A stretch of DNA of 58,517 nucleotides, filler included, from Platydemus manokwari (Eukaryota), in NCBI GenBank assembly GCA_037951405.1. It is 5 parts of 5 records of this genome, joined end to end, with 100 filler letters (N's around TTAATTAATTAA, not from the genome) between each part and the next. Parts side by side here need not be neighbours in the genome. Positions count along the whole stretch, not along the records: positions 49,103 to 58,517 come from JBBMOY011252652.1; 4 more parts are not named here. One strand, written 5' to 3'. This document shows, one piece after another, positions 1 to 58,517 of this stretch (the first letter of the stretch is position 1; the number at the start of each line of letters is the position of its first letter). A model generated the notes under the pieces. The model ran no database searches. It was not told where the DNA came from and worked only from the letters and a program-made list of their open reading frames with translations. The translations under genes were made by a program, and so were the position numbers.

Positions 1-134
1 ATAGCAATTACAGACAAATTCAAACGATGTATCCTCTATTATTATTCTTCTATTAATCAAATTTATACGAGATAAAAAAATATATTATTATTTATAGAGG
101 AATAATGCAAATAGTACAAAATTTAATATTTGAT

Positions 135-640
135 TTAAAAGGTTAATTATTTTACAATAAAGTTTTTAAGGTTAAAAAAATTTAATATAAAATTTAAGTT
201 CAAGAACTTTTAAAAATATAAACATTTAGGGTTTAAAGTAAAATAATGACTTAAATTTTACAAAAGTGGTGGAAAATCCTGGGTACAAGGTACCGAATCT
301 CAGCATCTATATAAGCTGATGAATTTCCATCACAATTCACTCTTAAAAATTTCGGTAATTCAAAACCAAAACGAAACACCAAAATGTAGCAGCAGTTAAT
401 TATTGAAACAAATCTTTTGAAAGGAACAAAGCTTCTGATATCGTTTTGGAGTAATTTGTTGAAACAATAATATTTTTGGTAAAGCGTAAATAGCGTTTGT
501 ATAGTTTGATAAAAATCAATATCTAAAATCTTATACTTAACTCTGTAGGGTCCTCTTCCAAGTAATATCATAAAATCTATATTTTTAAATTATAAGATTT
601 GTAGTTGAGTTCTCATTATCTCGGTGAGATAACTCCATCC
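135..640 (+). repeat. Dispersed repeat, copy 1 (homologous to the reverse complement of ~16525-16970)
   Basis: ggaaaatcctgggtacaaggtaccgaatctcagcatctatataagctgatgaatttccatcacaatt matches rc of 16770-16840 (ggaaaatcttaggtacaaagtaccgaatctaagcatctatataggctgatggatttccatcacaatt). Similarity continues to gttctca...cggtgagat. Confidence 0.85.
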
Positions 641-1999
641 ATTTGTTTATATAATTTTTGGTTTGAGTTGAATTGTTTGAGTTAATTGTAAATTTATTTA
701 TCGATTTTTAAATAAAAATTATAAAAAGAATTTGCCTGTCTTTGGTTTGATAATATTGATAGAATAAATAACAAGGACTAAACAATAAATAAACATCTTC
801 ATACAACCAAACACTTGATCATTTAAATTTAAGATTACTATAGCAACGTAGAAATTTACCATAGCAAAATAATTAATGACTATTAACACCCACAAACGCA
901 CCCAACCCAAAAATAGTCAATAAACTAATGCATTTCATAGTCAGTGCACAATAATTTCTCCGTACAATAAGCAAGTCAACTAATTCACTCAGATTTTTCA
1001 ACCAGATTGAATACTCGCAAGCAGATACTATGGTACTAATTACCTCAGTATCATTCTGAATTTTCATATCTACAGCTAAATTTGGAATTTACGTATTCGC
1101 AAGCAATTCGTAATTTTTACATTACTATTTTCCTTAGATTCATTACTTCGGACTTACAGTTATAATTATTATTTTTTAAAATTCTTAGTTGTTTTTGATC
1201 AATCTTCTATAGAAAATTAGTTGCAAATAATTGACAGTATAATTCCACAAAGTCTAAACAGAATTTTTCGCGCTTAAATTAAAATCTTCCTTAGTTTTCA
1301 TATCGGAGTAATGAGCCAGTCAGACCATCTGTCGATTTTTTATACAACTGTTCAGGTCACAGTTATACATTGTTAATTATTATTATCGTTAATAAAAGAG
1401 TTCTATATTTGTTATTTATTATACAGCACGCACCTGATTATCTATTTGGGTGGGATACCTGGTGGAAACATCAATTATCAGTTTCTAAGTAATTATTACT
1501 GTTTAACGGTTTGAATCATCGAGAATATCTTGTTGATTTAAATCAAACCTCATTACCTAATTGAATCCCATCAAATTTAAAGCATTATTATCCTATTCAT
1601 TGACAAAGAAGTTATAGTTGTAAGTGAATTACTTGATTTTGGGTTAAACTCTTGTCATTTTATTAACAACTTTATTATTGATCCTTACGACACTTACCAT
1701 TAATCCATAAATTTTTTGTATATCGCATATGTTGAATAATTAATCATCTCTATGATCTTCTTTGTCATATTACGAAGTTAACAGTTACAAACTGTACATT
1801 ATAATAACTTTGATTAATTTCAATTTTAATGAAGTTTTGATTTGTATATCAGTATCATATAATATGGATTAACTTGGTTTATTACTTCTAGAGACTTTCA
1901 AAAGTAATCAGTTTTAGTAAAGCTTTAGGGTTTATTAAGACCAGTTAAACAACCTTTAAAAAATTCAGAATAACATGCCAATAGTATTGTCTCGATAGG

Positions 2000-4330
2000 A
2001 ACTATTGAAACCCTCTAAGACCAGCATCTCGGTTTATAGGAGTCGTCACTCATTTCCGAGCCAAAGAATCACAAAAAACAGTGCAAGCGATCATTGTTCA
2101 ATATCACCTTGGGGAGCTAATTATCCGCTCCAAAAACCCCCTCGACATTACGTGTGACATTTCCACAATGAAGAATACCAAGTCTAAGAAGAAGACTTAG
2201 TTGGGCAATGGGATGAACAATTATGTCGAAATGAAATCTTTAACCAGCACATTGTCGTAGGATACCAAGTCAACGATATCATCAAAGCTCTCGACATTCC
2301 CCACGAGGAAATACTCGGCATAAATGACCTCGCCAAAGCCGAATGTCTCGTCGATTACAAGCTCGACCTACGAAACCCGATCAAACTGAAATATCAAACA
2401 GAAAGTTTTATCCAACTTCCAACCTAAGGAAAGCCACACCTTTTGAGTAATTCAGAGGGGAGTGGAAACCATGCGAGCCATTTACAAATAACTCGACAAA
2501 AAATTGGTCAACCCATCTATCATTACAGCCACCCAACTCACCAAGGAAAAAGAAGCTGAAAAGGAACAGCATTCCCCTAGCCATCAGCTCATAAGCCAAG
2601 CCTGACAGTAAGTCAAAATTCCAGCCCGCCGATAAGGCAGAAAGCTAAACAAATCCGGCAACTATAGTCAAACCAACTAACACCTCACCATCTTTACACC
2701 AGAAGAACAAATATATCTAACCACTGACGAAAAAGATCGCCACACACCGGTGGAACAAAGAGATTCAAAATTCCTATGCCGAAACCGAAAAAAGCTGCGG
2801 AAAATAGTGAGATTGCGACCCAGCGACAGCTTAGCTATGTCCAAGTTCGACAACCCAATAAATTTTCTGGTACATACACCCGAAATAATCCGAGTAGAAG
2901 GATCCCGATATTATTCCATCGGTATTCTCTATATCAATCTAAAGGCAATCAACCTAAACCGCAAATTTCGAAACTGCTGAGAAAAACGGGAGTGGTCGAT
3001 TGACAGTTATTAACATTAATCGGCGTTGAAGCCACTATTGTAATGACATTTTTATTTTATCCGGCACTGTAGACACCATTTTATTGATATGTTATTGACA
3101 TTTTTATTCGTCATTGTAGTCACTATCCTGTATGTAAACAGAAACACTATATTAACCTGTTAATCATCTTTCTGTCACAAATAACTTCTCAGTCCTCACT
3201 TTCCTGTTCACATTTTTCGGGACGAAAAAACCTAAGAGGGGGGAGATATGTTAGGATCCAATTACGATTAACTTAAGAAATCTGTATTAGTCATCACACC
3301 TACCGGAAATTATATAACCTAAATATAATCGAAAATTCCAAAAATAAACATGACGTAATTTCTAAATTAATTACAAACCTAAAAATGGAATTTAAAAATT
3401 ACATTATTAGAAATAAATTCACAGATAGGTAAAAATAGAATTAAGTCATGACAAAAATAGAAAATTCATGATTGCCTAAGACAACAATAAGACACAGTAT
3501 ATAAGACCAACGATTTTTCGAACAAATGGCAATAGAATACAGGCACAAAAATACCGGTATTAAAATTACTTGAAAAGCTAATTACAATGAGCTGATTGTC
3601 AGAATAGCTATCGCTAATCCGAACAGTTACAAGCAAGAGAATCATTAGTCAGTGTGACAGATCAAGTACGATCCGAGAATCATGTACCAGTAAACAGCAG
3701 AAACTCCAGAACGAGCTGAATTATAACCAGTAGAGGTATACACCAAGTTGTTTAATAGTTTCATATCGTGTCGAAAAATTCGGTATTAAGTAATTGAACC
3801 TTCTTTTGCCTCCCACCTTTTTGTCATAGTTTTCATTCATTATACGGTTCACCCGTATCGTGGAACTTACCTTCTGGTTGAGTCAACACTTCGCCAGCTG
3901 TGTTCACACAATTATAGTAATCAACTTTGTAAATTATTTATTGTGATTATTTAAATTATACGTTTCAATTCATTTGTTTTATTGTTATTTATTATATATC
4001 TATTGATTTACAAATCGCAACCTAAATTACATCACACGAAACACAACAGATTATTTGGAGTCCGATCTGTAAACAACGAACGAGCAACTCGAAAATTAAT
4101 CATACCTCACCCCATTACAAATAACCAAAAAGTAATATATAAAAATCCAATAGTTTATATAATCCAATTGAAACCACCGGTAAATGTGAATTATATTTTG
4201 AATACCAAATTAATAATTATTAAACCGTGCTGCTAGTACTCCAGAACTAAATAAAACGACCACTTGAAGACAACTATCTTAAAACTTTACATGTGTTCAG
4301 AGATAAATTTAGCTGTTACCCAGGTAATAG
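2000..4330 (+). mobile_element. 3' end of a Ty3/gypsy-like LTR retrotransposon: GC-richer decayed internal region, polypurine tract and 3' LTR starting at 3249 (right end uncertain)
   Basis: ttttcgggacgaaaaaacctAAGAGGGGGGAGATA|TGTTAGG is a classic PPT (3234-3248) followed directly by TG. The upstream 1.2 kb is locally GC-richer with broken ORFs. Confidence 0.7.
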
Positions 4331-5829
4331 ACCATAAATAGTATTAGATGAAATATGAGATATTCATAAACCTTGTTCAGTTATCGAAGTCGTCAATTAA
4401 ATAAAATGCACATTTATCAATTTCTGAATATCATTTAAGCAAAATTAATGTATATAATAAAAAACAATGATAATATTAAATAAACTAAACGAAAAAAAAG
4501 AAAATTCAAAATTTATGTAGAATTAATAAAGTGAATTTAATTAAAAAATTAGTAATTAACAAAGCTGATCATTACAACAAGCAGTGGTTCGCTTATGTTT
4601 GCAGTAGATCCATGCTTAAGTGATAGTGCAGAAACTCAACGATTGAAAGTAAAATAAACACATACTTCACTACATAAGTAGATTCTGTAACGATATACAG
4701 AAATCAATAACTAAATGAACACCTTACCAAGTGAGAATCAGAAAGTTCTTGAGAATTCAAGCAAAAAACAATTGAACAAACCTCCAAATATATAAATTCG
4801 GAACAAAAAAATGTACGAGTCCAATATTAATAGAAGCTGTAATTAAGATTATTCAACCAAAATCCGTTTAACCGTATATAAAATTTTGATTAATTATTTG
4901 AAACAGCATATTGCTTTACAGCTACGCAAGTTTGAAAATGTTCAAAATGATTGTTCACAGTATAAAATGCTCGTTTACATCATATATTTCTATTAATAAA
5001 CTTTAAAATTAAGTTGCAATCAATTTAGTAACAATACTAGTTTAATTCACTTATAACTAAATATTTACGAAATTAAATTTTTTATATAAAACTTCATCAT
5101 GGGCCCTATATCATTGTATGTCCTAATAATTATTTCAAAATTGAAATATTTTTATTCATATATTATCATTCATATATGCACAATTGTTAGCTATAGAAAT
5201 TAATAAGTTGAAGAAATGTTTTGTTATGATTTTAATGCTTGATTTGTAATACAGAATATGAATATACAAAAAATCTAATGTATTCAAAATTTAATTATAA
5301 ATTTTTTTTAATTAAAGTTTGATAAATTCTAATTAATTGTCTCCAATTGGAATTGTAAAAACTAGTCAAGTGGCCCATGAATCAATCAAGATTTAATTAA
5401 TTAGACTCAAAGTTTTCAAGTGATTCGGAGATCGGATAGATTCCAAAAATCAAAAAAATAATTGTAAACAATCAATAACATAATAACATCCCTAATTTAA
5501 GATTAAGCTTACCAAATATAGTATTTGCTATGTAATTACTATAATTACCGGAGCAATTCCAAACTTTACACACCAAGCAATGTGACGTCTAATAAATTTA
5601 GAATGATTGACAAACATTTAATAATCTTAATAAATTACATATTTTTGGATTGGGATACTTAAACAATATAGGATGTCATCCCAACGTGATTTAAAGAAAT
5701 AATAAAATGCATCTAAGCAATAATTATAGACATAAAATCGAAATTCTTCATCAAAAAATCTTGACATGGTAATCAACAAATTAATAATTCATATTTGAAT
5801 TATAACTATAATAAAATTTATTAAAAACT

Positions 5830-7620
5830 AACCCGTTAAGTTCATATGAACATCACAAAGGCTATGAAAAAAATGGATACAAATATTTAAACAACAGCCT
5901 ATTTTTGTCATTAACTAAAATTGAAATCCATTATTTACTATATTTACAATTTAATCCAATTTTACAAGTTAATTTCGCGTCTCATTGCAACTATAAAAAA
6001 TTTACTTTTTTATTTCAATTATATATATAATATTATTAATGATTATTGAAAATTTAAATTTATAATACAAAAGCCAGAAATTGATAATAAGAGTTTCACT
6101 AGAGACCGAAGAAAAAACAAGAAAAATAATAAAATAAGGTTTTGCTCAAGCACTACGTCTGCTTCAATTAAAAAAAATAAAGAACGACCAGATACTTTTA
6201 AATTTGTTATTATCAGAGGCGAAATTAGAACTAATGACTATTTAGCGAAAAAATCACTACAAAACAAATAGATCTTATGGGACTTTGGTCAACAAAAGTA
6301 AAAGAATAGTGGACATGATCTGTTACAAAAACACTCACTGAGTACTCTTTATTTGAGATAGACGAATTGCTTTAGATTGAAAACAAGCGATATGAAGAAG
6401 ATTGGCAGGGAAAAGATAAAAAAGAAATGACTCCAGGCTAGTGGGTTGTGGAATTGATATAAATAGAATTATAGAACTACAAAAAACTACTTGTAGAGAG
6501 CTAAGCTTCGATAAGATAGATAAGCTACTTCATTGAAAGACATGGGATTTCTGCGGAGGAACGACTTTCAGGAACTAAGACCTGACTCCTTTTCAGGTCA
6601 AGCACCTGCAACAGATAAAACAGTGTCATCGAGAATTTGTCCTTTCGATACTTAGAGGGTATAGACGAAAATTTTAATCAAGACTGTAAAGTTATAAAAT
6701 ATAAAATCTTCTAGTAATTAGTGTAGGAAAATGTAGTATAATGTTAATTAATTCACTTCCAATGACATCGATAACGAACACAAAGGAATAGCAAAAATAA
6801 GTAAATAAAAATGTAGCCTCCAAGTAATTCATTACAATCTACTTTGACAAATGCATCAAAAGTTCCAAGAAAGCGGTCATTTATTTATAAGGCTTCGCAA
6901 ATAACACACGTAAGATAATCACAATTATACTTAAAAACACAATCATAATGTATAAAAAAGGCTAGAAAAGTCATTAACAGTAGTCATAGAATAGGAAACG
7001 GAAGGAGAATAGTCATCAATTTATCAGTCGGTTTCCTTCAAAGATACAATTGATACTAGGAGACTCCTAGTTATACACCTTATAAGAATCAGAAAACGAC
7101 ACACTAGTTATATATAAAAATTATAATCTCCATTAAGACTCATGAAAAATAGATAGCATGACAAAAGACCAATCTTTAAAGATCCAGTTTCACATATTCA
7201 AATAATGCTCATTACACTGAGACAAATAGAAGAAATAAATACAGCAATTTTATGTAAAGACAACATAAAGATATCATGATGAGTAAAACAATAATTCTGA
7301 CTATCAACGCCACTCTTAAAAATAACAATAAATTCCATCCATATCAAAATAGGTGAAGATATAACAAGAAGATTTCTTCTACCAGACCATAAAAATACAT
7401 TCCCGGTATTACCGACAACATCGCCATAGAAGCCAACAGGACAACATGGCATGATGAGCAATGAATGCTGGCAAGCACAACAATGTTGCTTCAAGTTCAA
7501 ACCAACAGAATATGGGGCACACCTGGAACAGCAGGATTATAAATAAACTAGAGAAGACAGGAAATGCCTTAAGTACACAAGGAAGGTGTTCCAGAAATCG
7601 TGATTAAAGACCTTTATTGA
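5830..7620 (+). mobile_element. Highly decayed non-LTR (LINE-like) retroelement remnant
   Basis: A-rich + strand with broken coding-like stretches (e.g. SIHIKIGEDITRRF). No intact RT motif seen. Confidence 0.3.
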
Positions 7621-10600
7621 TACTTAAGAATAAATTCATCAGTCAATCTACATAAATAGATGTATCCCGCTACCACGGAAAAAATTTTCTTCACAAGAAA
7701 GGCAAACAATTTCTTTTACAGTTACAATTTCTATTCAGTCGTCTATATTTTTCTGATTATTATGACACCTCATCATTTATACAAATTTAATCATCCTGCA
7801 CTTTTAAATGGATTTAATGCATCCATTAATTCGTGGAAATGAAGCTTAGTTGAAAGTTAATATCGTGATTATAATAAAGTAGATGTAATAAAGTTGATCT
7901 TACAATGATGTTAGATTAGTGGTTTCATTGAGAATTTTTCGATGAATAATTTGCTTATCATTGAGTCAAGATAGCCCTGCATGAATACCAAAATTGGAAT
8001 AATTGAGAATTGTAATATAATAATATTTATGAAATAAATGAAAATATTTATATCAAAACAATTCACGATTATCTGAAATGTAACAATAAAATAATTTGAT
8101 AATTCAAATTAATCAAGCGAAAACAAGAACCGTAAATAAGTGAGTTTTACCAACAATTAAAATCTATTTTCTTTATACGACATCATTTTCAGTATAAACA
8201 ACTAATTATCTCTACACATTAATGGCGTTTGTTTTAAAAATATAATTGAATTTTCGTTAATTTTTTGATAATTTCATAAAACCTCTATGTAGAACGGTGA
8301 CAAATCGATAAAGAATCAAACTTACAAATCTTACCAAACGTTTATGAATTGTGAAACACGATTGTCTATAAGTTGTGGTGATTTTATTTTTTAAGAAGTT
8401 TTACGAACATCAGTGTACCCTTGCATAAATGATAAATGAGTCGATTCAACATAAATTTATTGGTTTATTAAATTAATTATTGCCGTAGCGATCTTATTAA
8501 GATTAAAATGACTCTGTCTAAGATTACAATTACTGTACAATTATTTTTTCAGCAAATAAAATAATTACTTACTAAGAAATATAAAACTATTGCTTTATTT
8601 TTATTTCTGTTTAAAAAATAATCTGCTGTTTCTTTGTCCATAAATTATTGTTTTTAATTTAATTTATATTCTCATATTTTTTAAAATAAATTTTGTGGCT
8701 TAGTTAGCTTATTTTCCTTATCTTAATAAGCTGTCAACTTTCTTATTTAATGAGCTATATTTGGTAAAAACTACAAATACATAATGCCATACATCGTGTT
8801 CCTTCAAACGCAATTGGCATATAAAGCTGAATCAATAAACCACATAAAAAGATATTAAAAACATAATTATATTATAAGCAGTTGATTACATGTTGGTCAC
8901 TAAATATCAAAATCAATTGAGTATTGATTTTTTATTTTTTGAACGACGTGGATTATCATTTCAGGATATATCCTTGGATAAAATCTTCATTTTGTTTTAT
9001 TATGGTTTTATGATTGTTTTAAACATATCCAATAATTTCTATTAAATTAATAAGCAAAATAAAATAGTGATAATTTTAAATGTTAAATTATAATAATAAT
9101 TTCAAATGTCAGAATTTTAAGTTTATGAAATTACAGTAATAAGTACAGAAAATGTTAAAATTTACCTATGACTATATAAGAGGACGTTAAAGCTAGCATT
9201 TCACTCAAATTTTGGAATAATACAATCTATCATTGGTAAATATATAATCAGTATTAATAAAGATAATTAGGTAAACAAGAAAATAATTAGCCCGACCTAT
9301 TGGAATCCTATTAAACTATCGTTAAAATATATTTTTATAAATCAGTAAGGCCATTACGGTGTTTTTGCGTTTCATACCAATTAGTTTTAAATTGATGATT
9401 AGAGTTAAATGTGTGATTACCATTTTATTTCAATAAGTATTTCTTAACCAACAAAGCGTGTTTATTATAAAGATAGTTAAATCACGCCAGTGACTTGTTA
9501 CTATCGTTCAAAAATTCACAATCCAACAATTGTATTTAATTCCTTCATGCTAACATGTTAACTATTAAAATCGTATGCATTATATTGTATTTTCCAATCC
9601 TTTTTTTCTATTTGTAGTTGTCATGTAGATTTAAAATCGAATGGTTTTATGAATATGTTTGTTTTATTATTAATTTTTTTATTAAAGGATTGAGTATTGA
9701 CCGTATTGCTTTTAAAGCAGGTTTTGCTTAATAAATGCTGGTTTGATATTTAATTAAATTTAGAGTTTACAAAATAAAATATATTATTTTTATTTACAAT
9801 GAATTGAGGTAATTTTTACTTTCCAAAAATAAAAAATAAGTTACATTAAGTATTAAACAGTTTTAAATCGACTATACATAAAACTTACACATTTAGCGTA
9901 TAATAATTACGATAAAAATTTAAAGTTTCATGAACACATAAATTGTTAATGTATTGGCCAAATCTCAACAACAATATATCACTTACTCCAATAAACATTC
10001 GCATTTTCCAAATTGAATTTTCAGAATACATTTTTAATATCAGGCGAAAAGTGTAATTATTGAGCAAAACATAAATATGATTAAACTAATGTTCATGTTA
10101 ATTGTTTATTGTTATAACATTTTAAATCCAGGACTAGATTTTCGATTAGTTGTTGATACAAATAACCAAAAGTAAATTGCGGGATTTATTTGAAGGAATT
10201 ATTTACCAAGTGTGTGTCTCATATGGAAAAGTGAATTGGTAAGTACATCCATGGTATCCATCCCAACATGAGTAAAAATTAGAATTGTTGAATTTTATTA
10301 TTTTCTGGAATAATTATAGATCGATATGTAGGTCGATTTTAAAGTTTTGCGTATATGATGAAAACATGTATCCTTTAGACATTTTTACTCTATCTAATGA
10401 CCTGTAATAATTTGCGAAATACTTTTAATATTTGAATAAGTAATTCTTTACGATAAGTTACTCAGTGTTATCTGAAGAATTTCCATTTGAAATAATCTTA
10501 CTTAAATCAAAGAAATATTAAGAAATTGAATAGGTCAAATCAAACATAAAAATACTTCTATAAGTTCAAAATGCTTATTCACCAATTATAATTAAATAAA

Positions 10601-10886
10601 ATTGAAACTTCGATCTAGAAAATTTAAGATTTATAAATTGCTTAAAAATTGATTAAAATTTTTAAATAATTAATATTTCTTCAATCTTATTTGAATTTTC
10701 ATAATACAAATCATAATTTTTAAGCATTTTCAAAATTCTTACAAAAACTTAATTAAGTTTTCATTAAATAAAACTTTTCAATTTGTTTATATTATCATCT
10801 GAATATGTATTATTAAATTTATATTAAATATTCAATATTTAAATTTTTGAGTTATAAATCTTTATTAAAAAATTCTTCAATCATAA

Positions 10887-11317
10887 ATGGCTAATGACAA
10901 CGATTCAGTTGACAGTAATGGGAATTCTACGGATTTAAGACCTCGTAGAAGTAATAGAGCTAAAGGGAAGTCTTTAACTCAAGTAGAAGAAACAGACGAT
11001 AATATTGTTGTTAATAATGTAGCATATAAAGTAGGTAAGTATATCACTATCTTTAGACCAATTCGATTTTATAGTAACGATATAATAACTTTTAATGATA
11101 ATTAGGTGATTTTGCATTTTATCTGGACAAAAAACAAGATATCTATCGTATTGGATTAATAGAAGAGTTTAAATTTCAAAAACGAGACAAATTGACAAAT
11201 AAAAAAGCCGAAATTTCTATTAAACAATTTTATCGTTTGGATGAAATACCACCTAGTGTTTTGTCGAATGAAGGCGAATTTGATACTCATGTTATGCCAC
11301 AAAGTTTTCCAGATTGG
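10887..11317 (+). CDS. RERE: RERE/atrophin-like (MTA/RERE family) BAH-domain protein; exon 1 10887-11034 and exon 2 11106-11317, rest not in this contig
   Basis: 71-bp phase-1 intron (G|GTAAGT...TTAG|GT) joins YKVG to DFAFYLDKKQDIYRIGLIEEFKFQKRDKLTNKKAEISIKQFYRLDEIPPSV. This resembles the RERE BAH start (Y..GD.VY...ICSIQDFKLSKRD...VKWYYRQSEVPDSV). Exon 2 ends at GTGAGT (11318). Confidence 0.75.
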
Positions 11318-12173
11318 GTGAGTTTGTTTTTTGATAGTTTTATTATTTTCGTAAATCGCTATTAAGTTTTAATTAATGAATTATTTTTATGAAATCCTGA
11401 ACGTTTAATATTAGCTTAAATATCAGTGTTTTTCTAATGTTTTTCATTTATAATTATATTTATCAATTGTTTCCAATAACGATTGATTTGTTTATCGATT
11501 GTTTTATAATCGTGAGAGTATATTTTCAATTATAATGATCCAATAGTAACAATCGTTTATAATTATGAGCCATATTGATGATTCTGAACCAAACAGATCC
11601 GATCACAAAATGTGATCACGAGTGAGTAAATTATTGTGCTCGAGCTTCGTTGAGAATAAGAAACGATAACGAAACCGTTATATCAGCAGATAAATCATGA
11701 GATATTTCTATGGTTCAGTCCGAATAACTCTGCTGTGATTATAATTATTATTTACAATATGCAGGATTTATGAAAGATCCCATGAGATCTGCTTTAAATA
11801 ATTTATTGTTCTGTGTCCTTGATTATTGATGTTGACATCAGTCAAAGTTTTTGGTATTACAATTTGAGTTTGCAATCAAACTCTCAAAACTCGTTGCGCT
11901 TTATATCATTGAAGAGAAATTGAGTGTCACTAGATCTAATGGGTAGCTGTGCGTTAAAAAAAAATATGTCCAAGCGTGCTTATAGACTAAAACATCCGAC
12001 AAGGAAAACATACTGTTTTCATACAATCATTAAATGAGTTTTTGCAAAAAAAACGCTTGCACAAACAAGTGGCATACTGCTGTACCATTGCTATCGTCAG
12101 TGCGATACCATCCCGTCGAAGGTATTTCGGCCCGTGAATCACAAACACCCTGAGGCCGGGTCCTCACAGAGTG

Positions 12174-12273
12174 NNNNNNNNNNNNNNNNNNNNNNNNNNN
12201 NNNNNNNNNNNNNNNNNTTAATTAATTAANNNNNNNNNNNNNNNNNNNNNNNNNNNNNNNNNNNNNNNNNNNN
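12174..12273. other. Artificial contig-joining linker (N44-TTAATTAATTAA-N44)
   Basis: Exactly 100 bp. The core gives stop codons in all six frames and is identical at four places in the window. Confidence 0.98.
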
Positions 12274-12804
12274 ATCAGGATGTGTTTAGACTTCAGAAAA
12301 TTAAACGAACAGACTGAGAAGTTTTCTTTTCCGGTACCTGACATTCAAACATCATTGGACTCAGTGTATGGAGCGACAGTTTTCTCCACGATAGATTTAG
12401 GCCAACCATATTATCAGGTTGAACTTGAGGAAGATTCTAAAATGAAAACGTCTTTCAGCACTAGAACTGGGCAGTTCTGTTTTAACAGACTACCTTTTGG
12501 ATTATGTACCGCGCCAGAAACGTTTGAGAGTCTAATAAATACTATATTCAAGGACTTGATTTACAAAGGCGTTCTGGTTTATCTGGACGATATTTTAGTA
12601 TATGGAAGAACGGTAGAGGAACACAATGAGAAACTTGAAAAGGTATTCAGGTTGATTAAATCATCAGGTTTGAAAATCAATGCCGAGAAATGCACTTTTG
12701 GCACTAGAAAACTAAATTCCCTGGGCCATACGGTCAGTGCAGAAACTAATGACAACAAATTAAAGAAAATTAAGGAAGCAATTAAACCTAGTTGCATCAA
12801 ATAG
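12274..12804 (+). mobile_element. Ty3/gypsy reverse transcriptase fragment
   Basis: Motifs RMCLDFRKLN, FSTIDL, RLPFGLCTAP.TF and VLVYLDDILVYG. Near-identical to 32457-32970. Confidence 0.95.
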
Positions 12805-13149
12805 TGATTTTTTAAATGTAACAAGCTTTTTGCATGTCAGTCCGTACCAATAAATTTCCGAAAATTTTCGTTACATTATTATAACAATATTTTTTATCAG
12901 CATGACAATACGTATCGATTAATTCTTGTAACTCTTTAGTTTTAACCATAATTTCCAGTGCTATAATTTTATGCTATAATTTTATGATTTATCTATTGGG
13001 GAGAAAAATAAATAGTTTAGATTAACTGAATATAATTATCGATAACAAACATGAGATTAATAATAAAGAGGTAAAACATCCAAAAAATTTGAGAGTATAT
13101 AATAATTCTGAAAATTATAACGTTTTTTGGAATAATGTAAATAATTCTC

Positions 13150-13950
13150 AACAATGTAACAATAAATATGTCAAGGGGATAAAAAATTTATGGGAATAAA
13201 TAATTAATCAAAGAGATAAATGCCCACCAATATAAAGTTATATATAGGGGACAGATCACCTAACATTGCCTACTGTAAGAAACAACTAGCTTTGTATTGA
13301 GTTAGCAATCGTTAGTTTAAGAACATTGTGTTAACTTGTAAATGCACTACGATTTCCCGAACATGTGCTATAAATTTCTAAGACAAAGTAATCGATAATT
13401 TATTATAAACAACCATATTCATCGTTTATCTCATATTTTCGGGTGATATTTCAAATTTCTGAGGTAACTGGTTTTGGTCCAAGAGTGTAGTATGTATTAA
13501 CTATAGCTTGTTCCAAGAATATGATAAAGTTCTCGTTACAGGATTTGGTGTATGCGTATTTTAAAATCATTTTGTAACTTTTTATTAGTGTTGCATTGGT
13601 AATTTGCTTATAACAAAGGTTTTATTTATCAAACATTGATTTTTGATCAATAAATTTAAAATTTAGCTGATAGGCATAGTTTCGTAATACGAGGCATTGC
13701 GGTTAAGTTTGATATTGAGACTTATAATATTTTAAAGAACCAGTGGTATCATCACAAGATACTGAAGTGCGAAGTGAAAAATTAACTCCTGCAAGGTAAA
13801 GCACCTAACCAGGAACTCCCTGAGATTGATTAATATAATGGTGATCACAGATTCAAAATCATTAAATAATGTAACAAGGCCCAAACCCAACATATTTATG
13901 TTTTGCCTTGTCATAGATCAAATAAATAGGAGTCAGATAGTTAGACCCGA
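13150..13950 (-). mobile_element. Decayed LINE (CR1/L2-like) ORF2 remnant
   Basis: Degenerate endonuclease SDH-like, WK.A.V and G..QG..L.P-like remnants in the expected order on the minus strand, with many stops. Confidence 0.35.
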
Positions 13951-14229
13951 ATCAACTAAAAAATCTAAAAACACCGCTTTGATAATAATAAATTAGTTAA
14001 ACTTATTAAAATCAAAACCAAAATTTTAAATATTTATTTCAGTTATAAATTTTTGATGAATTTCTGAATGACATTATGGATATGTTTAATGTTATTTCAA
14101 ATTATGATTTTCAGTATTCTATTCGGTGTAACCACGGACGTAATTCATTTGAAAATTCTCTAATGGCAATTTGTTAACGAAAATTCTTCAAACCACCAAT
14201 AATAATGATAATAATCATTAACAACTGGG

Positions 14230-14480
14230 ACACAAACACCTTGCACCAACTACATATCAGTAACTTCATAATATAAAGTTTCCCAGCTTCGATAAGACGA
14301 GTGAGATTGTAATTGTTTCACTATCACGTAATCCTGAGAAATAATTCACAAGATGTCTGACAAGTTGCATTAATTACATCCATCACAAGTAGTTCATATG
14401 TTGTGCAATGAAATACTTCAACTGGTTGAGAGTCTTGCTGCATTGGATATATTAAAACAAGTTGTTCCATATTATGACAA
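14230..14480 (-). mobile_element. Decayed hAT transposase remnant
   Basis: HCTTYELLVMDVI resembles C..H.LNL.V.D, followed by RSWETLY resembling TRW.S.Y. Confidence 0.3.
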
Positions 14481-15599
14481 TATTTTCGAGTATCGAGTAA
14501 TTAGAGGTCTTTTTGCACGACATATGAAGACTGATGGATCATTGAGAGTCTTAATTTCTAACTTCCTATTTGATTAATTTAATTATAATTGATGGAATAA
14601 GACTTTTATTAAAATAATTTAATTAATGGAAAGGTATTAAATTATCACTATAGCTTTGTAGAAAACTGGAACAATCAATCAAGCTCAAACCAATTTGAAA
14701 ATAAGAAAAATTCCGTTTTATAAATAGCTTATAAAAAAATTATAATTTGCTTGAACGACAGTAAAATCAAATCATGCAAGAAATTTTTGCTCAACAATTA
14801 AAACAAAATATTTAAAAAAATATATAAAATAGAAGAAAACAAAACATTTTCATTGACATGTGTTTTACATATTGATATTCAGTAACAAGTGCGAAACAAT
14901 TTATAAACTTATGTTGTATGAGATATGTTACCAAATTGATTGCAACTATTAGTTTAGACACAACAATAAATTACATTTATGTCAAAATAAGGAAGACCAT
15001 TAAGAAAGGAAGCAATACTAAAATCTGTTGACTATATCTATATACAAATTTGAAGATTCAGGTTTGTTTTGCAATTTAAATGAAAGAAATCCAATGTAAT
15101 TGGGTTGTGGATGAAGTTCACATTCGATATGAGTTTGTAAATATGTAAGTTAGAGTATATATATATGAGACAAATCAATAAGGGATAATTATCAAAACCA
15201 TTGGAAAGGTTGATACATACAAGGAAAATAAGCACATATCCTGTAACTAATCATAGGTCCTGAAATTATCAATCTCTGATTGGATCTCGATTACCGATCA
15301 GCACCAACAGTAGGAAACGAACATCGGGATAACCTTCAAACAGTCCTGGAAAAGGATAAGCAAAAGTACTAGATAATGAGTCGACAAATACCACAATTCT
15401 GGAAAAGGCAGAGTTAGTATGTTTTGTTGTTGCTTTTATCTTACGAGCACCAAACCCATAAACTATCAAACAGAAATTTAAACCGTTTTCAAATTCTAAC
15501 ATGAAAAATAACGAAATAAGCGCCAGATATGAGCTATAAAACTTCAGAAATTCTGCATTGCTTGAATTGTCGAAAATAACCACGAAAATATAAAAGCAA

Positions 15600-15870
15600 A
15601 CTGCATTTCAATATTTTCAATTATGCCCGCTTTCCTTTCACAATTGGATGAATCCACTGATTATAGAGATACAGTGCAAATATTGTTTGAAAAGATTTTT
15701 TTAATGCGCGGTTCTTTGTGGTGCTTTTATCGCACAACAATTAAAGGCAATTGATTTCTGTAGGAGAAAGTAATGCTGGAAACTAAAATTCTACATTGAA
15801 GAAAATGATTTTTCGGCTTCAATCTATAACCACCGTCGATGATCAAGTAACGCTATATGGAATAAATAAA
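15600..15870 (+). mobile_element. hAT (Charlie/Buster, GTF2IRD2-type) transposase fragment
   Basis: FLSQLDESTDYRDTVQIL (LDESTD motif), then LQSITTVD resembling L.SITTDGA. Confidence 0.65.
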
Positions 15871-16524
15871 TGGATTTCTGCCCCTATGCACTTTCCTGAT
15901 CTACTCGGTAACGTTATAAATGGATTATTCATAAAATTATTTTTCATAAATATCTGTCTTGAAATGTTTATAGCAGCGTATATTTATTGATTATTCTTTA
16001 GAATTTTTGTTTTAATTTTACTATTCTGTCACTGGTTATGTGTTTCTCTGAGGCAGGTTTATACTCGAGCTTATGTCTATTTGCTGCGATTTTTAAATTA
16101 GTTAAACAAGATAACTATTAGTTATTTTATATTTCAGAACCACTGACCTGTGATTTGCTTTTAGTATTTTAATAAGTAATTCAGCATGGATAAAAATAAT
16201 TTCTTTTATTGAACGTATCAATATTTACCCGGAGTTATTGATTGATAAAGTTTAAGAGGTTAATATTATAGATATATACAAACCATATCACAATTAAAAA
16301 AAACTGAAAAATATCTAAAATAAAATTATCCAGTTCAGATACCTGTTGGGCTGTGTATGTTGTTGTTTATTGTTGTTAGGTTCGACTCAACAGCATGAGT
16401 TCTTCAATATGATTTTTATGATAATAACTCAAATCAAATAACAAACAATCAAATTACACTTTTATTTATTATAGCACGATAACCGATTAACAAAAATTAA
16501 CTCAAACCAAAGATTTTATTAAAC

Positions 16525-16970
16525 AAATCAGTCAAGTGATCTCACCGGGAACCTGAGAACTTATGGTTTTGCCATATAGAATTTATTATAGATTTTTTGT
16601 AATATTGATTCCGAAAATGAGACCCTTCAGAATTTGAAAGAATTTAGGGTTAATATTTATTATTATAATTATTAAAAAAAATATTACAGTATTATTGATC
16701 TACCGTTGGGCGTGTTTTCCCTGTTATACTGCTATCTAACATTTTTCAACTCGAAATTTTTAAGATGAAATTGTGATGGAAATCCATCAGCCTATATAGA
16801 TGCTTAGATTCGGTACTTTGTACCTAAGATTTTCCATCATTCCTTGGAAATTTTAAACATTTCTATTAATTTGTCCCTTAATTGTTTATTAATTTTAAAA
16901 GTACCTTAATCTTAAAATTTTATTAATTTTGTTGACATTATAAAATTTAAGATATAAATTGTCAACCTTT
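16525..16970 (-). repeat. Dispersed repeat, copy 2
   Basis: Reverse-complement match to ~135-640, on a different contig. Confidence 0.85.
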
Positions 16971-19399
16971 ATTATTATTATTATTTATTTAATTTCTTTT
17001 TTATTATTTATCTATTTTCGATTATAATTACTTGATTTATAAATAATAATATATATTTTATTGATATAATTTATTTACAAATTTATTTTCAGACGTTTTA
17101 CTAATAAAAATCATGAAATTGTCACAATAAAATCAAATCATAAAAAATTGACATCAATAAAATACAATGTCAGAATTATCGGATCACAAATAAATTGTCA
17201 ACTTGGAATGAGTGAGTGTTTCTGGCGGAGCAGGCAGTTGAGAAGATTTTGGATTGTTGGTTGAATGGATATTCCTGGCGATTCAGTACCCGTGGAATTT
17301 CCATTGACTATCAGACATCCAAATTCACAATCTAGCTTCTCATACTCCATGTTTCAAATTTTGGGTTTAGTTTAACTGGTGTGGTCGGTTTTTTAGGTTT
17401 TAGAGGCGGTACAATCCGTTTTTTGAATTCATCTGATTTGTGTGATTGGGATGGTGTTGCTTGGTGGGGTTCGTGTCTCTCCCTGGTCATTCTGGTCTTC
17501 CATTCACCATATGAACTGATGGTAATAGGAGATTTTTCTTTGTTGCTCTCGTACCAATAAGTACAATGAGTATATCTGAGACAAAAAAGGAAATAAGGAG
17601 AAAAGTAAATTTAACAACAAATGAGGAATTTATCGTTATCATGTCTATTCCTGATCTTGAATTTCGGTTCAATTAGTCACCTTGTTTTCTCGACAAGACC
17701 GCTTTCACTCTGCATATATAGTTATCACATAATGATCGGCGACACTGACGATTATTTTAATGTCTATTTTCCCACCCATCCAATATCGTTTCGGATCATC
17801 AATTATTTCAAGATCTTTTTTAATAATCGCCGTTGATGAATTTTGAAATTCAAACAACAATTTCTGGCTTTTTGTTTAAGATATATTTATTAATATTTTA
17901 TTATTATTTTCTAAACTTTATTTTCATTTTATTTTAAATTTAAATATATTTATTCAAAGTATTACATTTTCATAAAATTTAATGGCCATATTTAGACCAA
18001 AATATTTATATAAAATTAATTCATCATACAATCACTGGTTTATTTTTCTTTTTAATAAATATCATTTTTCATTTTTATTCAATTTTTATTGATTTTATTG
18101 CACACATTTGTTGGATTGATTTTTCGAGTTAATTTTAGCATTTTGTATCAATCCTTATTGCCAATGGTCATTGTCAGATTGATTATTGAAGGTCCCTGAC
18201 ATTTTTATAAGCATTTTTATCTTCTTAACGCGCTTTTATCATTTCGAAACTTTGGTTTAGTTATAAAATCAAAATATCTTTTTATTTTTTAATACAAATT
18301 TTCAATACTTTATATAAATATCATGCTATAATCAGTAGGAAACCACCATGTCGAAGTTAATTATCGAGTGTAATTATTTTACTTTTCACTCATTTTGTTG
18401 CATTTATAGATAAAAATATAAAAGCTTATCTTTACCGTGATGTAAACTTTATTATTTTATTATATTTTATTAAGCTCAAAATATTACTATTAAGTGGAAT
18501 TTACTGACATTGACTTAGTCCACTATTTTCATATTTTTATTACGTTTTGAATTCATTTAATGTGACCAACTTCATTTTTTTGAAACAATAAGCTATTTAC
18601 GTGGAGTACATTCAATTTATGGTAGTGAAAAACTCGATATCGAGTTATATTTTGAAATATTGAAAATATGAATGTTCTAAACTAATTGTGAACTGAAATT
18701 ATGTAATTGTTCAAGAAATAGTCGAATTGCTAGAAAACTTCTCTGTTTGATGATATTGAAAAAATCGAGTTAAATAATTATAAATCTTATTTTTCATTGT
18801 TTAATTTTATTGGCTTTAATTAATATATCTGTATGTGAATGTCGAGTTTATTACCCGACCTTCTGAATTTATTACTTAACAGAATTAATAAATTGTTAAA
18901 TCCACACCAACTTCATATCTCTTGCTTTCGATATTTGAGTATAAAGAACATTGAGTGGAGAATTGTAATAAATAAATTGAATAGGAATCATAAATTTTTA
19001 AAATTAATTTCGTTTTATAAATGCTGCTGATCAAAACATTTTCATTATTAATATAAACTCAGAAATTCAAGTTCAAGTAAAAGAGCAATTTTTATAAAAT
19101 TATTTTATTTTAACAATTCTAAAAATTTGAGATCGCATGTTTACATAATTTATTCATATCTGAAATCATCCTTCAACAAACAACCAATTATTTTTTCATT
19201 AAATTTTTGTTTATATATATCAATGTAATTTCTGGATATTTGAAAATTATTATATTTAAGGATTTTATATTAAAATAATATTATAACTAGTATCTCATTA
19301 TTAATAGTTTCAATCAAAATGTTGTTCACATTTTCATTCTTGATCATGTTTATTGAGTTGATTTCAAAATTCACAGGAACATTAAAATTAAAAACCAGG

Positions 19400-20230
19400 C
19401 TCTGATGGTGTTTATTATATGAAATGAGATTATTATCATTAGCATCGATTGATCACTGATTGAATGAAATCTGATTTGATGTAACTGGTAACAATCAGAC
19501 TGTGATCGCTAAACACCGCTAAGCTTCTGGCTCTATTGTATTTAAAAACATAGCATATAAAGATATAAGTAAAACGTTAATTAAACATTTGAGTACAATC
19601 ACATACACTGTAAACACAATTAACTAATCAGAATGTAATGCATTTTTTGTGATTAATTGTTGCGCCTCAAAGATGATCAACAACAAGTGATGGAAACTAA
19701 TGCCGGCTAACTCATGAAGAAAAAGAAAGTAAAAATAATTGATAGCTGGAAAGACATCAAATATTCCAAACTAAAATAGGTGGTTGATTTGCGAGTCACA
19801 ATCCCTGTGTTGATATTGCTATTACATTATTCAACAAAAATTTACTCATTACATTGACTTGAAATTCGGAGAGTTTAGGATTTTGATCGCTTAAGTCACA
19901 TAGCCCACACAGTAAGCATCGATTACGTAATTTTCGATAATGTTTAGAAATGATCAATTGTCATTTTTCTAAAATTAAATTATCACCTTAAATCTCACGA
20001 TATCTGACTGCTCACATGTTTCGATGTCTCTTACAGTTCTGAGTGATCATTTGATATGATACAAAATGCAATGACCAAAGCTTCAAATATTCTGACAATT
20101 AGGTTTTCAATAGCCATTGTGCACATTATGAAATGATTGATTCAAATATTTGACTGGTACTAATGAATGAAAATCATTACAAATACTAACCATCAACAGT
20201 CTGCCTATATAATCAATAAATTCCTACAAT
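19400..20230 (-). mobile_element. Decayed gypsy pol (RT/RNase H) remnant
   Basis: IDYIGR, VIDAYCVG (~TDAS..G) and AVFSDHSL (~FTDH..L) in the expected order. Confidence 0.35.
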
Positions 20231-20840
20231 CTTTCTCTTTATAAACCGAGTTTCATTAAAATATTTTTAAATGTAATATAATTTTCACCAAATACAAGAT
20301 TAAATTATTATTTTCCGATCGATTACGAAAACTCTTCATTATCGATTTAATGTTATAAGTTTCAACATGTTCCCGTTAATAACTGAAAATGGACAGTAAA
20401 TTTGAAATTGTGATCGATATTTGCTGGATAATGAGTGAAATTACTGAATAAATGTCAACGAAAGTAATTTATTTCAAAAAATGGAATATGTGATTTTGGG
20501 CATCAACGCTCATTAATCACAAAGAAAATTAGGGATATGTTTGAGAAGTTTGTTCCCTGTGGATTATATATTCTTCTCAAAAGGATCGGTATAACTATAA
20601 GATAATCAATTCGATTGTTAAGCTCTCATAAGTGAAGAACGTTTTCATCTCTACTCAAATTTTCAATAGAAATGAAGCTAAAAATCAGCTAGAGTTAAAA
20701 TGGAAATAATAATAATAATAAGGAAAAATCCTTAAATATCTTTTTATTAGTTTTGTATGTTGTGTAGCATATTTAAATTAATCATTTAAAAATTTATTTA
20801 TATCAATTTTTAAAACAATCTAAAAATTTAAAAAAAATTT

Positions 20841-21040
20841 AAATATAATTATATCTCTATATGCTATAATTTATAATTCTAAATATGATTATATCTATTT
20901 ATGCTATAATTTATAATTCTAAATATGATTATATCTATTTATGCTATAATTTATAATTTTAAAAATGATTATATCTTTTTATGCTAAAATATATAATGTT
21001 TAATATAATTATATCTCTATTCATTATAATTTATAATTTT
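20841..21040. repeat. Minisatellite, 40-bp unit x5
   Basis: Unit aaatatgattatatctatttatgctataatttataattct. Units 2 and 3 differ at one base; outer units are more diverged. No spacers. Confidence 0.95.
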
Positions 21041-21339
21041 AAATTCAAAAATTTATTTTATTTTTATCAAGAAAGACATTATTTAAAAGGCTTTCTAAGA
21101 ACACATTTGTTTAAATATTCTGTTTGTAAGAAACATCTTGCGACTCATTCATCCCTGCTGCCTCTAAAACCAAAATGAAACAACAAAACACAATATAATT
21201 TATACTCACATATTTATAATCATTGATATTAATTATAATTCACTGATTAATGTACTTTATTTCTTATTTCTCATTAATCAGTTGCATTATTACAATATGA
21301 TAAAAGCAGCTGGTGATGTTAAATTTTCGCTTGCCGATA

Positions 21340-21670
21340 GAGTGTTTATAGTTAGCCATGCAATAGTGTATCCGAGTAGTGGCACAGTTTGTCAAGAATT
21401 TCATCACCACTCAACGAACTTGTAAAAGAAATTTCACATGAATTAATAAATATCAATCAAGAAGTCGCCCGTAAATGTTATTCACGCTTTAGAAAACAAT
21501 GCAATCTCTGTTTAAAGCAGCATGGTGAACATCTTGAACAGTTGCTATGAAATTGCTTATTATTTACCGTTATTTATTCTTGCTGTAATTGTGTTTTGTT
21601 GTGCATTAAAGTAACGCAATACATTTAGTTTGTTATTACTGTTTTTTTGTTTTAACTTTAGAGACGGCGA
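21340..21670 (+). mobile_element. Tc1/mariner-superfamily transposase C-terminus and 3' end
   Basis: EISHELININQEVARKCYSRFRKQCNLCLKQHGEHLEQLL* matches the C....G.HFE.LL terminus. Confidence 0.65.
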
Positions 21671-21849
21671 CACAACTATCAATATTATCCGATCAATAAT
21701 ATCCGACCAATATTATAAGAAATATAATGTCATATAAATCAATATTGTCTTTATGACAAATTATTTTTCTTTCTCATATTTCGTTTTTCATATCATTTTC
21801 ATGTCATTAAAGTAAAATTTATTGAAATTTATTTGCTTGCGTTGAAGCA

Positions 21850-22330
21850 AAATCCTCACGCTCTTCGTAGTTGCTATCAATTATTCTTTAAAATTGACAA
21901 AATGGAATTCATGATTTATCATTTAATTGTGCACAGCTCGAATATCAATTAATGTAATTAAGGGGCTGTTTGAGCGATGGCTATACATGATCGTGAATTG
22001 GGAGAAAATTTTAAAGGAATTACGCTTTAAATTGCTTCGGATTATTACTGATGAATTATCCGATCCTTCTGACTTAATAGATGTACAAAACCAGTCAACG
22101 AGTTCACCAATTATTGTGAATTTTTAATGCCTCAATCAGCAAATATATATAAAATTTAATTAAAGTTTTGAATTATTGATTGAAGAATTTTTCTAATTTT
22201 GGTTTTTATCCCCGAATCTTTGGTTTTCTATTATAGGATCATAATATCCGAGTAACTTTAACTTTTTTCAAACGATTTTCATTGGTTTACTTGCAAATGT
22301 AATGTCTGACGACAAGCCTGTAAATGATTT
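21850..22330 (-). mobile_element. Decayed gypsy pol remnant
   Basis: VKLLGY (RT end) and FTIMYSH...PLITL (RNase H)-like remnants. Confidence 0.3.
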
Positions 22331-22919
22331 CATTTGAATTAAATAAAAGGGAATTCTAAACCCAAACAGAATTATAACCGATAGTGGAGATTGAAACAAT
22401 GAACTGGAAAAAATATTTTAAACAATGAAAATTTACAGAAGGAAAAGAGAATTGGGGAGTTTGAAATGTAATAAGGCGTCTAAAACTTATACTAAGCGAT
22501 TTTACTGGGTTTATACTGTCTCAGTAAACCAGCTGAGAAGCATGAATGAAACGGAGGTGCAGCAACTTTGGCTGATATTCGACAATACTTAATCTTTATT
22601 TTCCAACTCAGCATCAATCTTGGCTTTACCACGTAATCGTACAGTTAGACAAATTTACATTTTTTTAAAGTGATTTTATCGTATTGATTTTCAAAATTAA
22701 TTTATAAACGATGATTGGGTTGTGAAAACTCATTGAAGAAGGTTTGAAAACTAATATAGCATTTGTGAGAAATTTAAATTGGATTAAATTTTTGAACATT
22801 AAATTTTATAGAAAATGATTTTAATTTGGTTATAAAATTGTATTAGGTATTAATAGTTAGGTCTTGCGTCTTTTTAATTCGTTTTCGATCTGCAACTTAA
22901 ATGGCGCCCACGTATTTGG

Positions 22920-23265
22920 ATTCGATTCTGAGAAGATCAATGACTGAAAATTATTGAAACAAAGGAAAGAGGAATATATATACATATATACATAATGTAG
23001 AGAAAATATGAAAAGATAGAAGAATTAGAGATGATTAGAGAGAGAATATTCGATACAATGTTAATAAAAACCAGGAAGAAGACGAAAGTTTTTAAAGAGA
23101 AGGCAATGTAAGAATATTAAAAGTTGAATTAAATTTTTGAAGATGGAATTTTATATAAAATAAAATTAATTTGTTTAAATAATTGATTTATATCGATTAA
23201 TTTGGTGTCGTGTTTTCTCAGTTCCTTTTTAAAGCGTGTTTTATAAAATGGTAAAGACTCACATC
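22920..23265 (+). repeat. Dispersed repeat family B, copy 1
   Basis: attcgattctgagaagatcaatgactg...tttggtgtcgtgttttctcagtt is shared with 24805-25232. Confidence 0.85.
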
Positions 23266-23615
23266 TATATTTATCAGGTAAAAGTGTCAATTCCAAAGTT
23301 TATTATTACATTTTTAAATTTCATAAAATATCAACATAAGGTAAAAGATCGATTTTCCTAAATTTTTGTTTGAATAGAACAGCCAAAAATCGAAATACGT
23401 CTCAAAGATATTTTCGTTAGATAATTAATTATTTTGACATTTCTTTAGATTGACTTTAAGGATAATTTCAGGGATTTTAGCAAATATTTCAGCAAATCGT
23501 CCAAATGTTAGTATAAATGCCATTAGTTACGAACGTTTACCAATCAGATGTCGAATAATCGGCAGTAATTTATTTGTAATGATTGATATCGATTACAACA
23601 TATAATAATCTCGAT

Positions 23616-23833
23616 ATGAATATTGATGCCTGGCGTGGAATGATTCTTGGAATGGCCGTCACTGATATTGAAGGTGGAGCATTGGCAATGGCAGAAATAT
23701 TAATAGAATCAATCATTGAGAACAATGGAGATTACGACCCAGTTTTCAGTTTATTAGGTTATTTAAATTACTATGAAAATATGACCACTGAGCAAGAAGT
23801 TTTCGGTTCAATGACATCTAGGGTTTTTCAGAG
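23616..23833 (+). CDS. ADP-ribosylglycohydrolase (ARH/DraG family)-like N-terminal exon
   Basis: MNIDAWRGMILGMAVTDIEGGALAMAEILIESIIENNGDYDPVFSLLGYLNYY matches RG.L.G.AVGD..G, MA..L.ES+.E..G.FDP and YL.WY. Ends at AG|GTTAGT donor (23834). Downstream exons not identified. Confidence 0.65.
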
Positions 23834-24429
23834 GTTAGTAAAGAGATTATATAAATAAATGAATATATATAAAAATATTATTTTTGTTTACTCTTTAATG
23901 AAAAATATTGTTTCATAATATATTATTATTTATTTATTGATAATGAAATGAATATAATATAATAAAGATTTGGAACTATTCTTCTATTATTGTAATTCTT
24001 AATATAGTTGTTTTGATCACGATTATTATTATTATTATTATTATTTTCATTAATAATAATAACATAAATCTCGATATTTCTTTTAATTAAGAGCACCCCA
24101 AAGTTTTCGTTGTATGAAAATCAATCTCTAAATACAGTCCGTGAAAAATTTTAATTCATCTACATTAATCAATTTTACCGACAGAAGATGTCTGATCAAA
24201 TTAGGAGCTCATTTTCATTTGTAATGATATCTTTTTTCATTCCGGACCCTGGAAAGAGCTGACTAATCAAATTGACACTTTTTTTCTTGCTCATATTCAA
24301 AGACCTAGTAAATTTGATTTAACGAAGGATTTTATTATTTTATTATTCATTTTTTTAATCATTTTTTTATTTCAATCACAAATAAAATAAAAGTTTATTG
24401 TCAGTACAGAAAGCAATTAAAAAAATCAA

Positions 24430-24790
24430 ATAATTTTTCATTCAATATGTCCCGATGTCAGTTTTGTCTGGTTAGAATTCATGACAAATTTTTCACTTAA
24501 AGGAAAACCCTTTGACAAACGAGAGATTGTTCCAAATGATTCTTCCTTTCATTTAGCGACTACATTATATGGTCGATAATCTTACAATTTTTCCTACATT
24601 GCTGGATAATAATATCTATAATAGATTTCATAGTTTTTAGTACATATCGATTTAAGAAGCTCTGAAGCTTCATAATCTGACCACCATTATATAAAATCAT
24701 ATTAATTGATTGATCATGACAATTTATAAATTGGAAAAGTTTCTTCACTCATGAACTGAATTTGATTTCTCTCAATGAATTGCATTTTAT
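24430..24790 (-). mobile_element. Decayed mariner transposase remnant
   Basis: CNSL...F.FI..HD...ILYN..WS.YEA pattern loosely matching CNSLL...FL..IVTGDEKWILY..W. Confidence 0.3.
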
Positions 24791-24804
24791 GAACATAGTC
24801 TATT

Positions 24805-25232
24805 ATTCGATTCCAAGAAGATCAATGACTGTAAATAATTTAAAAGAAAGAGGAAGATGTCGAGACTATATAAATAATATATAAAGAAGATCTATAGAGA
24901 AAATTTAGATTAGATATAAAAAAGATATGGAGAACATATAAAGAAGATGTAAAGAAGATATAAAAAGATAGAAGAATTAGAAATTTTCACGTAGTTAAAT
25001 ATCTAGAGTATTCGATAAAATATCATTTAAGACTACAAAGAAAATCAAACATTTTAAAGAAACGGAGATATGAGAACGTCAAAATATTGAATTATATTTT
25101 TGAAGATTAAATTTTATGATAAAATTTAATTAATTTGTTTGAAAAATTGTATTTGAATACATAATTTGGTTTCGTGTCTTTTCAGTTTGTTTTCCATGCG
25201 TCTTTTATAAATTAATAGCGGCTTACACATCA
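24805..25232 (+). repeat. Dispersed repeat family B, copy 2
   Basis: attcgattccaagaagatcaatgactg...tttggtttcgtgtcttttcagtttgttttcc...aatagcggcttacac. Confidence 0.85.
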
Positions 25233-26463
25233 TATGAACATTACATTTCTGTATCAATTACCGAAATGTTCAGTAAATATAAATGAGGCTCTTTCAAAAT
25301 TGAATGATCTAATTGGTAGTTGTAAAGATAAATTTAAAATTTAAAACCAACAAATTCATGAGTTCCAGGATAATATCGTTTTAAGGCAACGAGCCAATAG
25401 GTTTGCTCAAAGGCTTCACTACTGTAATTCATGTTTTATTTATAATTGGATTGATATTGATCAGTGTATAATTATTATCATGCTTGTTTAAATTACAGCT
25501 CGATTCTTTAAAATTATATTATAAAATTTATATTAAATATCTTTTTATTGGATTACATCATGTGGAAAAGATACTTAAAGAATAAAGAACATGTATAAAT
25601 ATAATAGGTATTTTAATTAAAAAGTGTTAATGTTTTCTTTGTGCTGTAAATATAATATTATAATAATAAAGGTGAACAATATATTAATATACTGTATAAT
25701 CCAGAATATATACCGCATGTTATATGAGGTATATTATGAAGGACATAAAATGGTTTCAATTTGGATATGATTATGTCGACAATTCATTAGTTAATTTAAT
25801 TGGAGCATCATTTTGTAAATTCTGAAGGTCTTTGTAATTCATAATACTTCATATAAAATAATTATCATTAATTTATTTTTCATACTATTAAACGGAGTGA
25901 AGAATAAAAGAAATGTTTTATGCTATTCAAATATTGTTGTCAAAAAGATAATTTTACAAAAATTTGCAAAACTTCACAAAGCAGCTCACCTATAAACCTG
26001 TTTCGCAGCTCTTTCGATACAGCAGGTCTGATCGATCATGGATCGTTCGTGCACACGGACATCTTATTCATAGATTTTATACAATTCCATTTTTGTGATC
26101 GTAATCATTATAATTCTTATTTTTAGCTATTTTATTATAATTTTCTATTATTCTTTTTCAATCACCATGTCAATTTTTGTACATTGAATTGAATAGCATT
26201 GGGAAACGGGAATTTTAATCCGACTACATGCAATTATAATAGTTCAATTACACGAACCGATGCAAAAAAATATTAATTATTATAATTAGTTTCGACATAC
26301 ATATTAAAAAATAATCAAATTTTATTTTCGATTTTATATTATTGGTTTAATTATTTTATTTTAAGAATTTTCAATTATTTCTCAGAATAACAAAATATTT
26401 TCAGTCAAAATAAGATAAAACTAGATAATAAATTATATATTAACAGACATGTTTTAACAAATA

Positions 26464-26563
26464 NNNNNNNNNNNNNNNNNNNNNNNNNNNNNNNNNNNNN
26501 NNNNNNNTTAATTAATTAANNNNNNNNNNNNNNNNNNNNNNNNNNNNNNNNNNNNNNNNNNNN
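26464..26563. other. Artificial contig-joining linker
   Basis: Same N44-TTAATTAATTAA-N44 structure. It supplies the false stop of the 26516..27697 ORF. Confidence 0.98.
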
Positions 26564-29311
26564 AATTACATCTTTGTCTCTTCGATCATACATTGGAACT
26601 TGAATTACACCATTTAATATGATATCAATATTATCGTTTGATTCTTTGCATTGTATTGATAACAGCCCTCCAAAAGCAAAAGAGAATGTTTTAAGTTCAT
26701 TTATCTTTAAACTTATACTCATTTTACTCCAAGGCCATTTATACCATGTTTCTCTATTAAAGGTGTCAAATAAATGATAATTCACATATAGATAACATGT
26801 TTCTGATTTCGATTTCGTGATTATTACAGACACATCCTTTCCCGGAGAAATGTATAAACCGAGTTGTGCAACCTCATCAGGAAATTTGAGATTTAGTTTC
26901 ATTCTTACTGAAAGATATTTGATATTATTAGATTGTACTATTCCAGGATAAAATGATACACCTGGTGCTATGAATTTATTTCCAAGGGGATTAAGTAACA
27001 ATATATTTATCAGAGCTATCATTTTTTTATCATTATTATTCGATATTGGATTGTCTAAACATGGAATGAGATATCTTACGTGGTGTAAATGAGCTTCAAA
27101 AAGTAATCTAATATATTTTTTAATATAATAATATTCCTTTTCTTCGAATTGATCTTTCAAAATATTTTCTTTCATAATATTAGAAATAATGTCTGAAACA
27201 GAAATCGCATTAGTTAGATTTGTTGAAGCATAACTCAATAAAACAACAAATGGGACAGTTTCTATTTCTAATGTTTTTGCAATCGTTATTTCTTCATTAA
27301 AATACTGATTTAGTGGCCAAATTCCTGATGCTGCAAATATTGATCGCAACTCAGAATGAAAGAGATCTTCTGTGTAACGATTATAAGCCCATGGTTTGAT
27401 TCCTATTATTATTCGAAGTCCACATTTCACCAAATTTAAAAGTAAATCAATAGCTTGTCTTCCTATTTTGTCATGAGGATTCCATATGAGAGGTGTAGTG
27501 AAAGATTGACCAGAACGCCTTTTAAGATCCAGTGTTTCTAGTAGGTTCACAGTCAATGTCAAAGGTGAAGTATTTTTTATTCCATAAACTAATTGAAAGA
27601 AATCTTTCAATTGACTGTGGAAATCTTTATTTACATAACCTTCAGAACCCATGAAACCTATTCGGCCTTGACCAATTTCTGATATAGCAAATATCACTTT
27701 ATTTTTACTTGTGACAGCATATGGGATAACATTATCTCCTAAAAGAAGAAAATTTCCAAAATTATTTATTGTAGGTATAGTTATGTTCTTGTTGTATCTC
27801 CTTCGTAGATATAAGTCTACCTAAATGAATTTTAAATCAATTTTAAATCAATTTTAAATAGCTTTGATTAATAAAAACTTAAAATAATTGTTCCATTATC
27901 GATACGTTATATTTTTATTTTATTAATAAATTCTATAAATATTTATTATTCATCTTTGGAATGAGAATTAAAAAGTAGAAATTCACCCGATATATACATT
28001 CATTAAAGATTTTATTGTATACTCCAAGTAATTTTTACCTCATAGATACCTTATTCATCACCTAAAAAATATAAATTACTTGGCTTTTATTATTGTAGAT
28101 TAAAAATACTCTTTAAATTATCGATAAGATTATCAGCAACTTTTGATTTGAAGTTGGCATATTATACAATTTATTATAAGAATTACTTTACATATTAAAG
28201 ATATTTAACTTTTCAAAATTATGTAAAAATCTTTTTCTTACTTTTTTATTATATTCTTCGAATACTTTTTTTGCTTCCCACTTTACTTCATATATTGTTC
28301 CCAGCTCATAAGCAGTTCTATAGCCAGTATGTGAAATAGGAGAAATGAAAATAAATGTTCGTAATGGTGATGTACAATTGTAAACAAGATGGATTTGACA
28401 TCTTCCTTCACTAATATCCGTTAATTGACAGAACTGAAATTCATTGAAATCATTCTGACATTTTAGATTGTAATCAGTGGACCACAGTGATGTTTTGCTT
28501 TCAATATCCGTGTCCCACAATTCTAAAATCAAATATTAATACTGGAATTACAAATAGAACGCAAAACTCTTATCTATCGAAACGAAGAAAATAGCGAATT
28601 GATAAACATTGTTTAATGTGATAAATTTTGTATTTCGTGGTATGTTTTTCAAATAATCTTCACCACCAAAATATTCGTTTTGTTTCAAAGTTTCTGTAAA
28701 AAATATTTACTTAAATATTCACGAGACAAGATTTCATCCACCTTTAACACATATGGGAACGTGACATTGCTCAGATATCGAATAACTCGTATCAATATAG
28801 CACCATGGACCAGATAATGAATTCGATGGATTTCGGCATTTGTTTCCAGCATCAATAATATTATTATCAGGAAATAAATTATCAGTATATAGAAATTGAT
28901 TATTCCATGGTTGACATTGCTTTTCAGATTTCGTAACATGTATATTACCGAAATATTCTACACCGGATTCGGTATCTTTACACCAATGTCGTTCTAATAT
29001 TAAAATCAATCAATAATTGATGATTTTGATATATATACCCTTATAACAGAAAGGAATATCACAATATTCCCACTCGATTGTATTTCTATCTATGAAACAC
29101 CAAGGACCATTTGGAAAACTTGTGGGATTTCTACAATACTCAGTGTTCAGGATCGAATCAATATTGTGATAATTATATATCATTTGATTTGATAGTAGAA
29201 GTTGATTCATTCTTCTCTTTGTCCAAGGGAGACATTTGTGTCTATATATCGTTTTGCTGACTTTACCAGCATATTCTCTACCGTGAGAAGTCAATTTGCA
29301 TTTTTCAATTT
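26564..29311 (-). CDS. Kringle-kringle-unassigned domain-TCAF/FAM115 (M60-like peptidase family) multidomain protein; exons 29311-29039, 28993-28742, 28693-28568, 28522-28242, 27820-26564 (3'-truncated by linker)
   Basis: Two complete kringles (C...G.EY.G.V..T.....C.PW...YCRNP...GPWCF...EYCDIPFC and the second equivalent). Frame-preserving GT-AG introns of 45, 48, 45 and 421 bp. Last exon has TCAF motifs FLLLGD..IP...VIFAISEIGQGRI, IIIGIKPWAY, APGVSFYPG, GLYISPG, W.KWP, FGGLLSI and I.LNGV.QVPMY. Confidence 0.8.
28742..28993 (-). CDS. Kringle domain exon 2
   Basis: WCKDTESGVEYFGNIHVTKSEKQCQPWN...NKCRNPSNSLSGPWCY...EQCHVPIC, with six Cys and phase 1-1 borders. Confidence 0.92.
29039..29311 (-). 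CDS. Kringle domain exon 1
   Basis: KCKLTSHGREYAGKVSKT...KCLPW...YCRNPTSFPNGPWCF...WEYCDIPFC, with phase 1-1 borders. Confidence 0.92.
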
Positions 29312-29555
29312 CTGAATTCTCTCAATTAAATATAGTTCTAGCATTATTATTATTATTATTATTATTAAAATAATTTTTATAAATTACATAAACAAATGGT
29401 AGACATTCTCCATTTTTCTATTGGCATTTATGATAAATATTTTATATTCTTATTTCAATAGCTGTATTTGAAGATTCTTCTTTAATAAATTAAAAAAGAA
29501 AGATTAAATCGAAACAATATGCAGACGATATTTAATCAGTACGACAACTTAATAC

Positions 29556-29658
29556 CAAATGATTATGATATACACAAAGTAGTCATTTGGACGGTCAAAC
29601 TAACTATTATTAAATGCCCAACGCTGATATTCCTAAAATAAATTCTTGTTATTCTCAT
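29556..29658 (-). other. Candidate signal-peptide exon of the kringle-TCAF gene, with an in-frame TAA at 29565-29563
   Basis: MRITRIYFRNISVGHLIIVSLTVQMTTLCIS*SF followed by a phase-1 G|GTATTA donor that would join kringle exon 1 in frame. Confidence 0.35.
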
Positions 29659-30419
29659 AATTATTAAGATTCTTTAATCAAATATTTAGTAATTCCAACA
29701 ATAGTTTCATCAATATATTTAATTTACTCAGTTTATACATTTCCAAATATTATTTATTTTACATAAATTCTATTATAAAAATCAATTGACAATCCATATC
29801 AATATCTTCGAAGTCATTATTGCCATCTCAAATATTAAATTCATGATTTAATTATAAAAGTACTCAACACTGTTTAAGGTATATTTTTATTATTTGATTT
29901 TTCAAGATAACCCAATCTCGAAATAGAAATGAAAGACTGAAGAAATTAATTATGAAAATTACTTTTATAACCAATCACTGGGATTTATTTTATGTTTAAT
30001 TCAATGGATAAATAGAAAACATCTCAATTTAAACTGTAACTACTTAAGGAATGAATAATTAACGAATCATTTGTATGGTCGATATTATCCATAGGCATGT
30101 TTTTGTCAAACAAATGATTGGAAATGGTTCTGAAATATATTTATTTAAAAATCTATATATCCACCTGTGAGAAATGTTGCCAACGAATTACCACAGAAAA
30201 GTAGGATCAAAATTAAAATAATTTTCATTGAAATTTTGAAAATTTTCATTTGCATTTGTGTTATATAATTCTTATAAAATCTTATGTAAATTTGATGCAG
30301 TATAAAACATTATTTTCAGTTAGAAATTTAAAATATTCTCGAAATATGATCAAAATTAACACTGTATTTATTTACATAAATCGCTAAGGATTTGTTAGAA
30401 GAATAATTTTAGTTAAATT

Positions 30420-30551
30420 TGATATTATTATTAATAATAATAATGATAATAATACAATAAAAACATCAATAATAATATTATTATTATAGTAGTAATAATG
30501 ATAATAATAATGATAATAATAATAATAATGTTGATAATAATAATAATATAA
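30420..30551. repeat. (AAT)n-type microsatellite
   Basis: Imperfect AAT/GAT triplet run directly before the LTR. Confidence 0.9.
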
Positions 30552-33020
30552 TGTTGGTCTACCTGCTGTAGAGCGCAACAAATACTCTCTAGATCCTATC
30601 TATCTGACTCAAAATAAATAAGAGTTGAAGCACTAAGACGTATTTTTAAAACAACTTTACAGATCGTTCGTTAATATGACGGTAAAAACACAATCAGGTG
30701 TTCAATTCTTATATTCAAGTGAATACATGGAACTAGTCTGCTCACAAAGTTGGGCTACCAGCCGAGGAGCTACCTCTGGCATATAGTACAATACTAGTGT
30801 CAGCAAAGACAGTTACGGACGTACTACTCTAACTCTCTTTGTTTTACCGATATTCGGAAGCAACAACCTCGATCATCCTACTTTTCTACACTTAAACTAA
30901 TATTCTGGAAACAATTTCCAAGAATATTTTACTGCAAAAGAATTATTAAACAGTAATTAAATAACATGCTTTCGCTCCGCGTAATTTCCAAATAAAATCC
31001 TTTTATGTAAATTTTCTGATTGTAATAAATAATTTTCTTGGGTTTCTTTCCTCCTAGTTTATCCTGTGTTCTAATGACTGTGATAATCAACTATTGATTG
31101 CCTTTATATAAAATACCGCAGTTTTGAACATCGGGTAAAGAAGCTAGTTTCCGAAGTGTTTAACAAGAAAAACACTCTTGCAGAAATTTCAAGATTATTT
31201 ATTCTGTAAGGTCTAAATAGCAAGAAATTGAAAGAGTCATTTACTCTCGATCCTGCAATGTTTGACGATAGAAGAAGAGAGCTAGTTGTCAATTTTGAGA
31301 AGTTAACTACAACAAAGTGTAAAGGAATATCATCGAGCACCAGTTAATCACATTGAATCTCCAAACAATGCGAAATCAACAAGATCAATGAAATCTATTG
31401 CTTCTAAATTTTACAACGATTGGAGAGGAAATCTTACACCACATGGTGACTATTTGAAACCAGGAGCTTGTTTTTACTGTGGTGAGCTTGGACACCGGAA
31501 GTCTGAATGTCCACTGCGGAATAAATTTTTGAATTGCGGATAAGAAGATAATGTCATTTAGCCCGAAAGCCTAGTTAAAATAATTTGACGAAAATACTAG
31601 ACATCTATGACGAAGAAGATGAAGCTGATATTCAAACCAAAGTGAAGTAAGTGATTGTGTTATCTCACTGTCCATGGAGGAGAAAAAATGAAATCAACCT
31701 CCTGTACCTATCAAGTCAGTGGAGTTGAGTCAATAGAACACATATCAGCAAGAGATAGAATAGAAGTAAACAAGGAAGAGAGTAAGAGGAAGAGGAAACA
31801 TTCACAGATGTTTTAGAAAGCATATGGTAGACAGTGGAGTAAAATTGAGCGCAACGGAACGCATATTGATATGTTATGGGATTCTGGTGCATCAATAACA
31901 GTAATGAATGAGAGCAATTGGAGGCGCATTGTAGAGCCGCAAATTAAAAATTCTGAAGTTTGATTGGCTGGTATATTCTCCAATGCAGACAAATCGTGTC
32001 TAGGAAAAATAAGGATTTCAATAGTTTGGAACAACGAAATTCTGTAAAGGAGATCATTGTAGTAAAACAAATTTCACCAGGATTTATCGGAGTAATTGAT
32101 ATGATGAAGGCTAGTAGAAAATTCCTTGCAGTGATAAAATCAATGGATTCCAAAGATATAGAAATGAAATTGCACTGAAAAGTATTGATAATAAGAATTA
32201 TATTTCTTTGAATAGGTGTATAAAGAAAATGGCTCAATTTTTATGGCTTCTCGGTTCGATTTGGGATAACAGATTTGGTGAAGCACGAGATCCGTACAAA
32301 ATGTAAACCTATTTCTCAGAACCCCAGAAGGCAGCCAATAAATTTAGAAACCATAATTCAAGAATTGATAGAAAATCTTCTCGAAAGTAATGTCATAACA
32401 CCTTGCAAGAGCTTTTGAAACTCTCCTTTGGTCGCGGTTCCTAAGAAAGATGGATCGATCAGGGTGTGTTTAGACTTCAGAAAGTTAAATGAACAGACTG
32501 AGAAGTTTTCTTTTCCGGTACCTGACATTCAAACTTTATTGGACTCAGTGTATGTAGCGACTATTTTCTCCACAATAGATTTAGACCAAGCATACTATCA
32601 GGTCGAAGTTGAGGAAGATTCTAAATTGTAAACGGCGTTTAGCACGAGAATTGGCTATTTCTGTTTTAACAGACTACCTGGAAAATTTTAGAGTCTAATG
32701 AATACGATGTTCAAGGTTTTGATTTACAAAAGCGTTCTTGTTTATCTGGACGATATTTTAGTCTATGGAAGAACAGTAGAAGAAAAGAGTGAGAAACTCG
32801 AAAAGGTATTCAGGTTGATTAAATCATCAGGTTTGAAAATCAATCCGGAGAAATGCATTTTCGGCACTAGAAAATTGAATTTCCTGGGTCATACAGTCAG
32901 TGCAGAAAGTATAGAAACTAATAATAACAAAGTTAAGAAGATTAAGGAAGTAATTAAACCTGGTTGTATCACTCAGTTGAGGTCGTTTATAGGTTCAAGC
33001 AATTATTACAGAAGATTTAT
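30552..33020 (+). mobile_element. Defective Ty3/gypsy LTR retrotransposon: putative 5' LTR 30552-30727, PBS-like TGG at 30728, gag zinc knuckle, aspartic protease, RT; truncated before RNase H/integrase
   Basis: TGT...ACA-bounded 176 bp followed by TGGAACTAG. CFYCGELGHRKSECP (~31468), MLWDSGASITV (~31871-31903), VPKKDGSIRVCLDFRKLN and YLDDILVYG. Multiple stops and frameshifts; the FGLCTAP segment is deleted. Confidence 0.92.
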
Positions 33021-36000
33021 TTATATTTATATCTGATATAATTATTATTATTTATATTATTATGGCTACTGGAGCTACTAAATTCTTATAAATAAATTAA
33101 TAAAATCATTTTTACTTTTTTCGTATTTTTACTTAAAATACAAAATGCATTCTTTATTTATTTGGCATAAGGTTTCACTTTTTGAATATGTTTTATATAT
33201 AATTAATTAATAATTCTGGATTTCCCACCTTGATTCCCAAATTACTATTAATTTTTTAATATAGCCTTAACCGCATAAATGCTTCCCTAAATATTTCTAA
33301 AACTATATCGAGTATTTTATTTTTTATAATTGATTTCGAATAATATCATTTCTGTATTGATCATTGGTTACTTATTAATTAATACAGTAATGATGATAAG
33401 ATTTTGTCACGATTTATTTCCATTCTGATATACAACAATATTATAAACTGTATTCTGTTCAAGTAACTGAAAATATAAGTGACTAGCTTTAAATTTCATA
33501 ATCATATATTATTAAGCTATTCTGTTGATTAAATATGGTATGTACATGTATTTTTATTTGCTATTATTAAATCTTTCTTAGAAAAGGAATTCTAAAAAAT
33601 ATGAAATGTTTAAAATAGAATTTTCAAAATTATGTGTTCAACTATCGAACTAGGAATATAAATATGCATTATAAACGTCATTAGGAGAATTTTTACAATA
33701 TCAATATTATATTTAATTTAATAATTTACAATTCAAAAATCGAAATGTATAAAAAGATTTCTCAAGGTTAGACAATACATAATATACGTGGGCAGAAATG
33801 TTTCTCTTTGACAAAGAGAAGATTGAAGCAACTTTTACAATCAAATCTAACGATAAATAACTATTACAATCATAATTTGATTTTAAACACCGGTTGCTGT
33901 AGAAATCCCACCATTTTGAATAAATTTATGTAAAACGAAATTTTGGGCTATAAACGTGATTTGGAATTACACGATTCTAATAATGCCATAGTCAAAATTT
34001 CTGGTGAAGTGTCATTTATACTAAATGAAAGAAAATTTTGAAAAATGTGTAGTTTTGAAATTTGAGTTGTTGTAAATATCACTTTAATATCCACAGTAAC
34101 AACATATATAATTAAATTGTCATGCGATAGAATAAAATTTCAGTAATAATACGTAATCAGTATTACAAGTTTTTATCTTCTATGTGATAGTAAATAGATG
34201 TTGATCAAAATCAATAATAAAAATTGGTAACTATCTGGAATGAATCTTTTATAAAATTTAATTTTCATCGTGGTTATTTAAAATTTAATTTTAAAGATCT
34301 TAATATTATAAAAATCTCAGTATTATCAATAAATAAGTGGTAGGAATTGGATATAGATCGTACTTTCGTAGTTAAAATTAATGAGCCCAATAGTCCACTG
34401 TATCTCACTTCATATATATAAACCATATTCATTATAATATACGAATACTGTGCATCATATCTATAAATTATTATCTCCACTTATTTTAAAAATTTTAAAA
34501 TTGAAAGAGAGAAAGCTGAAAATAGTAAGTATTAACAATAATTATAAAAACTTTTATTAAAAAAAGATTAATTTAACGAAAAGATGAACGGTTTTTACAT
34601 TTTATCAAACCAAATTTTGTGACCAAGCAGCTGAATTTAATGAAATGATTAGATTTTCTAAAATTAAAATAAAATAATTTAAACTTATTAGGAAGAAGAT
34701 TTCCTCAGAATATCAGAACTCGTCTGAATAATGATTTGAAGGATAATAGTGAAAACTTTTGAAAATTGAAGCTCACAAATTTGGAACTGAGATAATATTA
34801 TTTACGAAATAGATGTGATACGACTGTTTAATAGTAAATATTGATAACTGTATAGATATTTTCAAGTTAATAATAGATTTAATTAGCAAAATATTGAAAG
34901 GGAGGGCTGGTTTCTAACTCTTTTAATTTTTAATCTGAATATAAGCTCTCCTTGTACTTTTGAAAATATTTAAATGTTCTTTGTAATTATCCTATGTAAA
35001 TCGATCACAGTTAAAATTATCTAATTTAGTAACATAATAAATGAAAACCCCCAAGCAATTTTATATATAAATCTACTAATTTATATCATTAAATACCTCC
35101 GACATATTTTTACAATTTCGTTTGTTTAAATTTTTATTCTCACCTTAAAAATATAACTTTCAAATTATTAGTTAATATAGTTAATTTAAACCGATCGAGA
35201 ATGCAAACTTAATTCACCATTTAAATGTAAATATTCAATGCATCTATTAGATCCATAAAAACAGTCTAATTGTGGATTCGAGAAAGTATAATAACTCGTC
35301 TTTTACTGTCAATAATGTCTGTATCATGAAGAATGAGACGAAACTAAAATTTATTTACAAGATATTTGAAAATTAACTTTTTTTAAAGTTCATAGATTAA
35401 TTGAGATTAATTTGTCGGTAATTAAATATTAGTAGATAAACAAATTAAAAGTAATGTATTTTCATCACTCTAAATTGCTTTTCGTTGAAGATAAAAAGTT
35501 GACTCGTTTTTAATCAAGTTATTTAAATATTTAGATTTAAAAGAAATTAGCATTATTTGATGTTGTTTATTTTAAATATGGCGGGATTTCATTTTGTTAT
35601 ATTAAACAAGTTTTTGTTATTAGACTATCGGTCACTGATTTTGTTTTGCCACAAGGGGTCTTCTTTGTTAAAAATGAGTAGTACCAAAGGATTTATATTT
35701 ATCGAAATATTTTATAGCTTATCTGAAATTATAATTGTGTAATCTGTACAAAATTTATTTATATACGATTCTTACTTGAGATATACGATCAATTATCATA
35801 CACGAATAAATGTATGATTTATTAATGATTTTAATCCGATGCCGAATAAATGAGATGAGAACCATGAGTGCATTTAATAAACGTATATTTTTTAATTTGT
35901 TCGCTTTTTTGAAAAATAACTTAATTTTTAAGAGCTATTATTTTTAATTTGAGAAGAAAAGATTTAGAGTTTGATCTGGAATAAAACAAATAAGTCAAAG

Positions 36001-36199
36001 TATTAAGTCTGGCTTAGAAATTTGAAAGATTAAAAGCAAGTGAGAACAGCGAACACTATTATCTTTGGTCTCACTTATATAAGCATTTAAGGTGGATTTG
36101 TATTGCTTAAGTTCAATATTTGTTATTATTATCTCTTTCTCAATTTCAGCAGAAATTATAAATATTAACCATCAAAATTTTGATCACAAATCAATAAAT

Positions 36200-37420
36200 A
36201 ATGTTTCGCGTTGTAATGATAATTGTTATTTCGTAGGATAATTGTATGATATTTGATTCAGTTTCGAATAATATAACAATTCTTTGGAATGTCTGTTGAA
36301 TGAAATTCTTTCTTTGTTAATTGCACGGACTTTAGACACCACTTTTCGTATTGCTCAAAGCTCAAAAGAGAATAATTATGGAGCTGGGTATAATTCAGTA
36401 ATGTTTCTTGTAGTGTTCTGTAATAAAAGAACAGCATTTTCAGTCTCAACCAAATCTTGTTTGGAATGGAATTGATTGGATTGAATTTGTAGAAAATGGA
36501 TGAGTCTAGCATGTTGGTGTTATTGCTGTAACTTCTGTAACCTCCAAGTCTCACACACTAGAAACGCTTATAAGCACGTCAATTTGGTGATGGTCTCAGA
36601 TCCTAATAAAGTATATTGAGATATACCTGACAAACTTCTGCACACTACTTTCTGTAATGTTAATGACTTGAAGTACATTGAACGTCAATTGAGATATCAA
36701 GTCAATTGATCCAACAATGATTGTTTGAAATCCATTAATCCATTCTGAAATTTGAGCAATTATCTAATCAACACAAATTAAAAAGTCATTTAGTTATCAC
36801 GTAGCTGGAAAGTGAGATTAATTTATGAAACACAAAAATACATAACTTATATTATCGACTCTAAATAGAAAATGCAAATCGACATTTTATTTTGTGGATG
36901 TCCTTTTTAGAAATGAGTCAATTGACGAGCAGTTTAATGAGTCTAGCATAATGGGTAAAGGGTGATGAAGTCATTATAAACGATATGATGGAATCTGACT
37001 TTTTGACCAATAATATGTAATAATTGGTTTTAATTGTTATTCGTAAGCTAATTACGCAAATTTGAATCGGCAATAGGTCGACTAACGATGTGCATCATCT
37101 ATTGTTTTCATTTTTCAAAGAATCATTCATGGCAATATGAAATTTGTTATTTTCACTATCAAACCCCTTGATAAGTATGTGCTTAATCTTTAATTAATTA
37201 ATAGCTTTGACTACTCTATGTTGCTGTGAGTTCTCGGCTGTAGGTGTAAAAGAGATTCAAGAGTTAGATTGACTTATTGGATCGAGCTGTCAAACGATGG
37301 ATTCAATTTAATTGGTAGTCAGATACTATATTAACCCACAAATCTCATAAATTAACGCCATAATTAATGGTATCGATATACAAATACAATATATGATAAT
37401 AACAGCATTGGAGACATAAA
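36200..37420 (-). mobile_element. Decayed gypsy pol (RNase H-integrase) remnant
   Basis: TYSRELTA (~YS..ERELLA) and AVLLLQNTTRNITELYPA (~VLL..NTT...T...PA, integrase core). Confidence 0.5.
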
Positions 37421-38580
37421 ATCTTCGTGACTAACCCTCTCAAATAAGAACTGAGAACATCTAAAATTAAAAAATTTCGTGTTGAAATATAATGGTCCTA
37501 GTATCAGGAATTAAAATAGCGTAGCACAATGTATAATACTGGTAAATTGTGTTACGACATGAAGTAGGATCTGAGCTCCAATTTTTTTAATTAGGACAGT
37601 ACTTGTTTCTCTTTGTGCAAATAACTTAATAAACGATTTCGAAACTTGGTTCTGTTGTATCATTATTTGTGATATAAGTCGACATTTTTATTAAAAGGTT
37701 TAAACTTTTTCTTTAGTGTGAAATGGATAAGGTGATTGGAGTCAGATAATACGACAAAATTAAGTTCTTTGTAGCCCAGAGTTAATAAAATTAAATGAAA
37801 AATATAATAAAAATATGCATTTATTGTTGTCGTGCTTAAGAAGTTCCGTACATCGAATATGACTGGTAATTATCTCAGAATGATTCTATTTTATTATTCA
37901 TTTTAAAAAGTTTATGTCATTCAAAGAATATGTTTTTATTCATCAAATTAATATTTTCCATTCCTAATAAAATTAATAAGTTTAAATCAATGAAGTATGA
38001 ACGATTGATTTATACCTCCACTAAGTCATATTTTAATTAGTTTATGAGCTCCAACTTTTTGAAAACATTACCGTTTTATGGCTTATTATTTCATCAACGT
38101 GAAACAATATGAAGAATAACCATTCTAATAATCAATATTTTTTTTCATAAAATATTGTCATTTATATTGACGACAAATATTACCAGCATTGATTGAATGA
38201 CATTTTTCAATCAAAACCATAGTTAATGAGTAAATATTTGATATAAAATCATAATAGATAATCTGAAAAATAAAAAAGACCATTAATAAGATATACACAT
38301 TAATTTTTCAAAGCTTTTATTGATATTGAGAGTAGCAAAAGCTAATAATCTCATTTCAATCAAAGATTTTATTGTGACATAATTCAGTGTGATTTCTATG
38401 ATGAATGGGTTAGTAGCTTTGGTTGGAATCAACAACTAATTATTATCAATAATAAATTGAAAAATATCAAAATTAATAATGATATTTATGAGAGATATTT
38501 ATAAATTTTCGATACACGGTTCTTTCAACACAGTACAGTTTTCTACATTTTTAATACATGGCTCAATAATATATAATTAT

Positions 38581-39392
38581 TTGTTGTTTGTGTTTTGTTA
38601 ATGTTACTATGGTAATGATAAGAATAGATTCAATACGAAGATAATAATAGATATTTATTTCATAAACATGATCGGATCCACGGTAGTTAGCATTTTCATT
38701 GCATAAATCAGTTAAAAGATCAAAACCTTCGCTCACTACGATAGACTGTTCCAAGATGAAACTTTAATTTTTTAAAAATTCTTTCCATTATATGTGTTAT
38801 AATCTACGAAATCCTAACGTTATCCAGATGTCATCGTTAGTCTGAATACTCCAAGATTAAAATACTAAATCAACCTCAAAAGTGAGAAATTCGACTACTC
38901 ACTCAAGTCTTGTTTTTTAATGGACTTTCTCAATTCCTCGTATTTCTTTTGTTAGCATCTTTCATGAGCCTGACCTCATTCATTGGTCATTTGATATCGT
39001 TAAGATAGATTGTTGATATTCGTTCATCTTTTTTTTGAAAATCAATTCTTTCTCCTCAAAAGCTTTACAATTGAGGTTATGGCTAATTTTCCTTTTTTCC
39101 TTGTCAGTATATTCATGATTTCGTTGTAACGGAGAATGGATGTGCATGGTGAAAAGTTTAATTTTTTTGTACATGGGTTTGAAATATCATATTATGAAAA
39201 GAGTTATAAAAAATTAAAGTTTCACTTTGGAAGAGTCTATCATAGTCAGCGAAGGTTTTGATCTTTTAACTGATTTATCCAATGAAAATGCCTTGGATTT
39301 GACCATGTTTATGAAATAAATATTTTTTATTATTTCCTTACTGAATCTATTTTTATCGTTACCACAGTAACATAAACAAACCATAGACAATA
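38581..39392. mobile_element. Non-autonomous element with ~190-bp inverted repeats (38581-38774 / 39207-39392), Mutator/foldback-like
   Basis: rc of the left arm aaaaaattaaagtttcatcttggaacagtctatcgtagtgagcgaaggttttgatcttttaactgatttatgcaatgaaaatgc matches the right arm aaaaaattaaagtttcactttggaagagtctatcatagtcagcgaaggttttgatcttttaactgatttatccaatgaaaatgc. Confidence 0.8.
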
Positions 39393-40076
39393 AACAACCG
39401 TGAATTTTGTGGATCTCAATATTTTGAATGTGCTTTGGTTACATTTTAGAACATTTCTTATTATACTTTATGATCTTATGAACATTTCTTAAAAACCTTT
39501 GTGGACTCCCACGTCACATGGATCAGATTTAGAACTCCCACTCTGAAGATCTAATCTGTTCTCAAGCTTTTAAAACAACAATATGCTAAATTTATTTACT
39601 AAATAACATTAAAAATATTTTTTTCTAAATTAAGTAATATTTAATATCATATATTTTGTGTTTCAAATAATCTTGGAAACCTTTCCAATTCAATATCACG
39701 AAAAGATTGAGACTTTTTATTCAAGATAATTTCGGTTCTTAAGTTTTGATAATTTAGTTGCTTAATAATCCTATAGCAGCTTCATTGTTTATTTAATGTT
39801 AGATTCACATCATTAACTCAATTATTTTAGCTATTTTTGATGTATTTTCTACTTCATCAGTCCTCTAAAAACGTCGACTCATTATTATTTGACATTCACA
39901 AATCGTATGCTTTAGCGTAATATTTGTCTGTGGTAGCTACCTCATTAAAATTTTAAAATTCTTAAAAAATTGATTATTAAAAACTTAACTTTTAAACAAG
40001 TTAAAATATTTACAAGAAAGTTTTAATTATTAAATATCTTGATGAGAAATATATTTAAATTATTCAAAACTTATTT

Positions 40077-40176
40077 NNNNNNNNNNNNNNNNNNNNNNNN
40101 NNNNNNNNNNNNNNNNNNNNTTAATTAATTAANNNNNNNNNNNNNNNNNNNNNNNNNNNNNNNNNNNNNNNNNNNN
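40077..40176. other. Artificial contig-joining linker
   Basis: Same structure as the other linkers. Confidence 0.98.
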
Positions 40177-40779
40177 AACAAATAAACATTATTCAAACAA
40201 ATTTTGGAGAGCTTTATCATTTAATATTTACCTTGATCAGGATTATATATATATATAAATATTTATTTTAAAAATTTTAATTATAAAATTTTTTTTTAAA
40301 ACATTTTAAAAATTCTACTTATAACATTTTTAAAACATTTTAAAACTTTTTAAATTCTTTTAAAACATTTTATTTAAAAATATTAAATTTCAAAATGTTT
40401 TAAAAGTTGTTATTTTTTTAATTATTTTAATTAATCCTCACATATTTAATAAAAGAATTTCAGTTACTGTATGCACCATTGTGATGAAACATAACCGACA
40501 ATTTTTTTTAATAAAATGTAAAATACTTATTTATCCAACCAAATCAGTTTCATTGCCTTCAAACTAATCCTCCACCAACGTTTTTTCTATTACTTAAAAT
40601 AACTGTTAAATCCATTTTCCGAATTAGTCTTTATTACCTTCTTAGGTTAAATTTTTATCGTCTCCTTCTATTCATCTTTCTATTCAAAACCGTTCGATAA
40701 GCTGATTTGACTTCATTGAATGGTCAGAAGTCAGACATTGCTAAATCAGCTTAATACACCAGTTGTTGATCGAAAATAT

Positions 40780-41850
40780 TCGAAGAACCAATCTAGTGAT
40801 AGTCATATACATTCTCATGGTGTGGATAATATAAACAGTTTTCTACCCGTAATTATCTCCTTTCGAGATTTATAGTTTTACACAGACATCACGAAACACC
40901 CAAATAATATAATATTCCTTTGACTAAATGTGTATCAGTTGACATATCAGGTCGTCTTCAATGTGGTTTATCTTCAACATGTTCTCAACCTTGTTTGGAA
41001 ATTCAATACCACTCATATATAGACTATTTTCAGAAAACTTACTGCAATATTTTCGGCGCTTCTGATATCAGAATTTTCATTCCACAAAGACTATCTAATG
41101 CAACATGTATACTCAACAAAATCAGACATTATAAAAATGAAGAAAAACGATTCGAATGAGCATATTGACATGAAATTTGACACTGGTGCGACAGACAGGA
41201 CTATCATTCTAAAATAACTATTTAAATGAATCGAAAAACGCTAAATTTGAATTTGCTGTTACGGTACATGATTGATACATAATTCCAATATTTATCTAGA
41301 TTTTCATTCGTTTTATCATTAAAACATACTTGGCAATAGGGTCGATTTGTTTGGGAAATTCGAATCTATTGTTGAGAATCTTCTGATATATTTGCATGGG
41401 ATTGTCATCGGAAAATGGTGGATTACTGAAAAAAATAGGATTTTATATATTGCCAATAGTTCTTAAAAAAGAAATATGTATTCCAATAATCATTACATTT
41501 GATGACTTATGTATCCTTGGAAACAAAGTTGACACAAGAATGTAATTTAATTTGTAAAAAGCTTAGTCAGATTAACAATGTAGATAATGATAGTCTTATA
41601 AGTTAGCAGTGGAGTTCAATTAATTACATCACAGAATCGTGTTAATTAGGACATAATTAAATGCCAGGAACGAGAAAAACTCACTTGATATATTCCTGGA
41701 CTGATAGACAATAATATCCAAGGATCAATATTTTTGAATGTTGAAACTGAATCTACCAGAAGAACATTAGTTATCGATAAAATATATGAGAAAGAAACTA
41801 AATCAGATTATCCGTGACCTAATTTTCAACCAAATTTCTAACCTATCATG
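40780..41850 (+). mobile_element. Decayed LTR-retroelement gag/protease remnant
   Basis: IDMKFDTGATDRTII aspartic-protease motif at ~41164-41208, amid broken frames. Confidence 0.5.
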
Positions 41851-43334
41851 AGCTCAACTTAATGTATCATAATTGAAAAAATGTGATGATTTTTAAAAAT
41901 GAAAATTAATTTAATGAAAATTAATTAAATTACGCAAACGATGAATCATCATCTTAATTTCTAACTAGAAACGCTACTGGTCATTAGTTTTAAATTAAAT
42001 ATAGTTTCTCAACATCAATCCAATCAATCAAATTTAACGTCATTTGCTAAAATGTTTTTAAAATTTCCATAAAACGAAATTTTACAATTTAAAAGAAATA
42101 TTAAAATATTTATTTTAATTTTAAATGCACGATTTTAATTTAGATTTGATGAATGAGAAAAATATCAGAACAGGCGTTAATAAATTTATTGAATAATTAA
42201 AAATTACATAACAGCCCAGATTAGATTACACCATTAACATGATATTAAACTTAATTAAAATCAATTAATAAATGTCGAAATATTTATTTAAATCACTTGA
42301 AAATCAGGAGAATAAATGAAATAAAAATTGTTTCTGAAAAAATTGGAATTACTCAATTTTGAAAGAATTCCTGTCATTATTTGTGTTCTTCTCGTTCACA
42401 CGAATGCCTACTTTTATCCATCACATTCCTGAACAGAGAAAAAAACCATCATACAATTATTTCATTTGCGAATAATTTGCTTTAATTAATACGAGGAAAT
42501 AGCGATTAACGAGAATTACTAACTGTTTTTCCTTCACAAGCGGAGATGGTTTTAAGTTTTCTATTATTTGTTTATTTTTAGAACACTTTTATACTATGAA
42601 CGCTTCCTTCTATATTGACATTTATTGTTAAAAGTAATTAACGATCTTTCTGAATTATTAATATATTCCGGCAGAAGGAAGTTGTAGTACAGTTGAAAAG
42701 TGATAAGAGATGTGAAAGGGATTTGAGTTACTTAGCTGTTGCTATGCAGAAAGATTTGTTAAAGAATGATTGGTTGGGCTCACAAAAATTAGACGTCAAC
42801 TCTGGAGTTCCCGGAATATCTCTATGATCTTATACTTATACTTTTCCCATGGTTAACGTAAACAATAGACAAGGTATGTTCGCAATATTTTCCAAATATA
42901 ATATATAAACTTTTAATTATTATAATAAACATTAGGTGATAATATGAAAACCGTATTTATAATAATTATAGAATTAATAATCATAATACCGATGATAATA
43001 ACAATGATAATTATAAATATATCGACATTTGTTAACAATTATAATATTATAATATTACATGTTAATTGCTACGGTTTCATAAAATATGAATTGAACACAA
43101 ATTTTAAACCAATCAAGTATATTTCATCAAAAATATTCAAACAAACTAAATCAATCATTTATATTTTTTAATATAAATTTACTTTTTGTTTAAATCTTAC
43201 TTTCATTTAAATAATAATAACAAAATAATTAACCTGTGCTAAATTGTCAGAATTATTTGAATTGAAACAAAAGTGTTGGTTCGATTCGATTAACTTGCAC
43301 TTGTCAGACATTGCGAAGTGCAAATCGATTATTA

Positions 43335-43910
43335 ATTTATTCTAAGATTTCTTGTCAATAGATCTTAGACAAGCTTAAGCAAAATGCATAAGAGGTCGCA
43401 TCATATAGTACTAACATTTTCTAATATAATTTCTGGTAGACTTCCATTTGGATTGACCACTGCGCCATAAACTTTCCAGTATTCGACGCACAAATTATTA
43501 TCAAGATTGCTTTTCAAAAGTGTTTTAGTCTCGTTGGTTGAAGGCTTAATCTACTTGTTGACAGAAATAAATAACCGGATAAAATATTTGAACGAATACA
43601 TAAATCAGAGGTAAATACAAAACAAAAGTAAATACTAAATCTAAATAAAATCAACAAGGATAATATCAGAACAAATTAAGACAAAAAAAAAACTGAAGAA
43701 TCACAATGTGAAACAAAATCGAACTCATTTTTGGGCTCAAAAATTATTATCGAAAATTTATTTAAAATTATGACAAGACAGTAAAGTCTTCAAGGAGGCA
43801 AAATCCATCCAATGGACAAAAGAACGTAAGAATAGTATTTTCAAATGATTAACAAGTATCGTGTGTCTTTCATTGATTCAGATGATAGTTTTAGAGTTTT
43901 AGATCAATAC
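43335..43910 (+). mobile_element. Decayed gypsy RT remnant
   Basis: IDLRQA, RLPFGLTTAP*TFQ...LLFKSVLV, then IQWTKE. Confidence 0.65.
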
Positions 43911-44704
43911 TGTTTGTTCAATTAAAAAGATATTATGATTATTGTGACTTCATTTATATCATTACTGTTATTCTTAATACCATTAGCATCATTATTACTA
44001 GTACATTGAAAGTCATAAAGTTATAAGTTCATCCATTCCGTTAATAAGGAATTCAAATCAAATAAATTGAGCTTTTAAGCTACTTAACATTATTAAAGTG
44101 ATCATTATCGAATTAACTATCCATTCTTTCCTCATTACGATTATTCAGGGAGACTTCGGAAACATGAACTCCATTTCTATTACATTTTAAGGTGAATTCA
44201 TTAAAAATAATTTTATCTTAATAATTATTTTACTATTAAATCCTTGAATAAATAGCCATTAATAATTCTTTCTAAAATAAGTTGCCCATTTCCTACAAGC
44301 ATGCTTGTCAAATAAAATATCTTCACGATAAAACGGCTTTTGAATATTTTCTATATTTCAGATTTTATATTTTTATCTTCACTATTATATTATTAATAAA
44401 TCAATGTTCTCCTGTTTTAGAATATATTATTTTTCACATTTATATTTATAATACACCAAATATAACTAGAATTATTTATCTATATACTACTGTGATGAAA
44501 TATAACCAGGAAATGTTGAATAATGATTTCTGTGTCTAGGCAATATCAATACAAGAACATATGAGCTGTATAATATATTCAATGAATGTTGAATACATGC
44601 TGAAGACGAAGCACATCCGAAAGGACCACACATGTCAATTTATACAGTCAAATTTATATTATGTAGCGGTTTGAGTCTTTTGCGTGAAGATACAAGCACT
44701 AGAT

Positions 44705-45060
44705 AAGTGAATTATAGGCAGACAACTTTTGGTTTTTCACCCCGATAACTTATCGTCTCACACTGAATTGTTTTATCCCAAGCTTTCGTTTCTAAACCAC
44801 ATTAATAAGTAATTTGTAACTTCTAATTATTCGCTTAACTCAAAATGATCCTTATTTGGTCACCGTTTTGACTCGATCAAGGAGATAAAAGCCGAATCTA
44901 AGAAGATATAGAAAGCCGTTTAAAAAATTGACTTCAACAACGGTTTCGAGAATTGGATAAGTGTTGGAAAAATATATTGTTCAAACCAGCGATAACTTTA
45001 AAAGCCATTAAATTGATTTGAAAGAATGAATAAAGATTTTTCATTTTATTACAATATGAT
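44705..45060 (+). mobile_element. Mariner (DD34D) transposase 3' fragment
   Basis: ADNFWF..DNLSSHT and GHRFDSIKEIKAESKK...DFNNGFENW...W.K. Confidence 0.7.
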
Positions 45061-46288
45061 CAAACAATTATATTGGATCAGTAATGTATCACATCCGAAT
45101 AACATCAAAAGTCGTGACTTTCTTCATTCGGATTTCATGACATTATTAATAATAAATTATTTAGTAATCTATTAAAATATATTAATATTATTATCATTAT
45201 TATAATTAATAATAATAATAATAAAAATAAATATAAAATTATTTTTCAAAATACAAATATTTTTATGCGTGTTGGTTTTATTTTCTATTTTATTTTTGTT
45301 TGGCTTTGAGTCGGTGTTCAATAAATTATAAATAAACAGAAATCATACATTTTGTAGCAAAAATGAAATCATTAATTTTATTTTTTCCAATTTTTTTTAC
45401 TTATTCGTTTGCAACGAATTTTGGATAAATCAAAGATTGCAGCCAATCGTCACAATGTAATGTATTAATTAATTGATGATGGAGACAAATTTATAAATAG
45501 CCAATACGAAAACGGGTATTCGACCTATATTTGAGGCCATAGAAAATTGATGATATTTATAAAAAGAAATCTGTATTGAGGAAGAACAAATATTTTTAAA
45601 TTATCAATTTTTCGATTTTATATCGGCTCCAACGTGTGGAATCAATCAGGAAATAGTTTGAAATTAATTCTGAAATCTTATTTGAAATTTATCTATAAAT
45701 CTTAACCGAATGCTTTAAACCTAACAGTCAGAATAGAAGATCGTATATGAAGAAAATGTGAAAGCTAAGAAAGAAACAGTTACTTATTATTTATCAGCTT
45801 TATTTTTTCATTTTTTAAATTTAATTTTTGAAAAAAATGAATTGATATCGTTATTTTAAACCATTTAATAAAAGTAATTCCAAAAATATTTTCGATACAT
45901 TTAATTTCAGAGATAATTGTATTGAAACGTTTGTATTAAATCAATAATTTTATGAACTAATTTCAAGATAAATGAAAGAAAATCAATAAAATTTTCAAAT
46001 TGATTTGAAGTGATATATTTTAAGCACACAGAGATAAATTGCATTGATACCAATCGCAGCTGTACACTATCAATTACAATCTATCGGATGGGTATTTAAA
46101 TTTCGGTTTAACTTATTGAAAAAATAAAAAAATATTCGTTTACAACAAGCTTGCAGGAATTTATTACAAGGCAACTCGATTCTGATGTTTTCGATCTATA
46201 CCGTCTTAATTTATAGATAATAAAGAATTATAATAACACGAAATATAAAATAATAAAAAGGAGCATAGATTAAATATTATTTACATTA

Positions 46289-46435
<147 letters not shown>

Positions 46436-46857
46436 TTATTTTCTAATAACATCCAATCTGATATTATTTCAATCGAAAAATAATGGAAATCGTATATAAG
46501 TACATTAATAAATTTAATGATTGTCGACCCTGGGAGAGCTTGTGGAGAATTTATATGAAAATCCAAATATCACCAGATAACAAATGAAGTCATCAATCAA
46601 AATTGTACCAATTATTCATTGATTCACATCAAATTTTGAACGAAAATCCATCAGAAAAATACAAAAGAAAAACAATGATTTCAAGTCACTTATACTATAA
46701 ATAGTTCACACTCTTAAAGAGTAGTAATTTCATCAATTTATCTATGGGAAAGATTGTATGGAAAGGATTTATTTATTGAAACCGATAAAGTTCTTACAAA
46801 CGATTTGGATCACTTTCCCCCATTTATTTTCATTTGATAAATAATATATAAAAATAT

Positions 46858-46930
46858 AATTTGATGTCGTGACTTTTCAGTTTGTTTTCAATTCATGTTT
46901 TATGAAATAATAGCGGCTTACAGAAGTCAT
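46858..46930 (+). repeat. Dispersed repeat family B, 3' fragment (copy 3)
   Basis: atttgatgtcgtgacttttcagtttgttttc...aatagcggcttacag matches the end of copy 2. Confidence 0.75.
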
Positions 46931-47014
46931 ATTAGTAAATTTATTATATTATTTTGATTCTTCTTATGGTCTTATATCATGTGAATCAAATAATGGAAAA
47001 GTAATTATCTAACA

Positions 47015-47310
47015 TAGTGGTTTTCACATTTTTTGTCTTCCGACACACTTTACGAGTCAAAATTTTTTCGCGACCTCTAGGGAATAAATTAAAAATAATA
47101 AATTAAATTTTTGATAAAAGAATTATTTTAACATCAAAAAATTAAAATATATTTATTAATCAGAACGATTGTGCATATTCTGACATAAAACATCAATTCT
47201 CGGCTTTATTTTGGCTGGTCTCAGTACTAATGCCAGATCTTTAAAATTCGATCGATATTTTGTCATAATATAAGTCAGTGTCGAAAATGAAATTTCTCGC
47301 GTCTCCCCTT
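47015..47310 (-). mobile_element. hAT Charlie/Buster transposase C-terminus with terminal repeat
   Basis: EISFSTLTYIMTKYRSNFKDLALVLRPAKIKPRIDVLC matches E.GFS.L..IKTKYRS.L...LR...I.PRID.LC. The end (t)agtggttttcacattttttgtc...gacacact resembles a Charlie TIR. Confidence 0.7.
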
Positions 47311-48921
47311 TTTGAAAAACACTAATTTTAACACAAAATTTATTGATTATTATTATCTTTATTTGAAAGAATTTTGATAACAGGTTTTGATAAATAAATA
47401 AAGTTCCGCGCTGAATAAATTTCAATGTATTTCTTCAATAATGAAGTCCATGCATATTATTTCATATATTACCAAAAATGTTTTTTTTGAGATTCTTTAA
47501 TTATCAATTTTATCAGGAAATGTTATTATTTATATTATTAATCGTTATTTTTCTCATTCTCACATACCCCAATGTATTATACGAAAAACGTAAAAATGAA
47601 AAAAATCCAATGTTTAAAAACAAAAACCATTCTGATTAAATGAGCATGGAGCGAAAATAAATGTTTCATTACTGAACTATTAGTAATTTCAATTGGTAAC
47701 TAATCGATAGACGCATTTCCCAGTCCTTACTACTCATCAATTTTAGACAGAACATCGAACCCATCGATGAACAATATTCCCTGTTTATGAATTTGGTGCC
47801 AGTTTCATTTCGCAGAGATGCATCAACACTTCGACTTGTTTTGATGCATTTGTCTCATTATTCTTTCATTTCGTATCAACATATCCTTCAAAGAGACAAC
47901 TGAAAAGTTCTAATAAGCTACATCAATTAGATTCACTCAAAAATAACAGGATTATATCGATTATATGAATGACTTTTTCGATTATTTATATTTTTGTTTT
48001 TCAACCTAATAATAATGATGAGATAAATGAACTCAACTTTAATGAGTAATAATATTCTTCACTGGAAAATTCCGTATGATAATATGAGATTATGGAAGAT
48101 TATTTTCGCGATAATAAATTATCCGAATTATAAATCATCAATTAGAAAAGAAAATAAATCCACTATTATTTCCTATTATAAGTAAAAATCGAAACATTTA
48201 TGGATTAATTGTGGAGCATTGTAATTTCCATGGAAACGTATTATATTCTACATGATATTTGATGTGTTTTCGTGATTCTAATTTCGTTATTTCAATGTAG
48301 AATATATTGATATAACCATTAAATTAGAATATAAATGGTCGAGAATGAATAGAATATGATCATTGCTTTTAGAATATCATTACAGTCCAGATAAACCACT
48401 GAAAAATGGTATTAAACATTAATAAAATGTAATTATGAAAAAATTAAGCTTTATTGATGTTTAAAAGTGAATTACAGTTAAATATAAACCCGCATGAATA
48501 AAGTCAAATCACAATAAGAAATAAACACGGTTGTAGAAAGAAAATAGATAACTGAAAATGAATTGTCAGTTCATTGTATGAATCAGAACCGTGGTAATAA
48601 TCCAATTGTTAATTTAAGAATTTTAACTGGAAATTTTCATGATGCTCATATTTCATGGATGTACTTTGTTTTATGATCTTTTCATACATGAATAAACCGA
48701 TCTAATATGTAGAATCAAACAACAAACATATATTTCGAGACATTCAAATGGCTACTGATGTGTATGTGAGGTTTTCCATATTTATTTGTTATTTATTCAA
48801 GACAGACTTCAAACAAAAGTTGAAAATTTGTTTGAATTTAAAATTTTATTTTTAAATAAACACCGGAACTATGGTAAAACATAGAAATTATTACAACTTG
48901 GAAGGTATTAAATCTAGACGA

Positions 48922-49002
48922 TTATAATAATAACAATAATAATAACAATGATAATAACAATAATAATAACAATAAGAAGAATAACAATAATAATTACAAT
49001 AG
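48922..49002. repeat. (AAT/AAC)n microsatellite at contig end
   Basis: aataataacaataataataacaatgataataac... Confidence 0.9.
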
Positions 49003-49102
49003 NNNNNNNNNNNNNNNNNNNNNNNNNNNNNNNNNNNNNNNNNNNNTTAATTAATTAANNNNNNNNNNNNNNNNNNNNNNNNNNNNNNNNNNNNNNNNNN
49101 NN
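49003..49102. other. Artificial contig-joining linker
   Basis: Same structure as the other linkers. Confidence 0.98.
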
Positions 49103-50397
49103 AAGGCTATCAACACATTTCTCCCAACGACCTAAAAGTTTATTTATTCCAACTTAAAAAAAATCTTGCTCTCGAGAATATTTGATGTGGAAATAGGTTT
49201 CACTAAGATTTTGTATGATTTTTGTAATTGCAAGAACAATGTGAGGATATTTAAAAGTCAATGTCAAACCAATTGTAGATTAAAAAGATTATAGTATATT
49301 TAAATTTTTAATTTTTTTTAAAATAATATTTTTATTTATAAAATAATCGCATTAAAATCTTCACACATGTTATTGAGAACAAAATATCTGGGTGTTTATA
49401 TGATGATTATTATTCAAAATTTCAAAAACAATCGAATTATACAAGAAGAAAATGTGAGATAAGAAATGGAATACATCATGACAATCAGAGAAGACCCAAT
49501 TAAAAAAAATTAAAAAATTTAAAAAATGTCCACAATGCATATAATATTATTGCGTATCAAATGATAAAAATTATTATCTTTCAAATAGAGTGTGTCAATT
49601 TATTAAAAATATAAAGTATTTAATCGTCATGTTGCGATAGCCCATATTTGTGTTGACTATTTTTGCATTTTAATAAAATTTCGTATTTTCCAATATTGAC
49701 AAATATGTCACCGCGTGTTAGTGATTTGGAAATTAATGTTAGAATCTGAGTAGATGTGTGAGTATCAATGAATTCCTATAGGCGAGATAAAAATTTTATT
49801 AGGTTGATGACTTAATTAAATTTTATTTCTTAAAATATTGGCTTGATGATGAGTTATTTATTTAAAATTACCACTTATGTCATTACATCATAAATTGTGA
49901 AACATTCGAAAGTTAAATACTTGATCTTTGGTGCCATTTATTTTTATTTATGGTAATTTCATTTTGTACTGCCATTTTAAATGTTGTAAAGTTGCTCAAT
50001 ATATAACAAATCAATTCATTTATAATCGATAAGAATATTGTAATGAGTTTTTTGGAATCAGTTAATTGATAGATTAATATCGAAATTATTATTATTCTAT
50101 AAAGGGTACAAGTTAGGCAAAACTATAAATTCATGGAACATTTCAGTAATAATGTTTTTGTAAATCAATATTTTATACGATACTGCTAAAGTGAAATAAT
50201 GAGAGATGAAAAACAACGATGGATTACCTTATAATGAAGATTTTTGTAAAAGCTAATGAATTTTTAATGGTTCCGTGACTTGAAACAGTATTATAAATCT
50301 GAAGAAAGTTAATTTTAAATAGCTTAAGATTATTCTAATATATCAGTAAATTTTCTGTGACAATCAATTCAAGCAAATATTATTTTATGATTTAAGG

Positions 50398-50910
50398 CAG
50401 TGATTCCCAAACTTTTCGGGTGTACACCCCCTTTTCAGTATAAATATCAGTTAGCGCCCCCAAACTAACCCACATCAATTTTTTTAAATTTTTAGTACCA
50501 ATTTTTAAAAAAAAATCTTAAGGTTACTCTTTTGCTACTTAATAAATTCTCGTAATATCATAACAAACTTACCTTTCTTTTAGTTTTATTTCAGTTAATC
50601 ACTGTGGGGAATCCCAGAAATACTACCACTCTACTACCAGACTTAGGTGTTGCCAACGACAAAGTGCACAAGCAGTAATAATGAATGCACGATTACACAT
50701 ACTTCAATAAAAAATAGTGAGAAAGTACAGTACTTTGTTTAAAAACAAATTAAGCTTTTTGAACAAACGAGATACATCAAAACTTTTAATAATCATTTTC
50801 TTGCATTCTTACAGTATTATCTCCCCCAAATGAGCTTGTGTTCACCACCGACCCTCTGGATCCTTGCAGCGCCTACCAGGAGGTGGTAGCGCTCACTTTG
50901 GGAATCACTG
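50398..50910. mobile_element. Complete non-autonomous hAT (Charlie-type) MITE, 513 bp
   Basis: TIRs CAGTGATTCCCAAA / TTTGGGAATCACTG. Perfect 8-bp target-site duplication ATTTAAGG at 50390-50397 and 50911-50918. Confidence 0.95.
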
Positions 50911-51579
50911 ATTTAAGGCATTAAAATTATTATCATTTATTGATTTTTACTTAAAAAAGTGAAATACTTGAAAAGAAATTTCGTATCCTACTTTAATAAG
51001 TTGGAAATTGTTGTGATCGACATTGAATACTCTAAAGGTAGTGTAAAATTGGACTTTATCGTTTGTTTTAAGAGTTTCATGAATTTGATTTTTATTTTCA
51101 TCAAATCTTTTTAGTACCATAAAACGTTTGTTCATGTTCACTTATGTAAGTATGTCGTATTTAATATAAATTAGATCGATTGCAATAAAAGACATGGCGG
51201 TGGCCCTTAAAGGAAGTCATCCAAAAATCTTGAATATTTAGGTGAAGAAGAAAATGTTAAATATTTTAATGCTAATTAAAGATATTAGAAGTTGTTTTTC
51301 ATCTGATTTCTCAATAATCATAATATATACAATAAATTATAGACAAAGGTGGCTGCTGTGCGTCATAAGATCTATAATCAACATGGAATCTCTCCTCATT
51401 AATATTTTATAAATTTATTTGATCTTGTTTTGATTATTTATATTTAACTATTATTTTTATATTTATTTAATCTTTTGCAACACCAATTCAGAGAACAAGA
51501 TTTAATCTATTTTACTCATCGATTCGAATTTGTTATTGTTATCAATATTGATAATTGATCGTATCATTGAATTTTATAG

Positions 51580-51865
51580 ATTTGATAAAGTTGAAAAACA
51601 GAAACGCAGTGCATTTTCTTTCATGCCATTTGGAATGGGGCCTCGTAACTGTGTTGGTATGAGGTTTGCATTACTGGAAGCTAAGTTGGCTCTAGCTTGC
51701 TTGTTAAAAAACTACAAAATAGTGCCATGTGCTGAAACACCGGTGAGATATCTCATATTGTCAAGATTGATTATAATCATTATATTCTAGAAAACATTGA
51801 CATTTAATACAGGTGGACTGAGTAGTACGAAGGAGAAAGTCATCATCAGATTAGAAAAGAGATAG
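51580..51865 (+). CDS. Cytochrome P450, clan 3 (CYP3A-like), last two exons 51580-51742 and 51791-51865
   Basis: Heme motif FMPFGMGPRNCVGMRFALLEAK. A 48-bp intron follows CAETP (the CYP3A-type position). Final exon KTLTFNTGGLSSTKEKVIIRLEKR*; AATAAA at 51894. Confidence 0.92.
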
Positions 51866-53499
51866 ATATCATCGATGTATTTCGACGAATTTTAATAAAT
51901 TAATTAACTTGTTTTATTAGTGTTAAAGAAATCTGATTTAATTATTAATTTTTTAATTATCAATCAATATATGTTTAATATCAAATGAGAAGAAATGAGA
52001 AGTCACTTTTTCGAAAACCGTTTTAGTTTGTGTACAAATTTCATACATAAGATAGAATAATATTTTCAGATCGATGTACGCACTTTTGATTTTAAAAATT
52101 TAAGCATTTCAACGGCCGATATATAAAAATTAAAAGGTAATGTAACTTTATATTGTAATTGATATTATTGTATTTACTTTTCATTTTAATCATGCTCCTA
52201 TGGAATTAGATGATAGGATCGAAATCGATAGATTTTCGTGTCCGAGGAATATGATAGAAAGAGGTCAAATTGTTCCATTTTATTAGAATAATCTAACGCT
52301 AAACAGGAATTCGTTACCAAAAAAATTCATTACAACGATTACACACAAACACTCATACATACATGTGATGTGAGATGGCAGAGAAACATTCAAGAGATTT
52401 TCGAATGATAACATTCTGTGATAGAACACATCTGTAAACGTTTAAAATATTATAAATTATCAACAAAGTAATTGTTTTATTAAAGAACACAGAACACTGT
52501 TAAACTCATGTCTTTAAAATCCTCTCAATTTCTTCATATATTCAATGTGTTTTGATTTTATTGAATCTGGGAACTTGATAACCACTTAACTATGGGGATC
52601 CATCGTACCAATACTTTCTCGAAAATCTTTAAATCCTATTTGTCATTCTAACTCTAATAATGATCGCTATCCGTTCTAGTAGCAACATCTCAATTTTGTT
52701 GAGCATGATTTCGGACGATGTCTCTAAATAGTATTTTCCATCTAGCTTCTGAGTGTAATTTTTTTTTAATTTTCAAAAGGTCTTTCAAATGACCAAAATT
52801 TTGCTTTGTTCTGCTGAGTGATACTGAAACGAAATTTCATTATTTTTTTGATCCCCAGAGATGTTAATCATATCTATTGCCATATGAAATTGTTAGAGAT
52901 CTCACTTGAATTAATAAAAACGGATAAATTTAACTTTATAGCTTCATAATTTCATTAATATAAAAAATAAATCAAGCATTTGAAATTATTAATTGAATAG
53001 CTTGAACTATTTAAAAAGTTGCTGACCTTTTAATTTAGGCCTCAAATATATAAACAATTTCTTACATTTATTTGCAAAAGTTTTTAAAAATATTTTTAAA
53101 TTGCCAAGTAATAATAAACGTTTTATTAATGAAAAATACATAATCAATTAAAATATCAAACAACAATGAACCACTGTAAACATATTAAAAATTGCGGACC
53201 AATTTAGTTAAATTTACATATGAATTTTATGAAGAAAATCAGTCATCATAAAAGAGAATTTTTTGAATTGAAATTCTTGTGAAATTCGTTTTTGGATTGC
53301 CAAAAAATTTTTTTGGATGCTAAACTATAGTTGAGACAAATCGATTGCTAAATTTTTAGTTAAAATTATTCTGAAATTTGACTGAATTTTCCAGACTGAA
53401 CATTTGCAGCAAAAATTAATAAAGTAAAAATTATCATAGAGCCAATATAACCATACAATCTCAACGAAATCAACATTGGACGCTACTAGTCGCCTCTAC

Positions 53500-55800
53500 A
53501 CGGGATAGTGATGAATCCTAATATGAAGATAAAACCAAAGCAAAGAGGTTGTGTAACACATTCATGAACGTAAACTAACTTTGGATAAACTCATAGTTAA
53601 AAAGAAACCTTTACGATAACAAATAACGTCAGTTACAATAAAATAATTTTGACTGTGATCCATTAACATGTAACTACTATTATTGAATTGCTAATAGTCA
53701 ATTGTGCCTAGACAAGATGCTAGAACCATTAGAAAAAAATGCAAATGAAAATTTTTCAAAGATTCGATTAACAACGTAACTGGGGTATGTCCAGCTAGCT
53801 GCAGAAGATCAGAATGATCATAAATTTTACAAAACAAGGCACATGATAACAAAAAGGAATTGGCAGAGCCCTCTAACTTTTTGAAGTCGAGGATATCCTA
53901 AAATTCCTGTACTTCAAAAACATGGGAATTATTTTTTCCCATCTCGGATGATATCTAAATGCTGAATACTACTTGTAACAAAAATCTTAGCTCAACTTCT
54001 GAACCATAGAGTTTATTATTTGGATGATGAAAAAGACTAATTTCCACAATAATCAGGGTAGAAATATTTCCATAATATTATGGAGCAAAGAAGGACTCAA
54101 AGAAGGACTCGATCTTCGAACATTGATAAAGGCAAAGAAAGAATAACAGCCAGTGTGAAATTTCAATAGCTGGCTAAAAATACATTTGAAATTAGAAAAT
54201 CATTATCAGGAGGACCTGTTAATTATTTCACAAATTAAATATTAGACGAAATGTTTATCAAATATTGTGAATTCATTCACCGTGTCTTCACAATTAAATC
54301 ATCAAGTAATCCATACTTAGGCAGAGCAAATGCAGAAAAAATAGGTGAAACGGATTAGAAACTAAGGATAATGTTTAACCACTATCCATCTGCTGCCTCT
54401 GAATTAGGTACCCAATACACAAAAGTTGGCTAGCTAGTTACCAAAAATAACTTTAAAAACATTTCAAGGAGAAATCTTCCTAAATGCAAAGATTCGTGCA
54501 CATAAGAATGTTGAAATGATTGCTCATTGTAGAAACTTCCTTAAAGAGCTACACACACTGCAACTAGAGAAAACAAGATTAACAATAGATACATATATGC
54601 AGACCTATGAAAGCAAATCAAAGACAAGAATTTCACAAAGCATGTACAATATCACTGACACTCACACTTATGACATAGGGTCATTAACTACAAGTCACGT
54701 ATTGGAGACCTATTCCTCAGCAAGATTGCTGTTATAAAGTTTTCAAAACTGTTGTGGATACATTTGAAGAAACAATTTGAGAAAATTTTCCCTCATCATT
54801 CTAGAAGTGCGCTATCCGGGAATGAAATTCTCGTTGAAGTTGTATAATATAAGCGTAGGAATATTTGACGAAATGGGAACGGTAATGATAAAATTAGAAA
54901 AATACATTTATAGTAATAACAGATATGAGAGTCTTTGCGTTGTTTGTGAAACCTGAGAAGACCTTTTGGACAATAAATTGCTACATCACGTGCAATAGAT
55001 TACTGTAGTTCGATGTATTGATAAAAAAATATCTGAAAAGTTATTGATGTACCAAAATATTTATTCTCAGATAATTTTTATTCAACCGAGTCAAATGACT
55101 GTTGTGTACTACGGAACGTGACTGAGGGGAACACTATACATTCGATCATTCAAGTGTATTAATTGTTAATAAGCATAGTTTGTTTAAACTTTTTGAAGTG
55201 AATAACCAAGTTAAGACAATATAGGAAACAATAGAATTGGACAATATGCATATTCAGTAAAGTGAAAGGAGTAAAACACGGTGGATTAAAGTTATATGGA
55301 GTATCAAATATGTGTAAAAGAAAATACATACCATTGCTTTTTTTATTTTTACCAAAGTTGAGGTAAACGTTAAAATTAATCAAAGCCTTACGATCAATGA
55401 TTTAGTACGTAAAGTGCTGAGACAGTGTTTAATATCGATAGTACCAATTAAACTCGACAAATCAAATCAGAAATGGATGCTATAACACGTACTTAGGAAC
55501 TAATAGTCCAACGTTGTGAAAAATAGTGAGATGGGTGGTATACAGAAAATCATTTTATAAAGTTTAATCCTAAAAACACTTTTTATCTTACCGCAAATCA
55601 TTTATTTTATTAATACTCTATCAACGTGACAGAGTAATGGATATATTGGCCAAGCAAATTGTTAACAGTACGGACTACAAATTCCACATTAAAGGTTCCC
55701 CAAGGAAATATGAAAAAAACAAAGAAAGTGGTAGAAATATGGGAAGAAGATATTCATACTAAAGCAACTGGAAAACGTAGATAGAATTGATAGTATAACT
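53500..55800 (+). mobile_element. Highly decayed non-LTR retrotransposon remnant
   Basis: A-rich broken frames with LRQ (~GLRQG) and NHLFY (~NHLLY.DD)-like remnants near 55410-55620. Confidence 0.3.
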
Positions 55801-57200
55801 CGAGTAGCACACATATCAATGTTTTTGAATAACAATTTGTTATAAGTAATGTATGTTTTAAGATTACAGCAATGACACTCTAATATTATTAATAGTTTTC
55901 ACTAGAAATTATAATTTAAACAAATCGCTTAAAGAATCAACCCTTTCAATATAGTTCATACTTCACTATGATGCTTTTTAAACCTCACCATAAAATAAAG
56001 CTTTGCAACTCAATTATTTGAAATACATGAAACAGTTTCCTCGAATATTTCGTTATAATAAATAATAATAAGATTATTTAATATTATTGAACGATAATTT
56101 TTAGTTATCTTGATATTAATAGCTCTACAATGAGCGATAAACATCACACCTGGAACCAGGATGCTGATAAAATAAACCTTCTGTGTAAAAGCGCTATTAT
56201 TGTTCTTCTTAAAGGAACCAGATCAATATAGCTGATTACCACTTATGGTGCCAGTGTTTTCATTCATTTGATCCTAAAAAATTGAAAGCAGCATTAAATC
56301 GATTATCCCGAGAGACGTTTATATCAATAATCGTAATGAAAACACGGAGTCAAGTAATTTTGAATGAAAAGTAATTATTATAATGATATTTTTAATTATT
56401 CTAAAATTCACTGGCTACTAGCAGAGTTGCAGAAGCTTTGACTAAATAATAGGCTTTTAACAAGATCTAGTAAGGTGACAAACCTTATTTTCCAATCATG
56501 ACATGCGCGCTTGGTTTTATATCTGAATTATGTTAATCAATAACACTCGATTATTCACAGAATAAATACATATTTGTGGTTGATTCAAAGCCCTTTGATT
56601 TGATACCATTTAAGCTGTATCCAATAAAGAACGAGAATTTGGTAATAATTCGATTTGGCATATATATAGTTATGATAACATATTAATCGCTCGATTAGAC
56701 AAGTATTGAGAAAGATAATTGAGAAATAACTTTATCTTAGGAGTTTTTAAATTATAATTAGGTATCAAATATAATAATTTTATTTATTTATAATAAATGT
56801 ATGTACCAGGACTGTTTTACTAAATGATGAATGATAAACTTGTATCATTTAAGAATGTTCAAAGCATCTCTAAGCGGATAAATTTTGATTGTCAATTAAG
56901 GGTCATCAAACAGGAGAACAAAAATGATGACATTATTTGATATTCAATAAACCAAACTTATCTATAATAATAGATCTCTCTTACTTAACTAAAAAATTTC
57001 AGTTGTCAAGTCGAAAGAGATTCTTGCTGAAATCTATGGTATTTATTTGATACCTTAGCTAATAAGCTAATACGACTTATACGAGACAGATCTCATCAAT
57101 ACACATTTAAATTCCTGACATTGTGAGACTTTGCATGGTAGTTATTGAAACAAATAGTTGTCAACCAATCAAATTAAGAGCTAAAAAATGTATTTTATCA

Positions 57201-58123
57201 ATGGATGTGATTCTCATTTCACTTTCATTCATTTACTTGAATGTTATTCTTGCTCTCTACATCTGTATAATTGGTATCGATTGTGAAGACAATTTTTATT
57301 TTGAAACAACCGGTTGTGTTTACAATCGATTGCAATCAATTTCTCTCGAATCACTTATAGAATGTGCAATCCAATGTCAAATCAACAGCTGTAAAGCGTT
57401 CAATTTCAACAATTCGATGTGCAATTTATACGAATTTCGTGAGATATGCCAATCTGATACAAAGTGTCCCAATGTAACGATATTTATCAATAATCGATTT
57501 AATAGCATTGTAAATTGAATTAGCAATATAATGATAAATATTGATTAATATTTTTATTTCAGTTTGAAAGTGATTCGTCGAGTGTGGCTTTTCAATTATT
57601 CAATCATGTCAATTATCGATATGGTCATGGATCTCCATCAATATATAACATTATCAATGCTAGTCAAGCAATGCCGATTATCTTTAGTAAAGGTAAAAGA
57701 ATAATTGTAGCAATCGGAAGAAATAAATTGAGTAAATTGATTGTGTATCCTAAAACTGAATTGATTGTTAATTTAAACAAATATAATAATAAATATGGAC
57801 AGCTGGCAAACAATTTCGTGACATACTTAACTGGAGGAAATTGTACCGATTATCGATATTGTTATCATTCAATCGAGACCTACAAGAAATATATTGGAAT
57901 TCGAAATCAAGTCTTCGGGATTTCGAAGAAATTGCGAATTAACACAAAGGATTTGACAGGCATTATCATCAATAACACATGGCATGTCATTGTTAGCGGT
58001 ACATTTTGGACTGATAATATTATTAATGAAACACAAAATCTGGTAAATCATTTTGGCATTCGCATAACAAAGGAGTGGGGTGTTACAGATTGGTATATCA
58101 AGGAAAATATTTGTAAAATTTGA
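57201..58123 (+). CDS. Putative secreted protein: signal peptide + PAN/apple domain + TCAF/FAM115 N-terminal-like domain; exons 57201-57509 and 57563-58123
   Basis: Hydrophobic N-terminus; SLIECAIQCQINSCKAFNFNNSMCNLY is the PAN Cys pattern. A 53-bp phase-0 intron (GTAAAT...TTTCAG) keeps frame. Exon 2 GSPSIYNIINASQAMPIIFSKGKRIIVAIGRNKLSKLIVY...LANNFVTYL resembles the TCAF repeat (P..L.+...AFPV....G.V++AA..YG.GR+VV...L.NAV.WL). Confidence 0.65.
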
Positions 58124-58517
58124 ATTGAATGGCAGCAAATATTAAATTGAAATACAATCTGTTTACGTCATGTCGCTGATGTTAATAAATATTGTTGCGT
58201 CATTGACCGCTGATTACCATTTTATAATAATAAATTAATATTTTTAATTATTATTTTTAAAATTAAATTATCATTCAGCCAATGAGGAGTCTAGCTATGA
58301 CATTTGCACAATAAAACCCTGATGACAGCTTGCAGTGGTGATAATACTAATTATATGGGTGTTCTTGATTTCTTGTTTTGAAATTCTTTTCGAAGATTGT
58401 TGGTGATAGATTACTTGCGATATCATTACGAATAAGTTTCAATTTTTGATTATCATTTAAATTATTATTAAAATTTTTATGATCTTCAATCTTTTCTTTA
58501 TTAATTTCTGAATTATT

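What the first reader, a model, noticed from the sequence alone, without database searches (positions are those of the whole stretch)
26564..29658. Plasminogen-like kringle modules fused to a TCAF/M60-family metallopeptidase region instead of a trypsin domain
Seen: four separate ORF-track entries plus one short exon missing from the track join through GT-AG introns into one reading frame, giving kringle, kringle, a ~135-aa unassigned domain, a TCAF N-terminal repeat and an M60-like N domain. Established: kringles normally accompany serine proteases or receptor kinases (plasminogen, HGF, ROR); vertebrate TCAF1/2 lack such extracellular modules; M60-like/enhancin peptidases of microbes and baculoviruses cleave mucin O-glycoproteins. 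Inference: an animal-encoded secreted, ligand-targeted glycopeptidase (or catalytically dead binder) for mucus turnover, digestion or defence. I do not know of a characterised protein with this architecture.
Basis: partly seen in the sequence, partly recalled or inferred. Interest (0 to 1): 0.8.

Follow-up and report, generated by a model that had tools for sequence, protein, structure and literature searches.

The report
Kringle-bearing TCAF/M60-like peptidase gene
A minus-strand gene in an AT-rich, intron-bearing genome joins a likely signal peptide and two kringle modules to the front half of a TCAF/IMPa-type M60-like metallopeptidase. This domain combination is real but very rare, has not been characterised, and was probably built by exon shuffling.

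Summary
Four exons on the minus strand (29311-29039, 28993-28742, 28522-28242 and 27820-26564, the last cut by the piece's edge) join through GT-AG introns into one open frame. Pfam finds two kringles (E 1e-16 and 6e-14) and M60-like_N (E 5e-7).

The spliced product aligns without a single gap, at 47% identity over 626 residues and across all three junctions, to one database protein, P0001. P0001 continues into a Peptidase_M60 domain with HEVGH.

A model of the large exon (pLDDT 85) matches the pre-catalytic region of the Pseudomonas O-glycoprotease IMPa (Foldseek E 1e-15). A phase-compatible signal-peptide exon lies about 0.9 kb upstream.

An exhaustive HMMER search gave only two relatives below E 1e-30, and only P0001 has a kringle. 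No paper describes the combination.

Limits:
- No RNA data exist.
- The catalytic domain lies beyond the piece's edge.
- The kringles lack the canonical lysine-binding acidic pair.
- The roughly 95-aa middle domain stays orphan.
- The organism is unidentified.

Best reading: a secreted, kringle-tipped M60-like glycoprotein peptidase or binder. The architecture is solid; the function is inferred. It is a new variant of a known kind, of moderate interest.

The parts
30165..30255 (-). Candidate exon 1: start codon plus signal-peptide-like sequence (MQMKIFKISMKIILILILLFCGNSLATFLT). It ends in phase 1 at donor CAG|GTGGAT; an alternative phase-1 donor GTG|GTAATT ends the exon at 30192.
   Evidence: This is the only one of 15 ATG-to-phase-1-donor candidates within 2 kb upstream of kringle 1 that has a fully hydrophobic 10-residue core. 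It joins in frame to exon 2. Inferred; there is no RNA evidence.
29039..29311 (-). Exon 2: kringle 1. It is 273 nt, phase 1-1, with six cysteines. An alternative in-frame acceptor lies 9 nt upstream at 29320.
   Evidence: Pfam PF00051 E 1.4e-16, covering about 29046-29291. AG/GT flanks. Its C-terminal part aligns to residues 1-30 of P0001.
28994..29038 (-). Intron of 45 nt between the two kringle exons, GT...AG.
   Evidence: The junction is colinear with P0001.
28742..28993 (-). Exon 3: kringle 2. It is 252 nt, phase 1-1, with six cysteines.
   Evidence: Pfam PF00051 E 6.1e-14, covering about 28749-28970. It aligns to the kringle of P0001.
28523..28741 (-). Intron of 219 nt. It holds an open frame (28551-28706) that could be spliced in frame but has no counterpart in P0001.
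28242..28522 (-). Exon 4: orphan 'mid' domain of 94 aa with 4 Cys. It starts in phase 1 and ends in phase 0.
   Evidence: No Pfam hit and no Atlas hit. It is 43% identical to P0001 residues 117-232. A weaker counterpart follows the signal peptide of P0007. Its fold was not predicted with confidence (pLDDT below 50).
27821..28241 (-). Intron of 421 nt, GT...AG.
   Evidence: The junction is ungapped against P0001. P0002's contig L001 shows ttttag immediately before the equivalent position.
26564..27820 (-). Exon 5, cut off by the piece's edge: 419 codons without a stop. It encodes a linker, one TCAF_N-like alpha/beta domain (about 27296-27763), a helical domain (about 26993-27253) and the M60-like_N beta-sandwich (about 26633-26860).
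   Evidence: Pfam M60-like_N. Atlas TCAF_N clusters score 0.95-0.96. Identity is 50% to P0001 and 39% to P0002. The AlphaFold model has pLDDT 84.7 and pTM 0.83. It matches IMPa 5kdv at Foldseek E 9.8e-16 and TMq 0.62, and at VIA Z 11.5 over 387 residues. The beta-sandwich matches BT4244, ZmpB, AM0627 and 5ev7 at Z 8.7-9.6.
33784..33917 (+). Relic of a kringle-1 exon in inverted orientation.
   Evidence: It is 77% complementary to 29116-29249 over 134 nt and 58% identical at protein level over 43 aa.
33954..34139 (-). Degenerate relic of the start of the TCAF_N-like exon.
   Evidence: tblastn gives 35% identity over 80 aa with an 18-aa deletion, E 4e-6.

Best explanation
One minus-strand gene encodes a secretory-pathway protein. 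In order it has a signal peptide, kringle 1, kringle 2, an orphan Cys-containing domain of about 95 aa, one TCAF_N-like alpha/beta domain, a helical domain and the M60-like_N beta-sandwich. Beyond the piece's edge, and by analogy with its two close homologues, a Peptidase_M60 zinc-metallopeptidase domain should follow. The kringle modules sit in symmetrical phase 1-1 exons between the signal-peptide exon and the ancestral body. This is the signature of exon shuffling into a secreted member of a very divergent TCAF/IMPa-like branch. The most likely mechanism, which is inferred, is an extracellular M60-type peptidase acting on glycoproteins, as IMPa, BT4244 and ZmpB do on O-glycosylated substrates. 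The two kringles would serve as protein-binding or anchoring modules for an unknown ligand that is not lysine. Shown: the domains, the exon structure and its conservation. Inferred: secretion, catalytic activity, substrate and kringle role.
For: Kringle x2 and M60-like_N lie above the Pfam thresholds. The frame is open and all introns are GT-AG. The spliced product aligns ungapped to P0001 over 626 aa at 47% identity, across the K1/K2, K2/mid and mid/TCAF junctions. P0001 carries Kringle, M60-like_N and Peptidase_M60 with HEVGH; P0002 carries HEIGH...DEVT, which aligns to the HEVGH...GEVT of the solved M60-like protein 4fca. P0007 has a signal peptide, a mid-like segment and a TCAF_N-like segment in one uninterrupted ORF, so mid and TCAF belong to one secreted protein in a relative. 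Neither the mid exon nor exon 5 shows a start codon with a signal peptide of its own. There is a single signal-peptide-like, phase-compatible upstream exon. The model of the window's own exon matches IMPa's pre-catalytic region and the beta-sandwiches of several M60 O-glycopeptidases. In other copies of exon 5 in the DNA run, 13 of 27 listed differences are synonymous against 21% expected (p 0.002) and none is a stop. Window, P0001 and P0002 form a clade with 100/100 support.
Against: There is no RNA evidence at all: the only run holding the stretch is DNA and shows no splice joints. P0001 is itself a predicted protein of unknown organism, so its junctions are not independent proof of splicing. 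The catalytic domain is not in the window. In P0001 the position of the third zinc ligand is Asp rather than Glu, and about 35 residues holding the conserved GxMHxGYP block are missing, so loss of activity in this clade is possible. If the donor after kringle 2 is not used, the frame stops two codons later, so a kringle-only product is formally possible. Both kringles lack the acidic pair of lysine-binding kringles.
Confidence: 0.6

Rival explanations
1. The gene and architecture are the same, but the protein is a catalytically dead binder (a pseudo-peptidase). The M60-like scaffold and the kringles would then only bind glycoproteins or matrix.
For: P0001 has Asp where P0002 and 4fca have the Glu third ligand, and it lacks the GxMHxGYP segment. 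[quoted passage not shown] Vertebrate TCAFs act as channel partners with no shown peptidase activity (PMC4284226).
Against: HExxH is intact in both close homologues. The gap in P0001 may be a gene-model error. The window's own catalytic region is unseen.
Confidence: 0.22
2. These are two neighbouring genes wrongly joined: a small secreted two-kringle protein (exons 1-3, ending by read-through two codons after kringle 2) and a separate TCAF-like gene.
For: The frame stops two codons after the kringle-2 donor if the intron is retained. There is no RNA evidence. Most relatives have no kringle.
Against: Neither exon 4 nor exon 5 has a start codon with a signal peptide of its own. All phases match. 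Order, orientation and exact junction positions are conserved with P0001 at only 47% identity, without a gap.
Confidence: 0.1
3. This is a decaying or non-functional copy in a repeat-rich, rearranged region.
For: Relics of a kringle exon and of the TCAF_N exon, and a broken retroelement, lie within 7 kb. Several diverged copies of exon 5 exist in the DNA run.
Against: The model has about 710 codons without a stop in 27% GC DNA, and all splice sites are intact. Synonymous differences are in excess among the copies.
Confidence: 0.06
4. It is an intracellular TCAF-type ion-channel partner, as in vertebrates.
For: It is homologous to TCAF homologues (Patella P0004, E 2e-12).
Against: It has a signal-peptide-like exon and two disulphide-rich kringles, and only one TCAF_N-like repeat instead of two. 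It sits on a very long separate branch.
Confidence: 0.02

Closest known systems
P0001 (UniParc UPI0005FFB7D8; uncharacterised predicted protein, organism unknown to me)
   Same: It has the same order of kringle, kringle, mid domain, TCAF_N-like and M60-like_N. It aligns at 47% identity without gaps over 626 aa and continues into Peptidase_M60 with HEVGH.
   Different: It comes from another species or is a distant paralogue. It is truncated at the N-terminus inside kringle 1. It has Asp at the third-ligand position and a gap of about 35 aa before HExxH. It has not been characterised.
IMPa, the immunomodulating metalloprotease of Pseudomonas aeruginosa (PDB 5kdv, 5kdx, 7jtv)
   Same: The whole 419-aa exon product superposes on IMPa's pre-catalytic N-terminal, helical and beta-sandwich domains (Foldseek E 1e-15, TMq 0.62; VIA Z 11.5 over 387 residues). 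IMPa is a secreted enzyme, solved in complex with an O-glycopeptide.
   Different: Identity is only 13-14%. The window sequence has no Pfam IMPa_helical or IMPa_N_2 hit. IMPa is bacterial and has no kringles. The catalytic domain could not be compared for the window.
Vertebrate and mollusc TCAF (TRPM8 channel-associated factor) proteins, e.g. Patella vulgata XP_050415374.1 (P0004)
   Same: They share the TCAF_N-like, helical, M60-like_N and Peptidase_M60 layout.
   Different: TCAFs have two TCAF_N repeats and no kringles. Identity is about 22-26%. The window's clade is separated by a branch of 2.2 substitutions per site.
Bacterial M60 O-glycopeptidases (BT4244, ZmpB, AM0627, BcM60s) and the Bacillus anthracis M60-like protein 4fca/5ev7
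   Same: The M60-like_N beta-sandwich matches at Z 8.7-9.6. Homologue P0002's catalytic domain aligns to 4fca at E 2e-15, including HExxH and the downstream Glu.
   Different: The bacterial enzymes pair the catalytic domain with carbohydrate-binding modules (CBM32, CBM51, BACON), not with kringles.
Plasminogen / HGF / prothrombin / ROR kringles
   Same: They share the fold family and the six-Cys pattern. The kringle of P0001 hits plasminogen and HGF chains at E 1e-44 to 1e-53 summed over their kringles.
   Different: No PAN, trypsin or kinase domain was found in the exons present. The CRNP-T-S-F and CRNP-S-N-S sequences replace the CRNP-D-x-D acidic pair of lysine-binding kringles. This comparison uses the standard kringle numbering from memory.

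Membership tests
Kringle (PF00051) | Profile match above the Pfam gathering score | tested here: met
   61 and 52.5 bits against a cutoff of 34.3
Kringle (PF00051) | Six conserved cysteines (three disulphides) with the CRNP and GPWC motifs | tested here: met
   Read from the translations. Both modules have 6 Cys, CRNP and GPWC.
Lysine-binding kringles (plasminogen K1/K4 type) | Acidic pair Asp55/Asp57 after CRNP, plus basic residue 71 | tested here: not met
   K1 has T55, F57 and E71. K2 has S55, S57 and I71 (sequence; numbering from established knowledge).
M60-like / Peptidase_M60 (PF17291 + PF13402) | N-terminal beta-sandwich (M60-like_N) | tested here: met
   Pfam E 5.4e-7, 30 bits against a cutoff of 23. 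Structural match to BT4244, ZmpB, AM0627 and 5ev7 at Z 8.7-9.6.
M60-like / Peptidase_M60 (PF17291 + PF13402) | Catalytic Peptidase_M60 domain | not testable with these tools
   It lies beyond the piece's edge at 26564. It is present in the homologues P0001 (E 3e-29) and P0002 (E 1e-39).
M60-like / Peptidase_M60 (PF17291 + PF13402) | Gluzincin-like motif HEXXHX(8,28)E (PMC3267712) | not testable with these tools
   It is not in the window. P0002 has HEIGH...DEVT aligned to 4fca HEVGH...GEVT. P0001 has HEVGH with Asp at the aligned position.
TCAF (TRPM8 channel-associated factor) | TCAF_N-like domain | tested here: met
   Atlas TCAF_N clusters score 0.95-0.96 with 195-197 shared features. Structure search gives TCAF_N clusters at TM 0.5-0.57 (on P0001). 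Alignment motifs are shared. The local Pfam scan gave no TCAF_N hit.
TCAF (TRPM8 channel-associated factor) | Two tandem TCAF_N repeats and no extracellular modules | tested here: not met
   There is one repeat only. The place of the first repeat is taken by kringles and the mid domain.
TCAF (TRPM8 channel-associated factor) | Binding to and regulation of a TRP channel | not testable with these tools
   This needs an experiment.
IMPa-type metalloprotease | Fold of the pre-catalytic N-terminal, helical and beta-sandwich region | tested here: met
   Foldseek E 9.8e-16, probability 1.00. VIA Z 11.5 over 387 aligned residues.
IMPa-type metalloprotease | Pfam IMPa_N_2 / IMPa_helical profile match | tested here: not met
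   No such hit at E up to 0.1.
Kringle serine proteases (plasminogen/HGF type) | PAN/apple domain and C-terminal trypsin-like domain | tested here: not met
   The exons present give only Kringle and M60-like_N. The full homologue P0001 gives Kringle, M60-like_N and Peptidase_M60.

The most novel reading that the evidence does not exclude
This is a eukaryote-encoded (probably invertebrate), secreted IMPa/M60-type O-glycoprotein peptidase. It acquired two kringle modules by exon shuffling and uses them to dock on a protein ligand. That would make it an endogenous 'targeted mucinase' for mucus or matrix turnover, digestion or defence. The long intron-less catalytic exon could additionally mark a laterally acquired or retro-copied peptidase gene that captured host signal-peptide and kringle exons.
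Probability: 0.3. Interest if true: 0.6.

Novelty: new variant of a known kind. Interest (0 to 1): 0.42.

Why it matters
M60-like peptidases are known as microbial and viral tools that cut host mucins and other O-glycoproteins. The animal members (TCAFs) are known only as intracellular channel partners with no shown enzymatic role. A secreted eukaryotic member carrying kringles would be a clean natural example of exon shuffling onto a glycoprotein peptidase scaffold. It would also be a candidate host-encoded mucin-type protease, and a new partner domain for kringles beyond serine proteases and receptor kinases. It is testable with ordinary expression and cleavage assays. The limits are that the branch is tiny (two kringle-bearing sequences, this window and P0001, plus the incompletely sampled P0002), the organism is unknown and no function is shown.

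Tried and rejected
1. Word-index protein searches were blank or uninformative. They used exon 5, whole P0001 (flooded by plasminogens) and P0001 residues 116-640 (found only itself).
2. Only one run holds the stretch, and it is DNA: its contigs cover introns and show no splice joints. The junctions could therefore not be tested on transcripts.
4. The ORF at 28551-28706 was considered as an extra exon, because an in-frame acceptor and donor exist. I rejected it as a constitutive exon because P0001 passes from kringle 2 to the mid domain without it. An alternative exon is not excluded.
5. Other first-exon candidates upstream of kringle 1 were rejected. The nearby ATG at about 29411 gives a stop when joined, and 9 further candidates lack a hydrophobic core.
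6. The mid domain gave no Pfam hit and no Atlas hit. AlphaFold confidence was below 50, with only weak cystatin/NTF2-like matches at Z about 5. I make no fold claim.
7. The tree could not place the clade among animal or bacterial relatives, because deep forks are unsupported, branches are long and most taxa are unknown. No claim on origin or lateral transfer is made.
8. P0002's lack of kringles is not informative. Its contig L001 begins 153 nt upstream of an acceptor-like ttttag|ATG at the position equivalent to 27820, so it probably shows only the last exon.
9. Rfam and tRNA scans of the piece found nothing.
10. The organism could not be identified with the available tools.
Full report
**The piece.** The range 26564-40076 is 22-37% GC and has no N. 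No tRNA or Rfam family is present. The finding lies on the minus strand at its low-coordinate end, and the gene runs off the piece's edge at 26564.

**Observation.**
- Pfam finds a kringle in window:29013-29321:- (E 1.4e-16) and another in window:28737-29009:- (E 6.1e-14).
- Pfam finds M60-like_N at residues 300-375 of window:26564-27757:- (E 5.4e-7, above the gathering score). The 114-aa ORF between them has no family.
- Reading the minus strand and checking by script gives four exons: 29311-29039, 28993-28742, 28522-28242 and 27820-26564. Each is flanked by AG and GT. The introns are 45, 219 and 421 nt, and there is no stop in the joined frame.
- Both kringle exons are symmetrical phase 1-1 modules of 273 and 252 nt.

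**One gene or two?** No transcript data exist. The only public run that holds the stretch is DNA: its contigs cover the introns and show no splice joints. The test therefore had to be comparative.
- An exhaustive HMMER search of 1.84 billion representatives with exon 5 gave only 37 hits at E up to 1e-3, and two below 1e-30.
- The best hit, P0001 (919 aa, UniParc UPI0005FFB7D8, no name), contains Kringle, M60-like_N and Peptidase_M60.
- The spliced window model aligns to P0001 over 626 residues at 47% identity without one gap. The alignment runs from inside kringle 1 through kringle 2, the orphan domain and all of exon 5, and so across all three junctions.
- P0001 is itself a prediction. Even so, exact conservation of order, spacing and frame at this divergence is hard to explain unless the exons are translated together.
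- Neither exon 4 nor exon 5 has a start codon with a signal peptide of its own.
- A more distant relative, P0007, carries a signal peptide, a mid-like Cys-containing segment and the TCAF_N-like domain in one uninterrupted ORF. The mid domain therefore belongs with the TCAF-like body in a secreted protein.
- P0002 (39% identity) starts exactly at the position equivalent to 27820, directly after ttttag in its contig. It probably represents the last exon only. It shows that in this clade one long exon encodes everything from the linker to the end of the peptidase domain.

**Secretion.** I scanned the 2 kb upstream of kringle 1 for ATG-initiated segments that end at a GT donor in phase 1. There were 15 candidates. 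Only those at 30255/30249/30228 have a fully hydrophobic core (MKIILILILLFCGNSLA...), with good donors at 30192 or 30165. Joined to exon 2 this gives an open frame of 709 or 718 codons. This is inference, but it fits the disulphide-rich kringles and the signal peptide of P0007.

**What exon 5 is.**
- Language-model features put it with TCAF_N + M60-like_N clusters (scores 0.96 and 0.95).
- Alignment with TCAF homologues shows the shared motifs (G-x-G-R..., the W, GG-x-L...PWG). It also shows that canonical TCAFs, such as the Patella 'TRPM8 channel-associated factor homolog' P0004, have a second upstream copy of this domain. The window protein has the kringles and the mid domain there instead.
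- An AlphaFold model of the window's own 419 residues is confident (pLDDT 84.7, pTM 0.83).
- The model matches the pre-catalytic region of the Pseudomonas aeruginosa metallopeptidase IMPa: Foldseek E 9.8e-16, probability 1.00, TMq 0.62; VIA Z 11.5 with 387 aligned residues.
- Its last domain matches the beta-sandwich of the M60 O-glycopeptidases BT4244, ZmpB, AM0627 and 5ev7 at Z 8.7-9.6.
- The equivalent part of P0001 gives the same answer.

**The mid domain.** It was not modelled with confidence (pLDDT below 50), has no Atlas look-alike and stays orphan.

**Catalysis.** The peptidase domain is not in the window.
- In P0002 the domain is complete (Pfam E 1e-39). It aligns to the solved M60-like protein 4fca with HEIGH...DEVT opposite HEVGH...GEVT. 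This fits the HEXXHX(8,28)E motif of the family (PMC3267712).
- P0001 keeps HEVGH but has Asp at the aligned Glu position. It also lacks about 35 residues holding the conserved GxMHxGYP block. This may be a gene-model error or real decay.
- Activity in the window's protein is therefore plausible but open.

**Kringles.** Both have the six cysteines, CRNP and GPWC. The acidic pair that binds lysine in plasminogen kringles is replaced (T/F in K1, S/S in K2) and position 71 is not basic. This is my reading with the standard numbering. They are kringles by family but probably not lysine binders, and their ligand is unknown.

**Selection and copies.** The DNA run holds several versions of exon 5 at 90-99% identity. 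Of the 27 listed differences, 13 are synonymous against 21% expected by chance (p 0.002), and none creates a stop. This fits a functional reading frame present as diverged alleles or paralogues.

**Rarity and novelty.**
- Among the 37 relatives only P0001 has a kringle.
- No Atlas cluster of 50 or more members shown combines Kringle with M60 families.
- Full-text searches for kringle with M60-like or with TCAF found nothing relevant.
- Window, P0001 and P0002 form a clade with 100/100 support on a very long branch. Its position among animal and bacterial relatives is unresolved.
- The architecture is thus already present in one unannotated database entry but is uncharacterised. I rate it a new variant of a known kind.

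**Most likely function (inferred).** It is a secreted M60-type glycoprotein peptidase, or if the active site has decayed, a binder. IMPa-like pre-catalytic domains would help hold the substrate, and the N-terminal kringles would tether the protein to an unknown protein ligand. A vertebrate-type intracellular TCAF role is unlikely, given the signal peptide and the kringles.

Noticed in passing
33784-33917 (+) and 33954-34139 (-): Two degenerate relics of this same gene family lie 4.5 kb upstream. One is a kringle-1 exon fragment in inverted orientation (77% nucleotide complementarity to 29116-29249). The other is a fragment of the start of the TCAF_N-like exon with an 18-aa deletion. Together they suggest an old inverted duplication that decayed.
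   Followed up: partly
31388-33036 (+): A broken retroelement sits here: a zf-CCHC zinc knuckle (E 3e-7) and two RVT_1 fragments (E 1e-7 and 3e-12) in separate short ORFs. GC is about 35% against about 25% around it.
   Followed up: partly
38577-38785 and 39196-39397: A long imperfect inverted repeat (arms of 112 and 96 nt, 81-90% complementary, 410-597 nt apart). It may be a foldback or MITE-like element.
   Followed up: no
26564-27747: In the one DNA run that holds the stretch, exon 5 is covered by several contig versions at 90-99% identity, with summed depth about 3-4 times that of the upstream exons. These are diverged alleles or extra paralogues of the peptidase exon without equally many kringle exons.
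   Followed up: partly
29326-29391 and 30414-30559: ATT/TAA-rich simple tracts flank the first intron. The reads tool skipped them as repeats.
   Followed up: no
P0001 residues ~680-700 versus P0002 residues ~490-535: P0001 lacks about 35 residues that include the family-wide GxMHxGYP block just before HExxH. It also has Asp where P0002 and 4fca have the Glu zinc ligand. This is either a gene-model error or decay of the active site.
   Followed up: partly
L002 (Logan DRR639838), 562-1848 and 3011-3178: P0007 is a truncated gene call. A further piece similar to the helical / M60-like_N region lies about 1.2 kb downstream on the same contig, so the contig is genomic or unspliced. Its product has a clear signal peptide and no kringle.
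   Followed up: partly

What the first reader, a model, noticed from the sequence alone, without database searches (positions are those of the whole stretch)
57201..58123. Second, unlinked gene: signal peptide + PAN/apple + TCAF-N-like domain, suggesting an expanded shuffled family
Seen: on a different contig, a PAN exon is spliced in frame to a domain resembling the start of the TCAF exon at 27820 (P-S/N, hydrophobic, P-hydrophobic, K.I+AI...++ pattern). PAN and kringle are the two N-terminal modules of plasminogen/HGF. Inference: two such fusions among five short contigs imply a large lineage-specific family of PAN/kringle-TCAF proteins built by exon shuffling. This member appears to stop before the peptidase domain, so it could be a non-catalytic partner or decoy.
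Basis: partly seen in the sequence, partly recalled or inferred. Interest (0 to 1): 0.72.

Follow-up and report, generated by a model that had tools for sequence, protein, structure and literature searches.

The report
Secreted PAN plus TCAF-N-fold protein gene
This is an intact two-exon gene for a small secreted protein that joins a PAN/apple module to a domain with the fold of the non-catalytic, glycopeptide-binding N-terminal domain of M60-like mucinases (IMPa, TCAF) but has no peptidase part; it belongs to a multi-copy family that current sequence-based annotation does not recognise.

Summary
Exon 1 (57201-57509) encodes a hydrophobic leader and a cysteine-rich module. Exon 2 (57563-58123) follows a 53-nt GT..AG phase-0 intron and encodes a 186-aa domain.

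Pfam, NCBIfam and PDB sequence searches gave nothing significant for either exon. An exhaustive phmmer search found 32 relatives of exon 2 (best E 7e-43). An AlphaFold2 model built on them (pLDDT 88, pTM 0.87) matches only one solved structure: IMPa of Pseudomonas aeruginosa, residues 76-295 (Z 13.6, 180 residues aligned; next chain Z 3.6). In the ESM Atlas it matches clusters carrying TCAF_N (PF27016) or IMPa_N_2 (PF18650) at TM 0.69-0.72.

A profile of three leader modules hits only PAN domains in the PDB (HGF, MIC4, plasminogen; best E 0.002).

The same leader + PAN + short intron + domain layout recurs in every relative where the upstream DNA could be read. All relatives stop just after a conserved NIC motif, so there is no peptidase.

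Contigs of the only public run holding this DNA contain many diverged copies.

Repeated exon shuffling and a decoy role are not shown. The function is inferred to be non-catalytic extracellular glycoprotein binding.

The parts
57201..57275 (+). Start codon and N-terminal hydrophobic leader (residues 1-25), a probable signal peptide
   Evidence: Hydropathy >2 over residues 1-28. Relatives have short typical leaders at the same place. No SignalP was run.
57282..57509 (+). Divergent PAN/apple-like cysteine-rich module (Cys at residues 28, 39, 55, 59, 64, 74, 83, 89), reaching the end of exon 1
   Evidence: The profile of three such modules (A2) hits only PAN domains in the PDB: HGF N domain E 0.002, MIC4, plasminogen. 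PAN_1 is sub-threshold in relatives at 17.6 and 14.8 bits against a cut-off of 21.4. 27 of the 30 nearest Atlas clusters are PAN_1, mostly from Rotifera. The window copy itself has no Pfam hit.
57510..57562 (+). 53-nt phase-0 intron, GTAAAT...TTTCAG
   Evidence: Read directly from the sequence. The same position holds a 48-nt GT..AG intron in L001 and separates the exons in L003 and L004. There is no RNA evidence.
57563..58123 (+). Exon 2: 186-aa alpha/beta domain with the fold of the IMPa N-terminal domain and TCAF_N, then TGA
   Evidence: 32 relatives by phmmer. AF2 model pLDDT 88, pTM 0.87. Foldseek IMPa E 1.8e-6. VIA-align Z 13.6 over 180 residues to IMPa 76-295, with the next chain at 3.6-3.9. 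Atlas TCAF_N/IMPa_N_2 clusters at TM 0.69-0.72.
58184..58189 (+). AATAAA, a possible polyadenylation signal 61 nt after the stop
   Evidence: Sequence only; not tested.

Best explanation
A functional two-exon gene encodes a secreted, non-catalytic two-module protein of about 289 aa. The N-terminal part is a signal peptide followed by a divergent PAN/apple module. The C-terminal part is a 186-aa alpha/beta domain that is a remote structural homologue of the N-terminal non-catalytic domain of M60-like glycoproteases (Pfam IMPa_N_2 in bacterial IMPa, TCAF_N in TCAF proteins). In IMPa that domain carries an exosite that binds an O-glycopeptide. The peptidase half is absent here and in all relatives. 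The protein therefore most likely works as an extracellular binder of glycoproteins or mucin-like chains, with two binding modules in tandem. Shown: the gene structure, the family, the fold match, the absence of a peptidase, and multiple copies. Inferred: secretion, ligand class, and a rotifer as host organism.
For: The gene and splice are supported. The family has 32 representatives at E<=1e-3 and 4 at <=1e-30, plus 4 more from the profile word search. The fold model has pLDDT 88. IMPa is the only PDB match among 48,161 representative chains: Z 13.6, rmsd 3.5, 180 of 186 residues, chain residues 76-295, with the next chain at Z 3.6. Seven of the eight Atlas rows with TM>=0.67 carry TCAF_N or IMPa_N_2. 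PAN is supported. There is no peptidase: relatives end 0-17 residues after the conserved NIC motif, and the window protein has no HExxH. The IMPa N-terminal domain (PF18650) is non-catalytic and binds a glycopeptide at an exosite (PMC9915616); it has also been called a proline-recognition domain (PMC10010678). Conserved Cys94/Cys100, a co-varying optional Cys pair (12 with both, 15 with neither, 2 with one, 0 with the other) and six sequons fit an extracellular protein. For copy number, 227 contig pieces at >=80% likeness lie on 1.6 kb. Up to 15 contigs carry the same variant letter at one site in the exon 2 core, and up to 36 at the 3' end of exon 1. The listed diverged contigs (81-86% alike) have depths of 12.5-15.8, like the unique flanks at about 11-13.
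Against: No sequence-level link to IMPa_N_2 or any other Pfam or NCBIfam family was found, and identity to IMPa in the structural alignment is 8-9%. Homology therefore rests on a predicted model. The window's own exon 1 has no PAN hit. There is no expression evidence. Conservation of the IMPa exosite residues could not be examined. Secretion was not tested with a predictor. The summed contig depth is not a copy number, and the run could contain more than one organism.
Confidence: 0.7

Rival explanations
1. Decoy or regulator. The peptidase-less protein competes with, or docks onto, full-length TCAF/M60-like enzymes of the same animal or of microbes, blocking or steering their access to mucin substrates.
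For: It has the same fold as the exosite domain of IMPa and TCAF_N. It lacks a catalytic part. The family is expanded and fast-evolving, with 24-45% identity among members, as seen for proteins in host-microbe conflict.
Against: No partner is known. No full-length M60-like gene could be examined in this piece. This reading is not distinguishable from simple ligand binding with present data.
Confidence: 0.15
2. The fold resemblance is convergent or generic. Exon 2 is an unrelated lineage-specific Rossmann-like alpha/beta domain with some other role, such as a structural or eggshell/cuticle protein or a small-molecule binder.
For: No sequence-profile similarity to IMPa_N_2. Identity is 8-9%. Weak matches to P-loop and other alpha/beta folds exist at Z about 3-4.
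Against: The IMPa match covers 180 of 186 residues at Z 13.6, while nothing else among 48,161 chains reaches Z 5. Independent Atlas models of TCAF, archaeal and bacterial TCAF_N proteins and IMPa all match at TM 0.69-0.72, then the values drop to 0.45.
Confidence: 0.1
3. A decaying or silent copy of a multi-copy family (a pseudogene), with no function of its own.
For: Many diverged copies occur in the same run. No RNA run holds the stretch. This copy lacks the C-terminal tail and the optional Cys pair found in 12 relatives.
Against: Both exons are open. The splice signals are intact. All nearly invariant residues (T90, C94, C100) and the NIC motif are kept. Fifteen other members also lack the optional Cys pair, so this is a subfamily trait and not decay.
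Confidence: 0.05

Closest known systems
N-terminal non-catalytic domain of IMPa (PA0572) of Pseudomonas aeruginosa, Pfam PF18650 IMPa_N_2 (PDB 5KDV, 5KDX, 7JTV)
   Same: Same fold over the whole domain: Z 13.6, rmsd 3.5, 180 residues aligned, IMPa residues 76-295. The IMPa domain is non-catalytic and holds a glycopeptide-binding exosite (PMC9915616).
   Different: Identity is 8-9% and there is no PF18650 hit. IMPa continues into helical and M60-like catalytic domains, whereas this protein stops. Here the host is a eukaryote, the gene has an intron, and a PAN module comes first.
TCAF1/TCAF2 (TRPM8 channel-associated factors) N-terminal domain, Pfam PF27016 TCAF_N
   Same: Atlas models of TCAF homologues match at TM 0.72 over 174 residues.
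   Different: TCAF proteins are about 920 aa and also carry M60-like_N and Peptidase_M60. They act on TRPM8 trafficking inside the cell (PMC4284226). This protein is about 289 aa, has a leader and a PAN module, and has no peptidase part. Sequence membership in PF27016 could not be tested.
Short TCAF_N-only proteins ('putative TCAF2-like', 211 aa, chordates) and bacterial or archaeal TCAF_N proteins with other partners (He_PIG, M60-like_N)
   Same: The domain exists on its own or with varied partners. TM is 0.69 by query and 0.62 by target for the 211-aa cluster.
   Different: None of the listed clusters combines it with PAN. The family found here carries no Pfam annotation at all.
PAN/apple N-terminal modules of HGF and plasminogen, and the apple domains of Toxoplasma MIC4
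   Same: The only PDB sequences hit by the profile of the leader modules, with the shared core ...C..C....C.aF.f....C.lY.
   Different: The hits are below Pfam's PAN_1 cut-off. The module is followed by a TCAF_N-fold domain and not by kringles or further apple domains.

Membership tests
TCAF_N / IMPa_N_2 fold domain (PF27016 / PF18650) | Three-dimensional fold of the IMPa N-terminal domain / TCAF N-terminal domain | tested here: met
   The AF2 model (pLDDT 88) matches IMPa 76-295 at Z 13.6 with 180 residues aligned, and the next chain is at Z 3.6. Atlas TCAF_N/IMPa_N_2 clusters match at TM 0.69-0.72.
TCAF_N / IMPa_N_2 fold domain (PF27016 / PF18650) | Sequence-profile match to PF18650 IMPa_N_2 | tested here: not met
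   No hit for the window domain at E<=10, nor for any of the 33 family members at E<=1. The family profile does not find IMPa in the PDB at E<=10.
TCAF_N / IMPa_N_2 fold domain (PF27016 / PF18650) | Sequence-profile match to PF27016 TCAF_N | not testable with these tools
   The Atlas annotates with Pfam 38.1. The highest accessions seen in the local Pfam copy (24,736 models) were PF24xxx, so it probably lacks PF27016. No TCAF sequence was available for hhalign.
TCAF_N / IMPa_N_2 fold domain (PF27016 / PF18650) | Glycopeptide-binding exosite residues as in IMPa (7JTV) | not testable with these tools
The exosite is known only from PMC9915616.
M60-like peptidase / full-length TCAF (PF13402 with PF17291) | M60-like_N beta-sandwich and catalytic domain with HExxH downstream of the N-terminal domain | tested here: not met
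   TGA lies at 58121, two codons after the conserved NIC. Relatives end 0-17 residues later. There is no HExxH in the product and no PF13402 or PF17291 hit.
PAN/apple domain (PF00024 PAN_1) | Pfam PAN_1 score above the gathering threshold (21.4 bits) | tested here: not met
   The window exon 1 has no hit. Relatives P0001:1-100 score 17.6 bits (E 0.0034) and P0024:1-98 score 14.8 bits.
PAN/apple domain (PF00024 PAN_1) | Conserved cysteine core and sequence pattern shared with solved PAN domains | tested here: met
   All 17 PDB sequences hit by profile A2 at E<=10 are PAN/apple proteins: HGF N domain E 0.002, MIC4 0.0031, plasminogen 0.74. 27 of the 30 nearest Atlas clusters are PAN_1.
PAN/apple domain (PF00024 PAN_1) | PAN fold (beta-sheet with a helix, disulfide-locked) | not tested

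The most novel reading that the evidence does not exclude
This is a lineage-specific (probably rotifer), strongly expanded family of secreted proteins. The glycopeptide-binding exosite domain of M60-like mucinases/TCAF has been cut loose from its peptidase and fused once to a PAN module. The result would be a new class of animal lectin-like or mucin-binding proteins, or of decoys against microbial mucinases, diversifying under host-microbe or surface-coat selection.
Probability: 0.3. Interest if true: 0.6.

Novelty: new variant of a known kind. Interest (0 to 1): 0.5.

Why it matters
The N-terminal domain of TCAF proteins and of IMPa-type mucinases is barely characterised. Its only functional clue is a glycopeptide exosite in one bacterial enzyme. 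A family in which this domain occurs without any peptidase, secreted and paired with a PAN module, offers a natural system for studying what the domain binds on its own. It also shows that structure-based comparison recovers a relationship that Pfam, NCBIfam and PDB sequence searches all miss. Dozens of such genes are therefore currently left as 'hypothetical' in animal genomes and soil metagenomes.

Tried and rejected
**Sequence and family searches**
- Pfam on both exons at E<=10 gave nothing. NCBIfam gave only noise.
- PDB sequence searches with the single exons and with the domain profile gave nothing meaningful.
- Word-index protein searches with exon 2 and exon 1 found no homologue. With the family profile the word search returned only 7 proteins, so it is useless as a census.
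- The language-model search for exon 2 gave only weak scores (<=0.88) to unnamed bacterial clusters.

**Structure**
- The single-sequence AlphaFold model was unusable at pLDDT 30 and was discarded.

**Related loci and context**
- P0024 has no contig on record.
- Four ENA loci had no DNA available.
- No RNA run holds the stretch, so the splice junction and expression remain unverified.

**Literature**
- The two PNAS papers on the IMPa structure are not held.
- A search for 'proline recognition domain' returned unrelated papers.

**Readings considered and rejected**
- That the gene continues past 58123 into a peptidase exon. The stop position is conserved in relatives.
- That the organism is a ciliate with TGA as its only stop codon. 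Both exons are free of in-frame TAA/TAG, and the neighbouring P450 exon has a haem-loop motif that, from general knowledge, resembles animal CYP3-clan enzymes.

**Not done**

Full report
**Scope**

Only the piece 49103-58517 was used. It has about 29% GC and no N. The two exons of the model were always searched separately by reference. No search or fold was run on the joined product. One local script concatenated the two translations, only to number the glycosylation sequons.

**1. The observation**

An ATG at 57201 opens a frame that runs to a TGA at 57516-57518. A GTAAAT donor begins at 57510 and a TTTCAG acceptor ends at 57562. The frame that opens at 57563 continues in the same phase to a TGA at 58121-58123.

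The model is therefore:
- exon 1, 57201-57509 (103 codons)
- a 53-nt phase-0 intron
- exon 2, 57563-58120 (186 codons)

Exon 2 is the longest open frame in the piece.

Exon 1 starts with a hydrophobic stretch. Windows of 19 residues starting at residues 1-10 average above 2 on the Kyte-Doolittle scale. After it come eight cysteines in a pattern like ...LIECAIQCQINSCKAFNFNNSMCNLYEF....

Six N-x-S/T sequons lie in the product. AATAAA sits 61 nt after the stop. An alternative in-frame donor (GTAACG at 57474) exists. No RNA run holds the stretch, so the junction itself is inferred.

**2. Sequence searches on the window's own exons**

These gave nothing:
- Pfam at E<=10 had no family for either exon.
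- NCBIfam gave only noise.
- PDB sequences had nothing for exon 2 and one chance hit for exon 1.
- The word-index protein search found no homologue for exon 2 or exon 1.

**3. The family**

The family scans and the word search left the protein open, so the exhaustive phmmer search was run with exon 2. It found 32 cluster representatives at E<=1e-3, 17 at <=1e-10 and 4 at <=1e-30. The best was P0001 (311 aa, E 6.9e-43, 45% identity, matching its residues 108-295).

Most hits are 110-200 aa. These are the domain exon alone, called as a bacterial-style ORF on short metagenome or Logan contigs.

Two hits are long, and both have a leader and a Cys-rich module in front of the domain:
- P0001
- P0024 (291 aa), the only member held in a protein-sequence database (UniParc UPI000603172D); it carries no descriptive name there

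A profile word search added four more members.

The alignment A1 (33 sequences) shows a conserved core: NNFVxYLTxGxCxxYxxCY, NxWHxI..G.FW, LYGI and a terminal NIC. T90, C94 and C100 are nearly invariant. None of the 33 members matches any Pfam family consistently. The family profile finds nothing in the PDB by sequence.

**4. Gene structure in relatives**

- L001 is the contig of P0001. It has GTGATG...CTTTTCAG, 48 nt, exactly at the exon 1/exon 2 boundary.
- L003 and L004 (ENA and JGI metagenome contigs, 27-29% GC) each have a separate upstream frame. It encodes a short leader plus the same Cys-rich module and ends ...NVTIFINxR.... A GT follows, and after a few dozen bases the domain exon begins.
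- L002 is cut at its 5' end but shows the end of the same module.
- L005 has too little upstream DNA to tell.

Wherever it could be read, the layout is leader + module + short phase-0 intron + domain. This was four loci with DNA plus the annotated P0024. I saw no other N-terminal partner and no kringle.

**5. The C-terminal domain**

A single-sequence AlphaFold2 model was useless at pLDDT 30. With A1 as input the model has mean pLDDT 88.1 and pTM 0.87. It is an alpha/beta fold.

| Search | Best match | Next best |
|---|---|---|
| Foldseek against the PDB | 5 matches at E<=1e-3, all IMPa of Pseudomonas aeruginosa (best 1.8e-6) | unrelated chains from E 0.088 |
| VIA-align second look | IMPa residues 76-295, Z 13.6, rmsd 3.5-3.6, 180 of 186 residues, 8-9% identity | Z 3.9 |
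| VIA-align over 48,161 representative chains, Foldseek-independent | IMPa Z 13.6, the only chain with Z>=5 | Z 3.6 |
| ESM Atlas by shape | 8 rows at TM (by query) 0.67-0.72; the 7 carrying TCAF_N or IMPa_N_2 score 0.69-0.72 | TM 0.45 |

The Atlas rows at TM 0.67-0.72 are:
- chordate TCAF homologues (PF13402 + PF17291 + PF27016 TCAF_N)
- archaeal He_PIG + TCAF_N proteins
- bacterial M60-like_N + Peptidase_M60 + TCAF_N proteins, and a separate bacterial TCAF_N + M60-like_N cluster
- a 211-aa chordate TCAF_N-only cluster
- two IMPa clusters (IMPa_N_2 + IMPa_helical)
- one ArsP_1 cluster that carries neither domain

At the level of sequence it is not. PF18650 does not hit. PF27016 is probably newer than the local Pfam copy and could not be run.

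**6. The N-terminal module**

The window's exon 1 has no Pfam hit. The equivalent parts of P0001 and P0024 hit PAN_1 below threshold, at 17.6 and 14.8 bits against a cut-off of 21.4.

A profile of the three modules (A2) hits 17 PDB sequences at E<=10. All of them are PAN/apple proteins: HGF N domain (best E 0.002), Toxoplasma MIC4 apple domains and plasminogen.

By language-model features, 27 of the 30 nearest Atlas clusters are PAN_1 (score 0.93), with Rotifera the commonest phylum on record. I take this as a divergent PAN module.

**7. No peptidase**

The window protein ends two residues after the conserved NIC. Relatives end 0-17 residues after it. There is no HExxH in the product and no M60 or M60-like_N hit. 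The family is therefore constitutively peptidase-less, not truncated in this one copy.

Twelve members have both a Cys in the LYGIC motif and a Cys in a short C-terminal tail. Fifteen have neither. Two have only the first and none has only the second. This looks like an optional disulfide. The window copy belongs to the group without it.

**8. Copy number**

One public run holds the stretch (0.93 of words; no RNA run). It is probably the source of the assembly and so is not independent.

Its contigs were laid at >=80% likeness:
- 227 pieces fall on the 1.6-kb stretch: 13 at >=99%, 20 at 95-99%, 57 at 90-95% and 137 below 90%.
- Unique flanks have a summed depth of about 11-13. The exons reach 60-560, and about 2,900 at the 3' end of exon 1.
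- Up to 15 contigs carry the same variant letter at a single site in the exon 2 core (57822), and up to 36 at the end of exon 1 (57476).
- The listed diverged contigs, 81-86% alike, have depths of 12.5-15.8, like the flanks.

This fits many paralogues in one genome. The tool warns that summed depth is not a copy number, and the run could hold more than one organism.

Independently, single metagenome samples hold several members that share only 24-43% identity with the window domain:
- ERZ27256860: P0002, P0003, P0008, P0028
- ERZ27257134: P0004, P0005
- JGI 3300031718: P0014, P0033

**9. How it most likely works**

The literature held here says that IMPa's N-terminal domain (PF18650) is non-catalytic. 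In one crystal structure it binds a glycopeptide at an exosite (PMC9915616). It has also been described as a proline-recognition domain that may direct the enzyme to O-glycosylated P-S/T motifs (PMC10010678).

From general knowledge, PAN/apple modules mediate protein or carbohydrate binding. Examples are HGF with heparin and MIC4 with galactose.

The best-supported reading is a secreted, non-catalytic protein with two binding modules that recognises extracellular glycoproteins or mucin-like chains. The architecture and fold are shown. The ligand and the secretion are inferred.

Rivals:
- a decoy or regulator of M60-like/TCAF enzymes (not distinguishable at present)
- a merely convergent alpha/beta fold (unlikely given the gap between Z 13.6 and 3.6 and the consistent Atlas hits)
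- a silent copy (unlikely, as the frame, splice signals and conserved residues are intact)

**10. Organism**

The organism was not identified. The following point to an animal, probably a rotifer:
- AT-rich DNA
- introns of 48-53 nt
- a neighbouring cytochrome P450 exon (PF00067, E 5.6e-17) whose haem-loop motif resembles, from general knowledge, animal CYP3-clan enzymes
- rotifer PAN clusters as the nearest neighbours
- relatives in metagenome assemblies

This is inference.

**11. Verdict**

The family is large. Its uniform architecture argues for one ancestral PAN-domain fusion followed by duplication, and against repeated exon shuffling.

Relative to what is known, it is a new variant. It is a peptidase-less, PAN-fused, secreted branch of the TCAF_N/IMPa_N_2 fold, invisible to the sequence models that could be run here.

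Noticed in passing
window 51506-51787 (+), coding part about 51578-51742: An isolated cytochrome P450 exon with the haem-binding loop (FMPFGMGPRNCVGMRFA). It hits Pfam p450 at E 5.6e-17, profile positions 387-441 of 462. No other P450 exon of >=40 codons was evident upstream in the piece. It is either a gene of many small exons or a fragment.
   Followed up: partly
window 58412-58517: The last ~100 bases of the piece are covered by contigs summing to a depth of about 2,000-3,700, against about 11 in the unique flank, with many loose ends. This is a high-copy repeat or a low-complexity AT-rich element. An open frame on the minus strand (58350-58517) runs off the piece and has no Pfam hit.
   Followed up: no
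window 57440-57493 (3' end of exon 1): This 54-base stretch, which encodes ...ICQSDTKCPNVTIFIN..., has by far the highest summed contig depth of the gene (about 2,900) and up to 36 variant contigs. That is several times more than exon 2. The PAN-end motif may therefore be shared by many more genes than those carrying the TCAF_N-fold domain.
   Followed up: no
alignment A1, the LYGIC motif and the C-terminal tail: A Cys in LYGIC and a Cys in the C-terminal tail co-occur: 12 members have both, 15 have neither, 2 have only the first and 0 have only the second. This suggests an optional disulfide that splits the family into two structural subtypes.
   Followed up: partly
L004 2228-2368: A long (AAT)n / poly-Asn-coding simple repeat lies about 250 nt downstream of the family member on a soil-metagenome contig.
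   Followed up: no
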